Part shown: piece after piece, positions 1 to 32,000 of the stretch | Position numbering within the stretch: the first letter of the stretch is position 1 | How the letters are laid out: each line of letters starts with the position of its first letter | NCBI GenBank assembly: GCA_046497275.1 | Contig: JAWOFX010000078.1 | Location: forward strand, 37,696 to 69,695 | Reading direction: 5' to 3' | Source of the DNA: Promethearchaeia archaeon | GTDB taxonomy: Archaea; Asgardarchaeota; Lokiarchaeia; Sigyniarchaeales; SOKP01 | Length of the DNA: 32,000 nt | Position numbers and translations under genes: made by a program | The notes under the pieces: model-generated | What the model was told of the DNA's origin: nothing | What the model saw: the letters and a program-made list of their open reading frames with translations, nothing else | The model's database searches: none

Positions 1-2
1 AC

Positions 3-446
3 TCTTTCATCATCATAATACCCGAGCCTACATAATAATTCTAAGATAGCAGAATTATAGTTCGGAGAATATTGATTACCATAAATTCCTCGAAAATCTC
101 CCTCCTTAGTTTGAGTTTTAAATAAGAAATCAGCAGCCTTTCTCATAGGAGTGAAATAATTATTCATATCGAAGAAAGTAATTAGTTGTGCGACGTGACG
201 ATAAGTCTCTAACAATTCATAATTTGTATTAATTCCTTTATGTTGTTTTTTCCTTTTATCGGGCCAGGAACCATCATCTTGTTGATAACGAAGAATTTTT
301 TGAGCTCGATCAGTTTCCCATAAAGATTTGGGTGGTCTGCTACTTTTTTCAAGAAGATATTTTTCTACATGATATTGAACAAGCTCATCTTTAATGCGCA
401 ATAATGACGTGAGAGGGTTATATTTAAATTGTATTATCCATTTCAT
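3..446 (-). CDS. Prenyltransferase/squalene-oxidase (QW-like) repeat protein, 5' part only; runs off the window edge
   Basis: Not in the ORF track. Translated by hand from ATG at 446: MKWIIQFKYNPLTSLL...QKILRYQQDDGSWPD...KAADFLFKTQTKEGDFRGIYGNQYSPNY..., open to position 1. QQDDGSW and FLFKTQTKEGDF resemble QW repeats of alpha/alpha-toroid terpene-cyclase-like proteins. Confidence 0.7.
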   Translation of the reverse strand, partial: MKWIIQFKYNPLTSLLRIKDELVQYHVEKYLLEKSSRPPKSLWETDRAQKILRYQQDDGSWPDKRKKQHKGINTNYELLETYRHVAQLITFFDMNNYFTPMRKAADFLFKTQTKEGDFRGIYGNQYSPNYNSAILELLCRLGYYDDER

Positions 447-565
447 TTGGTTGCCCTACAATCTATAAGAAGAATTAATTATTATATTACTCTAAAGAAA
501 TATGAATTAAGAAATTTAATCATCATATTAATTGAAACAAATTAAAACACATCAAAAAATTACAT

Positions 566-1708
566 ATGTCGCATACGAGTAAATTAAACTATGCTTTGGT
601 GGGATACGGATTAAATGCTATGGGTCATAAGATGGAACTTGAGTCTCATCCACTATTAAAGGGTAGGACAAAATTAATTGCTGGATTTGATCCAGATCCA
701 GAGGCGAGGAAAAATTTAAACAATGAGGAGGGGATTAAGGTGGCCGAATCATATGAAGATCTTCTAGATACTTCTGGACTTCATGCCGTGTTAATTTGCA
801 GTCCTCCCCAATATCATGCCACACAAGCTATTGCTGCTTTAGAAGCGGGATATCACGTCTATTCAGAGATACCTATGAGCATTAAAATAAAAGATATTGA
901 AAAAATAATTGAGGCTGAAGAAAGCTCAAAAAAAGTATATCAACTAGGAGAGAATTATTGTTTTTATCCCGAAGTTCTTTATGCGGGTTATCTTGCTTCT
1001 TCTGGAAAGATTGGACCATCTGTGTATGCCGAATCAGAATATTTACATGATATTACATATAGATGGCGAGAAAGTTGCCGAGGGGGAATAGAAACCCCAA
1101 GAGTAGATTCATGGTATCAATTATTTGATCCTTTAATGTATGCCCATTCAATTGGTCCTGCTCAAGCAGCATTAGGAGGGATCGATAGTCCTATGCCATT
1201 TATTGAGGTTGTAAGTTATGCGAATGATATTGGAGGATATGAAGGCTCTCCCATATGCAGTCCAGCAAAATCTTTTCATGTAGGCTTATTCAGAACTGAA
1301 TCAAATGCTATCGCAAAGTGTGCCAATGCGTATGTTTTTGCTCGTGAACCGACGAGAATTACAATTCAGGTAGTTGGAAGATTGGGAACATATGAATGCT
1401 ATGAAATTGGGAGCCCTGGTAGACTCTTTCTGGCAGAGGATCATGAAATAACTAGATCTCGTCATAGAAAAGGCAAGTCAAGAACCGTAGACAAAGAAGC
1501 GCTTTCTGAAGTGATTGAACCAGTAGAAGGATTATATTATGGTGGTCAAGCCCGGATTGTTGACAATTGGCTGACATCCATCGAGAAGAATAAAGAATCA
1601 CTGCTTCATGCGAAATTTGGAGCTAATTTCTGTCATTCTGGAATAGCAGCGTCAAAATCAGCTCAATCGGGGGGAAAAAAAGAAAAAATCAAGATATACA
1701 CACAATAA
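566..1708 (+). CDS. Gfo/Idh/MocA family NAD(P)-dependent oxidoreductase
   Basis: N-terminal Rossmann motif ALVGYG; ICSPPQYHATQAIAALEAGYHVYSEIPM corresponds to the family's H...A..GKHV..EKP motif, with EIP in place of EKP. Confidence 0.85.
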   Translation: MSHTSKLNYALVGYGLNAMGHKMELESHPLLKGRTKLIAGFDPDPEARKNLNNEEGIKVAESYEDLLDTSGLHAVLICSPPQYHATQAIAALEAGYHVYSEIPMSIKIKDIEKIIEAEESSKKVYQLGENYCFYPEVLYAGYLASSGKIGPSVYAESEYLHDITYRWRESCRGGIETPRVDSWYQLFDPLMYAHSIGPAQAALGGIDSPMPFIEVVSYANDIGGYEGSPICSPAKSFHVGLFRTESNAIAKCANAYVFAREPTRITIQVVGRLGTYECYEIGSPGRLFLAEDHEITRSRHRKGKSRTVDKEALSEVIEPVEGLYYGGQARIVDNWLTSIEKNKESLLHAKFGANFCHSGIAASKSAQSGGKKEKIKIYTQ

Positions 1709-1755
1709 ATTATTAAACTTATTTTCTCATAAATCAAAAATTTGTTTAGAAAAAT

Positions 1756-2757
1756 TTAATTTTTTTTATGTTTATTTAGGATATTATCAGGTAAGTGGAT
1801 TGCAAATTTACATTCTAATGCCCCACTAAGTGCAGTTTTTACTGGTTCTACGTTTATCGGTTGTTCTAAAATTTGATCCCAATAAAGTTTATACCAACCT
1901 GCACTGCAATGACAAAAATCTTCAGTAATTTCCTTTTCAGTGCCCTCTTTTAATGCGCCTCTTATCCAAGGACAATAGCATAGGAAATATTTTTTCATTC
2001 GTTCATCTTTGGCATTGAGAAATTCCCTCATTTGGTAAGGTAATTTTGAGACATATATGATATTTCCCTCTCTAATACCTTCAGCAATCATCTGATTGTT
2101 TTTTACTATTTCTATAATTTCCTCATCAATTTTTTGAGCGAATTCTAAAGTTCCCTCATCTCTATGTTTCTCGAGTCGTTCGATTAAAATTTTATGTTTG
2201 TGTTCCAAAAAGCCATCAATCCCCAATTCTTTAAGAAGCTCTTTATCCCCCTCAATATCATCTGGAGGGCGCCCATGTAAACATGGCGATAGAAGGTCAA
2301 TGATTTTTTCATCATCAAGTTTGTCTTTAAGTCTTTTTAAAATCTCTTTAGTAAATTTTGGTTTCTTTTCAGGATGAGTTCCCAGTGGAGGGATGGTCAA
2401 ACCATTAAAAATTTCATCTCTTAGAGTCTCTCCGTGGAAATCTGCTACCCTCAGAAACAAATTATCCATCGCATTATAAGATTCACTAATATCTATTACT
2501 TTAGTAATAAATTCATATTTTTTCGAAAAATTTCCATAGTGAATTATTGCCCTAAGGAAATTTAAAACAGATTCTCTCTCTGATAAGAGAAGGTATTCAG
2601 AATAGTCATAAATTGTATCTGGTTGAGTTTTTTCAAGGGTTAGACCTTTCTTAGAGAGAAATTTCTCATAATTTCTTATGGATTTAATAAATTTCTTGAT
2701 TCTGTCACTCTCAATTTTTTCCTTTATCAAATACTTTTTAAATTCTTTTTCATCCAT
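1756..2757 (-). CDS. Hypothetical protein: helical N-terminal domain plus Cys-rich DUF6144/V4R-like C-terminal domain
   Basis: 333 aa ORF. C-terminal motifs CLHG, YFLCYCPW, FCHCSAGWYK, CKFAIHLP match the DUF6144/V4R-like pattern as I recall it. Confidence 0.55.
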   Translation of the reverse strand: MDEKEFKKYLIKEKIESDRIKKFIKSIRNYEKFLSKKGLTLEKTQPDTIYDYSEYLLLSERESVLNFLRAIIHYGNFSKKYEFITKVIDISESYNAMDNLFLRVADFHGETLRDEIFNGLTIPPLGTHPEKKPKFTKEILKRLKDKLDDEKIIDLLSPCLHGRPPDDIEGDKELLKELGIDGFLEHKHKILIERLEKHRDEGTLEFAQKIDEEIIEIVKNNQMIAEGIREGNIIYVSKLPYQMREFLNAKDERMKKYFLCYCPWIRGALKEGTEKEITEDFCHCSAGWYKLYWDQILEQPINVEPVKTALSGALECKFAIHLPDNILNKHKKN

Positions 2758-2818
2758 AATTAATCTAATAATTAGATATTATAGTAAAAATATTATTATT
2801 TTAGATATAAGTCAGTTA

Positions 2819-3391
2819 TTACTTCATATTTTTAATCTGCGGATATCTAAAGCAATAGGTAAGATGATCATTGACCATACCAACTGCTTGCATATAAGCA
2901 TAAATTATAGTTGGTCCAATAAATTTAAAGCCTCTTTTCTTCATTTCTTTACTTATTTTTTCCGATAAGAGTGTTTTGCTTGGAATTTCATCTAATGATT
3001 TCCAATCGTTTTGGAGCGGTGAATAGTTCACATATTTCCAAATATAATTATTGAAACTACCAAATTCTTTACGAATCTTGATGAAATTTTTAGCATTATT
3101 AATTACCGATCTAATTTTGAGCTCATTTCTGATGATTCCCTTATTAGTTAATAATTCCTGTACTTTTTTCTCATCATAAGATGCTATCTTTTCAAAGTTA
3201 AAATTATCAAATGCTTTCCGATAATTCTCTCTTTTCTTTAAAATAGTAATCCAACTTAAGCCCGCTTGAGCTCCTTGTAGAATAAGTTGTTCAAATAAAT
3301 TAACATCGTCATGAATTGGAACTCCCCACTCTTCGTCATGATAAATCTTCATAAGTTCATTATTATTTGCCCATTTGCATCTATCTACCAT
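2819..3391 (-). CDS. tag: DNA-3-methyladenine glycosylase I
   Basis: RCKW, YHDEEWGVP, LFEQLILQGAQAGLSWITILKKRENYRKAF, IIRNELKI, GFKFIGPTIIYAYMQAVGMVNDHLTYCF are hallmark Tag motifs. Confidence 0.97.
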   Translation of the reverse strand: MVDRCKWANNNELMKIYHDEEWGVPIHDDVNLFEQLILQGAQAGLSWITILKKRENYRKAFDNFNFEKIASYDEKKVQELLTNKGIIRNELKIRSVINNAKNFIKIRKEFGSFNNYIWKYVNYSPLQNDWKSLDEIPSKTLLSEKISKEMKKRGFKFIGPTIIYAYMQAVGMVNDHLTYCFRYPQIKNMK

Positions 3392-3536
3392 ATTTATCGT
3401 AATATAAAAATAATCTATGATTCTTATTTATTATTGATTAATTTTTGAAGTTAAATTATCTCAAAATACTTTTAAATTTAAACTTAAATATTCTCACTTA
3501 TATACTTCTAATAGTTAAAATCAATTTATTTGGATA

Positions 3537-4247
3537 TTGAAAATGGCATTAGACCCGATTGTAATAATTAATGGTGTTTCTAGTTTAATTTTTGTGATAA
3601 TTTGTATCTTAGTTGGTATTTTTATCATAGGCAACTATTTTCAACATAAAAATAAAAATTTGATATATGTTGGATTAGCTTGGATAGGATTGTCTGAACC
3701 TTGGTGGTCTTCCTCGTTCTCTTTTGTAGTCGCTCTTTTTAATGATTCAGGTCTTAGTAATGAGATTTATCTTTTTATTGGAAATGCATTTCTCCCCATT
3801 TTCGTATTATTTTGGTTAATAGCAATGGGGAATCTATTAGATTGGAAATGGAAAAAATATATTTCATTAATATATTCTATTGGTGCTATTATATTTGAAA
3901 TGATCTTCATATACTTTCTTTTCACCGATTATACTATCATTGGTAAAAAGGTTGGTCCCGTTGACATAGATTTTGAATTGATTACTATATTGTTTCTTTT
4001 TGTAAATCTATTATTATTTTTTGGTTCAGGAATATGGTTTGCTGTAAATTCTTTAAAGTCTGATCAGGAACGATTAAAATTAAAAGGTAAATTTCTCTTA
4101 AGTGCATTTATTATTTTCTTAGTTGGAACCGCCTGGGACATTATCGCAACCAATATCTTTACACGATTACTACTGGTTATTAGTGCTGTTATTTTCTATA
4201 TAGGATATATTTTACCTCCTAAAATAGAAAATTTCTTTATAAAATAA
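3537..4247 (+). CDS. Multi-pass membrane protein (about 7 TM), unknown function
   Basis: Roughly seven hydrophobic segments; the start could be TTG 3537 or ATG 3543; a T-tract follows the stop. Confidence 0.7.
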   Translation: MKMALDPIVIINGVSSLIFVIICILVGIFIIGNYFQHKNKNLIYVGLAWIGLSEPWWSSSFSFVVALFNDSGLSNEIYLFIGNAFLPIFVLFWLIAMGNLLDWKWKKYISLIYSIGAIIFEMIFIYFLFTDYTIIGKKVGPVDIDFELITILFLFVNLLLFFGSGIWFAVNSLKSDQERLKLKGKFLLSAFIIFLVGTAWDIIATNIFTRLLLVISAVIFYIGYILPPKIENFFIK

Positions 4248-4259
4248 CAAATGAACTCA

Positions 4260-4276
4260 ACTTTCTTTTTTTTTAT
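4260..4276 (+). terminator. Oligo-T tract, probable archaeal terminator
   Basis: ctttcttttttttt about 15 nt after the stop of 3537..4247. Confidence 0.45.
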
Positions 4277-4515
4277 TAAATTAGAATGGTATAAATGAAG
4301 TAGACAGATTGATTTAAAAAATAAGACTATTTTCCTTTTAGCTGACTTGCTTAAAATGTGAAAATAAAATTTAAATAATATAGACTAAATTTAAAAATAA
4401 TATTATATATTTCAAAAAAAAGATATTATCTCTATTAGGTAAAAATTAAGAACAGTGATCTTCTTTAATGGTACTTGAAAGTTCTTAATTTTAAAAATCA
4501 GCCAAAGTAAGAATT

Positions 4516-5325
4516 ATGAAAACTGTTGTTGTATTATGTTTACCTCGTACGGGGTCTAGTCTTTTAGCTGGTATTCTGCATCGACTGGGTATCAGAATGG
4601 GTTCAAGTATGGATTTAGTGCGAGGAAAACATGCAAACAAATATGGAGCTTATGAGAATCAAGATTTTTTCAGAACTAATATTAGAATTCTCGCATTGGC
4701 AGGAAGTCCAACTTTAGCATGGGCAGACATCCCTGATGCAAAAAAAGTGAAAACTACATTCCAAAAATTTGAACTCAAGATTCAGCAAATAATTCATAAG
4801 CATGAACGCGAGCTATGGGGGTGGAAAGATCCCAACGTTATCTATACTCTTCCTTATTTTGAAAAGTATTTGGAAAATCCTCATTATATTGTTTTAAAAC
4901 GTGATATTGAAAGTATAGTAAAATCTCACTTAAAATTATCAAAATTTGGGAACTGGAACAATGTCATTTCATATTATATGAATTATATGAATATAAAAAC
5001 AGTTTTCTACTTTTTTTGGTATATTTTTAAGTATTTTATTTCTAATATTAACGTATTTAATAATGAACAGATTTATCGAGAAGTTACGACAAAAGGATAT
5101 GAGAAAATTGAAGAATTTGTAAAAGATAAAAAGCATATGGAAATATATTTTAATGATTTAATCAACAATCCTACCCAAAGGATTAATCAGATTGTTGAGT
5201 TTCTCGATATTGAACCCACAAATCAGCAATATAAGAATGCGAAAGTTTTTATTGACAAAGATGAGGTTCATTTCCGTAAAAAACCGAAAAAAAGATTCAC
5301 TCGGAAAAAAAAATGTATTGGTTGA
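4516..5325 (+). CDS. PAPS-dependent sulfotransferase family protein
   Basis: 5'-PSB loop CLPRTGSSLL, WGWKDP motif, 3'-PB-like VLKRDIESIVKS, and IYFNDLINNP near the C-terminus. Confidence 0.85.
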   Translation: MKTVVVLCLPRTGSSLLAGILHRLGIRMGSSMDLVRGKHANKYGAYENQDFFRTNIRILALAGSPTLAWADIPDAKKVKTTFQKFELKIQQIIHKHERELWGWKDPNVIYTLPYFEKYLENPHYIVLKRDIESIVKSHLKLSKFGNWNNVISYYMNYMNIKTVFYFFWYIFKYFISNINVFNNEQIYREVTTKGYEKIEEFVKDKKHMEIYFNDLINNPTQRINQIVEFLDIEPTNQQYKNAKVFIDKDEVHFRKKPKKRFTRKKKCIG

Positions 5326-5501
5326 GATGTCATAAGTTAGGTAAATACAAAATTTTAGATTGATTCAAAATCTGTTAATCTATTTTTAGAGTATTTAGGG
5401 CATTTATATTTTAGAAATAAAGATTAGGATACCAGTAAACTTTAAATATAATCTTATTAGATTTTATAATCGAATCCAATTAAAAAAGAAAATAGGAAAA
5501 C

Positions 5502-5984
5502 ATGACTCAAAATTGGAAAATTGGTTTAATTGCTGGAATTTTAGGTATAATGGCATTCTTCATTCCATTATGGATTATGATTATTGTAGCGGAACCCTCC
5601 CTAGGTGATATAAGACTATATCCATATAGCGTATGGTATTGGGGTCTGGAATTATTACTTGGAACTGGAAACATTAGAATTGATCTGACAATCGATATAT
5701 TTGCGTTGCTAACAGCAATTGTTTGCTTATTTTTGGCTATAATTTCTTTAGTTCTGTCTATTCAAGCTAGAAGATCGGGTATAATAAACGCACTGCTATG
5801 GTTGATCATTGGTCTGATATTAATTATTTTTCCTCTTGGTGAATTAATATATGATTTTATTGCGATAGGTGATGAACCCGTATCTCTCGGAGGGGATTAT
5901 AGTTTTATTCCAATACCTTTCGCTCCAATATTTCTCATAATTGCAGGAATAATCGATATGTTCATCGGATATAAAGCAAGATAA
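5502..5984 (+). CDS. Four-TM membrane protein, unknown function
   Basis: 160 aa with four hydrophobic stretches. Confidence 0.7.
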   Translation: MTQNWKIGLIAGILGIMAFFIPLWIMIIVAEPSLGDIRLYPYSVWYWGLELLLGTGNIRIDLTIDIFALLTAIVCLFLAIISLVLSIQARRSGIINALLWLIIGLILIIFPLGELIYDFIAIGDEPVSLGGDYSFIPIPFAPIFLIIAGIIDMFIGYKAR

Positions 5985-6178
5985 ACCAAATGAATTATTA
6001 AGAATATTTTTTAGTTAATATTTAAAAATGCGTTAGAAAAGTCCTTTTTAGTTCATTTAATCTTTATGAAGAGGATTTTGATTCGTTTATGTCTAATTAA
6101 TGAAGCTTTAATTTCATAATTTCTTAAGAATCAGGTTTAGTAGACTTTAGGTTGATTGTGGTTATTGGGTCACAGTTA

Positions 6179-6207
6179 TGTCACGGAGTGGTGACAACAT
6201 TTAAATA
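6179..6207 (+). promoter_or_regulatory. Palindrome TGTCAC-N6-GTGACA abutting a TATA-like TTTAAATA upstream of actin
   Basis: Perfect 6-bp inverted repeat at 6179-6196 followed by tttaaata at 6200-6207, in the 410-bp intergenic region before actin. Confidence 0.4.
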
Positions 6208-6394
6208 TGATTATTTCTAGTTCTTAATTAGGAAAAATTTTATTAATCAAATGGAAGGTTTAGAATTGAGAATTTTATTAACTCTATTCCATACTCCGTT
6301 TGTATAATAAGAGATTTTAATTAAGTCTCGAGTAAGAAAGCTTGAGAACAATATTAAATATATAAAATAGAAAAATAATAAGTGAGGAATAAAT

Positions 6395-7534
6395 ATGGCT
6401 GAAAATGAACATTTAGGAAAGCCTCTTGTAATAGACAATGGGACAGGCATCTCTAAGAACGGTTATGGGGGTGAGGACCAACCGCGTTCAGTGTTTCCTA
6501 CCGTTTTGGGAAAACCAAAATATGGAAATATAATGATGGAATTGAAAGATTTTGCACGAGAATGGTATGTTGGTCAAGATGCGATGGAAATGAAGGGTGT
6601 GATGAAATTAAACTTTCCTATATCCCACGGAAAGGTTATGGATTGGCCTGCTATGGAGCGTATTTGGCATTATACGTTTTATTCAGATTTGCGAGTGGAT
6701 CCTTCTGAACATCCAGTTTTACTAACAGAAGCTCCTTTAAATCCAAGAGATAATAGGGAAAGAATGGCAGAAACGATGTTTGAAACATTCAATGTCCCAG
6801 CATTTTATATCGCAACTCAGGCAGTTCTTTCTTTATATTCATCAGGGCGCACCACTGGAACAGTAATAGATATAGGTGATGGAGTTTCTCATATCGTTCC
6901 AATTTACGAAGGATTTGCGCTAAACCACGCGATTGAAAGAATCGATCTTGCGGGAAGAGACATAACCAGATATCTAAAAAGATTGTTAAGACAAAAAGGA
7001 GTTTCGCTCACCACTTCCGCTGAAGTTGAAATAGTAAGAGAGATTAAAGAAAAACTTTGTTATACTGCTATAGATCCAGAAAAAGAGATCATGCTCTCGA
7101 AAAAAATCGCAGGAATGGAAAAAGGATATATGCTGCCTGATGGTGAGACTATTACTGTGGGAATAGAGAGGTTTTTAGCACCAGAAGCTCTCTTTAATCC
7201 CACGGTTATTGGTAAGGAATTGGAACCATTAGATGATTTAATTGTGAATTGTATTAATGAATGTGATTTAGATCTAAGGAGAGATTTATTTAGTAATATT
7301 GTATTGTCCGGAGGGTCAACTATGTTTCCAGGATTGAAAGAGCGACTTACCAAGGAAATTAAGGAGCAAATCCCTGAATCGGTAGATGTAAGAATTATAG
7401 CCCCACCCGAAAGAATGTATTCCGTATGGATTGGTGGGTCAATTTTAAGCTCTTTGAAGACTTTCAATCGAATGTGGATAACTCGGCGCGAATATAAAGA
7501 AATGGGGCCACAAGTTATTCATCGATGTTTTTAA
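6395..7534 (+). CDS. Asgard actin (lokiactin-type)
   Basis: All actin signatures are present: VIDNGTG, PVLLTEAPLNP, FETFNVPAFY, QAVLSLYSSGRTTG, DIGDGVSH, DLAGRD, EIVREIKEKLCY, LPDG, IVLSGGSTMFPG, APPERMYSVWIGGSILSSL, and the C-terminal IHRCF. The His73-equivalent is in PISHG. Confidence 0.97.
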   Translation: MAENEHLGKPLVIDNGTGISKNGYGGEDQPRSVFPTVLGKPKYGNIMMELKDFAREWYVGQDAMEMKGVMKLNFPISHGKVMDWPAMERIWHYTFYSDLRVDPSEHPVLLTEAPLNPRDNRERMAETMFETFNVPAFYIATQAVLSLYSSGRTTGTVIDIGDGVSHIVPIYEGFALNHAIERIDLAGRDITRYLKRLLRQKGVSLTTSAEVEIVREIKEKLCYTAIDPEKEIMLSKKIAGMEKGYMLPDGETITVGIERFLAPEALFNPTVIGKELEPLDDLIVNCINECDLDLRRDLFSNIVLSGGSTMFPGLKERLTKEIKEQIPESVDVRIIAPPERMYSVWIGGSILSSLKTFNRMWITRREYKEMGPQVIHRCF

Positions 7535-7551
7535 CCCTCTAATCTATGCAA

Positions 7552-7561
7552 TTTTTTTTTT
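7552..7561 (+). terminator. T10 tract after actin
   Basis: Ten consecutive T, 18 nt after the actin stop. Confidence 0.5.
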
Positions 7562-7594
7562 ATTAATTAAAAAATAAATGAAGAGGTGTATTGA

Positions 7595-7795
7595 ATGGTA
7601 AAAATAAAAATTATTGATGGTATTCCATGTATTATATTAGAAGAAGATTTAGAAAATAAAAATAATAAATTTATTGAATGGAAAGAAAGAAATAATATGG
7701 CTTTTTTTTTCGGTATAAATGAAACGGATTCATTAAGAGAAGCATTAAAAAAAATTAAAGATAATTTAGATAAAAACACCACTAAAAGAAGATAA
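7595..7795 (+). CDS. Small hypothetical protein (66 aa), translationally coupled to the next gene
   Basis: GAGGTG RBS at about 7583-7588; its TAA overlaps the next ATG (TAATG at 7793-7797). Confidence 0.65.
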   Translation: MVKIKIIDGIPCIILEEDLENKNNKFIEWKERNNMAFFFGINETDSLREALKKIKDNLDKNTTKRR

Positions 7796-9027
7796 TGCCG
7801 GTCTCTGAATACAAGAAAGAGCTTGATTTTATCATTGAATTAGATTCAAATATTTTATCTGCAGCAATAATTGAAAATGATGGGAATATTTTAGCGCTAT
7901 CGAATAATTGGAATATTTCTGATAAAATTGAAGAAATAATTCATTCATGGGATTCAGAAGATAAAAGATCTTTCACATTATTAGGAGATAAATATATCAT
8001 CATCTATAAAAGTCTTGAATCGTTTATCGCAATCAATAAAACTTCAAGTAATAAATCTATAATTGGTTTTAAATATGATGAGAGAATAATTTTTTGTCAA
8101 ATTAAGGGAAAGGGTAATACTAATCTGATTTTTACTGGAATATTGAAAGAACTAAATAAATTCAGTTCTAAAAAACCTTATATAAAAGAAGACTCCAAAT
8201 TTGGAAAGAAAGGAAAAATTAAATGGACAACTCCTAAAATTCTCCTTGATAACACCCAGAATTTAAAGAAATTGGGCCTACTAAAAGTAGGATTAAGCTT
8301 TGATGAAGCTAAGGTATATCTTGCGTTATTAAGTAAAGGAGAACAAGGAGAAAAAGTTGGTAATCTCAATAAGGAGTTAGATATAAAAAGAACAACCATT
8401 TATCGAATAATTGATCGTTTGATTGAAAATAATTGGGTTGAAAAGATATCAGAAAGTCCACAAGGAGTCAGTATTTTTGCTGCACGGTCCTTGGATGCAC
8501 AATTTGATGAAATTATTAATCAAAAAGAAGAGGAACTCAGAATTTTAAAAAGTATGAAATATATTTTAGGCGAAACAATTGAAAATGGATGGACAGGTCT
8601 TTCCAAGCTTAGAAAGGAATCTCAAAAATTAGGAGATAAAGCAATAACCTATGAATCAATGGATATTATTGGAATGGAAAAAGATTGTGGTCTGATTATA
8701 TTTGATTATGAAGAGTCTGTTTCTGAGACTGTGGTCCTAAAAGGAGCATTACAATTAGTCAACGAGAAAATGATGTACGAGATTAAAAGTCAAAAGAATA
8801 AAGATTTGGAGGATATTAAAATTATTGATACCAAATTCCAAGAGTATTATGGAGCAACTATCCATATCAAATTTAAAAAAGATAGTGAAATTGCGAAAAA
8901 TGTGGGAGAGGATTGGATTGTTGCATTAAAACAAGTTGCTATACCTATTGGAGATAAAATATATGTGATATGGGGTTCAGAAGAGAAATTTCCCGTGTTA
9001 ATGTCTATTATTTTACGCTTAAGTTAA
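7795..9027 (+). CDS. Profilin-like domain + TrmB-type wHTH + unknown C-terminal domain fusion
   Basis: aa 1-130 resemble Asgard profilins (SAAIIENDGNIL..SNNWNIS, LGDKYIII, IIGFKYDERII, SSKKPY). aa 160-250 are a TrmB N-terminal wHTH (GLSFDEAKVYLALL...LDIKRTTIYRIIDRLIENNWVE) followed by a coiled helix. Confidence 0.8.
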   Translation: MPVSEYKKELDFIIELDSNILSAAIIENDGNILALSNNWNISDKIEEIIHSWDSEDKRSFTLLGDKYIIIYKSLESFIAINKTSSNKSIIGFKYDERIIFCQIKGKGNTNLIFTGILKELNKFSSKKPYIKEDSKFGKKGKIKWTTPKILLDNTQNLKKLGLLKVGLSFDEAKVYLALLSKGEQGEKVGNLNKELDIKRTTIYRIIDRLIENNWVEKISESPQGVSIFAARSLDAQFDEIINQKEEELRILKSMKYILGETIENGWTGLSKLRKESQKLGDKAITYESMDIIGMEKDCGLIIFDYEESVSETVVLKGALQLVNEKMMYEIKSQKNKDLEDIKIIDTKFQEYYGATIHIKFKKDSEIAKNVGEDWIVALKQVAIPIGDKIYVIWGSEEKFPVLMSIILRLS

Positions 9028-9046
9028 ATTAGTATCTATAAAAAGA

Positions 9047-9643
9047 TTAAATCTCCTTCTTAATTTGTTCATAAAAAGTTTTTATTATTTCTACTCGTCT
9101 TTGCGCAATTTTTTTAGACTCGTCCAAAATCATGTTATTTGGTAATTTTAATATTTTTTCCTTTAAATGTTGGATTACACTTCTTATATTTCCTTTATTA
9201 TTCAAAGTAAATCCTATAGTTCTATAAAGACCCACCGCCCCTAAAGCATCTAATTTATCTGCATCAGACAAAATCTTGGCTTCTAATGTGTTTGGCTTAA
9301 TATTATTCGAAAAGGAATGTGCTTTTATTGAATGAATAATGTTATCTATTTCATTTTTCTTGAAGTTATAATTATTTTTTGTAAGGAATTCGAGTGCCAT
9401 TTTTGCAGACAAATCAGCATGATTTGTATTCAATGATTCTTTCTCTCTAATACGTCCAATATCATGCAATAGTGCTGCTATCTTAAGAATAAAAATATTA
9501 GCCCCAGAATTTTTGCCAATTTCAAGACAGAGATCAAAAACTCTTTCAACGTGTTTAAATCCATGAATATCATTATCTATTGAATTTTTTTCCGCATATT
9601 TTTTAATAGACATGAGTATCTGCTTTCTTTCTGTGGGTTTCAT
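9047..9643 (-). CDS. HD domain phosphohydrolase
   Basis: HGFKHVERV, AALLHDIGR, H-S-F-S and ILSDADKLDALGAVG motifs. Confidence 0.92.
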   Translation of the reverse strand: MKPTERKQILMSIKKYAEKNSIDNDIHGFKHVERVFDLCLEIGKNSGANIFILKIAALLHDIGRIREKESLNTNHADLSAKMALEFLTKNNYNFKKNEIDNIIHSIKAHSFSNNIKPNTLEAKILSDADKLDALGAVGLYRTIGFTLNNKGNIRSVIQHLKEKILKLPNNMILDESKKIAQRRVEIIKTFYEQIKKEI

Positions 9644-9818
9644 ATAATTTTCTTCCTTATTTTCTAAAAATATTATACCATGTGAATTAGAACTTCTTCT
9701 CTTATATAATTATAATTATTTTTCATTCAATATCTTAACTTAGCATAATTCTTATTTAATTATAATAACTTAAAATTCAAGTTTGAATAAATTAAATAAG
9801 GATCTATAGAATTGAAAA

Positions 9819-10763
9819 TTAGATTTTTTCCCTAAATCCTTCAAAAAATTCAATTAACTCCTCAGAATCTTTTTTGTATAATATATTAAGCGTATATCCT
9901 TGATTTGATGAATACGTTTCTGCGAGTAATAAGGATATTTTTAGATAATTCTCCTCCTCTGAGAAGATTGGAATAATTGCATCCCATTTAGAGAAAAAGG
10001 GGAAATTTTTTGCAATTTCCAATGATCTATTGAGAAGCGACATTAACTTCGAATTTTTTTCAATTTGAGAGTCAATTACAAGTTGTTTTTTACTTACAAA
10101 TTGATGTTTTTTAAATAGTTGATAATGAATAGAGGAATTTTCAAAATTATAAGAATAAATATAATACACAAAAGGGAAGGTTCCGGGAATATATTTTACG
10201 TTATTTGGTAATTGAATTTTTAATACAATTTTTGTTATGAATTTATAGAGGAAATAGATAATGTAAAATGATAAAAATATGGGGAATAGAATGAATAAAA
10301 GCAAATATGGAAATAAAAATCTCAATATAAGACTGCTAATTAAAATAAAAATTGATATCATAGCCAAAAATGGTGTCACTGCTCTATCAATAAAAAAACG
10401 ATACTTCTTTTTTGAAAATGGATATAATAATGGGATTTTAGACGCTGTTAGAAAATCAAATAAGATATGAAGATTATAGAAAGTAAAACCAACGAGCCAA
10501 GATAAAAGAAAATCAAGTTGAAATATTAGAAATATCATTAAACTCGGGATTAATGAAATTAGTGCGGAACCTATAAATGAATGAGAAAACCCCTTATGGG
10601 AGAGGATTTCAGAATTCCTAAATTTTGGTATGAGCTCAAGAAAAACGTCCAAATCTGCTAATATCGCCATAAATGCCGCATAATAAAAATAGATTATATC
10701 TAATCCCTCTACTACATACCTAGCAATTAATATCGCAATAATTAGGTGTGAAAAGAAATCCAT
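9819..10763 (-). CDS. Membrane-bound metal-dependent hydrolase (YdjM/YbcI-like)
   Basis: MDFFSH, LADLD, HKGFSHS, HILFDFLT and PLLYPF motifs with hydrophobic helices. Confidence 0.85.
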   Translation of the reverse strand: MDFFSHLIIAILIARYVVEGLDIIYFYYAAFMAILADLDVFLELIPKFRNSEILSHKGFSHSFIGSALISLIPSLMIFLIFQLDFLLSWLVGFTFYNLHILFDFLTASKIPLLYPFSKKKYRFFIDRAVTPFLAMISIFILISSLILRFLFPYLLLFILFPIFLSFYIIYFLYKFITKIVLKIQLPNNVKYIPGTFPFVYYIYSYNFENSSIHYQLFKKHQFVSKKQLVIDSQIEKNSKLMSLLNRSLEIAKNFPFFSKWDAIIPIFSEEENYLKISLLLAETYSSNQGYTLNILYKKDSEELIEFFEGFREKI

Positions 10764-10899
10764 CAGTCGTTTTGAGAAATTTTTCTATGATTTAAAAGCT
10801 TTTTATAATTCTTTATAAGAAAAAATATTGATTGAAATATAAAAAAATTAAAAAAATAGGAAAGGAATAATTTTATAATTGCTAGAATCGTTCTTAACT

Positions 10900-12522
10900 C
10901 TATATAACTCTAATATTTCTGTTAATCGTGTTAACATTCCCAAAGTTATCTGATATTTTAAATTTGACTTCATAAATACCAGGTTTTTCATAGGCATGTT
11001 TAGTTAGGATAATATTGCTAGTTTCTCCATCACCAAAATCCCATTCAAAATCTAACGAAATACTTTCTGGAGCAGTAAAAACGGTAGGATGGAACAAAGC
11101 GGAATAACCAACGGGAACAGGATAAGGTAGTACATCAAAGAAACCAGAAGGAGGGTCTATTACTTCTTTTTTTGTCATAAATTGCTGCATGTTATCTAAT
11201 TTTCCATCTGCTTCTATAATAGAATCTTTTGGGGTTTTTAATATATGCTCGATAATCTCTATATGTGCTTTAGTAGCTCTTTCGAGTCGTTCAGGAGGTA
11301 CTCTTTCGGTTGTATCTTCTTTTGTATGATAAAAGATTGATTTTCCAATGATCATTATTGAAGGAACGTCTGCAAAAACAAATGGTCCCATATCACTAAC
11401 GGGCAAAGTTTTCGCGGATACATACGCAGAAGGGAACAATTGATATTTAAGAACTGAATCAATAACTATAGATGTCAACACAGAATTATCTGTAATAAAT
11501 AAACCTCGTTTTTCATCCTTGCCTGTCTCGACAACTGCTCCATCAGCTTGATTATAGTAGCCATTAGATGCTAAACCATCTAACATAATGAAGGTAACAA
11601 TTTTATCAAGCATATCTTGATGCATTTTTGTAAATTTATTTACACCAATTAAGCCCGTTTCGTGTCCCGTCCACCCAACAAATTTGATTGTCTTATCTCT
11701 TTTTTCTAGGGGAAGATCTGCAAAAAATCTTGCCATCGCTATTAATCCTGCATTGGCTGCAGCATTATCCATAGCTCCTGTGAAGGTGGAATCGGTATGA
11801 GTCCCAATTAATATTATATCTTCTGATTTACCTGGGATGGTGCCAATAATCGTATTAGTCTTAGCTTTCTCTGTTTTTACCTTTTGAATAAGATTGACTT
11901 TTAGATTACTTCTATTATTTGAACATAAATATTTTAAATATTCTCCATCAATATTGTTAACAGAAAGCGCCGGTAATCTTCGCTTCCAACCCAACATAGA
12001 CATATAGAAAATATATGTGATTAAATCAAGCGGGGAACCATTAATAAATACAACCGCTAATGCTCCGTTTTCTTTTGCTAAAGCTAAAGAATTAAAAATT
12101 CTGTCTGTATAAGAGGGAAAAAAATTAAGTATCATTTTGCCTTCTATTAAAGCTATTTTATTTTGGACTGATATTTTTTCAAAATCTACGGAAGTTCCGT
12201 TTCCAACATACACAAAATCTGCAGTGATTCCTTCAGAATCTGTAGATCCAGTTGTCCAGACGGGAAATGAGGTTATAATTTGATCATCGAGAATAGGGAG
12301 CTCGTCATTTTTTAAAATTTTGAGACCATACTCTTCAGCCCACCATCTATTGAATTTATATTCTTCCAGTTCCACATCTGAGATTCCTGCTCTTTTTAAC
12401 TCCTCAAAAATATATTCCTCTGTTTTGACAGCCGATTCAGTTCCCGCTCTACGATATCCAAAATCACATATAGTTTTCATATGCTGATAAATTTCTTGCC
12501 CATTAATATCCTTTAAATCCAT
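10900..12522 (-). CDS. M28 family peptidase with PA domain and C-terminal PKD domain
   Basis: GYRRAGT; PA insert (VYVGNG, KIALI); GTHTDS, GAMDNAA, GHETGLIG, SDMGPF, YHTKED; PKD motif FEWDFGDG...HAYEKPGIYEV. Confidence 0.88.
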   Translation of the reverse strand: MDLKDINGQEIYQHMKTICDFGYRRAGTESAVKTEEYIFEELKRAGISDVELEEYKFNRWWAEEYGLKILKNDELPILDDQIITSFPVWTTGSTDSEGITADFVYVGNGTSVDFEKISVQNKIALIEGKMILNFFPSYTDRIFNSLALAKENGALAVVFINGSPLDLITYIFYMSMLGWKRRLPALSVNNIDGEYLKYLCSNNRSNLKVNLIQKVKTEKAKTNTIIGTIPGKSEDIILIGTHTDSTFTGAMDNAAANAGLIAMARFFADLPLEKRDKTIKFVGWTGHETGLIGVNKFTKMHQDMLDKIVTFIMLDGLASNGYYNQADGAVVETGKDEKRGLFITDNSVLTSIVIDSVLKYQLFPSAYVSAKTLPVSDMGPFVFADVPSIMIIGKSIFYHTKEDTTERVPPERLERATKAHIEIIEHILKTPKDSIIEADGKLDNMQQFMTKKEVIDPPSGFFDVLPYPVPVGYSALFHPTVFTAPESISLDFEWDFGDGETSNIILTKHAYEKPGIYEVKFKISDNFGNVNTINRNIRVI

Positions 12523-12651
12523 TTTGAATTCGCCATTTTGATTAAATTAATATATAATTATACGGATTAAATATAAAAATATTAAGGAGGGGAAAAAAAT
12601 GTGAATTATTAATAATAAAGAAAATTAAGAGATATAAAGAAAATTTCTCGA

Positions 12652-13326
12652 TTACTTATCTCTTGGAAAATAAGGACACCTTTCCATATGACAATCATTA
12701 TTAAGTTCCCAAACATCACATCTCCCGATTACTTTTGAACGAGTTAAATGATAATCCATATTATTTAAGATTTTTAAAGCTTGATCTATAGCCGTATATG
12801 CACTTAATCTGCAACATCTTGGCCCACCTAATTTTCCAATTCTTTTATTTGCTTCTTGCGCAGCTTCGAATGCAGCTGAACGAGCTTTGTCATGAAATGG
12901 ATTTGCTCGTTTAACCAGACTCACAGCAATCCCAAGACCAGATCCCCCACCACAAGTACCACAGAAACCACATCCCCCCGCCGGTATTTTAAGGCCTCTA
13001 CTAAATGCTTCTTTAATATCTTTGTCTGTAAAATCATATCCATTATTTCTCAAAGCTGTTATAATGACTGCTGGAACTATTCCATGGTGCCATGGACCGT
13101 GGAATGGTAAGGTTTCTGAAGCAGTCCACTCCTCTCGTAATTTATCGATTGTATTCTCAAAAATAAGAAATGCATCTTTATCTTTTTGCTGTAATATTAT
13201 TGGGAGCACTTTTGGCATGAAATTTTGATAATCCTCCATTGTTAGGTTATCAAAATCCAAAACAGTTTCCATAAATTCATCATAATAAGGTATTTCTTTT
13301 GCTTGTTCAAATTGTTTTGTATCCAT
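12652..13326 (-). CDS. DUF5714-like Cys/His-rich metal-binding protein
   Basis: HGPWHHGIVPAV, PAGGCGFCGTCGGG, GGPRCCR, C..WELNNDCHMERCPYF. Confidence 0.8.
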   Translation of the reverse strand: MDTKQFEQAKEIPYYDEFMETVLDFDNLTMEDYQNFMPKVLPIILQQKDKDAFLIFENTIDKLREEWTASETLPFHGPWHHGIVPAVIITALRNNGYDFTDKDIKEAFSRGLKIPAGGCGFCGTCGGGSGLGIAVSLVKRANPFHDKARSAAFEAAQEANKRIGKLGGPRCCRLSAYTAIDQALKILNNMDYHLTRSKVIGRCDVWELNNDCHMERCPYFPRDK

Positions 13327-13437
13327 ATGAATTCACTTATAATATTTTTATATAATTTTAAAAATAATCAAACTAATTTAAATTTTCTTGAAATGGACCG
13401 AAAAATATTAAAATAAAATTTAATTACTTTTCTTATA

Positions 13438-13800
13438 ATGGATGACGATCGCTTCAAAAATTATATTAATGAATTGGAACCTGAAACTACTTGTGAAGCC
13501 TTTTTAAAACAGAATAGAGAGATTTTGAAAAAATTTAAATCAAATAATAAATTTAAAAGAGAATTTAAAGTATATAACGCATTGGGCCATAAATTGCGAT
13601 ATATGATTTTTAAAATTCTTCAGAATAAGCCTATGTGTGTTTGTGCATTAGCACAAGTTTTTGAAAAATCCGATAGTAGCATTGCTTATCATTTGAATAT
13701 ATTACAAGATGCTGCACTCATAATTGGTAGAAAAAAAGGATATTTCACAATTTACTATTCTAAAGAAAAATTATTAACTGAAATAAATGAAATTCTTTAG
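13438..13800 (+). CDS. arsR: ArsR/SmtB family regulator
   Basis: NALGHKLRYMI..L..KPMCVCALA......SSIAYHLNILQDAALI...KKGYFTIY; CVC metalloid site in alpha3. Confidence 0.9.
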   Translation: MDDDRFKNYINELEPETTCEAFLKQNREILKKFKSNNKFKREFKVYNALGHKLRYMIFKILQNKPMCVCALAQVFEKSDSSIAYHLNILQDAALIIGRKKGYFTIYYSKEKLLTEINEIL

Positions 13801-13814
13801 AAATTTAAATTATG

Positions 13815-14246
13815 TTAAAACAAGATTTTCCTTTCTTTTAACCATGATTTGATTTTCTCTTCAATTTCATCTCGAGTTTTTCGAAATTTCTCCAATTTTT
13901 CTGCTTTTGACCCTTCAAATGCCGCAGGATCCTCAATATCCCAAAATAATCTTGTGCTTACTCCAGGAAGGGTAGGACATAATTTTTCTGCTTTTTGACA
14001 TAATGTTATTACTATTCCAAAATGTTTTTCTCCTAAATATTGACTTAAATCTTTGGAATAATGGTTTTTCATATCATAACCTTTTTCTTCCATAACTTCT
14101 TTAGCGAGAGAATGGATTTCTCTGGGTTCAAATCCGGCACTAAACACATTGAAATGATCGGCAGCATATTTATTTAGTATGGCTTCTGCCATCTGGCTTC
14201 TGCAAGAATTTCCGGTACATAATACAACCACATTTTTTGATTTGAT
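13815..14246 (-). CDS. arsC: Arsenate reductase, LMW-PTP/thioredoxin-coupled type
   Basis: CTGNSCRSQMAE, SAG, VITLC...CP, WDIEDPA. The frame is open to ATC at 14246, which has a GAGGT RBS 8 nt upstream; the track starts it at GTG 14231. Confidence 0.93.
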   Translation of the reverse strand: MKSKNVVVLCTGNSCRSQMAEAILNKYAADHFNVFSAGFEPREIHSLAKEVMEEKGYDMKNHYSKDLSQYLGEKHFGIVITLCQKAEKLCPTLPGVSTRLFWDIEDPAAFEGSKAEKLEKFRKTRDEIEEKIKSWLKERKILF

Positions 14247-14263
14247 TTAGATTTACCTCTAAA

Positions 14264-14563
14264 TTATGTATTTGAATTTGAACTTTGATTAATTAAACCT
14301 TTTTCTTCTAAAATTTTAGATAATTGCTTTTTTAATACATATACAGAAGAGATCTTTTTCTCTTCATCAATAATAACACATTTTTGAAATAAATTCATCT
14401 CCGCAGCTTTTTCGGAATGTAATGACATTGTATCATGTTCGATAAATTTAATATATGGAGTAAGCACCTCAAAAACACGGTTCATGAAATTTTCCCATTC
14501 ACACGTACAAACCTGTAATGGAACATAAATATCCACTTTAAGTTTTTCTTTTAGTTTTGACAT
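14264..14563 (-). CDS. Small CxC protein, possibly thioredoxin-like fold or metallochaperone
   Basis: ATG at 14563 with GAGGGA upstream; MSKLKEKLKVDIYVPLQVCTC...; lies between hgcB-like and arsC on the same strand. Confidence 0.6.
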   Translation of the reverse strand: MSKLKEKLKVDIYVPLQVCTCEWENFMNRVFEVLTPYIKFIEHDTMSLHSEKAAEMNLFQKCVIIDEEKKISSVYVLKKQLSKILEEKGLINQSSNSNT

Positions 14564-14589
14564 AAAATCCCTCTTTTGATTAAATTCTA

Positions 14590-14922
14590 TTAACAACAAC
14601 AAGATGTATCATTAGATTTTCCTTTCGAACGTTTTCTAGCATCCCATAGGCATCCACATCCTTGCTGTTCTTGCATTATTATTGCTTGAGTGGGACAATT
14701 TCTTTGACATGCACTACATTCTGTGCATTTTTCTGGGCTCCTAATTGTATATGTACCATCATTTTCTTTTTGTGGAAGACCAAATGGGCAAATTTCTTCG
14801 CATAAACCACATGCAATACATTTTGATGGATCAATAATAATCCTTAAATTTAAAGCCTTCAGAAAACCTTCAATATTACTGCTAGAGTCACAACATTTAT
14901 TATTTTCTTTTAGTTCTGTCAT
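14590..14922 (-). CDS. hgcB: HgcB-like 2[4Fe-4S] ferredoxin with Cys-rich tail
   Basis: CIACGLCEEICP and CTECSACQRNCP, then GCGC and a terminal CCC; begins 31 nt after the hgcA-like stop. Confidence 0.8.
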   Translation of the reverse strand: MTELKENNKCCDSSSNIEGFLKALNLRIIIDPSKCIACGLCEEICPFGLPQKENDGTYTIRSPEKCTECSACQRNCPTQAIIMQEQQGCGCLWDARKRSKGKSNDTSCCC

Positions 14923-14953
14923 TTTTAATAGTTTAAATAATTTTGTTTTCTTT

Positions 14954-16615
14954 TTATATTATTATAACACTCAAAATTGTAGAAATCACACCAACACTAA
15001 GTAGAAGGGAATTTAATTTTTTAAATAATGGATATTCATCACGAATTTCTCTAGGATTAGTAGACATTGTATATCCGCTAAAAGACATTGTAGTGAAGAA
15101 CCCAATCCATAGAAAAAAGAATAAATTCAAAAAAATATACAATAAAGACAATCTAAGGAACCATGTGATTATTCCAAGGAATATTGTATTAATAATTCCG
15201 AAAAATAAACTTTTCACAATAAAATTACGTGTAAATTGAGATAGTGGATAAAGTAATGTTAATATTAGGTTTGGAAAGAGTATCCAAATTAGGAGATCTC
15301 CAACCATCCAAGTTTTATTGATTACATTAATAATATCTAGTGCCAAAAATGATATGAAAAGAGTTAATAGGGGAAAAAAGAAAACTTTTCTCATTAGAAA
15401 TGTAGTATGGGTTATTCCTGCACTTATTCTATGTTGTAAAGTAAATCTTGCTCTTTTCATTTTTTGAGGTTTTTTATTTGGTCGCTTTGTTAGATATTCC
15501 TTTAAATATTTTGACCAAACAGGTCCATATTTTACCTTAAATGGGAATTTTTCAGACATCTCTGGAAGATTAGGTTTTGAAACACCTCCAGCAGAGAGTT
15601 GTGGTAAGATGATAGTTCTATTCTCAGTGAATTGTCGCAAAACAGTTGCTTCAACAGCTTCAACTAATTGCGTATTACCAAAATCATTACCTCTTGCAGC
15701 ACACCATACATTTATCCCATTAGAATCAAGGGATAAAACCCAAGCATCTATATCTTCCAAGTCCCTCATAACTTTTATAAAAGTATAGACATAATTAGCC
15801 GTGGCTATAATAGGAGATTTTGCATCTGGGTCCCCCGATTTATATAATCCTGGTTCAACTGAGATATTATCAACTTGTCCAGTTAATAAACATCTCCAGA
15901 TTTTTAATTGAGAAGAAAAACCCTTTATTTTAGGTTTTTCAGGGCTATAATAACCGGGTTTAGAATTTGGTCTTGAATTTTTTACTAACTCTATTACTCT
16001 AATTGATCCGTGAATCCATTCCTCGTTATCGACAATTTTAAAGCCAATAGGTTCTAAATAATCATAAAAATGTTCTAAAGGTTTAGACTTATCTATATTA
16101 AGCCTTTTCAATTTTTTGCCATAAAACCATCTTTTAACCTTAAAAGGAATTTTCCATATTCCAGAAGGGACAAATTCTGCGGCAATTATTAATCGACCCC
16201 CAGTTTTTAAAGCTTTCCAAGAATTACGAAGGAAGATTTGTTGCTCTAAAGGTCTTAATTCAGATAACATAAAAGTGCTAATTACAAGATCTTGAGATTT
16301 ATCAGGAACATTTAGACTCTTTATTGTACCTATTTGATATATTAATTCTATGTTATCTTTTTCGGGGATGTTTTTCATAGCATAACTAATCATCTGATAA
16401 TTTTTATCAATCGCTATTACTTTACAACCTTTTAAAGCCATTTTTGATGCGAGGGATCCCGTACCACATCCTACTTCCAGAATTGACTGATCTGGTGCAG
16501 TTTTATCTAAAATCCAATTATGAACTTCTAGGTTAATTCCTTGAGTTAGAGATTTAAATTTTGAATCATAACTCTCAGGTTGTTGCTCCAATTTTAACAT
16601 GTAGGTAACAGCCAT
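14954..16615 (-). CDS. hgcA: Class I SAM methyltransferase fused to an HgcA-like corrinoid protein with C-terminal membrane domain
   Basis: aa 1-212 MTase (ILEVGCGTG, IAID, DLVISTFMLSEL, LKTGGRLII). aa about 240-390 CdhD/HgcA corrinoid domain (VEPGLY..GDPD..SP...TANY, GINVWCAARG, IILPQLSAGGV, YGPV). aa 410-553 TM helices with SFSGYTMST...EIRDE. GAGGT RBS upstream. Confidence 0.85.
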   Translation of the reverse strand: MAVTYMLKLEQQPESYDSKFKSLTQGINLEVHNWILDKTAPDQSILEVGCGTGSLASKMALKGCKVIAIDKNYQMISYAMKNIPEKDNIELIYQIGTIKSLNVPDKSQDLVISTFMLSELRPLEQQIFLRNSWKALKTGGRLIIAAEFVPSGIWKIPFKVKRWFYGKKLKRLNIDKSKPLEHFYDYLEPIGFKIVDNEEWIHGSIRVIELVKNSRPNSKPGYYSPEKPKIKGFSSQLKIWRCLLTGQVDNISVEPGLYKSGDPDAKSPIIATANYVYTFIKVMRDLEDIDAWVLSLDSNGINVWCAARGNDFGNTQLVEAVEATVLRQFTENRTIILPQLSAGGVSKPNLPEMSEKFPFKVKYGPVWSKYLKEYLTKRPNKKPQKMKRARFTLQHRISAGITHTTFLMRKVFFFPLLTLFISFLALDIINVINKTWMVGDLLIWILFPNLILTLLYPLSQFTRNFIVKSLFFGIINTIFLGIITWFLRLSLLYIFLNLFFFLWIGFFTTMSFSGYTMSTNPREIRDEYPLFKKLNSLLLSVGVISTILSVIII

Positions 16616-16722
16616 TTTTCATACCTCTTTAAGAATATAAACTAAATCTTTTTTACTTTCCAGAATCCTTTTTTTCCAAGAAATCGTCCTAAATATATAA
16701 TTGAAAGTATAATGGGAATTTC

Positions 16723-16740
16723 TCAAAATAATACTTTTGA
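16723..16740. promoter_or_regulatory. Palindrome TCAAAA-N6-TTTTGA, candidate ArsR operator
   Basis: Perfect 6-bp arms in the divergent hgcA-like/arsR intergenic region; the AT-rich background lowers significance. Confidence 0.3.
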
Positions 16741-16974
16741 TTTGCAGATTCTAAATTTACTTTTAGTTGTCTAAGCTTCATAATAAGTGAATTTTATTTT
16801 AGATTTAAACCTATCGATTTGGACTCATTAACCCCAATCTGAAATATTTTATAATTAATTTTAATTACTATATATGAATAGAGAAAACAAGGATGGTGAA
16901 ACAATATTAATAAAGAGAGAAAAATTGAACTTATGGATACATTAAAAAGTTGTGTAGATTTGAAGGGTGTTAAT

Positions 16975-17310
16975 ATGTCCGAATATTTCAATGAACTAAA
17001 AGAATTCGGAAATTCCCTTACTTACAAAAAGGAATTTCGAGAGATATTAGAGTTTTGTAATACTCTAGGTAATGAAGAGAGATTAAAAATCATTGAGAGC
17101 CTTAATAAACAAGATCATTGCGTATGTGAGTTAGAAGTAATTTTAGGTAAATCCCAATCAACAGTTTCCCATCATTTACGAGAATTGGAAAAGATTGACC
17201 TCATTAGAGGATGGAAAAAAGGGAAATTCACTCATTATGTTATAATACAAGAAAAATTGGATTATTATTTGAATTTAATTTGTCAAAAATATAGAAAAAC
17301 CGATTCTTAA
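16975..17310 (+). CDS. arsR: ArsR/SmtB family regulator (second copy)
   Basis: LGNEERLKII, DHCVCELE..LGKSQSTVSHHLRELEKIDLIRGWKKGKFTHY. ATG 16975 has GGGTG upstream; the track extends it to 16933. Confidence 0.92.
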   Translation: MSEYFNELKEFGNSLTYKKEFREILEFCNTLGNEERLKIIESLNKQDHCVCELEVILGKSQSTVSHHLRELEKIDLIRGWKKGKFTHYVIIQEKLDYYLNLICQKYRKTDS

Positions 17311-17377
17311 AATTGCGCATTCAATTTCACAAATATGTGAAGAACTATAAATTACTATTTGTTCGCAATTAATATAA

Positions 17378-17752
17378 TTAAAAATTTAATAAATTTAAAA
17401 TTACTAAGCTAACAGAAGTGAAAAGAATTATTCCAAACATCAGAACAAATACCCACTGTTTTTTTTGTCCGTAATATCCTGCTGAATTGATGACTGCATA
17501 AATTACTAATCCCATAGCGAGAATGAAAAATGTAGATGCCCAAGAGAGTCTAATAAGAAGAAGAATTCCACTGAGTAGAGAAAGAATCCCCATAGACATT
17601 TCAGCAGTTATATGAAATCTTATTTCTATACTTTGTGTTTTTAATTCTGGTACCTGATTTGTTAGAAGCAACATTGCCCAAAGCCCTATAATTCCTATCC
17701 CAATGATTATTGCATATATTCCACTAATTATTTGAAGAACGATTTTTCTCAC
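17378..17752 (-). CDS. Four-TM membrane protein, unknown function
   Basis: 124 aa, four hydrophobic helices, FHITAE and INSAGYYGQ motifs, GTG start. Confidence 0.7.
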   Translation of the reverse strand: MRKIVLQIISGIYAIIIGIGIIGLWAMLLLTNQVPELKTQSIEIRFHITAEMSMGILSLLSGILLLIRLSWASTFFILAMGLVIYAVINSAGYYGQKKQWVFVLMFGIILFTSVSLVILNLLNF

Positions 17753-17943
17753 ATTTTTACGTTTTATGACTAGGAATAATAAAGTCTAGTTTAATAAAAA
17801 AATTTCTTATATATATTTAAACATTAATTCAAGGGTTATATTCAATAGAGATATGAATTTAATTATAATTTTCATTCAAGATTCAGAAAATATAAAGAAA
17901 AAACAAGATAAATAAAATAAGTTATTTCTCTTTTATTTAGTGC

Positions 17944-18042
17944 TTAAGTTAAACCATATTTAATGAGAATTATTATTATAACAACAACAACTAAAATTAA
18001 CACTCCAATAAATATCCAAAAGGGATCCAATTTTTTTTTCAT
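17944..18042 (-). CDS. 32-aa single-TM microprotein
   Basis: Hand-translated: MKKKLDPFWIFIGVLILVVVVIIIILIKYGLT*. Basic N-terminus, one TM helix, fills an otherwise empty gap. Confidence 0.55.
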   Translation of the reverse strand: MKKKLDPFWIFIGVLILVVVVIIIILIKYGLT

Positions 18043-18315
18043 CTCTAATTGATTTCTATGTTATCAATATTAAAATTGAATATTTATACTTTTTTAATAA
18101 TATCTATCTGGTCAAAAAAGGTTATTTAATATTATATTCAAAAATTTCAATATAATTTTCACTATCCTTGGTGATTTTTTTAAATTCTTTTCTGGTAATT
18201 AATATTTTAGTGGTCCCTTTCTTTTTATAATCTAGGCTCAGAATACATTTATTATGATGGATTTCCATTAAATTAATGTGGAAACCAATATTAATAATAC
18301 TCAGGAGATAGTAAT

Positions 18316-19581
18316 ATGAGCGATTTTAATCAAAATAATAACTTTTCAACATATTTGAAAGTGATAAATCCGTCAGAAATTCACATTAATAAAGAAGATA
18401 TATTTTATCGTGAAAAATATAAAGAAATTATAAATTACTTAAAATTGATTTTAACAGAGTCAAAAGACTTAGAAATTTTTAATTATTTCAATCCAAAAGG
18501 TTTATTATTTATTCAAACTAGTCCTGGGATCGACTTAATAGACTATCTAAAGTTGATTTGCTCAAATTTTTACATTTATTATGTACAGTTAAGAGAATCT
18601 ATTATCAATGAGGATCCAACTGGATTTTTCAATAATTTTCCAACAATATTGAATCAAATCGATGAAATCTTAAAATCGAAAATTAAAAGTCAAACGAAAA
18701 CTGTGAAAGATCAACAAGATAAAAATTTAGAATATAATACTGAAAAATTAATAGTGATTAATCAAAATGAGAGACTTACACAGAATTTAGGAGATCAAAA
18801 TTTATTGAATAAATTTCTCTCCTATTATCAAGAAGAGGAAAATCTGAAAGTTTTGCTCGAAAATAAAATTATCATAATATGGATTAATTATGATTATAAA
18901 GGAGTATTAACCCATTCAGAGCAATTATATAACATTTTTGATTATGTAATTAGGGTTCCTATACTAAATAAAACCGAACGACAGCAAGTTTTTAGAGAGT
19001 TTATGGAAAATAATCCTAAAATCTCATTTGATATCAATCAATTAGTTGAACTTACTGAAAATTGGGAAGTAAAAGAAATTGATAATTTGCTTAGATTAGC
19101 AATTTTAAAACATCATTTTAATTCTGAACTAAATACAACCAGTAACGAGATCACAGATAGCATAATAGATTTGATTGAAACTGGAGAATTTATCCCCTAT
19201 TTTAAGAAGAAAGAACTGAAATATAAAGAAGATAAGGAAGAAATCTCCTATAAGGAAGTAGGGGGAAAAACAAAAATACCAAACCAAATTATCGAGACAA
19301 AAATAAATGATGGCACTAAAGATATTATTAATCAAATTGAATCTGAAAAATATTCTGATTTTATGTTAAACCAATTATATGAAAATGCCGCTTCAGAAAA
19401 TTATAATGAATTAATATTGATTATAGATAAATTAGATAAAAAGGAACCTCTCGAAGAGAATGATAGAAAAATATTGTCGAAATTTCCATTCATTCTAAGT
19501 TCTTCTCCTTCTAAAGCACAAATACTTTTAGAAAAAGCAAAAAAAAGGATTGATATGATTACCAAATCTTTTGGAAAATGA
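18316..19581 (+). CDS. Degenerate (probably inactive) AAA+ ATPase-like protein
   Basis: EDIFYREKYKEIINYL...PKGLLFIQTSPGIDL mirrors the pre-Walker/Walker A region of CDC48/PAN (PKGVLLYGPPGTGKT) without GKT. IFDYVIRVPILNKTERQQVF...DINQLVELTENWEVKEIDNLLRLA mirrors the AAA lid. Confidence 0.7.
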   Translation: MSDFNQNNNFSTYLKVINPSEIHINKEDIFYREKYKEIINYLKLILTESKDLEIFNYFNPKGLLFIQTSPGIDLIDYLKLICSNFYIYYVQLRESIINEDPTGFFNNFPTILNQIDEILKSKIKSQTKTVKDQQDKNLEYNTEKLIVINQNERLTQNLGDQNLLNKFLSYYQEEENLKVLLENKIIIIWINYDYKGVLTHSEQLYNIFDYVIRVPILNKTERQQVFREFMENNPKISFDINQLVELTENWEVKEIDNLLRLAILKHHFNSELNTTSNEITDSIIDLIETGEFIPYFKKKELKYKEDKEEISYKEVGGKTKIPNQIIETKINDGTKDIINQIESEKYSDFMLNQLYENAASENYNELILIIDKLDKKEPLEENDRKILSKFPFILSSSPSKAQILLEKAKKRIDMITKSFGK

Positions 19582-19599
19582 GTTGAGTGTTGAAATTAA

Positions 19600-22500
19600 A
19601 TGAGTGATGATAAAAAAGATATTATTGGAAAAAAAGGATCAGATCCATTTTCGGAAAGACAGGTGCATATTCATAAAGTTATATTGGAGAATTTTCTTTC
19701 ATTTAGGAAGGATGAGGTGGAGTTTAATGATAATAAGTTTATCATCATCGTGGGACCCAATTGGAGTGGTAAAAGTTCAATCTATCAATCAATTAAGTTC
19801 GTTCTTGGAAGCAATGAACGGGATGAGAGATATCCGAAATGGTCTGATTTTATTAGATTTGGGCAAGACCATGCCATGGTTGAAATACATATTAAAGATA
19901 ATTCAGATTTATTAAAAATTAGAAGAACCGTCCTTAAAGGACACTCACCTTTTTTTGAACTACAAAGAGGAGGAGAAAAAGATTTTAAGAAGGTAAGAGC
20001 AAGTGAGGTTCAAGATTTAGTATCAGAATTAAACTATAATCCTGATAATCAGTTTGCATTTGTTAGTCAAGGGAAAATCGATTCTATTAAAGATTTGAAA
20101 CCAACGGAATTATGTACATTTCTTGAAGAGGGCATTGGATTAATTGGCATGCGACAAGAAATTTTACAGAAAAAGAATGAAATCGAATCTTTAAAGTATG
20201 AATTGCAATCAATAAATACCAAAAAGAATTCCTTAAATATCAATTTAGATCTCCTTAGACCAAAATTAGAGAGATTAAAAGAAAAAAACAAATTATTAAA
20301 GAAAAAGAGGAAGTTTGAAGATGAGCTTTTATGGGCGAATCGTCAAAAACTTCTCTTAGAAATAGTAGAATTAACAGATGAAGTCAAAAATTTGAATTCT
20401 TTGATTAAAAAAATAGGAAAACAAAAACAAGAAAACCTAGATAAAGCAGACTTTTTATCAAGAGAAATTGAAGAACTAGAAGATAAAATAAACGAGTTCT
20501 CTAAAAATCTTGGTCAAGAAGAATATAAGAAGCAAGATTTAGTTGGAAAAATTAAGAAATGGCAAAATGCAAAAGTTGATATGAAAAAAGAACTTGATGA
20601 CCTTTCTACCAAGATCAAAGCTCAGAATAAAAAGTTAGAAAATCTGAAAAGCCAGAAAGACAGTATTGAGGCAAATTTAAACACAATTAAGAGAGATTTA
20701 AATAAAATTGAGAAAAATATTGAAGATCTGATTCAAGAACAAGCAGAATTATCAACAAAAATTGAAGAAAATAAAGCATTTTTAGAAAAATATAACAAAT
20801 TATCATCAGACAAAGAGGAAAAGCAAAATCAAATTCAAGAAAATAAGACTATAATAAACGATATAGTAAATCAAATTAATCAATTATTTCAAAGTTTTAA
20901 AGATATAAAGCATAAACTGGAAAAAAATAAATGGTTTTTAGAAAACCCTACTAAGAATTTATTAAAAGAGTTGGATGTAGAGTTAGAAAAAGTTTCCTCT
21001 GAATTATTTGATATTGAGGAAGATTTAAAGAGATTAGAGCATGAAAAATCTCGCAAGATGGATGATTTTCGCCGTTTAAGAGGATCTTTAGATGAGAGAA
21101 GAATAGTACTTCCTACAAATATTAATATATTAAAAGATGAAATTCGAAAAAGAGATTTACAGGTAAAGGGTCCAATTATCGAATATATCAAATATGATGA
21201 TAAACTGAGCTATGCTATAGAATCCGTTTTAGGGGAAAAATTACTTTATAGTTTTGTTGCATCTGATTGGGATACTTTAGATTTATTAAAAAGACTCAAA
21301 GAGAAATATAATGCATATTGCAATATTTATTTAGCTAAATCTGAAAGTATAAAAGCATATAATAAATTTGAAGCAGAAGGTGTTATCGGTTATTTAGTAG
21401 AACTCATAAAAACAAATGACATTGAAATTAAGAAAGTTATATATTCGAAGATAAAAAATTGTTTAGTTGTAAAAGATTATAGAAACGGGAAACAATTATA
21501 TAATCGCTATTCATTTAAAGGGAAATGTGTAACATTAAAAGGAGAACAAATTATTTCATACAAATACGTATATGAAACACCCTACCGCAAACAATTAAAA
21601 GGATTATTAAGTGCGGGTACGCAAAAAGAACAAGCAGATAGATTAGAAAATGATATAAAAAACCTAAATGATCAAATTTCAGATTTAAAGGTAAATGCGT
21701 CTAAATTAGATGAAATTCAACAAGAGATCTATAACAAAAAGAGTGCCTTTAACGATTTGCTTTATAATCTTAATCAAAAACAGAGAATCACCTCAAAGAA
21801 GAATCAATTATATGAACAGAAGGCTAAATTAGAGGAGTTAAATTCCAGATTCTCAGAAGAAATCGAAAATATAGATATAGAGTTAAAAGAATTAGAAAAA
21901 CAAAAATCCTCAGATTTTTTTAAATATAACTCGCGATTAAAAGAGATCCCCAATTTATTAAAGAATCTAAATAAGGAGAAAAAAACTTGGAACCTAAAAT
22001 TAATTGAGAGCAGTGAGATATTATCTGCTGTAAATGAAAAAATCAATAAAGTTTCAAATAAAGTTAATAATTTGAATTCGGAGTATAAGACTAAACAAGA
22101 AAATTTTCAAAAAGCAGATAGAGAAGCTTTTGAGATATATCGAGAGTTGGACAAAGTTGAGAATTCTATCAATGAATTAAATCAAGAAATTCAAGAATTT
22201 AAGTCTGAGAGGAAGCAAAAACTCTCTGATAAAGCAATTTTAGATAAAAAAAAGATAGAAATTGAATTGAAAATTGAACAGGAAACCATTAATTTAAATC
22301 AAGCAAAACAAGAATTAAACTCCAAAAATGAGGATTTAAAACGTATTGATACAGAAATAGGCGATAAGATAAAACAAAAGGAATTAAAACCAAGGGTTAT
22401 TCAAGAAATAAAAGAGGATATCCTTGAAATTGATAAAAAATTATTGCAATTTTTTGATGTTGATGATTCTATCTTAGTTGAGCGGGACCAAATTTTATCG

Positions 22501-23067
22501 TCCTTAAAAAAAATTGTTAAAAATCAAAAGGATTTGGAGGACGATGTCCAAGCAGCAATCGATACAGAAGATAAATTAGAAAGCACATATTATAAGAAAT
22601 TTGAATCGGTTCTTGATGAATTGGAGGATCGTATCAATAAGAAGTTTGAGGATTCTAATATTAATGTTTATTGTGCTTTAGAGTTAATAGGTGATTTTGA
22701 GGAATTAGGAGTTGATATCAAAGCTGCGACTTCCAATAAGCCATTAATTTCTTGTACAGCTCTTAGTGGAGGCCAAGTATCAATGGTCTCGATAGCCCTC
22801 ATCCTCTCATTACAGGAAATGGAGCCGTCACCTCTATGTATGTTTGATGAAGCAGCTATGTTTTTAGATGATAAAAATGCTGAGATTACTTATGAATTAA
22901 TTAAATCAACTTTGGAACAGAATCCTATTCAAATGTTAATGTTTCTTCCAAAATCTTCTAATGCTTTATATAGATTAGCTGAAAAATTAATTGGAGTAGC
23001 AAGAGTAGGTAAAGATGAGGTATCTACCATATTCAATCCAAAAATAAAAAATCAAAAAAGTAAATGA
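19600..23067 (+). CDS. smc: SMC protein, SMC5/6-like
   Basis: Walker A GPNWSGKS, Q-loop FVSQGKI, two long coiled coils around a hinge (VKGPIIEYI...AIESVLG), signature LSGGQ, Walker B MFDE, His-less switch MFLPK. Confidence 0.92.
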   Translation: MSDDKKDIIGKKGSDPFSERQVHIHKVILENFLSFRKDEVEFNDNKFIIIVGPNWSGKSSIYQSIKFVLGSNERDERYPKWSDFIRFGQDHAMVEIHIKDNSDLLKIRRTVLKGHSPFFELQRGGEKDFKKVRASEVQDLVSELNYNPDNQFAFVSQGKIDSIKDLKPTELCTFLEEGIGLIGMRQEILQKKNEIESLKYELQSINTKKNSLNINLDLLRPKLERLKEKNKLLKKKRKFEDELLWANRQKLLLEIVELTDEVKNLNSLIKKIGKQKQENLDKADFLSREIEELEDKINEFSKNLGQEEYKKQDLVGKIKKWQNAKVDMKKELDDLSTKIKAQNKKLENLKSQKDSIEANLNTIKRDLNKIEKNIEDLIQEQAELSTKIEENKAFLEKYNKLSSDKEEKQNQIQENKTIINDIVNQINQLFQSFKDIKHKLEKNKWFLENPTKNLLKELDVELEKVSSELFDIEEDLKRLEHEKSRKMDDFRRLRGSLDERRIVLPTNINILKDEIRKRDLQVKGPIIEYIKYDDKLSYAIESVLGEKLLYSFVASDWDTLDLLKRLKEKYNAYCNIYLAKSESIKAYNKFEAEGVIGYLVELIKTNDIEIKKVIYSKIKNCLVVKDYRNGKQLYNRYSFKGKCVTLKGEQIISYKYVYETPYRKQLKGLLSAGTQKEQADRLENDIKNLNDQISDLKVNASKLDEIQQEIYNKKSAFNDLLYNLNQKQRITSKKNQLYEQKAKLEELNSRFSEEIENIDIELKELEKQKSSDFFKYNSRLKEIPNLLKNLNKEKKTWNLKLIESSEILSAVNEKINKVSNKVNNLNSEYKTKQENFQKADREAFEIYRELDKVENSINELNQEIQEFKSERKQKLSDKAILDKKKIEIELKIEQETINLNQAKQELNSKNEDLKRIDTEIGDKIKQKELKPRVIQEIKEDILEIDKKLLQFFDVDDSILVERDQILSSLKKIVKNQKDLEDDVQAAIDTEDKLESTYYKKFESVLDELEDRINKKFEDSNINVYCALELIGDFEELGVDIKAATSNKPLISCTALSGGQVSMVSIALILSLQEMEPSPLCMFDEAAMFLDDKNAEITYELIKSTLEQNPIQMLMFLPKSSNALYRLAEKLIGVARVGKDEVSTIFNPKIKNQKSK

Positions 23068-23723
23068 TAGATAATAAAGACTTTTCAGAACGTATTAGTC
23101 AAAAAATTAAGGAAATTTATGATAAAGTAATCACAGGAGAACTTTCTTTACTAGATTATGAGCTAGTTCCAATATTTAATGAATTAAAGGACTCTTTAAG
23201 TATTTCTAATATAAATAATTATTCTAAAACGTATATAGAAGCATGTAATCTACTCGATACAAAATTTGAGGAATTAAAAGCATTGCTAAATTCTTTTGAT
23301 GAAGAAAAACAATTTAAAGAATATATAGAATCCCAACCTTCTGATCAAGAAATTTTATATTTGTTTAATAATTGTTGGATAAAAACCTTTGATTTAAGTA
23401 TACTTTCTTATGATTTTATAGAAGCTAGCAAGGAAAGACTAATTCATGAAAAATACAAACCCATTATTATTAAACATCTTAAGAAAGAAAAAAGCAATGA
23501 TAAATTTATCTTAGAATTACCAAAGCATAAATTCACAGAAAAAATGTTGGAATATTTCGATTCAATTAAAGATAAACTTCCATGCTCTTTCTATGAGATT
23601 TTTGATGAAGATCTCGATCAAATAGAACTATATCAACAATTTGTATATATATTACACCTACTCCAATTAGGAAAAATACAATATCAAGCAGAAACAAATA
23701 CACTCTATATTCTTGGTGATTAA
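23064..23723 (+). CDS. scpA: Kleisin (ScpA/Nse4-like)
   Basis: ATGA overlap with smc; N-terminal helical domain; C-terminal wHTH cap FVYILHLLQLGKIQYQ typical of kleisins. Assignment partly from context. Confidence 0.65.
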   Translation: MIDNKDFSERISQKIKEIYDKVITGELSLLDYELVPIFNELKDSLSISNINNYSKTYIEACNLLDTKFEELKALLNSFDEEKQFKEYIESQPSDQEILYLFNNCWIKTFDLSILSYDFIEASKERLIHEKYKPIIIKHLKKEKSNDKFILELPKHKFTEKMLEYFDSIKDKLPCSFYEIFDEDLDQIELYQQFVYILHLLQLGKIQYQAETNTLYILGD

Positions 23724-24261
23724 AATAAACGAATTATCAATTTTAATGAATTTATTAAGCAAAAAAGTAAATAAATACCAAATTGGAGCTACTAAAACTC
23801 AAATTTTGAGTTTTCTTAATTTAGATCCTAAGAAACACAATCATTATTTTCAAGAACTTATTGTTCAATTATCAAATTATATTAAACTCTTAGGACTTTA
23901 TATTAGATTTAATCCAATAGATAATCACTGGTATATTGGATACGATTTTATAACTTCTAATTTATTATCAGCTAATCCCTTCGAAGATAAACCGAAATTA
24001 GCTGCCACATTGTTCTGTGTCTTAGTTTGTTGTTTAACTAATACAGGAAGCTCAAAAATAAACGAAATCAAGGATTTGAGGAATAAAAAAGGAGTCGTTA
24101 AAGATCTTAAAGATTTAGAGGAAATGGGATATATAAAGATTAATGAAAAATTGAATGAGGTTAGCCTCACTCCTTTAGTAGGATATCAATTAGATATTCA
24201 AAAGTTGTTTACTAAATTAACTTTGAAATTAAAAAAAGATAAGGAAGCCGGAAAAGAATAA
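23713..24261 (+). CDS. scpB: Kite subunit (ScpB/Nse1/Nse3-like tandem wHTH)
   Basis: Overlaps the kleisin gene; size and patterns fit tandem winged helices (GLYIRFNPIDNHWYI; AATLFCVL...LKDLEEMGYIKI...VSLTP). Confidence 0.65.
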   Translation: MVIKINELSILMNLLSKKVNKYQIGATKTQILSFLNLDPKKHNHYFQELIVQLSNYIKLLGLYIRFNPIDNHWYIGYDFITSNLLSANPFEDKPKLAATLFCVLVCCLTNTGSSKINEIKDLRNKKGVVKDLKDLEEMGYIKINEKLNEVSLTPLVGYQLDIQKLFTKLTLKLKKDKEAGKE

Positions 24262-24346
24262 AAAGAGAGATTTGTAAAATTATAAATGATGTGATATAAT
24301 TGAAAGAATCGAAAAAGAAAAAATTTAAGGAAATCTTTTATTCATC

Positions 24347-24529
24347 TTGGGAAAGGATGGAAAAAATTTTTTAGTAGTAATAGTTATTGGGTTCATTTTC
24401 TTCCTTATCTTTATGGGAAACGATGAGATATTAAAGATCATAGGATATGTATGTTTATCCATGATATTAGCAATTATAATCCTTTCTATAATAGGAACAA
24501 TAATTAGTAAAAGAGAAAAGGAAGAATAA
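24347..24529 (+). CDS. Small two-TM membrane protein
   Basis: 60 aa, two hydrophobic helices, TTG start. Confidence 0.55.
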   Translation: MGKDGKNFLVVIVIGFIFFLIFMGNDEILKIIGYVCLSMILAIIILSIIGTIISKREKEE

Positions 24530-24621
24530 GAATAGCAATCTTTAATGTTTTATATTAAAAAATGAAGAAAGATAAAAAATTGAAATAATGTATTAAGTTT
24601 CCTACTATAGAATGAAATCAT

Positions 24622-25275
24622 TTATTTTACAGAAATTTTTAACATCATTTCAGCCACGTGGTCATTATAAGTCTGAACATCTTCAAATCCTTCTATTTGC
24701 TCTGCGCATGTGATAAAGAATTCTCTCACATTGATTTTTCTCTTCCCAAAGAATTCTCTTATTTCATCCTTTAATTCTTCCAGTTTTTCAGTTCTATTAG
24801 GATCATCTTTCAATAAATCGAGTTTATTTATAGCAACATGAATATTATCGGGAAAGAATCTGACATCATTAAAAAAGTTAAATTGCTTTTCTATATCTCT
24901 ATCAAGTGCAAAAACAGCTATGATTTCAGTTGCAATTCGACTTATGGTTATTACACCCATTTTTACGACTGCTCTTCCTGTATCCCCCCCTGGAGCAAAT
25001 ATTGTGTGTGCCTTGTTTGTATCTTCTTCACGAAAGACTACTCTATTGGGGTGAATCGTTTTTGTCTCTTTTTCATTTAATTTATTTTCTTTATTTCCCC
25101 CTGGGAGGGTAGCTTCTCCAGAGAAATCTGTTTTCACCACGATACATTTTTTTCCTCCTTCAACATTTTCAATCTGACCTTTATTAAGATATTTAACAAA
25201 CATGCGCAATATAGAGGTTTTTCCGACTGAGACATCCCCTAGTAATCCTATGTTTACCATCTGCCTTGCCTCCAA
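24622..25275 (-). CDS. Divergent Ras-superfamily small GTPase
   Basis: G1 GDVSVGKTS, G2-like TKTIHPN, G3 FAPGG (no Asp), G4 INKLD, G5 CAE. The start may be ATG at 25260. Confidence 0.85.
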   Translation of the reverse strand: MEARQMVNIGLLGDVSVGKTSILRMFVKYLNKGQIENVEGGKKCIVVKTDFSGEATLPGGNKENKLNEKETKTIHPNRVVFREEDTNKAHTIFAPGGDTGRAVVKMGVITISRIATEIIAVFALDRDIEKQFNFFNDVRFFPDNIHVAINKLDLLKDDPNRTEKLEELKDEIREFFGKRKINVREFFITCAEQIEGFEDVQTYNDHVAEMMLKISVK

Positions 25276-25309
25276 TGGTTTTTAATTAATAGTTGATTCA
25301 ATTTTCTCA

Positions 25310-26137
25310 TTATAACTCATCTCCGAGAAGTTTTCTTAATAATGTTTCATAATCCTCAATAAGAAATTGTTCAAGATACGCATTGTTATGGGCGAGAATA
25401 AGACTGATAAGTACTTCCTTCAAGTTCTTAGCCTTTTTGGAATAATTAATAATATTCTCTGGAGTGACTTCCCTATCGAATTCTCTTGTAGCTTCTTCGA
25501 ACCCAAAATTCTCTCGAGGAGGTAATGAATCGAAAAAACCGAATGCTGTATATCCTTCATATTGAAAGAATACAAAGAACCTTGATTTGATCGATTTGAT
25601 AATATTTGAGAGATATACTGAGGGATATAATTCTCCCAAAATGAGATCATCATCTTGCTGGATTACAAAATAAGGTGAGATGGGAGATACTTGCTTTCCA
25701 TACATTTCTTTTGGAGGTAAGGAAATAAAAGGTAGCTTCTCGGATATTATAGCCCATAAATCATCACGCTTCTTTTCTAATAATATATCTTTTACTTCTT
25801 GGTATGCATAATAAAAATCAGATTGAAGCGAAAGAAGAGAACTAAGGTATACGGATAAAGAAGCAAAAGTAGCTTCTAAAAGCGGTCTCCTACCACTATC
25901 TTTTGCTGATGGCTTTGCTGCTCCCTTCCAGGCTCTCAAAGCCGAATATGCAAATCCTTGCACATCAAAGAAGCCTCCAGAAAGAAATATAAAGGAAGGT
26001 GACTCACCTTCTTCATCTGTAAGAATTTCATCTGCCTTTTCTGTTAGAGCATCCTCAAGATTATCAACATTATATTCAGAATGCACTTTTGGCATAATAA
26101 GCCATTTATTGTCTTTTTTCGCCAAGATGAAACACAA
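25310..26137 (-). CDS. Hypothetical protein upstream of the GTPase
   Basis: 275 aa soluble ORF, 34 nt from the GTPase gene on the same strand; start uncertain. Confidence 0.7.
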   Translation of the reverse strand: MCFILAKKDNKWLIMPKVHSEYNVDNLEDALTEKADEILTDEEGESPSFIFLSGGFFDVQGFAYSALRAWKGAAKPSAKDSGRRPLLEATFASLSVYLSSLLSLQSDFYYAYQEVKDILLEKKRDDLWAIISEKLPFISLPPKEMYGKQVSPISPYFVIQQDDDLILGELYPSVYLSNIIKSIKSRFFVFFQYEGYTAFGFFDSLPPRENFGFEEATREFDREVTPENIINYSKKAKNLKEVLISLILAHNNAYLEQFLIEDYETLLRKLLGDEL

Positions 26138-26477
26138 CTTTTCAATGATATTAATTAGTGAAATTTCAAATTAAATAATATTTACTTTTTTTAAAAGCAA
26201 TTGTATTATTTTCATTAAACAAATACTATATAAGAAGTATAATAGTAACTCTACTTAAATTTTTTTATCATTTCTCATAGAATAATTGATTGATATTAGT
26301 CAATTTTTTTTAATTCTGAACCATAAAAGATTTTATAATATTAATCCAAGACTGAAAACCATCTAAAAAAATTATTTTATTTTTCTCTGTAATTTTGTTG
26401 ATAATACAATATTACAAAATTTTAAATATTTAAATTAAATCTAAAATATCTATCCGAATTTATTTAAAAAGTGATAA

Positions 26478-27140
26478 ATGAGAATGAAAAAAAGTAAAAT
26501 TTTTATTATTTTCATTATAATCGGTCTTATCTTAGCATTCGTAATTGGCCCTATATTTGGGACAACTCTTTCAAAAATTACAAATGATAGCGGAACACAA
26601 ACAATTTCCGAGGAGAGTGATAGCCATTTTGCAGAGCGTTATGCACAACCATTTAGACTTAAAAAAGACCAAACATGTTATATCAGATTTTCAAATTTTT
26701 ATCCAAATATTACCGTTGAACTTATAATCCTTACTAAAAACAGTTATCATACCTACTATGAATCAAATGGCACCTCACCAGACACAGGATTAACTTTCAT
26801 TCTATTAGATAATGATTTGGGAGAGGAATATTATAATACTCTTTATTACTCATTAACTTCATACAACATACCTCCATCTGGAGGAACTTATGGTAATAAT
26901 GTAAGAATTGAATTTCGTGGAAACGGGATATCATCCTGGCCAGGAGAATATTATATTGTTGTGGAGGGGTTTAATTCTTACGGTGAAAATGACGAAGTCA
27001 AATTTGATATAAATGTAGCGGTTGATGGTCCTGGTGACACTGTACAGAATATAATGATGATAATTGGAATTATAATAGTAGCAATCGTAGCAGTTATATG
27101 GGTTTATTCTATTCTTAAACCAAAGGAGGGTGAAAGATAA
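26478..27140 (+). CDS. Membrane protein with N- and C-terminal TM helices and a beta-rich external domain
   Basis: Hydrophobic termini flanking a Tyr/Thr/Gly-rich domain; GTGA upstream. Confidence 0.7.
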   Translation: MRMKKSKIFIIFIIIGLILAFVIGPIFGTTLSKITNDSGTQTISEESDSHFAERYAQPFRLKKDQTCYIRFSNFYPNITVELIILTKNSYHTYYESNGTSPDTGLTFILLDNDLGEEYYNTLYYSLTSYNIPPSGGTYGNNVRIEFRGNGISSWPGEYYIVVEGFNSYGENDEVKFDINVAVDGPGDTVQNIMMIIGIIIVAIVAVIWVYSILKPKEGER

Positions 27141-27602
27141 ATGGCGAGAAATAGGCTATTAAATGAGATGTTAAATTTAGATAAAAGTAAAGCGATGAAA
27201 TTCATCATTTATGGGTTGATTGTAGCGGTCATTTTCGGAACAATTATGATGATAAGTAGATCTATAGATTATAATGCTAGTTCATGGTATAATTTAGTAA
27301 ATGAGCAAAATTTACAGAACTATAACGCAGGAGTATATGGTTATACAGAATATCTTAAAAGATCAGAGAAAATACAATTAATATACCGTTGGATGGACTT
27401 TCAAGATGTTATTTTTATCAATATAGCTAGATTAGGTGTCAATATTTCTCTTATATTTATAGCGGTTGGATTTCTTAGTTTAGGAGTTAACCCTGGATTA
27501 GATGAAAACACAAGAAAAATATGCATAATATTGGGCGGTATAATACTAATTGTCCTAATGTTGACAACATTTTTTACCAATATCTCAATAACTGTTTCCT
27601 AA
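27141..27602 (+). CDS. Three-TM membrane protein
   Basis: ATG directly follows the previous TAA; GGAGGGTG upstream. Confidence 0.7.
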   Translation: MARNRLLNEMLNLDKSKAMKFIIYGLIVAVIFGTIMMISRSIDYNASSWYNLVNEQNLQNYNAGVYGYTEYLKRSEKIQLIYRWMDFQDVIFINIARLGVNISLIFIAVGFLSLGVNPGLDENTRKICIILGGIILIVLMLTTFFTNISITVS

Positions 27603-27713
27603 TCTATTAATTTTAAAATTTTTTTTTATATTTTTAAAAAATTAGATTAATTTAGATATAACAATTTTAAGTAAGTTTTGACTTTTTAAGATATTGGGAT
27701 TTGATAAAATAAG

Positions 27714-28313
27714 TTAATTTTTTGAAAGTAATTCTTGAATTTTCTCAGTTATTAAATCATAATTATTAATAGATTTTAAATTATTTACTAAAATCCTTTC
27801 AATAATATCAGTTTCCTTATAATATTGATATTTAAGCTCCAATTCAGGATTTTGTTCTTTAATTTCTATTAATGCTCCTTTCAGAAAAGTCTTAATAAAT
27901 TTTTCCGAAGTCTCTTGAATTTGTAATTCTTCGGGATGTAAAAATTTAATTTCTAACTTATTCATATCTATTAAATTCAAAATAGCAATCAATTGTTCTT
28001 CGTCATTTCTTCGGCGGAAAACTTTTCTCTTGATTTTAGTACCCTTCATTTTTTCTTGAGGAACATCTTCTGAAAAGTAATTTTTCGTGGAAGTCTCAGT
28101 TTCTGGGTTTGAAGTTTCTGTTAAAATTTCATCTGCACTCTGAAAGGATTTATCTGATATAATCGAATTAAGATAATTTAATAATTCTCTCATCTCTTCA
28201 ATTTCATCCTCTAATTCTTCAAGTTGGTCTTTTTTCCTATAATAGAGATCTCGAACTGTAGAGAGAATTTTTGCCAATTTTTCCATTTCCCTATTTTTTT
28301 CTTTGGGTAGCAT
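27714..28313 (-). CDS. Hypothetical protein with N-terminal coiled coil
   Basis: Heptad-rich KKDQLEELEDEIEEMRELLNYLNSII, then a mixed alpha/beta domain. Confidence 0.7.
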   Translation of the reverse strand: MLPKEKNREMEKLAKILSTVRDLYYRKKDQLEELEDEIEEMRELLNYLNSIISDKSFQSADEILTETSNPETETSTKNYFSEDVPQEKMKGTKIKRKVFRRRNDEEQLIAILNLIDMNKLEIKFLHPEELQIQETSEKFIKTFLKGALIEIKEQNPELELKYQYYKETDIIERILVNNLKSINNYDLITEKIQELLSKN

Positions 28314-28414
28314 TATCTTTGTATATCTTTTAATTCAAATTAAAATTTATTTACTTAAAAAAATACACTTATTACCAAATAAGTAATTTATCAATATTAA
28401 CGTGCGATGATTCT

Positions 28415-29284
28415 ATGAAAAACCATACAATGATTATAACTCCGAAGCCCGAAGATCCCGAGGTTCAACTCTTAACCCTTGAATTAGAGGAAAGAGGATA
28501 TAATGTAGATCATTTTATACCAGAAAAAATAAGAGCAAATATTTTTAATTTTCATGAGCGATTTTCCGATCTAAATCCAAGAGGTGCATTAGTGAGAGGT
28601 TTTGGGGCTGCATCTACTCAAAGGATCTTTTTTCGCCTGGATTTACTTAGTGCAATGGAAGAATTAGGGATTAGATTGATTAATTCACGTCAATCATTAG
28701 AAATTGCCAGCGATAAATTTCTCTCATCCATATTCTTAAAAAATAATGGTATTAAAACGCCAGAGACAATCATATGCGAGGATCCACAAGATGCATTAAA
28801 AGGTTTTGAAGAACTTGGAGGTGATGTTATACTCAAACCTTTATATGGATCAAAAGGGATTGGGATCACACGATTAAATGATAAAGCATTTGCCGAAAAC
28901 GTTATTTATGCTTTGGGAGAACTTAATGAAGTTTTTTATCTTCAAAAATTTGTTCATCATAACAATAGAGACATCCGCGTGCTTGTATTAGGTGATATAG
29001 CAGTAGCCGGAATGTATCGAGTAAGCGATAATTGGAAAACTAATATATATGCGGGAGCTAAAATGAAACCAATAGAATTAACAGAAGAACTGAAAGATCT
29101 TTCAATCAGAGCTGCCAAAGCCGTAAAAACAGAAATTGCAGGAGTAGATATAATTGAAAGTGAAAATGGATATCAAGTGCTTGAAGTCAATTCAATCCCT
29201 GGATTTACTGCCCTTCAAAAAGTCACAGATATAAATTTAACCGAAAAAATAATTGATTACTTCTTAGAAAATATCTCAAAATAA
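28415..29284 (+). CDS. RimK/LysX/MptN/CofF family ATP-grasp alpha-L-glutamate ligase
   Basis: INS..SLEIASDK, GIKTPET, VILKPLYGSKGIGI, YLQKFV, RDIRVLV, WKTN, AGVDIIE, LEVNSIPGF. Confidence 0.92.
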   Translation: MKNHTMIITPKPEDPEVQLLTLELEERGYNVDHFIPEKIRANIFNFHERFSDLNPRGALVRGFGAASTQRIFFRLDLLSAMEELGIRLINSRQSLEIASDKFLSSIFLKNNGIKTPETIICEDPQDALKGFEELGGDVILKPLYGSKGIGITRLNDKAFAENVIYALGELNEVFYLQKFVHHNNRDIRVLVLGDIAVAGMYRVSDNWKTNIYAGAKMKPIELTEELKDLSIRAAKAVKTEIAGVDIIESENGYQVLEVNSIPGFTALQKVTDINLTEKIIDYFLENISK

Positions 29285-29345
29285 ATATAATCAGTTAAAA
29301 ATGTTTTAAAAAAGGAATAAAAAAAATTAGTTAAATAAAATTTCT

Positions 29346-29720
29346 TTATAATTCATCGATTATTCCTATAATTGCTGCTATAATAAGAAGTGCGCACGCC
29401 CAGATTCCTCCTGAAAATACGAGAATGAGAACACCGAGAATAAAGATAAGGAGCCAATGAAAGGGAATTGGATTATCGGGTTTAATTACTGATAAAATAG
29501 CGATAAAACAAATAATTATTCCAACTATCCCAATTACAATAAGACCGGCTAGTTCTCCAAATTGGATACCAGGATAAACTGGATATAAATCAATCGAAGG
29601 AAGACCGAATGCAGCGGCTATTCTAAGGATAATCGTGGCAATCCCCACTAGAGCGCCTACTATCACCAAGAATTTCATTATTCCTTCATGTCTATAATGT
29701 TTTCGAGCCATTTTTATCAC
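29346..29720 (-). CDS. Four-TM membrane protein
   Basis: Strongly hydrophobic 124 aa; the start may be ATG (MARKH...). Confidence 0.7.
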   Translation of the reverse strand: MIKMARKHYRHEGIMKFLVIVGALVGIATIILRIAAAFGLPSIDLYPVYPGIQFGELAGLIVIGIVGIIICFIAILSVIKPDNPIPFHWLLIFILGVLILVFSGGIWACALLIIAAIIGIIDEL

Positions 29721-29826
29721 TTTTTTTATATTAGTTTTTTAATTATAATGAGTATTTAATATTTACCGTCAAGAAATTTAAATCTTATTTATTAAAATAA
29801 TATACTGAAAAATTAATAATCGAGTT

Positions 29827-30384
29827 TTATTTATCATAGAGTTCACTGTTGATTCTTGGTAATAAAGCACAAATTACTGCTTCCTTTAAGATATCTATTC
29901 TTGTGATCTCATTTCTACTAAGATATCCAATTGCCCCCTTTTCTTTTTTAAGATTTTCATTATGAGCTAATTTTCCCATAATATACCCGATTTCTTGATT
30001 TTCTGAAAAAACTTTTTCAATAACGGATTTGGGATATTCAAAAGCAATCCCAGAACCTATAGTGATCTCTTTCTTTTCATCCATTATAATGCAAAACTGA
30101 AAATCCATAAAATTCGTTTTAGCCATTGGTATTTCACAGAGCCCCGCTTCAATACCAATTCCAAAATTTGGAGATGTCAATTTTCTATTTTCGATTAAAT
30201 AAATTAAGGCTTTTTTTGCTCGATTATATGCCCCTTTCAGAATTTGTTCAAATCCAATAGGTTGATCAGGAACTTCTGAATCTACATTTATATTATAGAG
30301 TTCAAAATTCTCATAATATTTTAGATATGCCAATCTAACAGCATTTTTTTTTACTGGATTTGAAGAACCAACTGCTAAATTCAT
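29827..30384 (-). CDS. yjjX: Inosine/xanthosine triphosphatase (non-canonical purine NTPase)
   Basis: VGSSNPVK, SEVPDQPIG, GAYNRA, GIGIEAG, KGAIGYLS, R.DIL..AVICAL. Confidence 0.93.
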   Translation of the reverse strand: MNLAVGSSNPVKKNAVRLAYLKYYENFELYNINVDSEVPDQPIGFEQILKGAYNRAKKALIYLIENRKLTSPNFGIGIEAGLCEIPMAKTNFMDFQFCIIMDEKKEITIGSGIAFEYPKSVIEKVFSENQEIGYIMGKLAHNENLKKEKGAIGYLSRNEITRIDILKEAVICALLPRINSELYDK

Positions 30385-30403
30385 AATAATATAAGATCTC
30401 CTC

Positions 30404-31021
30404 CTATGTATAGAGTTGAAATAGATTAAGTTTAAATTCCTCTTTTAATATCTGATAAATTTTATTTATCGGTAAACCAAGCACATTAGAATAAGATCCT
30501 TGTATTGAATCGATAAATAAACTTGCTCTTTCCCTTAATGAATATGCTCCTGCTCTTCCAATCCATTCTTGGGTTTTGATATAATTCCAAATCTCTTCAT
30601 TAGATAAACTAAGAAAAGTTACCTCTGTCTTTTCAAAAGCAGTAATAATTTTATTGCTCTCAACTTCCATCAAAGCTATACCTGTGATAAGTTGATGGGT
30701 ATTCCCCATTAATTCCTTAAGTAAGTCAAATGCTTCACGTTGATTTTTTGCTTTTCCGATAATTTCTTGGTTATAGAAAACAATAGTGTCAGCTGCAATA
30801 ATAATTGCTTCCGGATACTTCTTATTGATTTTCATTTTGACAGATAGCGCTTTTTCTTTAGCCAACCTTTTCACTAGTTCGAATGGATCGTTAATTTTAT
30901 TCTTGTATTGTTCTTCATTTATATCAGAGTGAATTGCTATAAATGGAATTTTCACTCTTTTTAGTAATTCCTTTCTATCAATAGATTTTGATGCTAAGAT
31001 TATTTTTTTTAAGACCATCAT
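30404..31021 (-). CDS. maf: Maf family nucleoside triphosphate pyrophosphatase
   Basis: IILASKSIDRKELL, IIAADTIV, IIGK, HQLITG, GRAGAYS, GSYSNVLGLP. Confidence 0.93.
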   Translation of the reverse strand: MMVLKKIILASKSIDRKELLKRVKIPFIAIHSDINEEQYKNKINDPFELVKRLAKEKALSVKMKINKKYPEAIIIAADTIVFYNQEIIGKAKNQREAFDLLKELMGNTHQLITGIALMEVESNKIITAFEKTEVTFLSLSNEEIWNYIKTQEWIGRAGAYSLRERASLFIDSIQGSYSNVLGLPINKIYQILKEEFKLNLFQLYT

Positions 31022-31181
31022 TAAGTAGAGCAGATATTTTGATTTAAAATAAAATAAGCTAGAATCTAAATATAATTAATTATTGTTAAATAATGAAAAA
31101 TGTAAGTAAAACCTAAATAATCTACCAAACCTAAAAATTGATTTTAAAATAGGTAAAGTTTGGTTAATGAAATTTAAATTT

Positions 31182-31475
31182 TTAGCCCCCAAAATAAATA
31201 TATAAAAATGTCAAATCGTCTCCATCCTTTAAAATCTTATCGAGAAATTTCTCGTCCCTAAAATTATGGCCATTTATAATAATTGATAATAAGTCGCTTA
31301 GCTCTCCTCTTTGGTGTTTATGCCAAATAAGCTTTGCAAATTCTTCTCCATATTTATCTGTTAAGAATTCTATTAATTCTTTTAAAGTGACATTTGCTTC
31401 AAATGTCGCCTCTTCTTTTAATTTTTGAGTAAGCTCATTGAAAGGAGGTTCGTAATTTAGCTCAACTGAAATCAT
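31182..31475 (-). CDS. MoaD/ThiS/SAMP/Urm1-type ubiquitin-like protein
   Basis: Beta-grasp pattern (TLKELIEFL..KYG, IIINGHN...LKDGDDLTFL) with C-terminal GG. Confidence 0.85.
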   Translation of the reverse strand: MISVELNYEPPFNELTQKLKEEATFEANVTLKELIEFLTDKYGEEFAKLIWHKHQRGELSDLLSIIINGHNFRDEKFLDKILKDGDDLTFLYIYFGG

Positions 31476-31665
31476 ATTTTCTTATTCTAAAATGCATTAA
31501 TTTAACTCTATATATATGAATTTGAAAATGTTTAAAATATTTTCCTCGATGAATTATAAATCCTCTTAAGGGCTTTTTCCTAATCAAGGTAATTTATTAA
31601 GTTTGTAATAAATAAATTATAAAATCGTAGAGACTGTAATAAAAATATTAAATTTTGGTGATCGA

Positions 31666-31998
31666 ATGGCAAAAGTATTTTTCATTTCAAAAAACAATAT
31701 AAATGATGCGTGGCTAACGGCAATTGGAAAAGTTTTGTATGAAGGTGATGAGATTAAAACCGAATATGATAAAGAAGAAGATCTCCCCTCCAAGGATGCC
31801 ACAGTATTGATCGAAATAAAAGATCCTATGAGCGAGCCAATTAAACGAAGGGATAAAATAATCAAGATTAAATCTAAATTTGGAAATTCTTATGAAGTTT
31901 ATGGCTGTCTCGCAGATACATATCTTATTGGCTCTATTCAGAGTGGTTATATTGAGGAGATTACAGAAGGTATAAATGATCATTTCCTCTATGAATCG
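31666..31998 (+). CDS. thyA: Archaeal thymidylate synthase-like protein, 5' part; runs off the window edge
   Basis: Not in the track. GGTGAT RBS, then MAKVFFISKNNINDAWLTAIGKVLYEGDEIKTEY...SKDATVLIEIKDPMSEP..., resembling archaeal ThyA N-termini; open to the end of the window. Catalytic residues lie outside the window. Confidence 0.65.
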   Translation, partial: MAKVFFISKNNINDAWLTAIGKVLYEGDEIKTEYDKEEDLPSKDATVLIEIKDPMSEPIKRRDKIIKIKSKFGNSYEVYGCLADTYLIGSIQSGYIEEITEGINDHFLYES

Positions 31999-32000
31999 GG

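Follow-up and report, generated by a model that had tools for sequence, protein, structure and literature searches.

The closest described relatives of the locus analyzed here are the HgcAB system of P. mercurii and the fused HgcAB-like proteins of the P. furiosus type. The methyl donor of HgcAB is SAM, which acts via methylcob(III)alamin, and SAM-dependent methylation of HgcA has been reported to be irreversible (PMC11588087). In P. mercurii, hgcAB is controlled by an ArsR and induced by arsenic, and an hgcAB deletion mutant was less tolerant of As(V) (bioRxiv 10.1101/2022.10.17.512643). Genes for acr3, arsC and arsM have been published as neighbours of hgcAB in bacterial methylators (PMC7438021), and the non-enzymatic methylation of As(III) by methylcobalamin has been reviewed (PMC6950371). 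Among non-canonical members of this superfamily, only the fused HgcAB of P. furiosus has been tested, and no methylmercury was formed (PMC4646819).

The window (the whole stretch of archaeal DNA analyzed, 32,000 nucleotides, to which all positions refer) contains a corrinoid module within a set of arsenic genes. The features are listed in Table 1. All gene positions given by an earlier sequence-only reading, namely those of arsR2, the fusion gene, the hgcB-like gene, the CxC gene, arsC, arsR1 and the DUF5714 gene, were confirmed. The measured gap between the fusion and the hgcB-like gene was 31 nt, followed by 26 nt to the CxC gene, with its start taken at the ATG, and 32 nt from there to arsC. 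The fusion gene and arsR2 are divergent across a 317-nt spacer, arsR1 and arsC converge with 14 nt between them, and arsR1 and the DUF5714 gene are divergent and 111 nt apart.

Table 1. Features of the cluster, with window positions and the evidence for each
Feature	Position	Strand	Evidence
Methyltransferase::HgcA-like fusion, 553 aa	14954-16615	-	domain profiles
N-terminal class I SAM-methyltransferase domain, CpaM type (aa 1-212)	15980..16615	-	Methyltransf_11 57.5 bits; NF043040 CpaM 140.1 bits
HgcA-like part of fusion (aa 233-553)	14957..15919	-	PF03599 54.4 bits; NF040863 HgcA 169.9 bits
Cap-helix motif NVWCAARG (aa 302-309)	15689..15712	-	alignment of 41 fusions
HgcB-like ferredoxin, 2x[4Fe-4S]	14590..14922	-	Fer4 families; NF040864 HgcB 52 bits
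CxC protein, predicted thioredoxin fold, 99-112 aa	14264..14563 (or 14602)	-	AF2 model, conserved cysteines
ArsC, arsenate reductase, LMW-phosphatase/thioredoxin-coupled type	13815..14231	-	LMWPc 82.4 bits; TIGR02691 124.8 bits
Cys-rich DUF5714 protein	12652..13326	-	PF18978 145.7 bits
ArsR1, second CVC-type ArsR	13438..13800	+	NF033788 57.8 bits
ArsR2, ArsR/SmtB metalloregulator, CVC site (..DHCVCELEVIL..)	16933..17310	+	HTH_5 55.4 bits; NF033788 68.8 bits
Palindrome TAGATTTAAACCTA in arsR2-fusion spacer	16800..16813	.	inverted repeat I5
acr3 3'-end relic, last 28 codons	16648..16731	-	tblastn; DNA alignment

The fusion protein joins two domains whose scores against the CpaM and HgcA profiles lie below the respective cut-offs. 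The match of the methyltransferase domain to the CpaM family covered positions 3-213 of 216, with a cut-off of 180 bits, and the adjacency to an HgcA-like corrinoid protein that characterizes CpaM is found here in its strongest form, as a fusion. Among 41 fusion sequences, G49, G51 and G53 of motif I were invariant, and in the predicted model this domain has a Rossmann fold. Weak similarity to TehB was also observed. No conserved As-binding cysteines were found in the methyltransferase domain, its sole conserved cysteine being located in motif I, and the score against ArsM (NF008823) was 37.9 bits, far under the cut-off of 263. The HgcA-like part aligned to positions 16-322 of the 325 of the HgcA profile and did not reach the 275-bit equivalog cut-off. 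Against NF043039, the HgcAB-like fusion protein family, the score was 168.6 bits, below 285, and the ferredoxin is encoded by a separate gene. An AF2 model of the full-length fusion (pLDDT 89, pTM 0.85) had long helices from residue 393 to 552, and its top structural match was the deposited HgcAB model 9a0b_A (E 4.9e-14). As modelled, the HgcA-like part has a corrinoid-binding domain of the CFeSP type and, after it, a membrane domain of several helices. While the canonical HgcA cap helix reads NVWCAAGK in 93 of 150 representatives, the fusion has the cysteine of the HgcA signature N(V/I)WCA(A/G)GK but departs from its terminal GK. Cys305 was invariant across the 41 fusions and is the presumed cobalt ligand; the arginine of the motif was at least 80% conserved.

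The HgcB-like ferredoxin carries two CX2CX2CX3CP motifs, then GCGCLW and a C-terminal CCC, and scored below the HgcB cut-off of 99 bits. In the window, as in 36 of 40 loci of relatives, the next gene after the fusion is that of the ferredoxin; nearly all of the relatives' ferredoxins contain the GCGC, and almost all end in a Cys-Cys tail. With respect to the CxC protein, no Pfam or NCBIfam family was matched. Its C19 and C21 were invariant (n = 13 sequences), and it is predicted to have a thioredoxin fold, the AF2 model (pLDDT 89) matching thioredoxins with Z 9.6 and an rmsd of 2.2 A over 78 residues and placing the Cys-x-Cys at the thioredoxin CxxC position. A paralogue, 53% identical, is found on contig C118 of the same genome beside arsR and a DGC-domain gene. 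The ArsC translation contains CTGNSCRS and a later C-x6-C pair; its TIGR02691 score lies under the cut-off of 174.3 bits.

Both regulators scored above the 55-bit cut-off of NF033788 and carry the CVC pair in helix 3, and by these sequence features they are predicted As(III)-responsive repressors of the ArsR/SmtB type. The CVC was retained in 23 of 23 fusion-adjacent ArsRs of relatives, including that of class f31, which is 30% identical. The block TAGATTTAAACCTA, which may be an operator or a TATA element, is kept in the spacer of relative G278 as AGATTTAAATCT. As for the second regulator, 13 of 14 loci in other genomes had arsR1 and a DUF5714 gene of the window type as a conserved divergent pair. 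This pair is missing at the equivalent position in relatives and occurs in other ars islands of G168, G276 and G163; it is a separate two-gene module inserted into the window cluster. The DUF5714 protein, which has a partial likeness to the metal-binding selenoprotein MbdU, is the likely target of ArsR1.

The sequence-only reading had rested on a cluster with no visible efflux pump. Profile comparison indeed found no intact Acr3, ArsB, ArsP, ArsA or ArsM gene between 9.8 and 19.6 kb of the window, though a relic of acr3 in the spacer had been overlooked. This relic follows a stop codon and unrelated sequence and ends 32 nt ahead of the fusion ATG. By tblastn it was 68% identical to residues 326-353 of the Acr3 of G274 (E 2.8e-8) and 60% identical to the intact Acr3 of its own genome. 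In a DNA alignment with the acr3-fusion junction of G274, homology spanned the relic, the stop codon and a GAGAGGT motif, up to the ATG. The intact acr3, with its own arsR, is located on contig C118 (287.7 bits against a TIGR00832 cut-off of 282.8), and acr3 was present within the operon at four of four same-genus loci mapped and also in six other genera. These findings indicate that acr3 was deleted from the window operon recently and locally, leaving the relic behind, and the argument from a missing pump fails. Since the absence of the pump is a recent local deletion, the module is a hint of arsenic methylation that depends on B12, but it does not show that export has been replaced. The searches found no ArsM above cut-off in the source genome or in 6 further genomes searched from its genus, and neither ArsP, the MAs(III) pump, nor CobS in the source genome; with no CobS, the cell would have to import its corrinoid.

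About 150 Asgard genomes contained the fusion in its entirety, and 192 of 400 searched genomes had some match at E <= 1e-20, weak partial matches counted. In relatives of the same order, acr3 lies upstream and the CxC gene and arsC downstream of the fusion-hgcB pair, in one orientation and with a divergent arsR of the CVC type. The layout arsR <> (DUF166) acr3-fusion-hgcB-CxC-c6-arsC recurred in 7 genera, and in 12 of the 21 genera sampled the fusion had at least one ars gene no more than 6 kb away. The window cluster is a local, rearranged copy of this ars operon, which is conserved in the Asgard order of the source archaeon, Lokiarchaeial to judge from the organisms named for close homologues. 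In two genomes, G145 and G170, arsM is part of the same operon as the fusion. The proposal that the corrinoid module belongs to the arsenic gene set was thus borne out by the conserved flanks, the divergent arsR and the in-operon arsM. What did not hold was the idea of a separate pathway that takes the place of ArsM, since many genomes have both ArsM and the fusion, in some cases within a single operon. Fusions that are more distant, like the fused HgcAB-like genes, have non-ars surroundings, and in G276 the fusion lies apart from the ars island, so the arsenic link is lineage-specific and losable. In an HgcA tree (quick search, midpoint root), the fusion fell in a non-canonical clade of 33 rows, comprising methyltransferase-fused and HgcAB-fused proteins, with the 87 canonical HgcA rows across a branch of 100% SH-aLRT support. 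The methyltransferase partner is constant in this clade, being fused in Asgard archaea and encoded by a separate gene directly upstream of the fused HgcAB-like proteins. Mercury methylation, which had been suggested as a side activity, finds no support in this placement, the sole tested member of the clade being the P. furiosus protein that made no methylmercury.

We tentatively favour, at somewhat less than an even chance, an ArsR-controlled methyl relay from SAM via corrinoid to arsenic or antimony, operating beside Acr3. In such a relay, As(III) or Sb(III) would free the shared promoter of ArsR2, and As(III) would be produced by ArsC. The methyltransferase domain would pass the methyl group of SAM to Co(I) of the HgcA-like domain, and the ferredoxin would re-reduce the cobalt, its GCGC and terminal CCC thiols presenting the thiophilic substrate. 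At the membrane, As(III) or Sb(III) would then receive the methyl group, and products or leftover As(III) would exit by diffusion or via Acr3, such that methylation would complement efflux rather than replace it. This relay is favoured because of the domain identities, the ars layout in 7 genera, the in-operon arsM, the constant methyltransferase partner, the CVC kept in adjacent ArsRs, the invariant cysteine ligand and SAM motif I, the confident model matching HgcAB, and the literature on hgcAB and methylcobalamin (PMC11588087; bioRxiv 10.1101/2022.10.17.512643; PMC6950371). The presence of arsM in the same operon of some relatives argues against the module being a plain duplicate of the job of ArsM. 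Also counting against the relay are the lack of ArsP in the genome and of As-binding cysteines in the methyltransferase domain, the non-ars contexts of distant members, the separation in G276 and the lack of CobS. The more specific proposal, that the fusion and its HgcB-like partner are a dedicated corrinoid-dependent As(III)/Sb(III) methyltransferase acting in series with Acr3 and ArsC and widespread in this Asgard lineage, is possible but doubtful on these sequence data. If true, B12-dependent arsenic methylation would have its first gene-encoded route, and metalloid handling, not mercury, would be a native function of this HgcAB superfamily branch.

An acceptor other than arsenic would leave the module in the ArsR regulon, with mercury, antimony, bismuth, tellurium, selenium, a thiol or a small molecule that helps under metalloid stress receiving the methyl group. 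We regard this as unlikely. ArsR/SmtB regulators with a CVC site also respond to other thiophilic metals, an arsM already in the operon suggests a non-redundant task, distant clade members are not linked to ars genes, and the methyltransferase domain has its weak likeness to TehB; against this, the companion genes acr3, arsC and arsM are As/Sb-specific, and 40 loci yielded neither mer nor other metal genes. Equally unlikely in our estimation is that shared regulation or genomic drift alone lies behind the ars linkage, the module having a housekeeping or other role such as corrinoid-dependent dehalogenation or another methyl transfer. The three-part core is widespread without ars neighbours, the G276 module lies away from its ars island, and a 2026 preprint reports halomethane dehalogenation by mercury methylators (10.64898/2026.04.26.720869). 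Against this count the tight same-orientation packing of the genes between acr3 and arsC, whose spacing of 24-32 nt is maintained in several genera with proteins 46-75% identical, and an ArsR that adjoins the fusion even in a distant class.

Two further readings have a lower probability. The module could act in demethylation: with the corrinoid taking up the methyl group, it would detoxify methylarsenite that neighbours produce and serve as an anaerobic equivalent of ArsI. Corrinoid proteins are able to accept methyl groups, and anaerobic demethylation of methylarsenicals is described in methanogen-rich soils, where it is not known to be assigned to an enzyme (PMC6776024). The conserved SAM methyltransferase domain with intact motif I nevertheless indicates SAM as the methyl donor, and with the reported irreversibility of HgcA methylation from SAM (PMC11588087) we consider demethylation very improbable. 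Least probable of all, and scarcely credible, is the original suggestion that corrinoid methylation substitutes for an absent arsenite pump in the source archaeon. It drew on a cluster without an intact pump gene and would agree with the lack of ArsM above cut-off in the genomes of the genus searched; the relic in the spacer and the acr3 retained in the operon of same-genus loci and other genera speak against it, and the intact acr3 of the source genome itself largely refutes it.

Compared with HgcA and HgcB (P. mercurii ND132; NF040863, NF040864), the window module shares the corrinoid-binding domain with a cap-helix cysteine, the C-terminal membrane domain, the adjacent two-cluster ferredoxin with terminal cysteines and the linkage to an ArsR-type regulator. 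It differs in scoring far under the equivalog cut-offs (170 vs 275 and 52 vs 99 bits), in reading NVWCAARG rather than NVWCAAGK, and in lying on the opposite side of the fully supported split (100%). Canonical HgcA also lacks a fused SAM-methyltransferase domain, whereas the window protein has one of 210 aa. The fused HgcAB-like proteins with CpaM (NF043039, NF043040; P. furiosus type) have in common with it the clade, a non-GK cap helix and a constant CpaM-like partner. The fusion point is different, being methyltransferase-HgcA with a separate HgcB in the window and HgcA-HgcB with a separate methyltransferase in the P. furiosus type, and the example loci of that type examined had no ars genes, unlike the window.

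As with ArsM, the fusion includes a class I SAM methyltransferase of ars operons, and ArsM would perform the reaction proposed for the module; in contrast, the window domain scores 38 vs 263 bits and lacks conserved As-binding cysteines, and a true ArsM stands beside the fusion in G145 and G170. The arsR-acr3-arsC operons of archaea and bacteria share the divergent CVC ArsR, Acr3 (in relatives) and a thioredoxin-type ArsC, while here the corrinoid module, the CxC protein, DUF166 and a 'c6' protein lie between pump and reductase. The CxC protein resembles ArsD and ArsE in its small predicted thioredoxin fold, where helix 1 begins with paired cysteines, although its sequence matches neither PF13192 nor ArsD nor any solved chain and it carries CxC, not CC...C or CxxC. 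Like ArsE in ND132, it has arsR, acr3 and a gene for a DGC-domain protein as neighbours (bioRxiv 10.1101/2022.10.17.512643).

The gene map drawn from sequence alone was borne out by an open reading frame (ORF) list and two profile libraries, and is collected in the table below. On the minus strand, the gene for a SAM-methyltransferase::HgcA-like protein (the fusion) is followed by those for an HgcB-like ferredoxin (hgcB), a small thioredoxin-fold protein (CxC) and ArsC with successive gaps of 31, 26 and 32 nt, and the cluster is flanked by genes for a YdjM-like membrane protein, an M28 peptidase and an unassigned 421-aa protein. Beside arsR2 (17378-17752, minus strand), in the place held by DUF2769 in relatives, lies a gene for a predicted membrane protein of 124 aa that has no family match and is not conserved among the 40 fusion loci that were fetched from relatives. 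In the arsR2-fusion spacer there is a palindromic block, TAGATTTAAACCTA at 16800-16813, with a counterpart, AGATTTAAATCT, in G278, a genome of the same genus (locus L103, about 1970-1990); conserved in these two genomes, it may serve as an ArsR operator or as a TATA box.

Genes of the arsenic cluster in the window
Feature	Coordinates	Strand or orientation	Basis
Fusion, 553 aa	14954-16615	minus	ORF list, profiles
HgcB-like ferredoxin	14590-14922	minus	ORF list, profiles
CxC protein, small	14264-14563	minus	ORF list
ArsC, LMW-phosphatase-type	13815-14231	minus	ORF list, profiles
ArsR2	16933-17310	divergent from fusion run, 317 nt between	
ArsR1	13438-13800	convergent with arsC, divergent from DUF5714 gene	
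DUF5714 gene, Cys-rich	12652-13326	divergent from ArsR1	

As the sequence-only reading had stated, neither an intact pump nor an ArsM gene was found within the cluster, and from this it suggested that methylation may take the place of a pump. The premise of a missing pump did not survive a wider search, however. The last 28 codons of an acr3 gene were located by tblastn in the spacer at 16648-16731, with a stop codon and unrelated sequence before them, and in a DNA alignment of the window with G274 homology runs from this relic through the acr3 stop and a GAGAGGT motif up to the ATG of the fusion. The window's own genome (G000, 98.9% complete) carries, on contig C118, an Acr3 that scores above the curated cut-off; its own arsR follows it, and another arsR, a paralogue of CxC and a DGC-domain gene precede it. 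Within the genus, acr3 lies immediately upstream of the fusion in G273, G274 and G275, and at the downstream end of the same operon in G278. The proposed comparison of synteny in other Asgard genomes showed the ars layout to recur in seven genera as a divergent arsR followed by (DUF166) acr3, fusion, hgcB, CxC, c6 and arsC, with some 24 nt between the end of acr3 and the fusion. Of the relatives assembled as a single contig, G138, G143 and G189 encode the fusion together with hgcB, the order being arsR-acr3-fusion-hgcB in G138 (L042) and G143 (L036). Because the relic persists in the window and relatives keep acr3 in the operon, the absence of the pump is secondary, an ordinary local deletion in this genome. 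Locus L018 displays the ancestral layout, with DUF166 (a weak DfsP-like match, 5143-5895) separating arsR from acr3, and with a Cys-rich DUF2769 gene (4142-4402) beside arsR; both are absent from the window cluster and present elsewhere in the genome (C109, C105).

With respect to the fusion protein, residues 1-212 were assigned by profiles to the class I SAM methyltransferases, the nearest named family being CpaM, 'corrinoid protein-associated methyltransferase' (140 bits, cut-off 180); no joint mention of CpaM and a corrinoid was found in the literature searched. HgcA is matched end to end by residues 239-549 (170 bits, cut-off 275), and the HgcAB-like fusion family equally well (169 bits). 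Across 41 full-length Asgard fusion sequences neither SAM motif I nor the cap-helix Cys305 varies, and the cap helix has the sequence NVWCAARG. The AlphaFold model derived from this alignment was confident (pLDDT 89, pTM 0.85) and consists of a Rossmann domain, a corrinoid-binding domain with a short cap helix and long C-terminal membrane helices. Its top structural match in the PDB was the deposited HgcAB model 9a0b (E 4.9e-14), the remaining matches being ordinary methyltransferases, and a sequence search of solved chains with the fusion found no HgcA chain. The HgcB-like ferredoxin has two CX2CX2CX3CP motifs and a terminal CCC, and its GCGC block recurs in nearly all family members.

The HgcA-like part was searched against 1.8 billion representatives, and matches were labelled by architecture and cap motif before a tree was built (quick search, midpoint root). 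The tree falls into two parts, separated by a branch whose SH-aLRT support is 100%: 87 rows, nearly all of them stand-alone NVWCAAGK proteins (canonical HgcA), on one side, and on the other 33 rows comprising every methyltransferase-fused protein and four of the five matches with a C-terminal ferredoxin part, the GK cap motif being absent from all the fused or ferredoxin-bearing proteins of this side. This agrees with the placement of Asgard sequences in the fused-HgcAB subtree by Lin et al. (PMC10083202). Fused HgcAB-like genes have a separate methyltransferase gene (212-219 aa) directly upstream, so that the SAM methyltransferase, HgcA-like and HgcB-like parts form a constant trio whose state of fusion varies. 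A metagenomic protein of 539 aa on a short contig (P0215) has, besides its HgcA-like region, a ferredoxin part at the C-terminus and about 190 additional residues at the N-terminus, and may be a three-way fusion of this trio. Mercury methylation, suggested earlier as a side activity, is unsupported, since the sole tested member of the 33-row side, P. furiosus, made no methylmercury (PMC4646819).

The CxC protein matched no Pfam or NCBIfam family and, in a profile search at E up to 10, nothing in the PDB; its fold alone is informative, a confidently predicted thioredoxin fold with Cys-x-Cys at the active-site position. Since its gene is likewise found in the company of arsR, acr3 or a DGC-domain gene at loci that lack the fusion, CxC is an ars-island protein in its own right, either an As(III) thiol chaperone or an ArsC reductant. 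In some CxC proteins the N-terminus is extended by a Cys-rich stretch, CCG..SCCGS..SCC (L024:6099-6545, L025:9133-9588, L028:9049-9435), and some HgcB-like tails are comparably extended, which suggests extra thiol sites for a thiophilic ligand. The companion c6 is an 80-120-aa protein without a family match, most copies of which end in ..QPDVGC (examples L015:8131-8496, on C118 of the window's genome, L016:5407-5757 and L019:9308-9673); it accompanies acr3 and CxC in the ars islands of several genera and stands divergently beside the C118 acr3. ArsR1 and DUF5714 are a separate module: at 13 of 14 further loci they again form a divergent pair, and three of these loci lie within other ars islands; DUF5714 was not mentioned in the literature searched.

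The ars block is an old resident of its chromosomal position, as window and relatives are syntenic, with an AAA-like gene on one side and YdjM on the other. In 12 of the 21 genera sampled, at least one ars gene is no more than 6 kb away from the fusion. The CVC pair is kept in every fusion-adjacent ArsR, including co-oriented ArsRs beside fusions of a distant class that are only about 30% identical. In G145 and G170 the operon of the fusion also holds a true ArsM (363 bits). No ars genes were found near the distant fusions and fused HgcAB-like genes among the loci examined, where neighbours include peroxiredoxin, POR, DHDPS/Fae, MFS, EamA and flavin reductases, and in G276 the fusion has moved out of the ars island, in which acr3, CxC and c6 are still together. 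The arsenic link is strong in the window's order and not universal to the clade.

Three loci of genus g12 without acr3 (L029, L030, L032) present a different but recurrent context, in which the neighbours of the fusion encode an FMN reductase, a pair of flavin reductases, an EamA transporter and a regulator of the MarR or ArsR type. In G177 (L032) the FMN reductase is encoded upstream of the fusion, and a homologue from the same cluster occurs in G191 (L030); its identity as ArsH was considered and rejected, as NCBIfam gave no ArsH model, only weak NAD(P)H:quinone oxidoreductase/SsuE-type FMN reductase matches. A URO-D family gene (L105:6869-7963) adjoins a methyltransferase::HgcA-like/HgcB pair that is very divergent, with thioredoxin and TetR genes nearby; the URO-D family includes methylcobamide methyltransferases. 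In the window's genome two corrinoid proteins were found, the fusion and a CdhE-like protein on C136, and CobS (PF02654) was not found; the organism may depend on imported corrinoids.

HgcAB cobalamin is methylated by SAM and passes the methyl group to Hg (PMC11588087), methylcobalamin methylates As(III) non-enzymatically (PMC6950371), and acr3, arsC and arsM are noted neighbours of bacterial hgcAB (PMC7438021). In P. mercurii, hgcAB is controlled by an ArsR and induced by arsenic, and its deletion lowers the tolerance of As(V) (bioRxiv 10.1101/2022.10.17.512643). Because this chemistry combines with the anatomy of the operon, we favour, tentatively and at somewhat short of an even chance, a relay in which a methyl group would pass from SAM to cobalt to As or Sb, under ArsR control and alongside Acr3, rather than in place of a pump.

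The main doubts are that the fusion's methyltransferase domain lacks arsenic-binding cysteines, that ArsP was not found in the search of the window's genome, and that ArsM shares the fusion's operon in some relatives. A complementary distribution of ArsM and fusion was considered and is not clean: within the genus of the window 6/6 genomes contain the fusion and 0/6 ArsM, genera g2 and g11 lean the opposite way, and g12, g13 and other classes often have both, sometimes in one operon. Many Asgard ArsM matches were flagged with one in-frame TAA or TAG (e.g. G119:C140:8340-9149, G146:C317:22938-23738), which may be an alignment-edge effect, a broken gene or recoding. The module could instead belong to the ars regulon and serve a different methyl acceptor, a rival that would keep ArsR control and Acr3 linkage and for which the co-resident ArsM also speaks; less probably, it could be a demethylation module. 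Replacement of the pump, the idea of the sequence-only reading, is a further and unlikely rival. A function unrelated to arsenic, with only loose linkage, would suit G276 and the distant fusions, but sits poorly with the CVC ArsRs and the seven-genus layout.

If the favoured relay is correct, the arsenic cycle of anoxic sediments would have a second, B12-dependent enzymatic route, and the reading of hgcA-like genes in metagenomes would change: because these Asgard fusions lack the canonical motif, strict NVWCAAGK screens may miss them and looser ones may mislabel them as mercury methylators. Association of hgcAB with ars genes is already published for canonical bacterial genes; in the literature searched we did not find described a CpaM-type domain fused to non-canonical HgcA in Asgard archaea, its fixed place between acr3 and arsC, or its CxC and c6 companions. 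The native role of HgcAB-type enzymes is an open question of the field, and an arsenic role was earlier put forward on the strength of gene neighbourhoods in bacteria and of ArsR control in a single model strain. For testing this idea the Asgard operon is the cleaner case, with a non-canonical HgcA relative bearing its own SAM-loading domain and packed, across several genera, between arsenite pump and arsenate reductase.

Follow-up and report, generated by a model that had tools for sequence, protein, structure and literature searches.

Is the gene at positions 14,954 to 16,615 a genuine fusion between a SAM-dependent methyltransferase and an HgcA-type corrinoid protein, and if so, what would such a protein methylate? 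The window (the whole 32,000-nucleotide stretch of DNA that we analyzed) comes from an Asgard archaeon, and Asgard archaea are the closest archaeal relatives of eukaryotes. To our knowledge, what the HgcA family natively does and why microbes methylate mercury are long-standing open questions, and the enzyme of methylcobalamin-dependent arsenic methylation in anaerobic archaea is likewise long open. The locus provides a lead on these problems: a SAM methyltransferase fused to an HgcA-type corrinoid protein and located between As(III)-type ArsR, ACR3 and ArsC genes in many Asgard genomes.

Domain Organization of the Fusion Protein

The open reading frame starts with ATG and its translation gave 553 residues with no internal stop. 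The gene and its parts are:

14954..16615, minus strand: fusion gene, CpaM-like SAM methyltransferase, HgcA-like corrinoid-binding domain and five-helix transmembrane domain, 553 aa
15980..16615, minus strand: class I SAM methyltransferase domain of CpaM type, aa 1-212 (NF043040, Pfam Methyltransf_11/25)
15446..15901, minus strand: HgcA-type corrinoid-binding domain, approximately aa 239-390 (Pfam CdhD, NF040863)
15689..15712, minus strand: cap-helix motif NVWCAARG, aa 302-309, with the Co-ligating Cys305 kept and RG instead of the canonical GK
14957..15445, minus strand: transmembrane domain of five helices, aa 391-553 (AlphaFold2 model, HgcA profile)

The Pfam profiles Methyltransf_11 and Methyltransf_25 matched aa 45-145 with 57 bits, above their gathering scores, and CdhD matched aa 238-342 with 54.4 bits, also above its gathering score (24.8). 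With the NCBIfam profiles, we recovered CpaM (NF043040) at aa 4-209 (profile positions 3-213 of 216, 140.1 bits) and HgcA (NF040863) at aa 239-549 (profile positions 16-322 of 325, 169.9 bits), as well as HgcAB_like (NF043039), which scored 168.6 bits over profile positions 13-267 of 350 only. The E-values of these three matches were between 1e-41 and 1e-50 and all three scores were below the curated cut-offs (180, 275, and 285 bits for CpaM, HgcA, and HgcAB_like, respectively). The HgcA, CdhD and CpaM models that the preliminary description had proposed for a check thus all matched, CdhD above its threshold and the two others below. The layout that it had claimed from the letters alone, a CpaM-like methyltransferase followed by an HgcA-like corrinoid domain and a transmembrane tail in a single 553-aa reading frame of an Asgard host, was borne out, the first two domains being separated by a linker of approximately 25 residues.

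The AlphaFold2 model of the whole protein (mean pLDDT 93.8, pTM 0.89) exhibited a Rossmann-type alpha/beta N-terminal domain, a corrinoid domain of alpha/beta type and five long helices at the C-terminus, with the transmembrane helices at positions 393-428, 436-461, 465-488, 491-515, and 521-552. The top Foldseek match of the model was 9a0b_A, the published HgcAB model, and the remaining matches were class I SAM methyltransferases. A complex prediction in which the methyltransferase (aa 1-218) and the corrinoid domain (aa 236-400) were given as separate chains scored 0.01 against a mark of 0.32 and bears neither way.

In the methyltransferase domain, M6, L9, E10, P13, G49, G51, G53, D70, D109, E119, G140, and E147 were invariant among 26 diverse fusion proteins and Y16 was almost invariant; G49, G51, G53, and D70 belong to the SAM-binding motifs. 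The N-terminal signature given for the CpaM family in the preliminary description is therefore real (M6, L9, E10, P13, and nearly always Y16), and the N-terminus of the protein, MAVTYMLKLEQQPESYD, agrees with the family consensus. The sole conserved cysteine of aa 1-212 is C50, in motif I.

Distribution of the Fusion and Its Split and Extended Forms

Of 400 Asgard genomes, 166 gave full-length matches devoid of internal stops, with identities as low as about 30%, and the fusion architecture was common to more than 120 clusters at 90% identity. These intact reading frames and clusters ruled out an assembly or frameshift artefact. When checked against its relatives, the join was that of a genuine single gene, and the survey of fusion frequency proposed in the preliminary description showed it to be common, not rare.

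Other arrangements of the same domains were also present. In the split form, a CpaM protein scoring above its cut-off is encoded 20-25 nt upstream of an HgcAB-like protein also above cut-off (L059, L060). Four proteins (P0144, P0148, P0150, and P0161) are three-part fusions of methyltransferase, corrinoid domain and ferredoxin. The distant fusions P0130, P0137, and P0142 exceeded the CpaM cut-off with 211-231 bits, and some Hodarchaeales fusions already carry the CpaM annotation at NCBI, where NF043040 is classified as a hypothetical equivalog. The existence of split, two-part and three-part forms makes the Rosetta-stone logic put forward for this gene sound; as a discovery it does not stand, since NCBI already names the methyltransferase for its association with corrinoid proteins. 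The fusion belongs to this catalogued CpaM/HgcAB-like family, which is still uncharacterised: our literature searches found no characterisation of CpaM or of a methyltransferase-HgcA fusion. We take this family to be the lineage called "fused HgcAB" in Podar 2015 and Lin 2023.

Judging from its domains and neighbors, the gene very probably represents the CpaM/HgcAB-like system in its two-part Asgard form, with a CpaM::HgcA-like protein and a separate HgcB-like ferredoxin. It shares with the CpaM and HgcAB-like pair the same methyltransferase family, with the N-terminal signature M..LE..P..YD in both, the same non-canonical corrinoid domain, with the cysteine kept and the cap-helix lysine absent, and the obligatory association of a methyltransferase with a corrinoid protein and a 2x[4Fe-4S] ferredoxin. 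Unlike in the HgcAB-like proteins (NF043039), where the fused partner is a C-terminal ferredoxin, the fused partner is here the methyltransferase; moreover, the transmembrane domain is of the full five-helix HgcA type and the Asgard genes are located in an ars operon.

The ferredoxin of the two-part form is encoded by the next gene:

14590..14922, minus strand: HgcB-like 2x[4Fe-4S] ferredoxin, 110 aa, 31 nt downstream of the fusion gene

Besides two CxxCxxCxxxCP motifs, this ferredoxin has a match to Pfam Fer4 and a score of 52 bits on NF040864 (cut-off 99). Of the 39 sampled loci in which the fusion was identified, 34 had a ferredoxin gene next after the fusion gene, so that the "one-polypeptide relay" of the preliminary description overlooks an obligatory separate partner. 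All 33 Asgard ferredoxins adjoining the fusion have the motif GCGC(L/I)W after the Fe-S motifs and a C-terminal cysteine cluster, mostly CC and at seven loci CxC. The single bacterial partner ferredoxin sampled (L006) has neither.

Relationship With the Mercury Methylase HgcA

The CpaM/HgcAB-like system is a sister lineage of the mercury methylase HgcAB. In the HgcA tree, which had no outgroup rooting and in which only about 130 columns could be aligned with CdhD, the query grouped with other Asgard sequences (clade SH-aLRT 95), and the clade of canonical HgcA (SH-aLRT 100, 95 rows) did not include it. Two canonical controls, P0164 and P0169, scored 441 and 430 bits on the HgcA profile NF040863. 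As stated in the preliminary description, canonical HgcA has no SAM methyltransferase: the domain was present in none of the 95 rows of the canonical clade, and no methyltransferase gene adjoined canonical HgcA at the two control loci.

The layout of the Asgard locus is nevertheless of the canonical type, with a corrinoid domain, five transmembrane helices and a ferredoxin gene directly downstream. Compared with canonical HgcA and HgcB (Parks 2013), both systems have a cysteine as axial ligand, five transmembrane helices and, encoded separately downstream, a ferredoxin with a Cys-rich tail, and an ArsR-type regulator is often found near both. Fusion and canonical sequences share the invariant residues G256, Y258, N274, G300, N302, V303, W304, C305, A307, P338, and G364, as well as R396 and G514 in the transmembrane domain. 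The cap helix differs: it reads N(V/I)WCA(A/G)GK in canonical HgcA, which forms a separate and well-supported clade, and NVWCAARG in the window protein. The GK pair was present in 90 of 110 proteins lacking the methyltransferase and in none of 41 proteins fused to it.

These similarities raise the possibility of a cryptic mercury methylase, which would methylate Hg(II) as HgcAB does, with a built-in SAM loader, and would have been overlooked by motif-based screens. The conservation of Cys305, of the NVWCA core, of the five-helix domain with R396 and G514 and of an HgcB-like Cys-rich partner agrees with this reading, and Asgard genomes have been listed among putative methylators (PMC12484752). 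We consider it very unlikely all the same, given the position outside the canonical clade with 170 bits against a cut-off of 275, the complete absence of GK from the fused forms and an operon context of arsenic, not mercury. The fusion protein is not a canonical HgcA, which makes mercury unlikely as an acceptor. Canonical HgcA was not found in the source genome, which is 98.9% complete.

Arsenic Genes Around the Fusion

The genes and intergenic region relevant to arsenic in the window are:

13815..14231, minus strand: ArsC, thioredoxin-type arsenate reductase with LMW-PTPase fold (LMWPc 82 bits; TIGR02691 124.8 bits, cut-off 174)
16933..17310, plus strand: ArsR/SmtB regulator divergent from the fusion gene, CVC motif HCVCELEVIL (HTH_5 55 bits; NF033788 68.8 bits)
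13438..13800, plus strand: second ArsR-family regulator, CVC motif PMCVCALAQ (Pfam and NCBIfam profiles)
16616..16932, no strand: divergent promoter region separating arsR from the fusion gene, with an imperfect inverted repeat (16699-16713 and 16728-16742)

The cluster of the window thus contains two CVC-type ArsR and an ArsC-like gene and no pump, the ACR3 of this genome being on another contig. In the order to which the window belongs, an ars operon is the usual context, with a CVC-type ArsR, often DUF166 and ACR3, and sometimes ArsM or ArsC. A divergent ArsR is common among the relatives, and the regulators at this position carry CVC or CxCxxC. ACR3 was located directly upstream of the fusion or at most three genes away at 9 of the 18 loci from the family and at 2 of the 6 from other families of the order, and ArsC was downstream of the fusion in the window and in two relatives. 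At ten loci from other Asgard classes, there was no ACR3 and ArsR was present at only two, and the bacterial family members have unrelated gene contexts. The arsenic context being lineage-specific, arsenic cannot serve to define the whole family.

The diversity of contexts beyond the order leaves room for another reading, in which the protein would methylate a non-metal substrate (lipid, thiol, or metabolite) or carry out reductive corrinoid chemistry such as dehalogenation, the ars genes reflecting only a common regulation or a gene order kept by descent. Across genera, the locus shows synteny with an SMC operon, so part of the linkage may indeed be inherited. Heterologous HgcAB has been reported to dechlorinate CCl4 (bioRxiv 10.64898/2026.04.26.720869). 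ArsR-like regulators also accompany canonical hgcAB, as we observed at the control locus L062, and they can sense SAH as well as arsenic (bioRxiv 10.1101/2022.10.17.512643). However, the same-strand order of ACR3, fusion and ferredoxin persisted across families at 47-60% identity although the flanking genes differed, the regulators have As(III)-type cysteine motifs, and the Cys-rich tail of the ferredoxin suits soft metals or metalloids. A non-metal function therefore appears rather unlikely to us, less so than mercury methylation.

We also considered that the methyltransferase domain could itself be an arsenic methylase of the ArsM type. Both have the class I SAM methyltransferase fold and both occur in ars operons, but the conserved As(III)-binding cysteines of ArsM are missing from the window domain, where only C50 is conserved, and the ArsM profile NF008823 gave 37.9 bits against a cut-off of 263. 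This candidate was rejected, and arsenic methylation by the fusion protein would thus need the corrinoid route. At L003/L032, the operon does encode a true ArsM, directly upstream of the fusion gene (347 bits, cut-off 263); in the 98.9%-complete source genome, no ArsM above cut-off was found. Within the family, ArsM was present in 34 of the 103 genomes with the fusion and in 14 of the 31 without it, a weak trend that is confounded by phylogeny. Given these counts and the co-occurrence in the same operon in some genomes, the fusion is not a simple substitute for ArsM.

A Possible Route From SAM to a Metalloid

The best explanation that we can propose from sequence and gene order, with a probability of roughly 0.4, is a methyl relay from SAM to Co(I) and then to As(III) or another metalloid, with the ferredoxin as electron source. 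Electrons from the ferredoxin would bring the cobalt of the corrinoid, with Cys305 as its ligand, to Co(I). Tethered by its linker, the class I methyltransferase at the N-terminus would then bind SAM and methylate Co(I) to CH3-Co(III), a step that we regard as probable. At the membrane domain, the methyl group would pass to a soft metalloid held on the Cys-rich tail of the ferredoxin (GCGC and terminal CCC). In the Asgard lineage, the gene sits in an ars operon that is apparently regulated by As(III), and the likeliest acceptor would therefore be As(III) or a methylarsenical, but this assignment is tentative.

Two precedents are relevant here. In purified HgcAB, Co(I) is methylated by SAM, which is the methyl donor for turnover (PMC11588087). 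In methanogens, arsenic has been reported to undergo methylcobalamin-dependent methylation by MtaA (Thomas 2011, as cited in PMC13262295), and this corrinoid-methyl route to As, Sb, Se, Te, or Bi is the same as the one proposed here. Whereas the MtaA reaction is an unregulated side reaction of methanogenesis, a dedicated and apparently arsenic-regulated system would act in Asgard archaea.

That SAM methylates Co(I) in cis, as advanced in the preliminary description, is something that we purely infer from the architecture, and a reactivation of the MetH type fits this architecture too. In MetH, a cis-fused SAM-binding domain and a low-potential electron donor serve reactivation, not turnover. 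By analogy, the methyltransferase and the ferredoxin would serve only to bring oxidised Co(II) back through reductive methylation, the true donor and acceptor being elsewhere, for instance a methylated substrate being demethylated or a thiol acceptor with an MT2-type enzyme. The combination of methyltransferase, corrinoid domain and ferredoxin fits equally well with this possibility, and at two bacterial loci the immediate neighbor of the CpaM::HgcA(B)-like gene is an MtaA/CmuA-like gene of the URO-D family. These MtaA-like neighbors are however convergent, score only 33-62 bits against cut-offs of 235-244 and do not occur at the Asgard loci, beside whose genes no second methyl-donor enzyme is conserved. 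Together with the use of SAM for turnover by canonical HgcAB (PMC11588087), these observations make a pure reactivation role quite unlikely, more so than a non-metal function.

The proposed relay would resemble the MetH activation domain and the class B radical-SAM/TsrM-type enzymes in that SAM methylates a protein-bound cob(I)alamin in cis. It would differ from them in several respects: their SAM modules are not Rossmann-fold class I methyltransferases, and none of them is known to be membrane-anchored or to have a Cys-ligated corrinoid.

If this relay operates, the Asgard CpaM::HgcA-like protein and its ferredoxin might be the first dedicated, arsenic-regulated, corrinoid-dependent metalloid methyltransferase, and the CpaM-coupled forms might be ancestral for the HgcA family, a combined proposal that we hold to be doubtful at this stage. 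Such an ancestral CpaM-coupled state would explain the use of SAM by modern HgcAB, and mercury methylation would look like a by-product of an ancient function related to arsenic or other metalloids. Anoxic sediments would also have a second enzymatic source of methylarsenicals, and surveys should then leave the Asgard fusion genes out of the counts of mercury methylators.

The operon includes a third gene, between those of the ferredoxin and ArsC:

14264..14602, minus strand: small conserved CxC protein, no Pfam or NCBIfam match

Homologues with the motif VDIYVPLxxCxCEW are encoded at the corresponding place in 13 sampled locus records, which represent 10 distinct genomes.

A genuine and widespread fusion

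The join between the methyltransferase and the HgcA-like protein is real and common. The gene and its immediate neighbor are as follows:

14954-16615, minus strand: fusion gene, a single 553-aa ORF with zero internal stops
31 nt downstream of the fusion gene: 2x[4Fe-4S] ferredoxin, 110 aa, best NCBIfam match HgcB

The single ORF reported in the preliminary description is not an artefact: we recovered uninterrupted matches from residue 1 to ~550 in 166 of 400 Asgard genomes, including 103 of the 134 in the window's family. Clustered at 90% identity, proteins of this architecture fell into more than 120 clusters, and every named one came from MAGs of Promethearchaeota/Lokiarchaeota, Heimdall-, Hermod-, and Hodarchaeota. 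A search of 50%-identity representatives recovered full-length fusions down to 28% identity, bacterial ones included (e.g., Abyssubacteria).

The Pfam matches were to class I methyltransferase domains (aa 45-145) and to the corrinoid domain CdhD (aa 238-342). The three NCBIfam matches were strong, though each under its cut-off: CpaM (NF043040, 140.1 bits vs. 180, aa 4-209, almost the full profile), HgcA (NF040863, 169.9 vs. 275, aa 239-549, reaching the profile end), and HgcAB-like (NF043039, 168.6 vs. 285). The N-terminal signature noted in the preliminary description held up: M6, L9, E10, and P13 are invariant among 26 diverse fusions, as are G49/G51/G53 and D70 of the SAM motifs, along with N302, V303, W304, C305, and A307. 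From an alignment of 95 sequences, AlphaFold2 gave a very confident model (pLDDT 93.8, pTM 0.89), in which a Rossmann-type N-domain is followed by an alpha/beta corrinoid domain and then by five long TM helices. Foldseek matched it best to 9a0b_A, the published integrative model of HgcAB, and otherwise to small-molecule class I SAM methyltransferases; by sequence, we found no solved HgcA structure in the PDB copy.

Separation from canonical HgcA

The window lineage is distinct from canonical HgcA in both its cap helix and its phylogeny. The cap helix reads NVWCAARG, in which the cobalt-ligating Cys305 is kept and the canonical GK replaced; GK was present in none of 41 methyltransferase-fused proteins vs. 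90 of 110 without the methyltransferase. We built a maximum-likelihood tree from 144 rows covering the corrinoid and TM regions. In it, canonical HgcA formed a single clade (SH-aLRT 100, 95 rows) containing zero methyltransferase fusions, and the query branched within a separate Asgard "AARG" clade (SH-aLRT 95). This placement agrees with Lin et al. (2023; PMC10083202), who recovered Asgard sequences in a non-canonical "fused-hgcAB" subtree and whose trimming removed the initial 327 columns of the alignment, the region in which a methyltransferase domain would fall. The canonical HgcA controls scored 441 and 430 bits and were followed by HgcB, with a methyltransferase nearby in neither. The only two CdhD-family genes in the window's genome (98.9% complete) are a real CdhD and the fusion, and this genome thus lacks a canonical HgcA.

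The ferredoxin and the CpaM/HgcAB-like family

The companion ferredoxin is of the low-potential type and has a thiol-rich tail. It scored 52 bits for HgcB (cut-off 99). Of the 39 sampled loci with an identified fusion, 34 had a ferredoxin gene after it. The 33 ferredoxins from Asgard archaea all have two features in common, GCGC(L/I)W following the Fe-S motifs and a cluster of Cys at the C-terminus, which is CC in most and CxC in seven loci; neither is present in the one bacterial partner ferredoxin (locus L006).

The NCBIfam models CpaM and HgcAB-like correspond to the two members of a gene pair, and three configurations were recovered. In the split form (loci L059 and L060), CpaM (244.7 and 204.5 bits) lies 20-25 nt upstream of the HgcAB-like gene (419 and 346 bits), all above cut-off. 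Triple fusions of methyltransferase, corrinoid domain, and ferredoxin (proteins P0144, P0148, P0150, and P0161) each exceed both cut-offs. The third configuration is the two-part form of the window, with the ferredoxin encoded separately. Hodarchaeales fusions already carry the NCBI annotation "corrinoid protein-associated methyltransferase CpaM." Both the family and its partnership with the methyltransferase are catalogued, but uncharacterised as far as our literature searches show; nor did these yield a description of the Asgard variant, which lies in an ars operon and combines a separate ferredoxin with a methyltransferase fused to a full HgcA-type protein.

The ars neighborhood

Downstream of the ferredoxin gene, the window operon encodes a small, conserved protein with a CxC motif and then ArsC, and two ArsR genes, each with an As(III)-type CVC motif, flank it. 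In relatives, a divergent ArsR and, optionally, DUF166 usually precede ACR3 and the fusion gene; the ferredoxin, small ORFs, and sometimes ArsC follow. Of 18 loci of the family, 9 had ACR3 upstream, as did 2 of 6 from other families of the order, with differing outer flanks; the window's genome has its ACR3 on another contig. No arsenic context was found at ten loci of other Asgard classes (ArsR in only two) or around bacterial members. A true ArsM (347 bits vs. 263) lies between ACR3 and the fusion gene in loci L003/L032, and none above cut-off was found in the window's genome. ArsM and the fusion coexist in about one third of the family's genomes and are therefore not simple substitutes.

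Further features of the window are:

14264-14602, minus strand: third operon gene, the small CxC protein
12652-13326, minus strand: DUF5714 protein
16699-16713 / 16728-16742: imperfect inverted repeat in the divergent arsR/fusion promoter
17378-23067: SMC operon (421-aa protein and SMC)

The inverted repeat, a candidate ArsR operator, has 15-nt arms that are 80% complementary and separated by 14 nt. The small protein (also L003:8023-8412, L001:8025-8294) carries the motif VDIYVPLxxCxCEW, sometimes with an N-terminal Cys-rich extension (SCC...SCCG), and had zero Pfam or NCBIfam matches. Homologues had the corresponding location in 13 sampled locus records from 10 distinct genomes. The protein could be a metalloid chaperone.

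Possible function

The fusion covalently tethers a complete SAM-binding methyltransferase to a Cys-ligated corrinoid membrane protein. In the mechanism we propose, the ferredoxin would generate Co(I), the methyltransferase domain would load it with CH3 taken from SAM, and As(III), or a metalloid related to it, would be the final acceptor. In purified HgcAB, Co(I) is methylated by SAM (PMC11588087); methylcobalamin-dependent methylation of arsenic has been reported for methanogens (Thomas 2011, as cited in PMC13262295), and hgcAB of ND132 is controlled by an arsenic/SAH-responsive ArsR (bioRxiv 10.1101/2022.10.17.512643). The main rival to such methyl transfer is that methyltransferase and ferredoxin serve a MetH-type reactivation, with which the fusion architecture is compatible. 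Cryptic mercury methylation and a non-metal substrate are other possibilities. An ArsM-type enzyme was ruled out because the methyltransferase domain lacks the conserved arsenic-binding cysteines.

Additional observations

On two unrelated bacterial contigs, a convergent MtaA/CmuA-like URO-D gene adjoins the CpaM::HgcA(B)-like gene instead of arsenic genes (L006:7869-8963 and L007:7791-8969, both minus strand); its product might be an MT2-type enzyme that accepts the methyl group from the corrinoid. Among four same-genus loci (L035-L038), L035 has FMN_red (NADPH-dependent FMN reductase, 101 bits; 10828-11415, minus strand) and a MarR regulator (11801-12265, minus strand) upstream of the fusion in place of ArsR and ACR3; L036-L038 have ORFs of comparable size at these positions.

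Relatives share a fourth operon gene absent from the window (L003:8450-8803, L001:8425-8673, L026:11208-11573), whose 80-120 aa product ends in QLQPDVGC in most copies and had zero family matches. The DUF166 gene between ArsR and ACR3 in many relatives (L001:4155-4898, L003:3227-3973) weakly matches the DUF166 (seleno)protein DfsP. The DUF5714 protein (145.7 bits, motif GGCGFCGTCGGGSG) has a partial match (72 bits vs. 600) to MbdU, a metal-binding double selenoprotein, and its gene lies beside the ars cluster in the window's genome only. The SMC operon is syntenic with the ars/fusion locus in several family genera (also L001, L003, L026-L029). Many Asgard ArsM matches contain one in-frame TAA or TAG (genomes G119-G122, G146, G117, G170, and others), which may reflect only read-through beyond the gene end.
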